A DNA stretch of 63,742 nt, the filler included, from Collodictyon triciliatum (taxonomy: Eukaryota): NCBI GenBank assembly GCA_043381765.1. It is 5 parts of 5 records of this genome, joined end to end, with 100 filler letters (N's around TTAATTAATTAA, not from the genome) between each part and the next. Parts side by side here need not be neighbours in the genome. Positions count along the whole stretch, not along the records: positions 44,623 to 59,389 come from JBHJMP010001779.1; 4 more parts are not named here. One strand, 5' to 3'. A program made the position numbers and the translations under genes. The stretch's first letter is position 1. Every line of letters begins with the position of its first letter. Below the pieces are notes generated by a model that was not told the origin of the DNA, did not search any database, and was given only the letters and a program-made list of their open reading frames with translations. Below are positions 1 to 63,742 of the stretch, piece after piece.

Positions 1-153
1 AAATAAAAAACAAATAAAAAACAAATAAAAAACAAATAAAAAACAAATAAAAAACAAATAAAAAACAAATAAAAAACAAATAAAAAACAAATAAAAACAA
101 ATAAAAAACAAATAAAAACAAATAAAAAACAAATAAAAAACAAATAAAAAAAA
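1..153. repeat. Tandem 10-11-mer repeat (AAAAA[A]CAAAT)n
   Basis: About 14 near-perfect copies visible at the window start. Confidence 0.9.
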
Positions 154-160
154 CTACAGA

Positions 161-2648
161 ATGAAGCCCATAAACTCATGTAATATATTAAGTGATTAAA
201 CTAATTGATGAACAACGCAACCAACACCAGCACATGAGCGAGATTTCCGAAGATCTCCAAAGTATAGGTCTTACATCATCATTTCATTAGAAAAATACAA
301 ATATATTGCAGGATAATGCTTCACACTATCATTAAATGTCTAGTTTTTCACCTGTCAAACTTTGTTAGGAGAAAGCATCCACGAGGACATCTCTGAAACG
401 CCTGGGTTTACCTCAGGCACACGCTACTCAACAACATTTGAAGAAGACGAAGAAACAACAGAAGAAAGCTTCATCACACATTCCGTCACATCTTCTTCAT
501 CGGCCAGAACATTATCCAGAAACACTTCATCAAAGACAAGCTCGTCCTCCTCTATTCAGACTGCACAGAAAAGCATACGCAGGCAACATTTTTCTGCATC
601 CAATACTTCTGCGAATGGCTATGAAGAGACTTTCGATTCATTAACCAATACGAGTGGGCTCACTTCCTACTCTTCATCTCTTCAGTCTAAAAAATCATCA
701 TCAAATTCCTTCTCCTCTGCGAATACATCATCAAAATCCCTATCGAGAACTTCTTCGTCTGTGAAGTCCACCAAACACCATTCCAATAACCCAAACACAA
801 AAAGCAGTTCTTTGAGCGATGAAAACGCGCCAAGTTATGCCCCAAGCACATGTTTCCACCTCAAAACACCCCAACAGCAAACACCCACTCATGCGAGTTG
901 GAGTCGCTTACTTGATGAGTCTCTTCGTGTGCGGACCTTGGGAGATGCGTCTGTGAGACGACCAAGTTCAAATATTTTCAGCAATCAACTTCTTTCACAA
1001 GAGGAGATTGCGCACAGATACCAGTGGTTACAGGCGTCAAAGAAGGAAGCAGACAAAGAAACATCAAATGTAAGAGTCTACTTTCTCTTCTTTTTTTCTC
1101 TTTTTTTGGGGGCAGATGCAATTGTCTTCTGCTGTCTTTTAACATGGAATGTAGTTGAATTTCTTACAAAATAAAAAGACCCATTGTTGAAAAGGCACAA
1201 GAGATGCGTGAGGGAGATAACAGCCGAGTTTATGTATTTTCTGTATAGTCCCATACGGAGAGACACGTAGAGTACGTCTCCTTGGATGATGAAGATGGAG
1301 TGCAGGAGCTTTATTTGATGGAGCCAAGGACTCATCCGAGGGGTTATAAAATACCAACACCACCAGGAATCACTTATGACCGAGACGAGGTATTCCAAGC
1401 TTCCATTATTTTATGAGTCTCTTATCATTTTTTCATCTTGTGGTATGTGCATCACCCGAGCACTCGGAACCGATTTTTTTTCTTATTTAACATAAGCATT
1501 CCTTCTATTAATTGTTGAAGAGCAATATCATATACATATTTATTCGATTTGCCCGAATATTTATTTGGGTTAAATGATTCATTTATCAAAGCAAACCTGC
1601 GGTCCCAGAGAGGAATCTGATGTTTTGACGGACTCGTCTGCAGTTTCTTCTGAAGTGCGGCACCAAACAAACATTTTATACGACCGGCTGCAGGAGGCTA
1701 TTGCACAGGACTGCAGGGACTCTGAACGCTTCAAAAAACAGGTTTGCGTGGTTATGGGAATAATTCCGATGTTTCAACAGTTTGCTCTCTCTCTATCTTA
1801 TATGATTATTTTGGTATTTTACGTACCCATACAGAAACTCTTTTTTTTTTTTTTAAAAAAAAAAAAAAGAGAAAAATAAAGAAAAGAATATTATGTTCTT
1901 TGTGAACTCTGTTCCAAACAAAAATAGATGAGCCAACAACAAATTCTCGAGGACGATGCGAGGCAATATATTCCTATTCAATCCCCAAAATCTGAAAATG
2001 TTGAGTTATCGGACGAATACATAGCCGATGTTGTTTTAGAACTATCCCGGACCAGAAATAAGGAAATAACATATTCGGTGGTGTTTTCATTCATCCGTAT
2101 TTGAAAACCTTCCTATATCACAAGCGCACGTTTTCTAGCTCTTCTTGGTGCGAGGAAGAAAACTCTCATATATACTTTTCTATCAATCCAAAAAATATTT
2201 TTATAATTTCATGAAATGTCCTGCAATCCTCTCAATCTGATTTACCGATTCAAGACGACTTCGAACCAAAAAGGAGGATACGCGACTAATTATCAGTACA
2301 GATCGACTCAATGTATACAATCGTCTATACTAAGCCAATATGACGGATTCTTTGATAAAGATGAGATTCAGCAACTTATTGAACAGCAGGTTAAGCTCTC
2401 AAAATTCATGGAGCAGATTATGAAATATCTCATCGCTTACACATTATTATATACAATTCTTTTAAACTCTGCAATTTGTATTCATCAAGAAATCGTAATG
2501 GAAGTGTGAATTGATCGAGTCGGTAGATTTATACATAACAATCAATAATGATAAAAAAAAAAAAAAGGTTGCCCGATTGCTGGCAAGACCCCAAATTCGA
2601 CAGGCAATTCAAGAGACTGCATACAGGAGGCTTAACCAGTTTGAATGA
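161..2648 (+). CDS. Multi-exon Ser/Thr-rich low-complexity protein of unknown function; start codon uncertain
   Basis: Long Ser-rich exon ~370-1069, further GT-AG-bounded coding-like segments (~1195-1390, 1592-1741, 1929-2077, 2300-2388) and a last exon VARLLARPQIRQAIQETAYRRLNQFE* ending at TGA 2646-2648. Confidence 0.6.
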
Positions 2649-2813
2649 TGATAATAATAAAAAACAATGCAATTTAAAATATTTTTTTTGTCAAATTACA
2701 GCGTGATTGTATCTTTTGATAAAGAATTGGCGAGCGAAAAATAAAGAAAATAGATTTTTTTTCTTGCTCTCATACTCTGTACAAAATAGAAATACTATAA
2801 ATCCAGGACTGTC

Positions 2814-4431
2814 CTAGTAAATTACTCTCTGTGACTGGAAATGAGCGAAAAGACCCTCAGATTCCATCTTGGAAACAACACTGACCAGAGAAGGAAGACT
2901 TCTATTTGATGCGTTTTTTTTTTGGCAGATGAAAAGAAGGAATAAGGGTTGTTTAGTTGTTTTTTTTTCCAAAAAATAAAAAGGACAAAAAGTCATAAAA
3001 AGATATGATAAAAATTCCAAAATGACACACACACACAAAAAAAAAAAACCTCTCCTCGGAGGTTGCAGGGAAGTCGGGAAATAACCGATTCATCTCAAAA
3101 ACAGCGAGAGCTTTTTCAAACTTGAGGTCAAACTCTGAAGCCAATAGATAATATCTGTTTAATAGAGCGTTATTTGACGGCATTAATGGAAGTGTTGTCG
3201 TCTTAGTGATATATGTTCATGGAAAATCATAAAATCGCCAATTATTTCCACAAAATAGAACAGCAAAGACAAATCATAACCACACCTGAAGACGTGAAAA
3301 GTCTGATTTCTTAATTATTATCATTTTAAAAAATTAATAGAATTTGACCTTTTTTTTTTTTTTTAAAAAAAAAAAGAAACTAAAACCATACTGCATAAAT
3401 CGCCTTCTCGATTTTTCAGGCTTTCCTTTAATCCAGCTGATATATGACCGAAATCGACCATGCAAAACACGGGCGAGTAGGAACACTTTCCCATACGACT
3501 TCAAATGGCCGATAACAGCAGCGACCATTCCCCATAATTCCATTGTCGATATTGCAGGATTTCCCACATTTTCTGTGTGGCAAAGGCCTTCTTCTTCAGC
3601 ACTCGCAACTGTTGACAACTCGCTACCAAAGCAATTCATTTCTGCCAATTCTAGTCCAGTATTCAACACAATATTCTGATTTGCTATGATACGATGGTTC
3701 GCTACGGACACAATCCGAGTGTTGCGACCAGACAGTAGTGATTTGCGTTTTTGCTTCATGGCTTCGCCGACTCTGTCTGTTCTCTTGTACAATTCCCGCA
3801 GAAAATAACACAATAAAACAGCGTGGACTGAAGTCACGTAAATGACCACGGGGTCGAAGTCAACTAACATGGATACTGCCTGAATTTGGAGAAAGTCAGC
3901 GAGCTTGTACACTAATTCGAATTCAACACCAAAATAGATAGTACAATGGTAATCATACGATGTCATGAAAATATAATGGCAAAATTACATCTTTGGCCAA
4001 GTTAAAGTCATTCTGGAAGATAGCAAGTAGAGCAAGTGTTGTGAGTTGGTCGAGGGCCTGAGCTTTATCTTCCAAAGACCTTAAAAACCCTTGATTCGAT
4101 AAGAGTCTAGAGAGCAGAACATTCATTTAAAAATAATATAATCATCATCCTAGCATACTGAGCGACACTTGCGTTAGCATGTATAAATCGAAAAAAAGAA
4201 AGGAAAACTGCATTAGATCACTTTTTAGTTATGGCGGGCTTAGACCCGACACGATATCGCAAATGCATAATTGCGAGAAGTCCATAAGCCCAGCATCGAC
4301 ATTGTGCATCATCTCTGATAACAGAGATTTGAAGGATGCGGTTCACATATGATATTGCTTGTACAGCACCGCCACGGACAGTGCAGATGAAGGACAAAGT
4401 CATAGCTATTTCAGCCTTTTTTTTTAAAAAA

Positions 4432-4466
<35 letters not shown>

Positions 4467-7400
4467 AGGTGATTAAATAACGATGATTGGTAACTCATCT
4501 AATAAAACGAGTCAGGAAAGCAAATAAATCCTACAATAAAAAATTTCATAAAAATGGAAAAGAGTAAATACATAAAAAGATGCGTCGTCGAAAATTCAAC
4601 ACTATTTTGTTCCTGTGATACTTAAATTCTTTTTTTTTTTTTGTATATCAAATTGTGATATGTTGCCTGCAATCTAAAGTCGTTCAGTTTGACAGCGTAG
4701 TCCATGCCGATAAGCAGATACGATGAGGAGGATTCCAAGTCGCCCATAGCAGCAAGAGCAAGACCAACACTTCTCAAGCCTGCAGGAATCCCAAAGCGTA
4801 CACTGGATTCAAAGAATACAAGGAAATTTGCTCAGCACAGCCAATTATTATTAGTGGTATATGGATTCAGAAATATATTAAAAGGGATTGCAATTTATTC
4901 TCCTGATATGATTTCCATAATAATGAATATATTAATTTACCATCGTTTACTGTGGTGGTGGGAAAGCAACTGATTTACTACTCGGATATATTTTCTATGT
5001 AATTGAAGGCCATTGATTCTTAAGATTTCGACTATTTTAAATTAGCATATAAAGATGAAAATGAAGAAAAGATGAAAAGAAAAAATGAAGAAAAAAGAAA
5101 ATGAAGAAAAAAAATGAAGAAAAAAGAAAATGAAGAAAAAAGAAAAAGAAGAAAAGAAGAAAAGAAGAAGAAAAAGAAGAAGAAAAAGAAGAAAAAGAAG
5201 AAGAAAAAGAAGAAGAAAAAGAAGAAGAAAAAGAAGAAAAAGAACCTCGAAGTCGAGATTTGCCCTTTCAACGCAGACACCAGAGCCACATTCCCGTAGG
5301 CCTTGAAAAGAATAGGACCAGGCGCTGCTTTTTCAGCAAAAACTAGCATCTTTAAAAAATAGTATACCACTCGCGGTTGGTCGCCGTTCCAAAAGGATGA
5401 TAGAGCCAATCTTTCAAAAGCAGAGGCCAAGAAATAGTTTTTCTCTTTGCCTTCGATTTGAACCCATGCATTCTTCAAAACACTGCTGACTTGGGCCTCA
5501 GCGCCCTGGTCAATATCATCTAATATGTGCGGGCCTCCCTCGGTATCAATCAGATCGGTTCTCAGGTGAGGAAGTTGGGGAGACTTCACTGCCCGTTCCA
5601 TCTCTTCATTTCTCGTGCTGCAACACACGCAAAAGTACTGAAACAATTCTTTGCTTGAGTCAATTATGTTGTTTAACAATAATTCGTATCCAGACTCAAT
5701 CACCACATAGTCCATTCCCTTGACAACTCGCTCAAAATAGCTTGTGAATAAGGATATTTATATGAGAAAATTAAACGCAATACTACTAATAATTACGAAT
5801 CAATGAAGCCGAATTTGAACATAAAAAGCTCACATCACAAGGTGTGGTTATCATACCCATTAAAAGTGACATACAATATTCAATAAACTTACACTGCGGA
5901 ATCAAATCCCAGTCCGATGAGAAATAAGGACTCCCCAAACATGTAGTCCCATTTGACTTTAATTTGATTAGGTATAGAAACTGAAAGTCGCTCAGCAAAG
6001 GCGTTCGCTTCGTTAATATTCTAATTTTTGTTTTTGAAAGGTCAGCTCTCCCTCCCCCTCTCTGTCTCAAAAAAAAAAAAAAAAGGATACGAATATGAAT
6101 TTTTTTGATTCAATGATTTTTTTCGAGACATATAAATTACCCTAATAACCTCTCGGCAACTACATGTTTTCAAGGCTTCAAATGCGGCCATATGGAAAAA
6201 TTCTAAAGGAGTTTTTATTTTGAATTACGGTCAAATAGATGAGATATGTCGATTCCCTCTTGGACTTACGAGGATAATTGAAAAAAGTACAGATGTCAAA
6301 AAAAGCAAAAAAGTGGAAATTTCCTTGTAGACAAACCAATAGACCGATCTATATTCTCGGCCTTGGAGTAATGATGGGCTAGCTTAGATGCATGTGGCGC
6401 GAGGTTCTCTTTGTACTTTGTTTCCAGAAGTTGGGCAAATTTTCTATGAACTTTCTTTCTCTGTGCAAACAATAACAATCCGTCTATACCAAAAAATTAA
6501 AATTAAATCACAAAAAAAAAACTTGAAAGAATACAAAAAACACATTCTCTTTTTCTTATTTCATGTTTCTGTATGAATGATAAAAAAAAAAAAATTAATA
6601 AAATCGATACATACACGCTACTTCCTGAATCATATTCATCCGAAATGAGTACACTCCTGGTCTGTTCACCGAGGTAGACAGCAATCTTGCATTTATGCAG
6701 TTCAGTATATTTTGGTATATCCCTTCCTTTTCGCTCGTGTTTGGATACACCGATTCCAAGTCCTCAACATCAAATGAGTTTCCAAGAACACTATGAAGAA
6801 AAAGCGGAGGGAAACATCCTTTGTTGAACTTCAAACTCTTAAAAGAATAAAGTCGATGAACTATATTTGTAGAACCTGGCCACTTTTAGCACTGTTGAAG
6901 CTGTTCCAGGAAGTTGGTCGATTCTCTGAATTATCTAAAGCAATAAATATGGTTTGATTAGCTGAACTTCCAAATTAAAGTATAAGGCTATATGCTCGCT
7001 ATGCACATATACATAATATAATAGTAATTTAGCTTCTTAGACAAACTCTGCTTGGTTTGAGATTCAATTTCAGAATTTTCATATTACAAAGTGGCATACC
7101 ATTCCTTCGATGTTATCAGGCAGTGACAAGTTTTTGACATTCAATTGGGCTGGAAGGAAACATGCCCGGTTTTCAATTACCACAGTTCGATTGAAAGTCA
7201 GAGAATAGCATAACTCTATCACATTATGTAAGCCAACGGAATTTTTAAAAGTATGAATAGTAGCTTGAAATTTCGAAATATACGATGAATAGTAATGAAA
7301 ACATATCGCAAAGATCAAGAACGGATAAAGTGCAACCATGAACGAACAAGGGATTTCCGTTGGTACGCTCATAGATCATGCTTTCGAGTTCCGGTGGAAT

Positions 7401-8853
7401 AGATTCTACAGATAAGCAGTCTTTTGCCAACATAATCGTTCCTTCTCTGTTGAGATAGCCGAGGTTTAACACTGTGGATATGGACTGCCTTTCTGTGAGC
7501 TGAATGTATTCAGCAGGGCAGCTTCCCAAATCGAATGGATGTCCAGTCAATAAGACAACAGTTTGGGACGAAAATCGAACGACATCAAGAAGAAATCCCC
7601 ATGACAAGGAGTCCATCCTGTTCCATATAATTTTAAACAAGTCTTGAGTCGAATCCAAAATTACATTAATGCAATGAAATGAAAATGAAAATAAAAATAA
7701 AATAATCTGAAAGTTGTAAGTCAGCTCAAAATAGGGATATTTTAATTCTTACCACTGAGCATCTTCTAACACAATCAGTCTGGGATATGCGTGAGTTCTT
7801 AAGGTCAATAAATGGCGAAGCATTAAGCGCAAAACATCAAACTTGTTTTTGAAGTCTATCTTATTCAATGTGTCTTGGCTGTTTTGAACCCCAAAAAACT
7901 CCTCAATGACACTGCTGGGGTTATCCAGATTAGCTATATCCATATCTATTGGTTGGGAGTAGGAAGCCTCATCATTCACCTTAAACTCGGTTGTCGGAGA
8001 CTGTAAAAGAGCCCCCAATGTCTGCCGAATAAAAATCAGCGTTAGTATCTGATAGAGGTCAGGAGATGGCCTCGCGCAGGGCATCAACCTTTTCAGTGAT
8101 TGTGAAAATGAAGAAAAATTCAAATATCAAGAAAAAAAGAAGAAGAAAAAAAGAAAAAGAAGTGACCTTATCCCTATCCGCAGATGCCATAATAGTTTTT
8201 AGGTCTATAAGTTGATCAAAAATTGACCTCCATATGAAAAAAGGAACCAGACAGTCCAGCGGGTTTGTGGAGCTAGTCACCACTGAGAAATTCAAGGACA
8301 TGGCACGCTTAATCAAATCGGCCACTATGACGGATTTCCCCATTCCCGGTTCGCCATGGAGAAAAACAACCTTTTTACATGTTAGGACGCGTTAAATGCT
8401 TGGTAATCCCATCATTTTTTTTTAATGAGAAACATAATTCCATTCTATTGTTTGTACAGTATTGTTCCACCTTGCAGCCGCGAGACTCTGTTGAAGGTCT
8501 TGGTGTAAAGCTAACAAAAAAAGAAAAGAAAAAGAAGCATAATTAGAAATTCAAGTAATTCAAATAATCGTAAACTTTTATCTTTCCTCTCCAAGAGACA
8601 ACTAAAAAAAAAAAACTGCGGAAAAATCACTTTGTGGAAGGCGTTGCCTTTATACTCTCAATAACATTTTGGAAGCAAAGTATTTCTTGCTCTCTTCCAT
8701 ATACTTTAACGGTTCTATTGCGGCTGTAACTAGACGAACGTCTCCCCACTATGCGCTCCAAGGCAGATGGAGATAATGAGCTTGCTGGATCGCTTTCTTG
8801 TGTGTTCATTTCTGCCATAGTTGGTTGGAAGACGTCTATTGGATTTGGCTTCC
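2814..8853 (-). CDS. Soluble adenylyl/guanylyl cyclase-like (ADCY10/sGC-type) STAND NTPase with helical C-terminus; 5' part lost in the N gap
   Basis: Spliced motifs: (K)GKPNPIDVFQP (class III cyclase C-terminal motif) next to the gap, VYGREQE, Walker A HGEPGMGKS (~8334-8360), PFFIWRSIF, Walker B LIVLEDAQW|MDSLSW, ERTNGNPLFV, IDQLP..LKVA|SVLG, YSFRMNMIQEVA, HRKFAQ, LAHHYSKAEN. Stop TAG at 2814-2816. Confidence 0.8.
5043..5243. repeat. Intronic purine-rich (AAG/AAAAAG)n microsatellite
   Basis: Directly visible; it produces the poly-F and poly-K ORF artefacts. Confidence 0.9.
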
Positions 8854-8892
8854 CTACATCGTCGAGTTAGTAATGATGTATTATCTTCCATT

Positions 8893-9341
8893 NNNNNNNN
8901 NNNNNNNNNNNNNNNNNNNNNNNNNNNNNNNNNNNNNNNNNNNNNNNNNNNNNNNNNNNNNNNNNNNNNNNNNNNNNNNNNNNNNNNNNNNNNNNNNNNN
9001 NNNNNNNNNNNNNNNNNNNNNNNNNNNNNNNNNNNNNNNNNNNNNNNNNNNNNNNNNNNNNNNNNNNNNNNNNNNNNNNNNNNNNNNNNNNNNNNNNNNN
9101 NNNNNNNNNNNNNNNNNNNNNNNNNNNNNNNNNNNNNNNNNNNNNNNNNNNNNNNNNNNNNNNNNNNNNNNNNNNNNNNNNNNNNNNNNNNNNNNNNNNN
9201 NNNNNNNNNNNNNNNNNNNNNNNNNNNNNNNNNNNNNNNNNNNNNNNNNNNNNNNNNNNNNNNNNNNNNNNNNNNNNNNNNNNNNNNNNNNNNNNNNNNN
9301 NNNNNNNNNNNNNNNNNNNNNNNNNNNNNNNNNNNNNNNNN
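8893..9341. other. Intra-scaffold assembly gap (449 N)
   Basis: N run without the TTAATTAATTAA spacer. Confidence 0.95.
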
Positions 9342-9416
9342 AAAAACAAAAAAAAAAAACTAAAATAGCACCCTAGACGTTGGCACCGGTGGAAAGTTTT
9401 TTGAAGTAATACGTAC

Positions 9417-12400
9417 GATTGTTTTTGACTGAGTAGGTGTAGCATATGGCAGCCATGAAATGCACCCAATATTCTTTCGGTTTCAACTCACACAAACGGG
9501 AATACAGTTTCTGACCCTTGAGGAAATTCTTCGGTTCTGTCTGTGTTCAAGAAATAAGTCAAATGAATAAATCAGATGGATTTTCTATGGAGATATATTC
9601 CATCTTCTATCAAATTAAAAATATGAATCTTTGTCATACCTGAACAGCTTCCTCGGCTTGTTTTGTTAGCTCGATGATTTCCATTTGAGACGTTACACGT
9701 GCTTCGACCTTTTTGGGCGATTGAAGCGTATTTTTAATGGGTAATAAACATATTTTGTTGACGTTTTGAATTTAATAAAAGGGGAAAGTATTTTGCTGGC
9801 CTAATTTATTTACTTTTAAAAAATAAAAATGAATTTTCATAGCCATTTTTCCTGGCACAGACCTCAGGGTCTGGGCTGAGAGCCTGGAGCTCATTTAAAT
9901 ACATCTTGCATTCCTTCTTTGATTTTCCAAGCGCAAATAGTGCTTTCACTGCCAGTTCTGTTGTTGTGTAAACGCACTCTTTCTATGAAATTAAAAGCTC
10001 ACTAAAACGACATCGCACATATGTTTTCTTGATTTTCATTTAAGATGGAAACGGAACGTGCCTGACTCAAACATAATATTCATGTATTAATTTAATTATT
10101 TTCTTTATACACCTGCCACTTTCGCATTCCATCATCCTCATTCAAAGGTAATGATGTTACAGCCCTCGCCTGCAGCGAAACAAAACAAAATAAAATAAAA
10201 ATAAAAAGGATACAAGAATATAAGCGAGGTAAAGAGTAATTTGAGACATGTTTCAGTCAATATTATGCATAGTACCAATTAAAATGAAAAAAAAGTTTAA
10301 AATAAAAGAGAAAATCAGCTATAGATATGTTGTAGAGAAAATTTTTAAAAGAAATAAGAGACAGTGAACTTATATATACAAATATTAATAATTAAAAAAA
10401 TATTGATATGCGCAAGAAATAAACGAACCAAAGAAGGTATTTCGGCGTATTTTTTTTGCTTGTCTAGGTTTTCCGCCAGTCCTTTGTACGCTGCATATGG
10501 TTTATGATTCAAATCGAATATTTTTAAAAAATTGAGATAAAAACATAACACAAAATACAAACAAAAACCAATTAAAATGAAGAAAAGAAAAATAAAAATA
10601 AAAATAAAACACTAATAAACATGATGGTTAGCTGAAACCTAAAATCAATGAATGAAAGAAATAAGAAAAAAGTTCAGTATTCACAGTCAAAGTAGATGCG
10701 TTGCATACCGGCTGGCATAGGAAGAAGCTGGATTGTCCTCCTGAAATGCGACTCTCCTATAGGCCACAATTGGGCTGCTGGTGTCCACGTATGAGCCTCT
10801 CCAGCTCTTAATGAAAATATTGGGTCTTCTGGCCTCAAACCCGACAGTCTAGAGTAAATTGCTTGGCATGAGACCCAATCGCGTTCATTAAATGCCTTTT
10901 CTCCTGTTTCAGTTAAAGTGGCAACTTCTCGGTCAATTTGAGGGTTTGAATATGTGAATGTCACAGCACGAGTGGCATTGGATGGGTTAGACTGCAGCGG
11001 TTGGTGATAATCGATTACACCTGCGGAAATGGTTTATTTATTTATTTTTATTGCTAGTTGATATTTAATCACCGAGACAGTACTATTTAAGAGGAAATGG
11101 TTTTTTTTTATTCTTCCTTTCAATTTTGTGCAGGATGGTGAAGATGTTGGCATTTAAGAGGAAATGGTATATAAGTAATTAACAGACGGTTGTGAATGAG
11201 CAAGATAGCGCGTATACTGAATATAAATAATGAGGAACAGTTCAAATTAAAAAAAAATAACTTACTGTTATGCGGCTTTTTGGGAACTACACTTTGTTCG
11301 CTTCTTGGATTGTCACATGCTGCACAAACCATCGTGTTAGCTTGGTTATCGAGAGTACAGAACTTGCAACTCCATATTCCCGATGGCACTTGAGTGTCTG
11401 TTCTATCCAAGAGCGCATGCAGGCCTTTCCAATCAATCCAAGCATTCAACATTCCTTCAGGTCGGAATTGGCCGGGACTGAATTCCAAGGATATAATATC
11501 ATTTATAAAAGAATAAAAGAAATAACAATGAAAATAACGATGAAAATACAATTAGCGAAAGATGTAAAATAAATGAAAAATCAATAGTTATGAGTAAACC
11601 ATCATTTTTCACTCAATATTCTTAAGAATGAATAGTAGAGACCTGTGGTTCATACTGTGAACCCTAAAGTAGACTGCATAGCGGATATTGGGGGATATAT
11701 TAGGGAGAATGGTGTGTGGTAGCATGTAATGGCATATAACTATATCTCCTGCTTTCCCTAAGACTTGATGGACAGGAGGAAGAGGGATATTTTTGGGAAG
11801 TCGTCTATAATAACATAGGATTAATCAATCATCATCGGTTTAAAGAAGAAAGAGGTAGCAGTGAAAAGCTATGAAGGAAAAGCTTCAAACAACATCGATT
11901 CTAAGCAATCAGTTGTTTCATATGACAAAGAAAATTGAAGCTCAGTTCGCTCCAGTTTTGTTGTGTGCACAACATGAAAATTTTTCATTTTATTTGTATA
12001 TGAATAGAGAACAAACTCCACTCCAGGCTGTTCGTGGAGCAGAAGTTTTTCGAAGCCATTCGCTCTCACGTGGTCCTGTATCATGATATGACCCCCCGGA
12101 AAAACACCAAGGTTTCCGCTCATTTGGTCTGGAATGTCTTGAAGGATAACACCAACAAGAGCAGTAAAGTTGTGAATTGTTCCAGGATGGGGCTGCAAAT
12201 ATTTAGTAGTTTTTTTGGATGGTAGTACTCACAAATGAGGTGTTTATATTTTTCCTTTATTCGATTCAAAGTCACAAAGAAAGTGGTTATATATTTACAA
12301 AAATTCAGAAATAAAGGACATGCAAATTGAAAGCGATGGCTAAATATAAATTCTCGGCAATAAGGTCATTTTCATGAATAATAAGGACTCACGTATTTCT

Positions 12401-13390
12401 TTGTCGATAAGCCGTCTATGTGCCATCCACGATTCCACCATGGATTTGGAGTGAATGTGACTTTATCAGCACATCCGATTCCAGGAAATCTACATATTTT
12501 GTGCATATAAAGTCTTTGAGTTGTCACATACAAAACAAATACAGCAATTCGCTCAATTCCTAATATCAACAATCAACACTTTTGAATGATTTTAATTAAA
12601 ACATAAAGATAAAGATAAAGATAAAGATAAAGATAAAGATAAAGATAAAGATAGAGATAGAGATAGAGGTAGAGATAAAGATAGAGATAGAGAAAGAGAA
12701 AGAGAAAGAGAAAGAGATAGAGATAGAGATAGAGATAGAGATAGAGATAGAGATAGAGATAGAGATAGAGATAGAGATAGAGATAGAGATAGAGATAGAG
12801 ATAGAGATAGAGATAGAGATAGAGATAGAGATANNNNNNNNNNNNNNNNNNNNNNNNNNNNNNNNNNAGAGATAGAGATAGAGATAGAGATAGAGATAGA
12901 GATAGAGATAGAGATAGAGATAGAGATAGAGATAGAGATAGAGATAGAGATAGAGATAGAGATAGAGATAGAGATAGATAAACTTAGGAAACCTCAATGG
13001 CAGTTTAAAAAATATTCAGTCTGTCAAAAAAAGCATGCAAAAAAAAAATGCAAGACATTGTTCAAAAACAAACCTGAGCGCGATTTGTCCGCCCCAGACC
13101 GGATGGTACTCACCCATAAACGCACGCAAGATTGGTGCTGCGTCACTCTGGACAATCAAGTTTCGAATGACGGGTTGATGCGAAAGCTCCTTGAAGCAGG
13201 CACCGTCGACAAAGTCTTCGGCCTCGGCAGGCGTCATGATGCCCTTTCCCATCTCTGCGTTGATTGCTCTCAGTGCTGCATCGACCAAGGGCTTCGGAAC
13301 AACCTTAGGTAGGACACAATATCCCTCACGAATGAGCTGTCCTTTCACCGCGTCTGTCACACGTGGATGACTCGGGGCGTCCACACTCAT
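9417..13390 (-). CDS. PhyH-like Fe(II)/2-oxoglutarate dioxygenase + RanBP2/NZF zinc finger + TPR-like repeats; 3' end uncertain near the gap
   Basis: Exon 1 REGYCVLPKVVP...GGQIALR|FPG; GWHIDG (HxD); LVGVILQD...GNLGVFPGGH; GKAGDIVICHYMLPH...NISPNIRYAVYFR (distal His and 2OG-binding Arg); WSCKFCTLDNQANTMVCAAC (W-x-C-x2-C-x3-N-x6-C-x2-C); then helical TPR-like exons at 9417-11020. Confidence 0.8.
12600..12980. repeat. Intronic hexamer microsatellite (AGAGAT/AAAGAT)n with a small internal N gap
   Basis: Directly visible in intron 1 of the dioxygenase gene. Confidence 0.95.
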
Positions 13391-13529
13391 CACGGTCGCT
13401 CTCGCTGCGCAAACAAAGGGGACGGAAACACACGTGCGTGAAAAATCATTTCAATCTGCTTCTCTGTGTGTGTGTGTGTGTGCGGTCTGATCTCTGCCAA
13501 GCACGGCACGAATATACATTTAACCGAAG

Positions 13530-14777
13530 GGGAAAATAGAAATAAATAAAAAAGAAAAACAGAGAGAAAAAAGGAAAAGAAAAAGGAAAAGAAAAAGGAA
13601 AAGAAAAAGGAAAAGAAAAAGGAAAAGAAAAAGGAAAAGAAAAAGGAATAGAAATAGAAAAAAATGAAGAACAGAAAATGAAAACGGAAATGAAAATGAA
13701 AGTGAAATGAAAATGAAAATGAAAATGAAAATGAAAATGAAAATGAAAATGAAATGAAAATGAAAATGAAAGTGAAAATGAAAATGAAAATGAAAATGAA
13801 AATGAAAATGAAAATGAAAATGAAAATGAAAGTGAAACTGAAACTGAAACTGAAACTGAAAGTGAAATGAAACTGAAACTGAAACTGAAAGAGAAAATGA
13901 AAATGAAAGTGAAAGTGAAAATGAAAGTGAAAATATAATATCAAATAGAAAATAAATAGAAATGAAACTGAAACTGAAACTGAAAATGAAAATGAAAATG
14001 AAAATGAAAATGAAAGTGAAAGTGAAAATGAAAGTGAAAATGAAAGTGAAAATGAAAATGAAAAGGAAAAGGAAAAGGAAAAGGAAAATAGAAACAGCAA
14101 TAGAAATAGAAGTAGAAATAGAAGTAAAAATAGAAACAGAAAGAAAATAGGAAAAGAAAAAAGGAATAGAAATAGAAAAAAGAAAAACAGAAAAAAAGGT
14201 AAAGAAAAATGAAAATGAAAGTGAAATGAAAATGAAAATGAAAATGAAAATGAAAATGAAAGTGAAATGAAAATGAAAATGAAACTGAAAATATAATTGA
14301 AATAGAAATAGAAATAGAAATAGAAATAGAAATAGAAATAGAAATAGAAATAGAAATAGAAATAGATAGAAAATAAATAGAAAATGAAAATGAAAATAAA
14401 TAGAAATAGAAATGAAAATAAATAGAAAATAAATAGAAAATAAATAGAAATGAAATAGAAATGAAATAGAAATGAAATAGAAATGAAATAGAAATGAAAT
14501 AGAAAGTGAAATGAAAATAAATAGAAAATAAATAGAAAGTGAAATGAAAATAAATAGAAAATAAATAGAAATAGAAATGAAAATGAAAATAAATAGAAAA
14601 TAAATAGAAAATAAATAGAAAAATGAAAATGAAACTGAAACTGAAAATGAAAATATAATTGAAATAGAAATAGAAATAGAAATAGAAATAGAAATAGAAA
14701 TAGAAATAGAAATAGAAATAGAAATAGAAATAGAAATAGAAATAGATAGAAAATAAATAGAAAATGAAAATGAAAAT
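13530..14777. repeat. ~1.25 kb mosaic A-rich satellite (GAAAAT/GAAATA/GAAACT/GAAAAG units) at the piece end
   Basis: Directly visible; ORFs here (poly-FS, poly-MK) are artefacts. Confidence 0.9.
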
Positions 14778-14877
14778 NNNNNNNNNNNNNNNNNNNNNNN
14801 NNNNNNNNNNNNNNNNNNNNNTTAATTAATTAANNNNNNNNNNNNNNNNNNNNNNNNNNNNNNNNNNNNNNNNNNNN
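14778..14877. other. Artificial contig-joining spacer N44-TTAATTAATTAA-N44
   Basis: 100-bp unit with stop codons in all six frames, repeated four times in the window. Confidence 0.97.
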
Positions 14878-15462
14878 TGTTTTTTGTTTTTTGTTTTTTG
14901 TTTTTTGTTTTTTGTTTTTTGTTTTTTGTTTTTTGTTTTTTGTTTTTTGTTTTTTGTTTTTTGTTTTTGTTGATGCTTAGCTGGCTGTCGGGTGGGTGGC
15001 AGCGTGCTGTGGGTAGGTTTATTTGCCGAAAATGATTATGAGGCAAAGTCAAAAACAATTCAAAAGCGGTATTTTCCACATTTGCACTTGAGGGGGGGGG
15101 TAATTTATCCTCTTGGTCAAATCTAATGCGCCTAGTGTCTAATTCCAACTATAGTTTTTTCCCCTTTATTCTATCCGAGGGTATAGCATTAATTATTACT
15201 GGAGTTGACATATGGCATAATATTTGATTATTGAATGAAATTCATCTCTAATGTACAAATATATAACATGCATTTTATAATATCCACAATAATAGATACA
15301 GGAAATAGCCTACTTATAGAGAGATTCACTGAACCGTTCCCAGACAACTTGTCAAATTGTGATCATCCAAACAAGCAGAATGCCAAACATACCGATGCAC
15401 AGGCACGGAGTCCGCACAAACATCGCTACTAACATTCACACGATCGGACAAGTAGGCCCAAC

Positions 15463-17793
15463 ATGCGCTCTTCAGCCCATCTTCTGCTCGTAGCTGCTCT
15501 GATCGCGGTGGTGATCGCTGTCCCTGTGTGAGTTTTTGTCCTTGTCCTTGTCCTTGTCCTTGTCCTTGTCTTTGTCTTTGTCTTTGTCTTTGTCTTTGTC
15601 TTTGTCTTTGTCTTTGTCTTTGTCTTTGTCTTTTTTGTCTTTGTCTTTGTCTTTGTCTTTGTCTTTGTCTTTGTCTTTGTCTTTGTCTTTGTCTTTGTCT
15701 TTGTCTTTGTCTTTGTCTTTGTCTTTGTCTTTGTCTTTGTCTTTGTCTTTCTTCCGTTTGCGCTCTTGATCCGGAAGTAAAAGTCAGAAATAAATAATGG
15801 GTGCCTTCAGCCTAAGGGTCACATCTTCTTTCCATCCAACGAACAGGGAGCAATCCCAACTGAACAAGGACGCCTGCCCAGCAAACCCGCTCAAGGCTGG
15901 TCGACACGACTTCAAAGTGAACTTTGGAGGGATAGAGCGCAACTACATCCTCCACGTGCCGAGGAACTATGACAACTCTCGCAATCTTCCGTTGTTCTTT
16001 GCGGTATTTTCATCCAGACTATTCTTTTAACAAGATGATAAAGATGAAGAAGAAGATGAAAAAACTAAAGAAAGGCATAGTACTCAAGTTTTTTTTTTTT
16101 ACGTTTGGACATACCTTAGTTCCACGGACTGTCAAATACCGCCGACCAAGCTTACGTCAACTTTGGAATCCCTGAGATCAGCGACTCACAGAGCGTCATA
16201 TCAGTTGTTCCTAATGGATACGGCCAGTCCTGGAACGGAGGAGACTGTTGCCCTCCAGCGGTGAGAGGATTTTATTATTTTTCAAGTGGCATGTTTACAA
16301 AGACAACTGTCAAGGGTAGCATACTATGATATTTTTCATTTTCTTCGTTGAATAAGCTTTGTAGGTTAACTAACACATCACCATAACTTTGACCAAAAGA
16401 CTAGGAACAATATCGATGACATCGGTTTCGTTCGATTCCTGATATCCGAGGTGTCGAAGAAAGTATGATTTTTTTTTTATTCATCTGGCCACATCACTGA
16501 AAACAAGAGGAAATGAGCGCAATTAACTTGAAGATCGCTTTCCTGTAAATTATATATTTATAAGGATACTGACCAATAATTCTCATCGCTCAAGGTTTGT
16601 GTGGATTCTCGCAGAATATATGCCGGAGGGTATTCAAACGGTGGCTTCTTATCTCACCGCTTGGCGTGCGAAGCCTCTGACGTCGTGAGTTATGAAGAAC
16701 CCTCACATTCATTCACTTTTTTTCGGTTCTGTTATGTGCGTGATGGGCTCATCAAGCAACCAATAATTTCATCAGCTGTGATTTATAAATCATTACTACA
16801 CCAGATTCGTGCCATCGGCCCTGTTGCAGGAGTTTTATCGACGGAAAATGGCTTTGTCTGTAACCCTCCACGCCCAGTCCCTATGATGGTAAGCTAGTGT
16901 ATTAAATATATTCATAGGAACTGAAATGAACAAGGTTTTTTTTTGAAAGAAAGAAAACACATTAATCCACTTTCATTTCTTTTCTTTTCTGATAAACAGC
17001 ATTTCCATGGAACCGCGGATGCAACAGTCCCTTACGCTCTCGCTGGGCCCAGTTTCAATCGATGGAAGACTATCAACGGCTGTACTGGCGAAACTGTGGT
17101 ATGAAATGAGCTTCGTTACAACTCGAGAGAACCTCAGTAACGTGCCGTATGAAGGCCTTCTCTCTCACTCTCTCTCTTTTTTTTTATCATCCCCTTATGT
17201 ACCATGATTTTATCGTATGATTTTTCTGTTTCCTGTAGGTTACTTTTAAAAACAACACAGCAGTCTGCGATTCATATACTCGCTGCAATGGCGGAGTCAT
17301 CACAACTCTTTGCACTATCAACCGTGGCCCGCACGCTTGGCCTGTATGAATATCCAACAACAAAAAATTATGCGTAACTAATATTTATGATGATTGAATC
17401 AAACTGTAATGAATAATTTGCAAACAGGGATGCAGTTACTACGGGAAAGGCGCTCCAGGCTCTCCTTGTGGATGCACAAATGCAACCCCAGATATCATTG
17501 CCACTGTTGAAATGTGGTTTGTGTAATTGCATATCCAAGAAACTAAAATATCTTCTTTTTTTTTTTTTTTCGTTTGTTTGTCTGTGGCAGTCCTGCAGAT
17601 ATCATAATGCACGCTTACTTTGAATCGAATAAAGGAAAAAAATAATAATGCACGCTCATGCGATGACTATTGATTACGTTTTAAAATGTGAATCTCAAAT
17701 TTGATCAAATGTCATGGACTTAAGTATGACTTTTTCCATAGGAAATTCTTTACTCAGTGGAGTCTATCCCAGGAAGTGGAAGAAGCGCTGTAA
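15463..17793 (+). CDS. Secreted alpha/beta-hydrolase, LpqC / PHB-depolymerase / feruloyl-esterase-like; about 10 exons
   Basis: Signal peptide MRSSAHLLLVAALIAVVIA; RNYILHVP..Y....LPLFFA|FHG; WNGGDCC; DDIGFVRFLI; VDSRRIYAGGYSNGG (nucleophile Ser); HFHGTADATVPY (Asp); GPHAWP|G (His); EMW|KFF; stop TAA at 17791-17793. Confidence 0.88.
15535..15750. repeat. Intronic (CTTTGT)n hexamer microsatellite
   Basis: Directly visible in intron 1 of the esterase gene. Confidence 0.95.
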
Positions 17794-18939
17794 ACGAGGA
17801 GCAACCTTCGAGTTTCTCTTGGGTTCTTTTCTTCCTCGAGCAGAGAGCGCCTTTGCCCTTGTCGCCTTTGTTGGAATGAATGAGAACCACACAAAACCCC
17901 ATAGTGAATTGTTCCCTCCCGCAACGAATCTTTCATATGTTCATATCTGGAAATAAGACTAGCTAATCCATACCGGGCGAACCACTTGCCCCCGAGCCAA
18001 AGAAGGAAGCCTTTATGTTGTGGGCACCCCCTTGGTTCCGCGAAAAAAATCAGAATTCCAGGTTAAGAATTTGCAGACTTTTGTGATGAATTGGGCATAT
18101 TTCTCAGAATTCAAAAAAGTTTTTCTTTTTTTTTCAAATAAAAATGAAGGTTTTCACATTTGCTCATGATTTGATTTTGATGCAAACGCGAAGCAAGTCA
18201 TTTAAAAGAAGATTTTCGTTTGAAAAAAAAAAAAAGGAAAGAAAAAGATTTTGACAAAGCCATGAACCCGAAAACATAGTGGCTGTTATTTGAATTTCCT
18301 TTTTAAAATTTTGAAAACACCATCCCTGCAATCAACCAAAGTCGAAATCAAAGTCAAACAAAGTCAAAGTCAAACAAAAAAACATGCCTCACCTTGCACA
18401 ATACAAACGAAAGGACAAGAAAAGAAAAGAATTTTTTTTTTCTTTCCTTCATTTCACTTCTTTTTGGGGTTTGTAATTTTCTGTGCGCGCACCCGATCAC
18501 GTCGCGTCACTCTGAACCAACAGAATTGTCTCGGCCGGTGGCCTGTTCTTATAGTCACCAGACAGACGACTCTGCCACATCCCGCATAATTGACAGCCGC
18601 CGAGAAAGCACAATCCCCTCTGCACTCTCCAGGCCAAACCCAAAGGCAATCCGAATCCTCTCCACAAAGCATCCACTATACATATATGTGCATATGTGTT
18701 TGCGTGGGTGTGTGTATGAACGCAACCCCTTATCCTTGTCACCCACGATGCCCATTTGCCTTCCTCATCACCTTTTCTCGCTCCAATCTTTTACGAAAAC
18801 AAAAAAACCCACAACACTTGTGGCTTCTACAAAGAAAAGAGAAAAGAAAAAGAAGCTCCTGCCCCATCGATGCTGTCGTTTACAGGACAAACTCTCATCT
18901 CCAGGCACACCCACTTATCCACCAGGCCAAGAAAGATCG

Positions 18940-20931
18940 ATGAATATCGAGTCCCAGAGAACAGAATCGGAGAGCGGAAAAGCTGCCGCCGTTCTGCCTC
19001 CCTTCTCTGAAGCTTCTGCTTCATTGCCCGTTCTACTGGAACCGCGCTTCTCTCCACTGATGAACCACAACACGTTCGCACCTTCACAATTCAGTCGGTC
19101 TCCGCTTTTCCACACAGAAGGCATCTCGACTACGCTGCCATTGCCATTGCCGTTGCCGCTGCCGCTGCTATTGCCTGACTCAGAGTGCGCGGCCCAACAA
19201 AGCGACCGCCATCATTTGTTTGCGCCTCCGCTGTCAGAGGCCAATGCGCGCCTTTTGGTAAGTGAATGCCTTGTGAAGCGTGATTTTGTGAATGGAAACC
19301 AGGGTCACGAAAGAAAGGGATTGATTGAGCTCCGAGTGGGGTGGAGATGTGTGGTTTCCAAAACCGTTTGTAACTCTTATTTTGTACTTTTTCCCCCTTC
19401 TTTTTCTTTTAATTTTGCTTCCATGTAATGTTCGTAGGCATCTTTAGATGAATGTGCTAGTCGTTCAACCGATCAGAGGTGGGTGTGTGATTCTGTTGAA
19501 GTGAAGCATCTCATGATATTCTACTTATTTTCAACAGATTACATACCTGCAAGATAATAAAGCAGGAACGAATTCATTATGTTAGAAAAAGGAGCTCAAT
19601 GGCTTTTTTTTTATTTTCAAGGTCGGACGAGCAAAATGCAGATGCGAAAGCCTTCCCGTGGATCGTAAACAATCGTAAGTGTGGTAGAAACATTTGCACT
19701 TGATCCATAAATATAAAAGTATTGGCAAATGATAACAATTATGATTGCTAGAAGCTCTCCTTTTAGTCTTGTTGGTCAATTTTTATGTCCCTTTTTTTTT
19801 TTTTTTGGGAACAGAAAGAAACAGAATTTGATGTCTTATCTGGTTTCAGAGTCCGTCAGCACATCGGTTCGTCCACCTTCAGATGTAATATCTGATTTAC
19901 AGCAAGCTCCAATCCTTCATCAAGTGGCATTAAGCTCTAATTTGGCCTCGAGATTACAAAAGGACTTTTTTCGACACAAACAGCCAACTTCAAATGAAAT
20001 CATTTTTCATTTGGAGGACACTCCATCAAGAACTAAAGTGAGACAGGTGCCTCAGTGCTTCTTATTTTATCTTTTTTTTTTTAAAAAAAAAACCTCGTCA
20101 TTTTGGTCTTCTCATGCTCAATGACTTTTTCTGCAAAATTTCTGTGCCCTAGACACGTTATTGATTTAAATCTTTTGAAGAAAAAAAAAGAAGAAGCACT
20201 AAGCCGTTCTCTTATTGAATCAGGGCCACCAAATAAAGGCATCTGGTGCGAGTGCATGGACATTTCATCTTCATCAAGGTCCTGTCCTGCATAAAGGAAT
20301 TTCGTGAGCATTCTGGAATAGATTCTATTTTAGTTTCTTTTCTCTTCATTCCTCATAAACATATCTACTTCTATTATTGTTTTTGTTTAGGGAATTTTTT
20401 TTTTTTTTGGGCTCTGTAAATTGGCACTATGTTATTCTTACTGCATACACCAACTTCACCTAAATAGTAATACTCATGCTTATTTTTCTCCAATATATAC
20501 ATTTAACTATGAAGTTCCACTTGCAATACAAAGGCCGTGCACATAAACCCTGATCAAAAGGAGGCCATGAATGCAAATCGTTGTTCAAGGGTACCAAACC
20601 TTTTTTCTTTTCTTCATATACATTTTTACTTGGGAGCAAATACTGTAAATGTTTTCCCTTCATAGACGAGACAGTTCAACGGATGCATGAATTGCGGAGC
20701 AACTCAATCGCCAGCGTGGAGACGTGGCCCAGATGGGTGTACATCGTTAGTGAAATTTATTGCTAAATTTCTTCTTTTTTTTTTTTTGGATCTGTGACAT
20801 AAGAAGGTAGGAAATAACTCATTTTTAACAAAATTTCCTTCATTGACAGACTTTGTAATTCATGCGGGCTGCAGTATGCTAAACGTGGTCATTTGGTTTC
20901 AAAACCTACGGGCAAGGGGAAACATCGCTAA
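18940..20931 (+). CDS. GATA-type zinc finger transcription factor (C-x2-C-x18-C-x2-C at the C-terminus)
   Basis: Exon ~20666-20745 gives TRQFNGCMNCGATQSPAWRRGPDGCT; after a GT-AG intron, exon ~20850-20931 gives SLCNSCGLQYAKRGHLVSKPTGKGKHR*. Upstream exons from ATG 18940 are low complexity and their junctions are approximate. Confidence 0.8.
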
Positions 20932-21988
20932 TAGCGACATTATCACAAAATCTACCAAATTTTGCTTCTCTCCTTATCTCATCCTTAGCGTCTCAAATTA
21001 TTTTTTTCTCCAAGTCAGCGAATTTTTTGAGAAAAAAAAAAAAGGAAATATAGATGCTCTTTCTATTTCTCTTCGCTTTCTTTTTCTTGTCCTTCTCTAC
21101 AACATAGCGGTCCTGTCGACATATTATTTCGGAATACGACATACTTGGCACCTAAATCGTTTGGCTCTTTGGCTACATCTATCCCGGGTTCGAGCCAGGA
21201 TAGCATTTGCATAGTAAAGAGGAAATTAAAGTTTCTGATATATTTGAGCTATGCATCATCACAAAGAATAAATAGGCTAGTTTCCTGTGGCTTGTGCCCT
21301 CCCTACCGAAGCGTGGGTGTTTCCGTTCTGTTGCGCCGATTTCCAAAAGCCGACCATATATTTATCCATAAAAGGAATAGATGATCTTATCCTTATTAGT
21401 CTATTGTTTGTTCGTGTGTTCTTCAATACCGAAAATATTTCGCTTTGGATTCATTTCCATGGAATCACCAAACGGGATGATTGTCGCACTTTTTTCTTTT
21501 TGTTTTCTTTTTCTATTTTTTCTGCTTTTTCTGTTTTTATTCTGTTTTTTTTTCTTTAATTAATTATTTATATCTTTTCTACATATACTCAGAGCGCGGT
21601 TCTAATTTCTTTGCATTGTCGGGCCTGAATGAACCACTCACTGTGTTTGATCCTCACCCAACCATCGATCGGGCCACTCACGATCCAAACAATTCCTGTT
21701 GTAACTGCATAATCGCTAAAGAAAGAAAACGGAAAAGCTGACTTTGGGGAGCTGTTTCGGCGGAAACTCTTTTCACATATTTTAATACTACTGCCTTCTT
21801 TGTCTCTGCTTCGACGCAAAAACTGAGCACCTTGCAAAGCGCTGAATTGCGCCGCGCCGCACCGCACCTCGACATATTCATGTTCTCCTCCACGTTGCTT
21901 CATTCCTTTTCGCCAGTTTGTTCCCTCTCAGCTTCCTTTTGGTAGCCTCACCCAAAGAAATAAGCTATAGCAAAGCGCAAGAACGCAG

Positions 21989-24735
21989 ATGCAGCCGATC
22001 CAAACAAACCCAAACGGAGGGTTTCCCCACCGAATGTACATCCCCAACGAAGCCGCAATGCCAGGGAATCCGTATTCCCGGGGGATTCCCAATCCTGGCA
22101 TGATGGTTCCAAACGGACCGCAGAACGCAATGCCCCGAACAAACGCGCAAATGCCAACCCTAGCACAGGCGCGCCAAATGAATTCCATGAACCGACCCCT
22201 GGTGCAGTCGCAGGTTTTATTTATTTATTTATCTATGAGGCTTTGTCCAAGTTATGGCCATTTTGCTATTGCTTTCCCTGCTAGTTTACTGTTCATGAAA
22301 GATAGTTGTAAATGCCTCTTTTTTAAAAATAAATAAATAAAAAAATTTCCGATTAATGTATAGCTTCCTGGAAGACAACAACAGATTAATGGGATGATGA
22401 GTATCTCTCATCCACCAGGTAAATTTACGTCGCTTATAATATATGATTGTTTGCTTTATTTTGTACCTCTTGGTATTGTCAATCTAAATCGACCACTAAT
22501 GTATTTATCTTCAAAAAAAAGTTATTCAAATCAAACATATTTCATTAAGGAATTCTGCCAAAGCAGATGAATGGAGGAAATTCCGCACTTCCTATTATGG
22601 GGATTGATGGAGAAATGCTAAACGATAGTTATGGTCCTGAATATGGGCTCCGTATGGGAGGTTCGTATCACTATCATTCGTTAAGCTAAAATAGAAAAAA
22701 AATAAGATACACAGAAAAAAATAAAAAATAAAAGGAAATATGGAAAGAAAATACATACAAAAAATACTTTGCTGATGTTGCAATAAAATAAATCTCTTTG
22801 TTGTTATGTCACATAGGCATGGTCATGGACTATGGAAACCGAGCGGTGAGATATATTCACAGATAAAGTTTCATGATTGAATTCGTTGTTTATCTTTGTA
22901 AAGTTTCCAATAATACTATATAATTATGCAAGAACGGAATCGGTGGCTCAGAAAATTATCCTGGTATTCCTGGGTCATTTCAAAGTAAATAATTTTCATT
23001 TTATTCATTCCCATTATTACACCTTCAATTTTTCTTTGGTAATTTCATTTTTATTATACATTCTATTTTCTCATTGTGTTTGACTTCATTTCATTCATTA
23101 TGGAACAGTGCCATTTGATAATGGGGCATATGCACGCAACGGGCCACCAGGAATATCCAATCCGCCTTCGACACCTGGACTCGGTAGCTCATCGGCTATT
23201 TCGGCAAACTTATCTGCCCCTGGAAGCACTGGCCAAGGATTGTTTGATCCACGGGTGGCCACTAGTCCCGGAATATTCCGCTCTCCTGGACCCTCAAGTG
23301 CTGCGAGTAGTATCATCACACAACTGAGTAATCAAATGAATATGCAATCCACTCCGCCTGCAAATCCGTCAATGTCTTCGCAAGCGCCCATTGTTGGTGC
23401 TGGGATAAGTTCAGGGCCTAGTTCAACAATTAATCAAGCATATGGTGGTTATGGAAATCAATACTCATCGTCAACAACAAACACAAATCCTGGTATAAAT
23501 GTGAATATGAACCCGAATATGGGCCTTGGTATGAATGCTGGAAACATCCTCTCAATCACTTCACCTTCGTCACAATCTCCAGCACCTGGATTGCAAACCC
23601 TTAGCGCCACACCCACAACTCCACATGCATCACTCTCCTCTCAACTACAAGCATTTCAACAACAGGCACAAATGCAAGGTCTAACCGTTCAACTACCAGG
23701 CCAAGCAAAGGTTTCCATATGTTTAAATTTGATTATGATTTTTAAAACAACCATGAATTTTTTAAGCCATATAATGCGATATTTCTCTTGTTGAACTATC
23801 TCATCGAAATTATATTCAGTACCTATTGACATTCAATTTCTTCATGTAAAACTATGATGATACAAATGCTAGCCGCTTCAAATAACGAATCCGCCATCCA
23901 AAACTGGGCCGGATCCCTTTGGACTGCTGGGGTTCTTGGATATTATCAAGAGCGTAAACCCCGAGTTGAATCATCTCGCACTCGGTACTGACCTGACCTC
24001 TCTTGGCCTCGATTTGAACTCTGCAGAGTATGTAGATACAACAATGCATACCTTACTTTCTTCTCTTTTCTCTTTTCTCTTTTCTCTTTTCTCTTTTCTC
24101 TTTTCTCTTTTCTCTTTCTCTTTCTCTTTCTCTTTCTCTTTCTCTTTCTCTTTCCCTTTCTTTTTCTCCTTACTGTACCAACGGCATAAGGGTTCCCAAT
24201 TTTCCAGTCGCACACCTGGCGACAATATCCTTGTTATACGTAATTGTATTATAAACATAGCTGCTTGTATGCTACATTCTCATCACCGTGGTCAGACGGA
24301 CCCTCGCGTCGTAATGTGACTCCCTTCGAACTCCCCCGCTGCTATTATCTTCCCCCACCCGGCTCACCTGTCAACAAGATAACGCAGTTTAACGACGAGA
24401 CTCTCTTTTACATATTCTATGCCATGCCAAGAGACTCACTCCAAACAGCAGCTGCGCAAGAATTGTAACTCTAGAACAACTTAATCTTACTCTAGTTTTT
24501 TTTTCTTCCATTCGTTGTTTATCTGACACAAAATAACTCATGTTTCTATAATTTTTTTCCACTCTCAATTAGGTCCAACCGCAGCTGGAAATATCACAAA
24601 GATTCAAAAGTGTGGTTCCAAAAGACTTCTGGATTAGACAATACTTGCCTTGTTTTTGATGTACGTACATGGGAGAAGCGCAGAGAAGACACCGCACCAT
24701 TTATTGGAGGTTCAGATGATTTCTTAAGATCCTGA
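21989..24735 (+). CDS. NOT2: CCR4-NOT complex subunit NOT2 (CNOT2)
   Basis: P/N/G/M/Q-rich N-terminus followed by DPFGLLGFLDII..LALGTDLTSLGLDLNS, LYATFSSPW, DETLFYIFYAMPRDSLQTAAAQEL|SNRSWKYHK (NOT box). Stop TGA at 24733-24735. Confidence 0.92.
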
Positions 24736-25137
24736 CTTGGGAGAAACTACTTAACTTTCTTTTGAAGAAAAAAAATCCTCTTAATTTTGGAAATTAATCA
24801 TTCCTCTGTCAATGTCAAGAAGAATGATACATGGAAAAGGCATTGCACAATTCTTACTCTTTAATCGATATCCAATTTCAAACAATATTGTTTCGATACA
24901 GCATAGACCGGTGCTGACAACTAACCAAAGCGTTCACTGATGAGGGGCATATTAACAAAACAAAACAAAAAAATTGAAGATATCAAGTCATTACCAATAT
25001 AATTGCGCTCTTTCCTCCTCCTTTCCATGCCTTTCCATACTTTCTTGGTTTTTTCCCATATATTCACGTACTCATTCTCGTATGTGTAAATGCAAGGAAT
25101 ATAGTGCATCATTTTCTTTTCTTTTTGCTTTTCTGCC

Positions 25138-25168
<31 letters not shown>

Positions 25169-26474
25169 TTTTCTTTTTTTTTTTTTTTTAATCTTTTTGG
25201 AAATATCTGCCTGTCTTTCTATTGTCTATGCTCCTTTCCTTCGCTATTATGGCCACTCAAGTCTTCCTCAAACCTAGTCTTACCTTTCCTCTCTGTTTTC
25301 ACTCTAAAACTTTAAATTCTTTTATCTGCATGCCATTCCTTTGATTCTCAATTCAAGAGAGAATAAATACTCACAATCTCCCAAACATCAGTATTGCCCA
25401 TAGTCTAAAAATAGATTTTGATTCTGCTCACTGTGTTTACTTTTACAACGACACTTACAACGTTGCAAATGAGAGTCGTTTGATATCCCAAGGATTTCGT
25501 ATTCCCTCACATTCGTTCTCTTTCTCTTGCTTCTTTATTTGACTTGAGCTCTGCCATCACAACCATCCTTTTTTCCGATGTCTACAATCCGAAGCATCTT
25601 ATCATCGGTCATCAGACCGGCCATTCTGTTGTGGTTGGATTACAAAGTCGATGGCAAAGTCATGACTTATTACATGGGTGAGCAGAGAACATGCCGAATG
25701 CTTATGTGCTGCGTTCATACGTCCTCTTATTATTCACTTCGCATCACCTACTACCCATAATATTTTAAAGCAGAAAACATGACAAAGGAAGTCAGTCCAC
25801 CGCTGATTTATCCTCATCAAAAATGCTTTCCAGCGCTTTGTATATGTTTTCGTGGGTCTCGAGACAATCCTCTTGCTCGAGGCTAATCTATGGACATGTG
25901 AATATCTATTTGGAAAAGAAAAAAGGGGTTTAACGACGTTATCAGTTTGGAACCTTATTATAATGTAGAAACACGGAGGAAGTGTGCGACAAGATTACTG
26001 TGGAAAGTAGTGTTTTAATACTCTAAAGCTTGGGTATAGAAAGGCGGGTTTATGAGGTGAAGCTGTATCTCCAACCACTCTCAAACCCTTCGTTCCTTTT
26101 TCTTTTAATTAAGCTTCTTATTTCTGTGTCTCAGTGTCTTTGTCTTTGTGTCTTTGTGTCTTTGTGTCTTTATGTCTTTGTGTCTTTGTGTCTTTGTGCT
26201 ATTTTGAGTCTTTCTGTTTTTATTTTGGCCGCTGCGAAGATTCTTGATGAAAAAGAAAAAATTATTAATGCTCAGCGACATCTGAAATCGATAAATACTT
26301 TCGTGGTGTTGCATAAGAAAACTATTTTCGACTAATTAAGCAATCATGCACAGGGAACGTCTCTTTAACAAAGGTGCACATTCTCCGTCTTCAAAAACAC
26401 AACGAAATGGATTGTTTAGATTTTCGAAGGATTCCTTTCTATTGTAATTTTTTAGGCTTTATATTCGTTGCGGG

Positions 26475-26482
26475 TATAAAAA
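26475..26482 (+). promoter_or_regulatory. Possible TATA box (TATAAAAA) upstream of the pseudokinase gene
   Basis: GGGTATAAAAAG about 120 bp before ATG 26599; weak evidence in AT-rich DNA. Confidence 0.3.
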
Positions 26483-26598
26483 GCAGCATCGAACCAATCC
26501 CTTTTTTTCAACAGCAAGCATATAGGAACTAGAGACGAGCGAAGGTTAGACAGGCAGAACCGACGAAGCAACACAGACTGAACTCTGGGACAGCAAGG

Positions 26599-27765
26599 AT
26601 GTCAGGTACCGAGACACAGTGTCCAACACCTTTCTCTGCAGGTTGTGTCTGTATCAGATTAAATCTCAACTGCATTTTATTTTTTATAAACACCACAGCA
26701 ACAAGCCGTCTGGCCCGTGGCAAGTACGCCGACCTGCTGGACACGGACTTTGAGAAGCGGGAGAACATCCTGGGCAAGGGCGGCTTCGGGCTGGTCTTTA
26801 AGGCACAGCTGAAGGCAGGCCTCTTCGCCGTGAGGCTTGTGGCGAACGCGCAGATGAAAGCCCACGTCGATGGTTCAGACCCCGAGAAGGAGGGCGACAT
26901 GATACTCAATCTGCAACATCCAAACATCATCAAGACCTACGACTTCGGCTACCGCGGCAAAGACCTGCTCTATGTCATGGAGTTTGCGGACGGCGGGGAG
27001 TTGTGCTCACTCATCAAGAAGCAAAAGGCACTCGGAACCGATCTGACTCTCAGGTACGGACTGGACATCATCCGCGGCCTCGTCTACCTGCACACGCGGC
27101 CATGGCCCATACAGCATCGCGACATTAAGACCGAGAACGTCCTCCTTGTCAACGGCATCGCCAAGCTGACCGGCATCAGCCTTGCAAAGAGCGGCGTCTC
27201 GGTCGACTCGATGAGCTGGTTTACCCGCCCGAAGAACTGGTCGCCTCCCGAGGCCTTCGAGATCGGCAAGAGCATGGGGCTGCCCAGCGACGTCTACTCG
27301 TACGGCGTGGTCCTCTGGTCCATGGTGAGCGGCGAGTATCCGTATGAGGGAATGACTGATGGCCAGGTTGGCGCCTGTGTGACCAACGGTAAAACTCCCT
27401 CTATCCCAACAACATGCCCTCCTAACCTCGTTGCTCTAATCCGCAAGTGCTGGGAGCGAGACTATGAGACTCGCATCACTTCTCAACAAGTGGAGGTCGA
27501 GCTCAAGGGCATCATCAGCAACCCCGCTGTTGTCCCAGTTGCCAGGGCTAATCCGGTCGTGAAAATGAGTAATGCAGAGCTTGTACATTATTTACAGAGC
27601 AAGAATGTCAACCCAAGGCTTATCCAGGCGTGCAAAGAGAACGATATTGTTGGTGCAGATTTTCTCCTGCTGACCGAAGATGATTTAGGAGAACTCAACC
27701 CCGAGTTCAGTAAATTTCAAATCCGAGCTGCCCTATATCTTATCGAGGAGGCCAAACGCTGTTGA
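26599..27765 (+). CDS. Protein kinase-like (TKL-type) probable pseudokinase with C-terminal SAM-like domain
   Basis: GKGGFGLV G-loop, FAVR (Lys replaced by Arg), HPNII, YVMEFADGG, HRDIKTEN, KLT-GIS-LAK (DFG lost), WSPPE, SDVYSYG, CW...R; tail MSNAELVHYL..ENDIVGADFLLLTEDDLGEL. Likely one short in-frame intron 26606-26698 (ATGTCAG|GT...CACAG|CA). Confidence 0.85.
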   Translation: MSGTETQCPTPFSAGCVCIRLNLNCILFFINTTATSRLARGKYADLLDTDFEKRENILGKGGFGLVFKAQLKAGLFAVRLVANAQMKAHVDGSDPEKEGDMILNLQHPNIIKTYDFGYRGKDLLYVMEFADGGELCSLIKKQKALGTDLTLRYGLDIIRGLVYLHTRPWPIQHRDIKTENVLLVNGIAKLTGISLAKSGVSVDSMSWFTRPKNWSPPEAFEIGKSMGLPSDVYSYGVVLWSMVSGEYPYEGMTDGQVGACVTNGKTPSIPTTCPPNLVALIRKCWERDYETRITSQQVEVELKGIISNPAVVPVARANPVVKMSNAELVHYLQSKNVNPRLIQACKENDIVGADFLLLTEDDLGELNPEFSKFQIRAALYLIEEAKRC

Positions 27766-28046
27766 GCCCAACTCTGCATAGGTAGCATTCTGCACCTGCA
27801 TTTCCCGCTGTTTTATTCCCAAGTGTTTGGAGTTTGCATAGTCTTTTCTTGAGCCCTTTTCCCCAATCTCCTGCATGATAATCAAATACACAACGGAATA
27901 AAGAAATCAAAAGGCTACTCTATTTATCTTGTGCTATATAGAACTTTATTATTATTATGATTATTATATTCCCTTTCAGTTGGTGTCAGTCTTGGAATAT
28001 ACTCGAGTTGCTCTGTAGAACTTTAAAGAGATAGATACATATCATG

Positions 28047-29160
28047 TTATGCGGGCTTAAAAGCATCGCGCAATACAGCTTCTTGAACAGCTTGCTGAAA
28101 CACGCCCGTATTCTTCGCTACTCTGACTGCAAGCGAAGAGAGATATGGGAATGCGTCGTAAGATATCTCCCACAGCATATCCAACCCCTGCTGCCCACAC
28201 AACCAATCAACCAGTTGGGCCGCCCACCTGACCAACTCGCTATCACTGATTTCTTTCCAGTGTTAGCCACTCTACGGTAGTGTCTTCCCCTACTCGCGTT
28301 TGCTCTCTACCATGCGCACCTGTCTCGCCTTTTTTTGTGTGGCATAACCTCGCTGTACTTCGAATCGAATATAGGAAAGAGGAAAAAAGAGGATAAACAT
28401 ATCCACACACCCATAAGCAATAATTGTCCGCAAAGGTACTCATGCAAGTTGCAAACCCTGAAGCAACGATGAGATACATCAAAAGAATACAAATGCACAA
28501 AGGTTCAGTGTGCTTGAATAGAAGTGATTATTTGCGCCTGATGAATATGAGCAGAAGGAGAGGAAACTACATGGGCTGGGCTCATGAGACTGCATCACGA
28601 ACTGTGTGATAACGAAGCGCCGAAATGAAAGGAAAAGACAAACAAACGCTACCCACGCCTCCCAATATTTACGTTTTCATATCTGACGACTTTTTGATAC
28701 TCTTTTTTTCATTTGGTTTGAAACCCCACACTGCGAAAAAAGCAAAGACTTTGAGGATTCATCATCGGTTCAGGTCGATACACACACACTTTTTGTGGGC
28801 TGCTTTCCAGGCGGCGTTAATCACAGGCAGAACAAAACAACCAAGAAAATGGGTTCATGAATACCCAACAAAACTCACCCCGTGTTGCTGCTTCCCTCCT
28901 GTTGAAGTGTCGGCTGCTTTTAACAAGGGCGGGCCGCACTGCCAGAGATGTTGTCTGACAAAGTCCTTGATAACTCCTGCTGGGATAAGTGACTCTGTAT
29001 TGTTGTGTTCGGCTTGGTTTAATCCCGCTCTGTCGCGTCCGGTCGTTTTATTTTGGTTGGGATTGGTTTCGCAACATAGTCGAGCGTGTCCACCGAGTCA
29101 AGTGTTGGAATAACTGGGGTGGCGTGAAAGACAGACACTCAGTCGCGGCCCATGAGAGGC
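28047..29160 (-). mobile_element. Possible highly decayed hAT-family transposase relic
   Basis: Broken minus-strand frames give TPVIP-(frameshift)-LTRW near 29080-29125 and LWEISYDAFPYLSSLAVRV..(frameshift)..SASCSRSCIARCF near 28060-28170, resembling hAT TRW and dimerisation motifs in the right order. Many stops; no TIRs found. Confidence 0.25.
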
Positions 29161-29266
29161 GCTTTTGTTGGATGGTTAGTAATAATATTATTTCTTAAAA
29201 AAAGCATATCAATGTTATAGGCAAAAAGAAATACAGGAGTTTCTTGTGTAAGAAAGGAGCCTGAGG

Positions 29267-29391
29267 ATGGAAGAGACCCAAAGCAAGAGGAGCAAACTGG
29301 CCGCTGAAGATTATCACGACGTGGAGATCAAGCTTTTGACTTCTGAGTACAACAAGGACACTTCAATAATGATCAGTGAATCCTTCCAGAG
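29267..29391 (+). CDS. First exon of a gene truncated by the piece end (MEETQSKRSKL...ISESFQ)
   Basis: ATG 29267, coding-like composition, donor AG|GTAC at ~29392, then AT-rich intron and repeat up to the spacer. Confidence 0.45.
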
Positions 29392-29651
29392 GTACTCCAT
29401 ATTTTATTTTGCATATATCTTTAATTTTCTTATCTTTTATCTTTATTATTTATTTTATACCTGGCCAACGAACCGAAGCCGAAATACCCCACCATCTTAC
29501 ACAAATTGAAAGCAAGAATAAAAAATCATTATCATTCTGTAATTTTGATATTTTATCTTTTTTATCTTTTTTATCTTTTTTATCTTTTTTATCTTTTTTA
29601 TCTTTTTTATCTTTTTTATCTTTTTTATCTTTTTTATCTTTTTTATCTTTT

Positions 29652-29751
29652 NNNNNNNNNNNNNNNNNNNNNNNNNNNNNNNNNNNNNNNNNNNNTTAAT
29701 TAATTAANNNNNNNNNNNNNNNNNNNNNNNNNNNNNNNNNNNNNNNNNNNN
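29652..29751. other. Artificial contig-joining spacer
   Basis: N44-TTAATTAATTAA-N44. Confidence 0.97.
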
Positions 29752-30142
29752 CAAAAACAAAAACAAAAAACAAAGGCAAAAGACAAAAACAAAAACAAAA
29801 ACAAAAACAAAAACAAAAAAACAAAGGACAAAGGACAAAGGACAAAGGACAAAGGACAAAAGCAAAAACAAAAACAAAAACAAAAACAAAAACAAAAACA
29901 AAAACAAAAACAAAAACAAAAACAAAAACAAAAACAAAAACAAAAACAAAAACAAAAACAAAAACAAAAACAAAAAAACAAAGGACAAAGGACAAAGGAC
30001 AAAGGACAAAGGACAAAGGACAAAGGACAAAGGACAAAGGACAAAGGACAAAGGACAAAGGACAAAAGCAAAAGCAAAAAACAAAAACAAAAAACAAAAA
30101 CAAAAACAAAAACAAAAACAAAAACAAAAACAAAAAACAAAA
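29752..30142. repeat. (CAAAAA)n / (CAAAGGA)n mixed satellite at the piece start
   Basis: Directly visible. Confidence 0.92.
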
Positions 30143-30196
30143 CCAAGGCCAAGACGAAGACAAGAAGCCTCAGCGGGCTGCATCTTTAGAGGGCCC

Positions 30197-30448
30197 TCAT
30201 GCGTGTGTGACGGAGCCGTCGGGGTGCCTGATGCTGCAGCGGCCCTTCGCCATGCGGCCCCGCTCCCACACGCCGTCGCAGACCGTGCCGTCGGCCCACA
30301 GGTACTTGCCCGGGCCGTCCCGCACGCCCTGCCGCCACCCGCCCTCGTGCTGGTTCAGCCGCACCTGCCTCCCCACGCGCTTCCGCCACGTCGTCTTGCC
30401 GGGCCCTTCCAGCAGCCCCTGCATCAGCAACATCTCCACCATCAGCAA

Positions 30449-30488
<40 letters not shown>

Positions 30489-33400
30489 GACTGCATCAAC
30501 ACCCGTGCAAACAGACGCCCATGTGCGGATGGATGAGTGCAATCTACTTACAGACACAAAAGCGCCCTGGTGCTCCACCTCCCCGTCGTTCCATCTGCAC
30601 ACAAAAACGCCACAAGGCAATCAGAGCCCGCCCCTGCTTCGCTCTCCCACCCCTGCACTCTCAACCAAAGGGACACTCACACGTACACCCCGCGCCCGTG
30701 CGGAAGCCCCGCCTGCCACTCCCCATCGTACGTCGAATTGTCCGCAAACTTCTTGGTGCCTTTGCCGTGCGGGACGTCGTGCAGGAACTCGCCTCTGTAC
30801 ACCGACTTGTCTGCTCCCGTCAAGGTCCTATGCATGCGAATATATCGGCCTTCAGAACCCACCCACCATCCGTGCCTTCCCCTTTTCCTTGCTGCTTTCC
30901 TCTCAGCCATGATTTCCTTTTGCCACTCAAAGTGCTCCCATCGTATTTAAATAATACATAAATTGCAAATACGGACGAAGCGATAGTAATAAAAATAAAT
31001 AATAAGGGAAGGCTGCCGCCGATACCAGTGAAGAATAAATGATGAGATGGATTCACCCCTGTCCACACATCTCGTCTTCCGTCCATTCACCGTGGTATTC
31101 GGAGCCATCTTCCATTCGTAAATATCCTGTCCCGTCCATTTTTCCCGCCTTAAATGCATGCAAAAGACAGATTAAAGAAAAAGATACAAAAAAAAATGAA
31201 AATTAAGTCAAGTTAAATTAAAACAGAATCTCGAACAAAAAAAAAAGCATGGAAAATTCAGGCAATTTATACCACTTTTACATAGAGACCAGACAAAGGA
31301 ATAGTAGAAAAGGATGAGTTGTTACAGAGAAAAATGTGACATTTACCTTGAAATCACCTTTATATATAGACTTAACGTTCTCCACTTTGATGGGTCCTGG
31401 CTCCTCCTATGATATGATTTGAATGGAATCACAGACCATGACAGCTCGTCTCCAATCCAAAAAAAAAAAAAAAAAAAAAAAAACCCCCCCCAAACAAAAA
31501 AAAAAAAAAAAAAAAAACCGGCTACTTTGAGGTAATATTGCCGGGATTCTTTGATACCTTTTTTATCGGATTATCCAGTGGTGGCTGCCGCAACCAGACG
31601 TAAATGCCATATCCTTCCATTAGATCGTCAACCCACTTAACGTCATATGAAGATTGATGCGATGAAATCGTCATATTCGAGGTGTTGGTATCCCAATGCG
31701 ACATGAATATTGTTTCAGAAAATTGGCGATTTTCAATTTTCCATTTAAGACGGAAAAAAAAATCAAAAGACAGCATCATGACATGGAAGTTTGTGAGTTT
31801 TACAAATATGATAATTAGTTGAAGGTGCAGTAGATAGAATCGAAATAGTCTTGCCTTTCCTCTGTATTCGCGTCCGTCGTCCCATGTGTACACGCCGTAT
31901 CCATGCTTCTGGTGACCTCTCATCGTTCCATAATATGTTCCACACTTTCTCTGTGTTAACCGAATGCAAATGATTCATTTTATTTCAATCTCCTCATGAC
32001 AAAATATGATTCCATCAAATTTTTCTATAGATGGCCAGTCAAGATGANNNNNNNNNNNNNNNNNNNNNNNNNNNNNNNNNNNNNNNNNNNNNNNNNNNNN
32101 NNNNNNNNNNNNNNNNNNNNNNNNNNNNNNNNNNNNNNNNNNNNNNNNNNNNNNNNNNNNNNNNNNNNNNNNNNNNNNNNNNNNNNNNNNNNNNNNNNNN
32201 NNNNNNNNNNNNNNNNNNNNNNNNNNNNNNNNNNNNNNNNNNNNNNNNNNNNNNNNNNNNNNNNNNNNNNNNNNNNNNNNNNNNNNNNNNNNNNNNNNNN
32301 NNNNNNNNNNNNNNNNNNNNNNNNNNNNNNNNNNNNNNNNNNNNNNNNNNNNNNNNNNNNNNNNNNNNNNNNNNNNNNNNNNNNNNNNNNNNNNNNNNNN
32401 NNNNNNNNNNNNNNNNNNNNNNNNNNNNNNNNNNNNNNNNNNNNNNNNNNNNNNNNNNNNNNNNNNNNNNNNNNNNNNNNNNNNNNNNNNNNNNNNNNNN
32501 NNNNNNNNNNNNNNNNNNNNNNNNNNNNNNNNNNNNNNNNNNNNNNNNNNNNNNNNNNNNNNNNNNNNNNNNNNNNNNNNNNNNNNNNNNNNNNNNNNNN
32601 NNNNNNNNNNNNNNNNNNNNNNNNNNNNNNNNNNNNNNNNNNNNNNNNNNNNNNNNNNNNNNNNNNNNNNNNNNNNNNNNNNNNNNNNNNNNNNNNNNNN
32701 NNNNNNNNNNNNNNNNNNNNNNNNNNNNNNNNNNNNNNNNNNNNNNNNNNNNNNNNNNNNNNNNNNNNNNNNNNNATTACAACTTCGCAGGATGTGGTAT
32801 AATTTGACTCTCGTGTACAAAAGTTCGACATGGACTCATTCTTTTAGTAAGAAGATAGCTCACCCACATGGTCAATTTTTTAAAAAAAAAAAATTAAAAA
32901 GAGAAGAAAAATGATTTTAAAAAGAAGTTCAAAAAGTTAAAAAGAAAAAGGGGCTGCACCCTATTCGAAATGGAGCAAGAAAAGTGTATTTGCCTGAATT
33001 TTGATACTTAGCTAAAGCGCTTGGGGTGAATATAGGGTTCTTGAAAATAATAGCAATAGTCGATCTTATTGCTGTTGAGTATGAGGGAGAGCGTGTGTTT
33101 GCTGATTATACCAGTTTGCCCCCGTGCACTGTATGGATGGTGTGCAGGCTCTGAAGAGGTAATTTTCCGTGCGCTTTCGAGAGTGATGGGAAACGTCCCT
33201 TTATCAGCCTCGCTTCCATCGGACTTTTTCTGCAGCTCAGCCCCGTTCTTTGCCGCTGATTCTCTTCCAGAGTCATCTGAAACGACCTGGGTTGCGCTCT
33301 GCAGCTGCATCTTACCCAAGAGAGGCTGCGCCAGATACACGTTCTCCTCTGGGGTTGATGGTGAGGCAGATGCAGACGTGGCTCGGATTGGCTGAGGTGT

Positions 33401-33981
33401 TTGCGCCCTGGGTTCTGAAGACTGCACTCTGCCTGGATATGCGTGGACAGGGCTATTTTCATCCTCACTTTCATCCTCACTTTCATCCTCACTTTCATCC
33501 TCACTTTCATCCTCACTTTCATCCTCACTTTCATCCTCACTTTCATCCTTGCTTTCATCCTTGCTTTCATCCTTGCTTTCATCCTTGCTTTCATCCTTGC
33601 TTTCATCCTTGCTTTCATCCTTGCTTTCATCCTCACTTTCATCCTCACGTTCATCCTCGCTCTCCGACTGTGAGGTCGGTCGGATCGTGGCCAAGGGTTT
33701 GGCCATAGAGGCCGCGGTTTTCGGCTCGGTTGAGGCCGAGTCCTCGTCCGAGCGGGATGTGTCTGGGGCTGCGAAGAGGGGGAGAGGGAGAGAGGGAGAG
33801 AGGAAGGATCGGCATCCAAAGGCACATGCAAAGGCGAAAGGAAAAGCAGCTGAAACAGAGAGGGTCGCTTACAGATCGCCGGAAAGGCGGCGTTGCTTGG
33901 CGGAGCGGGTGCCTGTTTGGCCTCCTCTGAAGACGCAGCGTCGTCCGAGTCGTCCGAGTCGCCGGCGTAGTATTTGCTCAT
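30197..33981 (-). CDS. MORN-repeat protein with acidic low-complexity N-terminus; spans the N gap 32048-32775
   Basis: ATG 33981 (MSKYYAGDSDD) splices in frame to SPDTSRS...MAKPL; SEDE/SKDE repeat; MORN units HGYGVYTWDDGREYRGKWVDDLMEGYG, YHGEWTEDEMCGQG, YRGEFLHDVPHGKG, YDGEWQAGLPHGRG, HEGGWRQGVRDGPG; stop TGA at 30197-30199. Confidence 0.8.
33458..33660 (-). repeat. Coding 12-bp tandem repeat (~16 copies) encoding SEDE/SKDE
   Basis: TTTCATCCTCAC and TTTCATCCTTGC units inside the MORN gene exon. Confidence 0.92.
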
Positions 33982-34136
33982 GGCTCGGCCTTTGCTTGCA
34001 GGGCAGGCGCGGCGCTTCTCCTTGCGCTTGATCTGCGAGGGCGAAGGGGGCAGCGAGGCGGTCAGAGGGCAAAGACGGTGGCGCGTTGCTTGCGCGTCTG
34101 CGAGTGCTTTTCTGCGGGCATCGGGCCGGGGCGCGG
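33982..34136. promoter_or_regulatory. Compact GC-rich bidirectional promoter region between the MORN gene and REV1
   Basis: Divergent start codons 155 bp apart within a CpG-rich island against an AT-rich background. Confidence 0.6.
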
Positions 34137-37100
34137 ATGGACGGCCTGTTCCCGCCCCCAAGGAACTTTGGCGAGTACATGCGCAACAAGGTGCGGAAGC
34201 TGGACGGGCAGTTCGAGCAGCAGTTTCGCAGGTGGGGCTTCTGTTTCCTCGTTTCGCTCAAAGGCCAAGTAACTCACAAGAAGAAAACCTCACAGCGAGG
34301 CACACTCCGGCTTGTTTGCGGTAAGTCTGCCCCGGCAACGGCCACGCGCAAAGGCTGCGGGGACACATAGTCCGCTTCTCACGGGCCTGGGCCAAGCAGG
34401 CGCACACTCACACAGCTTTCTCTGCGCATGCAGGGCATCGTCATCTGGGTCGACGGGTACACGCGGCCTTCGCAGCAGGAGCTCAAGGAACTGGTGAGGA
34501 CTGTGCATGCATACATTCATACACACATACAGGCAAACAAACAAATGCCTCGCAACTCAACAGCAGCCTCATTCATCTTTGACATGCACCTGGCAAGGCG
34601 CTTCTAAGCCTCACTTATCGACCTTCCGGCAATAGATGGGCCTTCACGGCGGAGACTTCCAAGTCTACCTTACATCCAAAGTCACCCACATCATCGCATC
34701 CAATCTACCCGACGCTAAAGTCAAGCAGCTCAAGTGAGCATTCATCTACTTTGTAAACAGAATGATGTCGCACTAAAATTCCCGTCTGTAGAGGGAACAT
34801 CGTGGTAAAGCCGGATTGGATTGTTGATTCCATCGAGCAGGGGCAGCTTCTTCCTGTTGACAATTACCTACTTCTGAATACAAACAGGTAATTTTTTTTT
34901 TAGAAATAAAGTTTTTTTTACAAGTAATTTTTCTTTTTTTTTCTTCAATTTTTGTGCACCTACCATAATGTAGAGTCTCACCACCAAGTCGTTATTGATT
35001 TTTTTCATTCTATTCATTTGTACATTTGAAATTAAAGATTACATATTTCCAATATATGCGACCTATCAATCAAATTAATATTTGAGTCCTATGCAAATAT
35101 GAGATCATTTTCATCATATACCTTCTCTTTTTTTTTCTTTTTTATGTTTTTTTTGTGGGTGTAAAAGCTCTGCAAATCAGAAAATCACACCGTTTTTCAA
35201 GAGTGGTACAGCCCATAGCAGCAACCAATCCAAAGCAATCAGCACTGCGGACGGAAATATGCGTCAGTTTATGAACCAATACTACGGGGCATCACGACTT
35301 CATCACCTTTCCACATGGAGAATGCATTTTCAGAATGTCACAAACAAGGCGAACGCTGAAAACTGTACAGGTCTGGATACAATTCTTGCACAGTTTTTCT
35401 TTTTGGCTTTTCTATTCATCAAAACTACTCAAACTCAGATTCGAGTCATCAAAGCTGCCATTTTTTTAAATAAATATGATATTTTCGAAACAACTGATTG
35501 TCCATAGCTCCGAGAGAGACCCTGGAGAATACCCATGAAGTAGGATTGCAAGGAGACAATAGTGTAGATATAGAGGATGACTCGCACGATTTGTGGTTGT
35601 TTGGTGATGAAAGTCTTCCTCATCAAGCAGTAACTTCTACATCAAGGAGGGTTATAGCACACGTAGACATGGTGACATAAATTTAGTACACGTATTCCAT
35701 TCAAAAGTTGACTCGGACTAATATGGCTACATTTATTTGAAATTATATCTTACTTTAATTTTCGTAATTTTTTCATACAATCAAAAGGACTGCTTCTTTG
35801 CATCCGTGCATTTACGAGACAACCCGCATCTTATTGGAAGTCCTGTCGTCGTTTGTCATTCACAACTCCATGCAAAATCGGCATCATCCTCTGGTGAAAT
35901 TGCTTGTGCATCATACGAAGCGAGAAAATATGGTACCTTATACATGAATGCTTTATTGATCTCATAAAACGATGTATTATTATGAGTTTTTCTTTTTATT
36001 TTCCACTGTTTTTCTTCCAATGCCCGATTTTGTGGTCTTTTTATTTATGCCATAATGCTCATCGTTTCTCCTCCTGCTATTCGCTCGTATCTATCATTAT
36101 AAAAATGAGAAAATCAGTTACACAGTCCCACATGCTTTCCTAGGTGTCAAGAATGGTATGTGGATGAAAGAAGCTGTAAAATTGTGTCCAAATATTGTAA
36201 CAGTTCCTTACGAATTTGAAAAGTACCAGAGCGTGTCTGAAACCATATATAAGCTCTTTGCGAGGGTGTCCCAAAAAATTCAAGTAAGAATCGAATTCAA
36301 AATGCTTACCACTATTTTGCTTGAACATACATGGACATTAAACACAAATGAGCTCAATATTATATGGCAGAGTACCATTTGAACAATTTAACCTGGTAGA
36401 AATCAAATTTGACTTTTCTGATGTCGCTAGGCTTGCAGTTGTGATGAAGCCTACCTGGATATATCCCATCTGGAAAATTCTTCAAAATCAATCGAATCTC
36501 TAAGAAAAGCTGTTTTCGAGGCTACTGGGTGTACCATGAGCGCCGGCCTGTGTCAGTGCCTTGCATGTATTCAAGTATTTGCCGTATATTATCCTTTTTA
36601 TTCATCGCAATATTTCGAAACACTAGCGCACAATATGCTTCTAGCGCGAATAGCTACAAAAATTGCCAAACCAAATGGACAGTTTTTCATCAGCAAGGAA
36701 GAGGTATTTGTTCTGAATAAAACGATAGATGGTCTGCCTTTATTTTGATACTTTTTAAAAGCGTAGTAGTTTATTGTATTATCATTCATTACATTTGCCC
36801 TACAACTCTACTATTCCTCTTCTTTACTTTCTAACCTTAGCGTACGGCAGGCACCTCGATATGTCAACAAATTGAAGGTTAGAGACATTCCTGGCGTTGG
36901 ATGGAACATAGGTAGTCGGCTAGAGGAAATGGGTGCACATACTTGTGAGGACATTGCCAAGCTGCCCAAAGTATGACCCCTGCGATTGTTATGATTTTCT
37001 ATCAGTACTTTTTTGAGATGAAATTTTTTTTGTTAACACAAGCCTAGCTGGGAGTTAAATTGATTTTTTTTTAAATTACAAAAAACAAGTAATATGCATT

Positions 37101-39919
37101 ATGTTTTAATTAAGGACACTCTTCAAAAATCTTTCGGACCTAAAACGGGGTTGATGTTGTGGTACTTCTCGCGAGGAATCGACGATAGGCCCCTCCAAAC
37201 CCACCAAGTAGTAATTTTCCTGTATATTTCAACAAATGGATTATATAAGTATCCTATCTTTTTCTATGGTGTCACTTTAACAACTCCAAATTATTACTCA
37301 AAGGAAAGGAAATCAGTTGGATGCGAAATTAGCTGGGGTGTTCGCTTCAACAAAGATTCTGATGCCATAGAGTTTATCACGCAATTGGCTGGTGAGGTGG
37401 CTCATCGACTAAACGAATCAAAACTTGAGGGGAAGTGCTTGACCTTAAAGGTTTAGAAACATATAATCTTTTTTTTTTATCAAGTTTCGATATTTTGGAA
37501 TCAAATACTACAGTTAATAATTTGTTCCAAGCCATATTTTTCTTCATATAAGCGTAATGTTGCCTCTTTTCTGGGAAAATATAAATATACACATCAAAAA
37601 TGATAGCACAAGAGGGTATATAAAATTTTCATGGCTACTTCCCAGTTAAAAATCCGGAAACAAGATGCGCCAATCGACCCACCAAAGTTTTTAGGCCACG
37701 GTCCATGTGATAATCACTCTCGCTCCACAACACTTCACCGCTTTATTTCCACGCAGGTAAACACACCTTGCTTTTCTAAAAAAAAATAAAAAAAAACAGT
37801 CAGGAATATTATTATGTCCAAAAGCTATTTCATCGCTCGTCACACAGCTACATCGAAAATGACATGATATGATTATACACTTCATATAGATGGATATTGC
37901 GAAAGAATCTGTTTCAATTTTCCGTTGCTTCAAGGTATGTCATTCCTTTGCTGCCTTATATCTTCTAAAATCGCATTAATGGATCAGATTTCAGACATCT
38001 TAAAATCCGAAAAAAAAATATCGTACATAGCAATTCATGATGATTTTTTTACGCTTAGTTTGCAGTAGAGGATATACGAGGTGTTGGAATTGCGCTGAGT
38101 AAGCTCCAGACTTCATCCCCTATTGCTTCAGTAGACAAAGCTAATTTGAAGACCTTTTTCAAGCACACAGACCCCAGAGATAATCCAATACAAGTGAATT
38201 TGTTACACCTTTATCTAAACGATGCACACTGGTTTATTATGTAGAATTTTTGCAAATGATCGAACCAATCAAATCGTCGACAAATATTATACATTAAATA
38301 ATCCTCAGACTACTAACCATAGTTTCCTATATGCTCTATTTAGCCAGCAGATAAGTCAGCCACTCTATTACAAATATCAACTCCATCGGATGACAGGATT
38401 TCAGCTGAGAGACATGTTTTTGAAGAAACCAAATCTCTGCACAAGACAGAAAATGAAAATGAAAACCAAATTGAAAATAAGCCTCGTGTTACTACAGAAT
38501 TACAGGTATAATAAAACTCTTTTACTGATATTTTTTGTCCGATAGATTTCCCAAAATAATTATTACAAACTATGAGTGACAATCAAAAAGAGTATAATCA
38601 ATGAACCATAGATTCTACTTATTCTAATGTATAATTGTTTTGTTTATATCTAATGTTCATGCTGAAATGCTCTCATCTATCATCATATGTATCCCAACAA
38701 CCAAAAAAAAAAAAAAAATCATCTTATAACTGAACATCGATTTCTTAGAAACAAGAGCCGAGGAAAAGAGGTCGACCCAAGAGCAAACCCAAACCTCAAT
38801 CAATTCCCTCAGAGGTGTCAGAGCTCTTGGACACTCTAACTCCAAGTAATACTCACGGTTTATATTGATAAGAAGATAGCCTCAAACTGTACGAATAGTA
38901 GTAATTCGTTTTATTCCATCTAAAGCCTAGTTTCTTTCCTCTGTAAAAATTTAATTTATATTTCCAACAAAGAAACAAGAAAGGAGGTGCTCATAGATTA
39001 CTACCGTCAGACTCTCATTCCAAAGAAACTTGAGCTGACAGAAACATGCACAATTTCATATGATTTGTAAGCTATCATTATTTTTCAAAAAAGACATTAG
39101 TTTGCGACCAGAAAACGGACTTTCAAATTCCACATATCAACCACTTTGTTTCCTTTATTTTTCCAACAACAAAAAAAAAAAAAAAAAATTACCACCAAAC
39201 AGAAATACCAATACGATTGACTCACCAAAGAGAGGCACTTCTGTGGCAAAAGAAGCACTCCAGCAAAGTAATTGGTTATGTCGTATCAATATCTCGTTTT
39301 TTAAAAGGATGTGCGATAATACCTTCATGTTTTTCAAGATAATACATCATAACATGATTGAATGTAATCGATTCATCCATCATCATGCAGATTGCAAATC
39401 AGAGAGATGTTGCCTTTTCACAGAGCTTTTCGCATTATGTGCCTCTCCCTTCAGGCTCCAAGAATTTTTGTGCACTGGATTGGATAGTGGTTCACTTAAT
39501 CATGAGGAAATTTATCACGCATTTACGCAGTTGTTTGATAAGTTGATGCAAGACGAAGACACTGAAACAATACAAGTAGTGTTGCGCTTCCTTAATCGGT
39601 ATGAGTTTGTTTAAGCAACATCTTGGATGTTTGTCGTTTCTATCAGTTTTCGATGTTTTTTTTTTTGAAACCCTATATATTTTTCAGACGATACTGAACG
39701 CCATCATGATACCTAAATTCGACTGTGTGGTGTTATCTATGCCTCAAGAAAAACGAATTCAGTTCTCTGTAGTTTTTTTTTCTTTATTTAATTTGCCTAT
39801 GACCTGCGAATACCAGTTTCTACAGACGCAGAAACGCAGGCGCAAATTGCTTCGCACGACTCCACTCAAAATGCGATGAATGGCTTTTGAAGACTTTGGG
39901 TTATCGCTTTTCTTTGTAA
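34137..39919 (+). CDS. REV1: DNA repair protein REV1 (Y-family deoxycytidyl transferase with BRCT and C-terminal domain)
   Basis: [135 protein letters not shown]. Last exon ends ...KTLGYRFSL* at 39919. Confidence 0.95.
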
Positions 39920-40336
39920 TAACGAAGCCCGACCTTTCATGTCTATGAACACATTCATGCATATACACAAATAAATGCACATCTTTGTCTGGCTATATCA
40001 TTCTTCATGCAATTAAATGCTATACACTCCCCGATGTACCACACAAAAACGTGACAAACCTAGCATGGAGTCATCCAATCAACCACATTATATATTTTAA
40101 ATTATCTATTTGTATCGAAACAATACACAAAGATGAGAGGATTGTAGTCCTTTCACGATTCTGCATTTTGTTTTCATTTATTTGTAATGGTATGTTGTGG
40201 GCTTGGTCAGATTTGCTTAAAGTTTCCTAAATGCATTCAAAAAATATAAATGAGAAGGGAACTCAAATAGAGGAAACAGAGCAAAAAAAAAGTTTGTGTT
40301 CTGTAATCCTGTGAGAATCTGAAAGGGTATGATTCT

Positions 40337-43300
40337 TTACTTTTCACGCTCAGCGTTTGCCGCCTTCTCAACCCAGGGTTGGACCACTTCCCAGATTTTA
40401 TTGTCGCGGACAAGCTTCACCACAGCCTCGATATCTGGTGCCATGTATCGGTCCTGGTCCCACTTGGGCACGTGGTCGCGCACAAGCTTGTGCAGTGCCT
40501 CCAAAGCCGGAGTAGAGCGCAGTGGTCTCAGAAACTCTAAACCCTGCATAATGCCGAGGCACACATAGCATGAAAGGTGCATGGATTAATGATTTTGTAA
40601 CAATTTTTTCCTTCTGGAGGCTGGTCGAACCAAAGATGTAAAGTGAACTTGAGGTTGTGCATAAATAGGCTGACGTGGTGCGTGTATATATTGGCGATTG
40701 CGTGATGCAGACTAAGATAAATGTGTAATAGTTTTACCTGTGCAGCCGCCAGCAGCTCGATGGCTATAACAGTTTCGACATTCTCGACAACTTGGAGAGC
40801 CTTCCTGGCACTCATCCCGCCCATGGACACATGGTCTGAAAATAATTCATCCGAATAAATTAAGTTCGTGTCAGAGGAGAAAAATGATGTTGGTGATATA
40901 GTAACATTCTTTTTTGAATTAGTTGGGCACCTTCTTTAGCTGCGGACGTCGAAAGAGAATCCACAGATGATGGATGACAAAGAACCTATTCCCAAAAATA
41001 TTGTCAACACTCCTGATGTACCCTCAGAGATAAGTTTCTTACCCAGATGATGCGGTAACAAGCAAGGCAATCATATTAAAGGAAACCTTATTCTCAGATA
41101 CAAGCGCTGCGGCTGTGCAATGGGCGATCATGAATCCTGAATTGAGTCCACCTTTTTCCACAAGAAAAGCAGGAAGTTCGCTCAGCGTAGGGTTGCATAG
41201 GCGCTCAATGCGGCGCTCACTGAACAAAGTTGTGGGTATATAAGCAAAATATGGGATGTATGGCCATAGAAACTTCAACATATTCCCTTTTAAGTTCATT
41301 AATATATGGAAAACAAGGAGCAAATATAAAAGTTACCTAATACTTGCTATTTCGTGAATACCGATGGCAAGATAATCTAAAGCCTTTAGATAGCAATCGT
41401 TAACTTTATGAATGAATCAAGGTACAATTGCGCCCTATCTTACACGTGCTTTTTGAACAGGATTTCATCACCTTTCAGAATAATTTCAACATAAACCGCA
41501 ATGTACATTTCATGTAAAACTATAAGTCGAGAAGAGCTCAAGCATAAGATAGTATTTTGCCTTTGCTGGGTATTCTCCGTGGAAGTTTCCACCAGAGATA
41601 ATCTTGCCTGTACTTGCGAATATCATGGGATTATCAGTGGCGCTGTTCATTTCGGTGGTGAGGATTTTCTTTACAAATTCGATTGTGTCATGCGAAATAC
41701 CATGGACCTTTTTCGATTTATGCATTACTTAATGACATTTTCTTGTATGGAATGCATGAGTGCGCTTCACTCAGCTGCAAAGAAAACAATATCCAATATA
41801 ACCATGTCTCGAAAAAGTATAGTTACTTGCGGCAAGCAACGAAGAGTGTAACTATCTTGGACTTTTGTACACCCAACGTGACTGTTTCCTATCTCCGAAT
41901 AGTAATCCTGATCATCATGTTCCTCATCGTGCATCAGTGCTCGAAGGCTATTATTTTGTTAACTTAAGGAGAATGTCATATCTGTTGCACACCTGATCAT
42001 GTGATATTTGAAGGAGAAAATAATTCACGGCTGTGATCTTTTTCATACTTTTCCGGTGATTATCAAGATGGGAATAACAATTAAGATAAAAAAAATTGTC
42101 AAAACAAAAAAAAACAAAAAACAAACACTGATGCAACCAGTTTCTGTCCGGGGTGTGGTCGAGCTCGGTGAACTTCTGCATTGAATGGCTTTACACTTCC
42201 ACGGAGAACCTCTAGTGTTAATGCTGCAATCACGTCCGCCTGTTTTGAATACCAATTTTTTTTATCATATCAGAAGACTGACCTTAACATTTTCTTTTTT
42301 TTTTTTCAATGCCTTGATTTCAAATGGATATACTATAAAAAAAAAAACATGATCAAACAACTGAGAATCATTATAATGAAAATAAGACTGTGAATACTAA
42401 AAAGCATCAAACACCCAAAAGCTCACTTGCATACACGCTCGCTCGGCCCGCACCAGTGCTTCGACTCCCAAAGCCGTGATAAACTGGGTCCCATTAATCA
42501 ACGCGAGGCCTGCAAAAGAAAGCAAAGGACAAATATATCAGTCTAAACAAGCACACATAGAAGAATTCAAAGTAAAAAAAAAAAAAGGGACCGCTTTGGA
42601 AACTACAGAAATGAATAGTTTGCATGTTCGGATGTCAATAGAAATAAAAAAGAATGACAAAACTTCGTGTCTTTGGTAGATGTAAAATGCTTGAAACGAA
42701 AATTGGAACAAAGAAATGAAAGAGGAGAATCCGAAGTTGTGTCCAGAAACCAAGACAATTAAATGATAGAAGAAGTTGATGGTGATGCCAACCCTCTTTC
42801 GCCCCGAGTTGGATGGGTGTGAGGCTGTGGCGGGAGAGCACTTCCTGGGCAGGACACCATTGACTCGATGCTGGGTCCCACAAACGCCCTTCGCCTAGAA
42901 GCCCCAGGGCAAGATGCGCCAGAGGTGCAAGGTCGCCAGACGCTCCAACAGTCCCTGCATTATTTGAATACATTCTTTGGTTAAAAAAAAAATGCAAATG
43001 GCTGCTTGAAGATGATTTTGACATAAAATAAAAATCATGCACAAATGAGCTTGAGGAATGATTGCGATACATTCAAAGTTAATTTCAAACCACTTCTAAA
43101 AATTGACGATTGAGATTTAATCATCATTTAGAACCAAAAAAAAAATGAAGGAAACGTATTTTGCTTATTTAAGATTCGTTTCGAGTGTTTTTCTTAACGT
43201 CCTATTTTCGCAACGATAATCTTCTTCTAAAGGAGAAAGCATGATACGTGTGTAAAATAAGGGTGAAATAAGCACGAACCTTTCTCAGGAACATAAGAAA

Positions 43301-44405
43301 CTATCCCCTTATTGAAAGCGTCGATGAGCTTGCGCACCGTCTCTGGGCGAATGCCGCTGTGTCCCTGCACAATCGGAATCCACACTTTACCACAAAACTC
43401 GTAGGGAAATCATATTGATGTCTCAGATGATTGGCACCAGGGCTGTATACCTTGCAAAGGACATTCACTCGTAACACAAGGAGCATTCGCGCACGCTTCG
43501 GTACGGAGCAGGAGGGTTATCAAGGTTTTGGAAAGGAGGATATTGGTTGATTTAGAACGTATTGTGGAACAGGAGATCAAACTATGGAAAAAATCAGAAT
43601 AGAAAGCCTGGTGATTTGATGCCAGACCGCGAGATGAAAGAGGACACAATTCTTATTTGAATCGTAGAAGGTTGTCACGAGTGTGTGAGTCAAAGAAATG
43701 GCCCAAACTATGAGCTTGTCGGTGTTGAGTATACCTCGATGCTCAATGGATTCCCGACGCCGGCTGAGTGCGAGCGAATCAGATTTTCCTGCAGTGTCTG
43801 CAGCTGTTCAGGAGGAATAACAACGGATGCAAAGTTTCCAAAGCCCGTGTTAATCCCGTACGCCACCTGCATGAAGTGATATGTGTTCAGCAGTATAGGT
43901 AAATAATCTAAATCAAATGCATTTGCATATTGTCTCCTATTTTCTAATTCAGTGGGAAAAAATAAAGGAAAGTGACATAGGAAGAGCATACCTCCCCACT
44001 CTGGATTATGGCATCGACCATGAGCCGCGATGCTTTGATCCGGTCCCACGCGTCGTCCTTTATAGCCAGCTGCACAGGGCGGAGTGATGAACCGGAAAAA
44101 TACAAAATGAAAAGAATGAATGAATGTCTAATAATGTTGCTTGTGCATATAGTTAAAAGAAGAAGGGGGTGCATCGTGACACTCACACGATATTTAAACA
44201 ATGCCGCATCGACCAACTGCTCAGGCGTCAACGTTTCTCCGTCGAGATGCAGCGTCGGGCGTGTGACTTTGCGGGTTTTGGATGCAGAATATGCTTCAGA
44301 AGAGTCAGCTTCGCTCGATTGCGACGTGTGTGGCGGTCTGTGCTCAACGTCTCGTTTCCGTGACTCTTTCGGATGTTCGCTCTCGTCGTGTTTGTGTCCC
44401 TCCAT
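40337..44405 (-). CDS. HAL: Histidine ammonia-lyase (histidase)
   Basis: [36 protein letters not shown] (MIO-forming ASG), [76 protein letters not shown]. Confidence 0.96.
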
Positions 44406-44470
44406 TTTCAACTCCAGGCCAACTCGGCAGATTGTTTCTCTGTTTTTTTTTTGTTTTTTTTTGTTTTTTT

Positions 44471-44522
<52 letters not shown>

Positions 44523-44622
44523 NNNNNNNNNNNNNNNNNNNNNNNNNNNNNNNNNNNNNNNNNNNNTTAATTAATTAANNNNNNNNNNNNNNNNNNNNNN
44601 NNNNNNNNNNNNNNNNNNNNNN
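44523..44622. other. Artificial contig-joining spacer
   Basis: N44-TTAATTAATTAA-N44 flanked by poly-T and (TTTTTATTG)n. Confidence 0.97.
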
Positions 44623-45308
44623 TATTGTTTTTATTGTTTTTATTGTTTTTATTGTTTTTATTGTTTTTATTGTTTTTATTGTTTTTATTGTTTTTATTGT
44701 TTTTATTGTTTTTATTGTTTTTGTTTTTGTTTTTGTTTTTGTTATTTAGTTTGTGCTTGACTTCTAATATTTTTTACATGCTATTTCGGACGAAACAATA
44801 AATGTGGAAATTATATAAATGCAAATAAAATATTCATTAGTTGTAATATTGTCGAGCCATAATGCTACAAACCTATTGAAAAATGTTTAAATGATACATT
44901 ATACAATAATTGAGACAGGATTCCATTACCCCTCTGTATGTTTATGGTAACTGCTGCGTTTTGTTTCATCTTCGCCTTTCGGTTACCTCCGCTGTTCTTC
45001 AAAGCCGACAGTAAAACACTTCCGATGCATCAGCAAAAAGAAATCACAGACGATTTGCAACCCACTCAATAGTCTCGTGACTCCATTTCTTTGTTTCCCT
45101 CCCGTTATTTCTCCTTAAGCTGTTCTTTTTTTCCCTTTTTCTTCCCTTTTTCTTCCCTCTCTCTCCTTTTTCAATTTTTTTCCATTTTCCCCTCTTTTTT
45201 TTGTACTTTTTCCCTTTTTTTTCCCTTTTTTCCTTTTTCCTCCACTATGTTCTATTCGTTCACTGTTTTTTTCCCCTCAAGACCAGAGTTGTTTGTGCCT
45301 CAGAGGAA

Positions 45309-45610
45309 ATGTCGCTGGACGAGCTGCTTCGCTTTGCGACACTGGATTTCCGCCCTCGAAAGAAAACGATCGATCAGGCCACGCGGCTGGAAATCACAAA
45401 CGCAGACCTGATCGATATCCCCGACTGCATCCAGGAGTTGTCGCGGTTGAAGCGGCTGAGTTTGGACAGAAATAAAGTAAGTCAACCAATCAAAGGGCGA
45501 ACATAGTGTTAAAAGGACGCAAGCTTATGACTTTGCTGATCATTTTACCTTATGAATACATAGAGAATAATTTGTGGTTATACTCTTATTCTTATTTCAT
45601 TTTTACATGG

Positions 45611-45671
<61 letters not shown>

Positions 45672-48600
45672 GGTTACTAAAATTGAATCGTTTCTTCGTC
45701 TCACGATTCTGCTGATTGGAATCACTGGAAACGCAGATTTCAAACATACCAAACCACTTCTCGGTTTTGACCCGAATGGAAGAATTATATCTATCGAGCA
45801 ACCTGGTTCCTTTTTCATTTTCCTTTTCCTTATTTTCAAGGAAACACATATTCATTCAAAATGCTGCAATGAAAAGTCGATTTCATGTTTACTGTAGGCA
45901 GTATGCTGACTAATGTATCATCGCTACACTTATTCTTTTTGAGTCGAGCAAAGAATTACCAAAAAAAAAATAACACCTTTAGTTTACCCATTTGCCCGAT
46001 GCAATCATGTACATGAGAAGCCTGTGCATTTTATGGATAGACTCCAATCCTGTACAATCAGCTATATATTACATAAAATCCTAAATTATATAAGGAGGGC
46101 CGATTTGTATTTTATGAGATAATTTTTTGGAAAAGCGATGTTTCTTCCTTAATGAGGCATCTACGCTTATCAAAATCCTCCTACAAATGTGACATACTTG
46201 CTGTATTTAGATACTTCACCTTCCTGAATGGATTACTGGCCTGAAGTCGCTTGCTGTGCTCAAGATTTCAGACTCTGAGAATGTTGCAGTGGTATTCATT
46301 TACTTGATTAGCATATTATTTTTACACTACAATCCATGTAACGTGATTCTCAAGTACGGTATTCAATCATCGGCTTTGATAAATCATCATTTATTCTTTC
46401 TTTATTCGATTCAGTATGCTCCTACCATCGGAAAATGAATATTACCAATTTTACCTTTGAACAGTTGAGGAAAGCACCTCGGGGTATCACAAAACTACCA
46501 TGTTGGAACGACCCAAATGAAGGAGCATCTCTTAAGGAGCTTATCCTATACGACCAAACGATGTCATTCCATGTCAATGAAGGCCTTATATCTATCGACA
46601 GTTTAATTCCGGAATGGTCAAACTCGATCAAAATTGATGCGTCATGTAATAAGGTATTATATATTGAAACACGTATGGGACTACACTGAATTTTGAAGCT
46701 TATTTGAAGGAAAGAACATAAGTCACTGAATATTGTGTGTCGACTTTCAATAATACCCTTCTTTCCGACTCTACACCAGATTATGGCTTTACCGGAGTTG
46801 GTAACATCATTAACAAGACTAAAAGTTCTTATCTTGAGCCATAACCAAGTAAAAAAATTGAATATGAATCCTTTTTTCCTTTTTCCTTTTTCCTTTTTCC
46901 TTTTTCCTTTTTCCTTTTTCCTTTTTCCTTTTTCCTTTTTCCTTTTTCCTAAAATTAATTATACCTCATTTACCCTTCTTCATTTCTCAGATACCGGCCA
47001 TCCCACCAGGCATGACAACACTCGATAATCTAGACGAGCTCCATTTGGATAATAATCTGGTATTTTCTAACGCTCGGATAAAAGCCTGATCCCCTTTTCA
47101 TGATATGATAGTTATACTGCTTGAATCAAATCACCATCAAATTTACCACTTTTTTTTTAACATAGCTTACCTGGATTCCACCTCTGCACACTATGACAAA
47201 CCTCAAAGTTCTCAAACTTAGAGACAATAAATTTATTCCGGGAACTCAAGCCATCATGAATGCCTTAGATATGCAGTCAGACACCTTAAATCTGCGTGAA
47301 CAGTATCTATCAAATATCCCTGATTCTATCACATTGCTTCCATGGAAACCGTCTGATTTGGATTTGTCCGAAAATGAAGTACGAGTGATATTCAGATGAC
47401 ATCAGAAATCAATCAAACAATCAATATATTATCTCCTGCATATTACTTATTTCTGTAATAGCTTTCCGTCATACCAGACTGGGTCCCGAAGCTCACTTGG
47501 CTGCAAACTCTGAACTTGAACAGAAATAATGTGATTTTAAGATAAATTTCTGATTTAATTTTTAAAATTTTTTGGTGATGATGAATATCTCAATTGTCTA
47601 TGTTAAAGTTTTTCCGAAGACTATAATGATGATATTCATATTGCCAAAATAGATTTCAGATATTCCTTCATCATTTTTCCAGCTTCAGAGACTGACGCAA
47701 CTAAAGATGAAGGGAAATTCGGTATTGACAATTTCTCTTCTCTTTTCTTTTCCTTTTCACAATCCACTCCAATATTCTTCTGAAAATTAAGACTTTCTTG
47801 TGAATAAGACATTGATTAAATCGAAATCATTTATATCCCCTACTGTGTAGCCCTCAATTAGCTTTAAATATTTTAATAAGTAAACGACAAAAAATTAGTT
47901 GACACTTTTGCCAGATATGAGAAGTTTGACCCAGCTGAAGGTGTTATTGCTACATGAGAACCACTTTCTCCCTCCAGTCCAGCATTTATTGGATGCTGCT
48001 GACCTGACAACTGTCAAACTGGATGCCAAAGGAAAGAGCCTCTCCGAGTTGCCCAACATAATCGAGAAGCTTCCATGGAAGCCCCTTCACTTTGATGTCT
48101 CACAGAATCACGTATCATTATTTTTTTTATTTTGCACAATAATTTTGTAGTTTTAATATTAAAGTTATACTTATCTTTATTCAATTCCAACTAATAACGA
48201 ATGATATTCAGCTTTACACTCTTCCAGCCTGGGTCTATAAATACAGCTTCCTCACTCATCTGGACATTAGCGAGAACAAGGTAATATTTGATGCTCAAGG
48301 TACAACATCGTCAGTATTTGTTTTCATGATTTGGGCGATCGCCTCCATAAGCACAGTAGCAAAATAAAATAATTGAAAACTTTCCTCTAATAATTACCAT
48401 GTTTCATTAGCTTCAAACTCTTCCTGAATTCTTGACTTTCTTTTCGAGCCTAGAGGAATTACACGCCAGTTCGAACGAGGTTGTCTCTCATTCGATTTTT
48501 ATAATTGTTTAATCACTGCGCCACTTTTTATTTTTTCGATTTCTTGACTAATATAATAGCATTTTTGTGTCTTACAGATGACAGCAATACCGGACTTTTC

Positions 48601-50903
48601 AAAGATGAACAAGCTTCGTGTGCTTAATCTCCGAAATAATATCTTACCTTCCTCTGCGCAATTATTGTTAGATGGACTGAGCAACCTGAATGAAAAAATC
48701 GAAATTAGAAATAAAAACTTAGTAGAGCTCTCTGACATCCTTCTTTCCGTACCATATCGGAGCACCAGTCTTGATTTGTCTGAAAATCAAGTGAGTTTAC
48801 TTTTCTGTCTTCCATATGTCAATATTTTATGCATCAAAATCTGGGTGTTAACTTAGCATGCCTATCAAGCTCTCCGATTTACCCTCTTGGATTACGAGTT
48901 TGACCGATTTGAAAAGCCTTAATATAAGCAGAAACAAAGTAATTGATATCATTTTAATATCGCACTTAAATTTTATTGAATTCGTGTCAATCGTGATATC
49001 TCGTGAGACCTTGCATAATTTGAACTCCTTCAATGAATTTCAACAATCCAACAGTTTCAATCTATTCCGGACCATATCAGCCTGATGACTAACTTAGTTG
49101 AATTTCTTGCCCATGACAACGAGGTTTCACGTTATTTTCATCACTATTTTTTTTTGCTATTCCAGAATGAGTAACAAATTACTTCAATAGTCTATGTTCT
49201 CATCATCCCTTGTATTTTTATAAAGTTCCTTTTTTTTTAATTTTAGATCAACGAAATGCCAGACCTTCGCAGCTTGACAAACGTGCAAAGATTGTCTCTA
49301 CAAAACAACAGACTTCCTCCTGAAACTCAAGATTTTTTGAGTAATGCCAGCTTCACAGAGAATACAATCGATCTAAGTGTCAAGCGGATGGGCTTTTTGT
49401 CTGAAGACTTCTACTACATGCCACAAAAGCCAGATTTAGACTTGACGAAAAATAGGGTCGAATATGTTATCCTTAGCAAACTACAAATTGTCCTCCATGC
49501 ATTTTTGAAGATAATATTTTGCATAGCTGATTTCAAGTCATAACTTTTTTTCTCGAAATACAGTTTTCGCAGCTCCCTGAAATAATCAGCCGACTTACAC
49601 ACCTGAAGCGCCTGCTAATCCATCAAAATCCTGTACTGGCATATTTATTTACACATAAATGGGACGATCATAATCGTTTAAGGGTATAAAATGTAAGACG
49701 CATGTTTCTTCTGACTCTCAGAATGCATGACAGGTCAATGAACTTCCAGAATGGATCACGCTGTTGAAAAATCTCCAAGCACTGGACATTGTTGCACCAA
49801 CCGGAGCTGTATCTGTGGGTGAATTCCGTCCATGTATATTTATATTTTATGTACTTTTTTTTAATCCTATCGGCACCTGATACACACTTGATTTACTTAA
49901 CATGTGGTATCCAAGCTGATAGCGACGCAATGATGTAGGTAACTCGAGGTCCTAAAGGATTGCAATCCATCCCTTGTTGGTCAAATACACCACAGGGAAA
50001 AGGCCTGAAGATGCTCGAACTATACAAACACTCTGCCTTTTATTTCATTGGAAAACAGGTCGTAGACCTTCCAGGTGGTACTCAAGACTGGGTGGGATTT
50101 ACAAAGATGGATGTATCTGACAATAAGGTAGTATTTAGTTATTGTCTGATAATTACAAGTGGGCGTTATCATGTAAATTTTAAATTCATTTGTTATTTGC
50201 CGGGATTAATATTCCCGTTTATTATATAAAAATGTTTGTTTGGTGGAATCAATAGCTATCATCCCTCCCTGCTGCCTTAGGAAGTCTTAAGCAATTGAGG
50301 TCGCTGGTAATGAATCGAAACCAGGTCTATTTTTTATACTTTTTCTAAAATAAGCATTTCCTAAATACAAAATCCTATAAAATATTTAATTGTACTGATT
50401 TGCAGTACATTCTGTTTGAAAAAAAAATGCAACATAGATTACTGGTCTTCCTCAGTCATTCAGCGGACTTGCGTCCTTGACTGAAATCCAAGCGAATGAT
50501 AACTATGTGATTGTTAATCCAATAAATGTCGAGTCATACTGGAATGATTTATATGTAGAAGAAACCCCTCCGCCGAAAAAAAACCATGTTAATTAACCTT
50601 CAAACTTTGCTGTAGATATCCAAGTTCCCTTTAGTCATTACATCGCTCGGAAATTTGCTGTCATTATCGCTTTCATCAAACCCAGTACGCTCAATATTGA
50701 ATGGCGACACATACCTTTCATATTTCTAGAATTATTAACTATATTTGATACATAGTTAAACCTACCAAAATGCATGTATGAAATTAATGAACTGAATACC
50801 GTAAAACATGGCAAATAAATACATTTTTTTCACCAGGTCACAGATATACCAACCTCCATTTCAAGCTTAAAGAAACTCATCACCATAAATCTGAATAAGA
50901 CCA

Positions 50904-50967
<64 letters not shown>

Positions 50968-63741: not shown

Positions 63742-63742
63742 A
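63588..63742. repeat. (AAGAG)/(AG)n/(AAAG)n microsatellite
   Basis: Directly visible at the window end. Confidence 0.92.

Follow-up and report, generated by a model that had tools for sequence, protein, structure and literature searches.

The gene and its features

The window analysed here, a stretch of 63,742 nucleotides from the diphylleid (CRuMs) protist Collodictyon triciliatum, contains a gene that runs from 45282 to 58239 on the + strand, beyond the stretch covered by an initial annotation. Its product has the domain order LRR-Roc-COR-DUF4062 (TIR-like NADase)-STAND. The features are as follows.

45280..45281, +, trans-splice acceptor AG with a pyrimidine tract before it; leader joined to 45282
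45282..45476, +, exon 1: 27-nt 5' UTR, ATG at 45309, N-cap and first LRR (56 aa)
45737..45805, +, E2, a 69-nt cassette with a weak donor, from transcript contigs
45983..46653, +, module type B, copy 1: E3 45983-46051 (69 nt), E4 46211-46291 (81 nt), E5 46465-46653 (189 nt)
46780..49456, +, four triads of 69, 69, and 210-213 nt, E6-E17
Triad 1, +: E6 46780-46848, E7 46991-47059, E8 47166-47378
Triad 2, +: E9 47462-47530, E10 47653-47721, E11 47899-48111
Triad 3, +: E12 48212-48280, E13 48411-48479, E14 48578-48790
Triad 4, +: E15 48870-48938, E16 49055-49123, E17 49247-49456
49564..50127, +, module type B, copy 2: E18 49564-49632 (69 nt), E19 49734-49814 (81 nt), E20 49939-50127 (189 nt)
50256..50905, +, four 69-nt exons: E21 50256-50324, E22 50438-50506, E23 50616-50684, E24 50837-50905
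51111..52595, +, single exon with the last LRR, Roc GTPase, and COR (Pfam)
52700..54074, +, end of the COR region and the DUF4062 (NIR/TeTIR) TIR-like NADase domain, five exons
54178..57332, +, STAND-like P-loop NTPase followed by a helical region; exon model from spliced alignment; Walker A spans the 54662/54740 junction and Walker B lies near 55312
57543..58239, +, last exon, coding for a linker rich in Ser, Pro, and Thr and for a conserved end of about 70 aa

The N-terminus in exon 1 is 50% identical to that of the ortholog in Diphylleia rotans. The conserved C-terminal end has no Pfam match and may be SAM-like.

A uniform array of LRR exons

The LRR region consists of 24 exons (45309-50905), of which 15 are exactly 69 nt long and carry a single repeat each. 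The other nine (168, 81, 189, 213, 213, 213, 210, 81, and 189 nt, each divisible by 3) contain irregular or multiple repeats, and the long triad exons (E8, E11, E14, and E17) are built as LRR, linker, and LRR. The initial annotation had counted the 69-nt exons correctly, and all six whose positions it quoted lie exactly there. Its further observation, that the LRR introns share phase 0 and one position within the repeat, also holds: all 24 introns of the region are in phase 0, as against 8 of the 19 introns modelled outside the LRR region (Fisher p 1.3e-5), and 22 of the 24 are located one residue past the motif Asn. The remaining two, behind E4 and E19, are preceded by 27-aa variant repeats that lack the Asn, and the register is kept. 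What had been missed is that the repeat unit spans several exons, namely 69, 69, and 210-213 nt four times plus 69, 81, and 189 nt twice. A phase-agnostic spliced model for the paralogs, which introduced spurious mini-introns in the linkers and also got parts of the window gene wrong, was set aside for qualitative use only.

E4 and E19 share 11 of 27 residues, E5 and E20 share 17 of 63, and the long exons share 20-28 of 70-71 residues among themselves. At the nucleotide level, likeness does not exceed 57% between cassettes of this gene, or 62% between them and those of 60 paralogs, and blastn detected no homology of this LRR region. When one long exon was searched against the Atlas, the matches were generic LRR clusters. 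Judged from this low likeness and the lack of blastn homology, the cassettes of this gene are old.

Domains and likely function of the protein

The gene belongs to the Roco class: Pfam Roc (1.7e-15) is followed by COR-A (2.6e-10), both over the cut-off, in the exon at 51111-52595, the product of which is 63% identical to that of the ortholog. A near-length search with Roc-COR gave matches of only 22-35% identity, and the named ones were bacterial. The DUF4062 domain scores 55.5 bits in the ortholog (Pfam cut-off 24.7), where the same stretch matches the TEP1 chain 11gz_A at 1.7e-20, and the window gene keeps all of the residues that correspond to TEP1 F902, RWG, C959, and E1008. In the STAND region of the ortholog, AAA_16 reaches 35.4 bits (cut-off 32.6), and both NACHT (17.1 bits, cut-off 26.7) and NPHP3_N stay under their cut-offs.

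DUF4062 corresponds to the NIR or TeTIR NADases found beside NACHT/STAND ATPases in TEP1 and NWD1/2 (bioRxiv 10.64898/2026.05.01.722283, 2026.09.04.749371, and 2026.09.21.753143), and here it likewise lies directly before a STAND-like ATPase. In contrast to TEP1 and NWD1/2, the domain is internal, behind LRR-Roc-COR, and no C-terminal WD40 or TPR repeats were seen; the words "Roc" and "LRR" do not occur in the main text of the NIR preprint. Several TEP1-like domains that retain the Glu have low or absent activity. The protein is most likely an intracellular sensor-switch-effector. Its long LRR arm would bind a conserved partner, assembly would be under the control of the Roc-COR and STAND modules, and the DUF4062 domain, as predicted from its catalytic residues, would hydrolyse NAD+.

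The Roco family and a young kinase-bearing clade

The genome contains at least 91 Roc matches, some of them in short or broken frames. When no splice sites were assumed, a GT was found 3 nt past the Asn codon in 441 of 954 sense LxxLxLxxN hits across 61 loci, against 14 of 281 hits in the antisense control, and these loci had no antisense LRR repeats at 12 bits or more. The family has 371 cassettes in 56 loci; a candidate "E cassette" was rejected as a type, because it turned out to be the repeat that ends an intron-free exon.

In a young clade of kinase-bearing paralogs with Roc-COR identities of 84-94%, the number of A/B cassettes per gene is 0, 0, 1, 2, 3, 18, at least 9, and at least 14. 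Duplicated cassette blocks carry their introns along and are mostly 75-89% alike. The intron-free first exon (the head), a hypervariable part that the window gene lacks, has a concave pN/pS of 1.83 in this clade, whereas the values for cassettes A, B, and C are 0.28, 0.31, and 0.15; the excess of amino-acid change is confined to five concave positions of the paralog heads (152 N versus 22 S). Sequence comparison indicates that the cassettes of the young clade are under purifying selection. One tract, in L036, has likely been transferred between genes. A possible head swap in L051 is a weaker case, with four-fold differences of 0.44-0.65 to the kinase clade and 0.61-0.70 to its own sisters.

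The initial annotation had supposed that diversification similar to that of the Ectocarpus LRR-ROCO genes may operate in this lineage. The young clade, with its changing cassette number and likely tract transfer, speaks for this, but selection favours change in the heads and purifies the cassettes. We suggest that the tandem duplication proposed below for the window gene would still run in the young clade, where it would make a conserved LRR stalk longer or shorter, and that binding diversity would come from selected substitutions in the intron-free first exon. On a wider reading, which we offer tentatively, about 90 Roco genes would form a modular system of intracellular recognition in the diphylleids, with the present gene as its conserved NADase-bearing hub and with spliced leader (SL) trans-splicing in addition; its intron-free, hypervariable LRR heads, variable-length cassette stalks, and Roc-COR-effector bodies (with kinase, NADase-STAND, or PH) would evolve and recombine separately.

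Another reading is that the gene and its family serve ordinary developmental or cytoskeletal Roco signalling with no role in recognition or defence, the exon layout being a neutral by-product. The conservation of this gene across genera fits such a role, as do the Dictyostelium Rocos, which work in chemotaxis and the cytoskeleton (PMC11378527). We consider it rather unlikely, given the substitution excess at the concave positions of the paralog heads, the size of the family with its partly broken frames, and a NADase-type effector joined to a STAND module, a combination typical of immune proteins. It is less probable still that the variable cassette numbers and mosaics among the paralogs are assembly artefacts or separately assembled alleles. 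The genome is fragmented (14,576 contigs), many loci stop at contig edges, and two cassettes of L050 are identical; nevertheless, the duplicated blocks are mostly not identical (75-89% alike), the tract in L036 shares 81-90% with its donors, and four-fold sites differ by 17-27% between the closest paralogs examined, far above the strain differences (about 40 sites over 13 kb, introns counted).

Fixed repeat order and splicing in the window gene

The D. rotans ortholog, a protein derived from a transcript, aligns at 863 of 864 residues with one 1-aa gap and is collinear across all 24 exons at 47% identity; the two genes pair with an SH-aLRT of 99 in a quick tree. Thus equal in both, repeat number and order have been kept since the split from D. 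rotans. Nine of 14 cassettes match best the ortholog repeat at the same position; in the other five that repeat ranks 2, 2, 3, 7, and 10, which may reflect old conversion among the triads.

The gene is expressed: contigs from the strain's transcripts were obtained in two runs, and a third run, X3, contributed none. They cover 13 of the 24 LRR joints, among the 15 of 39 joints listed, and shift the E4 donor to 46291. Their lengths, one exactly (1810 nt), fit all exons in genomic order. Neither the 13 LRR joints listed nor five ortholog isoforms, which differ by truncation only, show exon skipping, as judged from assembled contigs, which drop rare isoforms. One X1 contig keeps intron 2. A base missing at 53013 in one X1 contig would cause a frameshift ahead of the NADase domain.

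The initial annotation had viewed the array as a substrate for exon shuffling or skipping, and had named a single isoform, constant exon order, and purifying selection at exposed residues as signs to the contrary; for this gene, the latter are largely what we found. The strain's LRR-region SNPs are 7 synonymous and 3 nonsynonymous, with none at concave positions, and concave-face residues are identical to the ortholog at 26 of 70 sites, compared with 36 of 126 other non-core sites, so that the concave face is not more variable. There are no spare LRR repeats outside the exons and no inverted exons in this gene, and the 20 repeat families listed for the interval 30000-63742 are all simple repeats, with no DNA repeats of cassette scale among them. 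That this gene is itself a diversifying receptor with skipped or reshuffled cassettes, as in the brown-algal ROCOs, is therefore very unlikely, despite the uniform intron phase, the changing cassette number among paralogs, and the rare isoforms that could escape assembled contigs; the old cassettes and the collinear ortholog argue against it.

We infer instead that the uniform phase would be the footprint of tandem exon-plus-intron duplication by unequal recombination, now apparently frozen in this gene rather than a working device for shuffling or skipping. Taken as a whole, it is highly probable that this is an old, single-copy, expressed Roco gene with frozen cassettes, a likely sensor-switch-effector product, and an SL-matured mRNA.

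A spliced leader on the mRNA

The mRNA carries an identical loose 22-nt 5' end in both transcript runs. This sequence does not occur in the window even when 3 mismatches are allowed; it has 34 exact copies elsewhere in the genome, 18 of which have a GT donor, a stem-loop, and a TATA box and represent about 18 copies of an SL RNA gene. The leader is about 51 nt long, the Sm-like site consists of a non-canonical T5 run, and the genes are located near U2 snRNA; Rfam assigned no family to the leader gene and recognized only the nearby U2. All 64 environmental matches lie within 14 nt of a contig end, at mRNA 5' ends, and comprise 59 distinct sense-strand mRNAs; of these, the three leader transcripts mapped to this genome all begin right behind a genomic AG.

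We regard SL trans-splicing in this lineage as practically certain, and the mRNA of this gene is most likely matured in this way at 45282. That the leader comes by cis-splicing from an exon within the assembly gap (44523-44626), or is a library artefact, is largely refuted: the gap is about 650 nt upstream and this mRNA shows just the last 22-24 nt of the leader, but 59 different mRNAs start with the same leader, all three mapped transcripts start directly past an AG, and 18 genomic copies have their own donor and TATA box.

SLs have been listed in euglenozoans, dinoflagellates, nematodes, flatworms, cnidarians, tunicates, rotifers, Paulinella, cryptomonads, and eustigmatophytes (PMC7346339, PMC8570151). 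As in these systems, many mRNAs here share a 5' leader that is attached at an AG, the SL RNA genes are multicopy and have stem-loops, a GT donor, and an Sm-like site rich in T, and leader-bearing copies are dispersed. Unlike them, its leader sequence is new, and CRuMs are absent from these lists. Our literature search for SL trans-splicing in CRuMs found no report, and it has probably not been described for this group before.

Comparison with other modular LRR genes and implications

Brown-algal LRR-ROCO genes contain type I LRR exons (Zambounis 2012, PMC3341825; Teng 2024, PMC11378527). At the family level, the present system resembles them in its large Roco expansion, in having one LRR per frame-neutral exon, in recent paralogs that differ in repeat number, and in recombination between genes. 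On the other hand, the exons are 69 nt and phase 0 here and 72 nt and phase 2 in brown algae, which implies an independent origin. Unlike the Ectocarpus type, the introns hold no spare or inverted LRR exons, this gene has kept its collinearity between genera, and diversifying selection acts on an intron-free head, with cassettes at 0.15-0.31. Effectors (kinase, DUF4062-STAND, and PH) follow COR here, whereas the core layout in brown algae is LRR-ROC-COR (Teng 2024, PMC11378527). A known non-Roco array of 90-bp, phase 2 exons shares the uniform length and phase and the old and young age classes; its uniformity has been attributed to unequal crossing over together with clonal duplication. The present array differs from it in being part of a Roco gene, with 69-nt, phase 0 exons.

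These observations add an independent origin of one-LRR-per-exon arrays, beside those of brown algae and Tetrahymena. They also keep a layout that permits shuffling apart from evidence of actual shuffling: one cassette layout appears frozen in this gene and active in its paralogs, where it would govern length rather than specificity. SL trans-splicing in CRuMs provides another deep eukaryotic branch, beside Amorphea, for the question of single versus multiple origins; the leader offers an immediate test in other CRuMs transcriptomes and a handle with which to pull full-length diphylleid mRNAs out of environmental RNA. Finally, an LRRK-type switch joined to a newly characterised NADase-STAND module may allow a direct biochemical test of protist immunity.

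Exon layout of the LRR region

The LRR region forms the 5' half of the spliced plus-strand Roco gene of the window, and 24 exons (E1-E24; 864 codons in total) were traced there.

45309-50905, +, LRR-region exons
E1-E12, lengths in nt: 168, 69, 69, 81, 189, 69, 69, 213, 69, 69, 213, 69
E13-E24, lengths in nt: 69, 213, 69, 69, 210, 69, 81, 189, 69, 69, 69, 69
51111-52595, +, Roc-COR exon, directly after the LRR-region exons

As the initial annotation had claimed, the LRR introns (79-260 nt) are all phase 0 (24/24) and fifteen of the 24 exons are 69 nt long. Because the 19 introns in the rest of the gene mix phases (8 phase-0, 5 phase-1 and 6 phase-2 by phase-agnostic spliced alignment; Fisher p 1.3e-5), the bias towards phase 0 is confined to the LRR region. 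The exon lengths also reveal a higher-order build of four 69-69-(210-213) triads and two 69-81-189 modules, whose long exons are homologous to one another. Intron 2 (45806-45982) has a weak donor and an in-frame stop in its genomic copy, and it is retained in one contig of transcript run X1. Other features were noted in the window:

26533-27765, +, TKL-type kinase ORF (Pfam PK_Tyr_Ser-Thr, 3.6e-40), poor in introns and ending in a short C-terminal domain
43944-44400, -, head-to-head neighbour across an assembly gap; we take its translation to resemble the start of an aromatic amino-acid ammonia-lyase
63100-63240, -, small GTPase exons, Rab-like by eye

A static gene

It had also been suggested that this gene may diversify by exon shuffling or skipping. 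Four lines of evidence speak against this, and the gene is static. Its alignment with the Diphylleia rotans ortholog (P0339) is collinear, covering 863 of the 864 LRR-region residues at 47% identity with one 1-aa gap; nine of 14 gap-free cassettes (single-repeat 69-nt LRR exons) score best against the ortholog repeat at the same position, and the other five rank 2, 2, 3, 7 and 10. The ortholog's four other listed isoforms are truncations. The transcript evidence consists of assembled, GT-AG-spliced contigs from two runs (X1 and X2) of one study, recorded as 'RNA?'. Of the 39 joints, 15 are listed, as are 16 of the 109 pieces, and the listed joints include 13 in the LRR region, each joining neighbouring exons; one 1810-nt contig is exactly the leader, E1-E15 and 61 nt of E16, and another carries E17-E24 in front of the Roc exon. 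Low-level skipping is possible, because assembled contigs lose rare forms. The 15 cassettes are old and unlike, with DNA likeness not above 57% among themselves and not above 62% to paralog cassettes. No homology to the LRR region was found by blastn, no repeats outside the exons of the gene, and no reverse-strand LRR repeats across 61 loci.

Nor were the exposed concave positions, for which a dN/dS check had been proposed, more variable than other non-core positions: 26/70 are identical to the ortholog, versus 36/126 of the other non-core and 84/126 of the core positions. Runs and genome differ at 10 sites in the LRR exons (7 silent and 3 replacement, none of the three at a concave position) and by 7 silent and 4 replacement differences in the Roc-COR and next exon.

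The Roco family and its young kinase clade

The Roc query gave at least 91 matches among 97 candidates, and 60 of the 90 other loci were fetched, picked by rank and presence of upstream DNA. The cassette layout is general across the family: GT stands at the same offset after the motif in 441/954 sense hits versus 14/281 antisense hits, and 371 true single-repeat cassettes are spread over 56 loci. A quick tree with 69 rows joins the window gene and its Diphylleia ortholog as a pair (SH-aLRT 99), outside a 49-row clade, which has no Diphylleia member in the sample and shows a kinase in the fetched downstream DNA of 35/49. DUF4062 occurs in three other loci (L051, L053 and L069) and a PH domain in L074 and P0219. 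There are also signs of gene death, namely a 300-nt repeat (95% alike; L083 oriented 66-364, L041, L092) replacing the start of the first LRR exon of L083, and Roc frames ending at 150-180 aa in L073, L081 and L089.

L050, L060, L071, L072, L078, L080, L082, L083: young clade of LRR-Roc-COR-kinase genes; first exon hypervariable and without introns; A/B cassette accordion
L036, oriented 3065-3447: A-intron-B tract

In these eight genes (84-94% Roc-COR identity), the number of A/B cassettes before a fixed D-C pair is 0, 0, 1, 2, 3, 18, ≥9 and ≥14, counting clean 69-nt exons only. Their kinase has HED instead of HRD. L036 is only 61-65% alike to them in Roc-COR. Over 16-19 four-fold sites its tract differs from these genes by a fraction of 0.24-0.26; the corresponding values are 0.61 for Roc-COR and 0.74-0.80 for its other repeats. 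The tract has thus likely moved between genes into L036. It starts inside an exon, and the duplicated blocks of the clade (75-89% alike) contain introns. This pattern, though drawn from small numbers, is consistent with homologous recombination between repeats in which introns ride along as passengers. With weaker support than the L036 transfer, L051 seems to combine a kinase-clade LRR region (64% identical in DNA across 1447 nt, with 37% identity in Roc-COR) with a DUF4062 body. The suggested diversification by cassette recombination in this lineage is thus partly supported for the family, through its young clade (number change 0-18, L036 tract), and not supported for the window gene.

Where selection falls

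In 38/60 paralog loci the most 5' LRR block, or head, is an intron-free run of 2-14 repeats; the window gene has no such block. We compared 24 intron-free repeats of the 7 closest genes along 22 tree edges, picked on codons other than the concave ones. At the five concave positions, the heads carry 152 nonsynonymous versus 22 synonymous differences, a pN/pS of 1.83 (bootstrap 1.37-2.57; uncorrected counts rather than a codon model, as for all these values) and 3.8 times the scaffold's silent rate; core positions give 0.20. The selection expected on the family's cassettes was not seen: the same concave positions give 0.28, 0.31 and 0.15 in A, B and C. The excess in heads and these low values therefore suggest that the cassettes make a conserved stalk of changing length, with binding specificity varying in the exon without introns.

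Comparison with known exon-modular systems

The cassette layout by itself is a known way of building repeats. Brown-algal ROCOs are built from 72-nt phase-2 exons; spare exons occur in introns and in inverted orientation, exon order is scrambled, splice variants exist and the exons are under selection (PMC3341825, PMC11378527). In Tetrahymena, unequal crossing over has spread phase-2 exons of 90 bp (PMC6564038). As far as these descriptions go, the present family resembles both in that recombination alters repeat number, whereas it differs from the Ectocarpus system in lacking three of its defining features and in that the window gene is static. A literature search for Roco expansions in diphylleids found no such paper.

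The organism and the C-terminal domains

A cytosolic HSP90 fragment encoded here shows 87% identity to D. rotans; among the other matches listed, one sequence is closer (97%) and the remainder reach at most 81%. The four best Roc-COR relatives are D. rotans proteins too. Since both point to D. rotans, the organism may be placed among the diphylleids (CRuMs), on these two markers rather than on rRNA.

The 2409-aa ortholog carries LRR, Roc, COR-A, DUF4062 and AAA_16 domains, with NACHT below its cut-off, and the window gene matches it through to the C-terminus. According to three 2026 preprints, DUF4062 is an NADase of the TIR-like kind, most often found next to a NACHT/STAND ATPase; in one of them, some Glu-bearing members are weak or inactive. 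The ortholog's domain matches TEP1 chain 11gz_A at 1.7e-20, and the residues aligned with TEP1 F902, the RWG loop, C959 and catalytic E1008 (counted along the TEP1-ortholog alignment) are also present in the window gene, whose DUF4062 domain is a putative NADase. At 53013, in a run of A, a single base is missing from one X1 contig; the loss, either an allele or a contig error, would shift the frame before this domain, and X2 has no cover there.

A spliced leader

In both runs, an identical 22 extra letters, absent from the window, stand before 45280. The genome contains 34 occurrences of a 21-mer from this leader.

Window 45280-45282, +: acceptor AG (45280-45281) and first base joined to the leader
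G000:C3106:1352-1402, C4254 and 32 further places; L130-L193: other leader sites
L129 (G000:C4254): four spliced leader (SL) RNA gene copies in alternating orientation; U2 snRNA gene at 6472-6664
L091, L092, L094, L096, L111, L113, L115, L119, L121, L126: dispersed leader-headed element

Eighteen copies are gene-like. These have a TATA box some 30 nt upstream, an exon of 51 nt (as on C3106) and an AG/GTATG donor within a stem-loop, followed by a further hairpin and an Sm-like T5 site; some of them have U2 snRNA genes nearby. The other 16 have the same start, lack the donor and run into (AG)n, mostly followed by one shared element. In the dispersed element copies, the full leader leads on to an (AG)n stretch that differs in length between copies, and then to a 5' region that they share, which holds a long ORF (L096). 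The first base of the leader is T in 16/16 of these copies and A in the SL genes; the element is probably a retroelement with trans-spliced RNA. We infer the leader start from the boundaries of the genomic copies, transcripts showing just the last 23-36 nt.

A scan of metagenome collections gave 64 leader matches, all within 14 nt of a contig end, which lead into 59 distinct sense-strand mRNAs; the letters upstream agree with the SL gene. Reading the translations identified ribosomal protein L5, HSP70 and ATP synthase subunits among them. Three of the 59 mapped to this genome at 98-100% identity, and all three start directly after a genomic AG. By sequence criteria, leader addition is SL trans-splicing. 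Searching the literature for spliced leaders with Diphylleia, Collodictyon or CRuMs, with subscription papers largely out of reach, we found no report of SL trans-splicing in CRuMs, and the available parts of the SL lineage lists in PMC7346339 and PMC8570151 do not name the group. The value of this locus lies in the contrast between a frozen gene and its accordion-like relatives, in the NADase-STAND tail and, above all, in the spliced leader in a CRuMs lineage.
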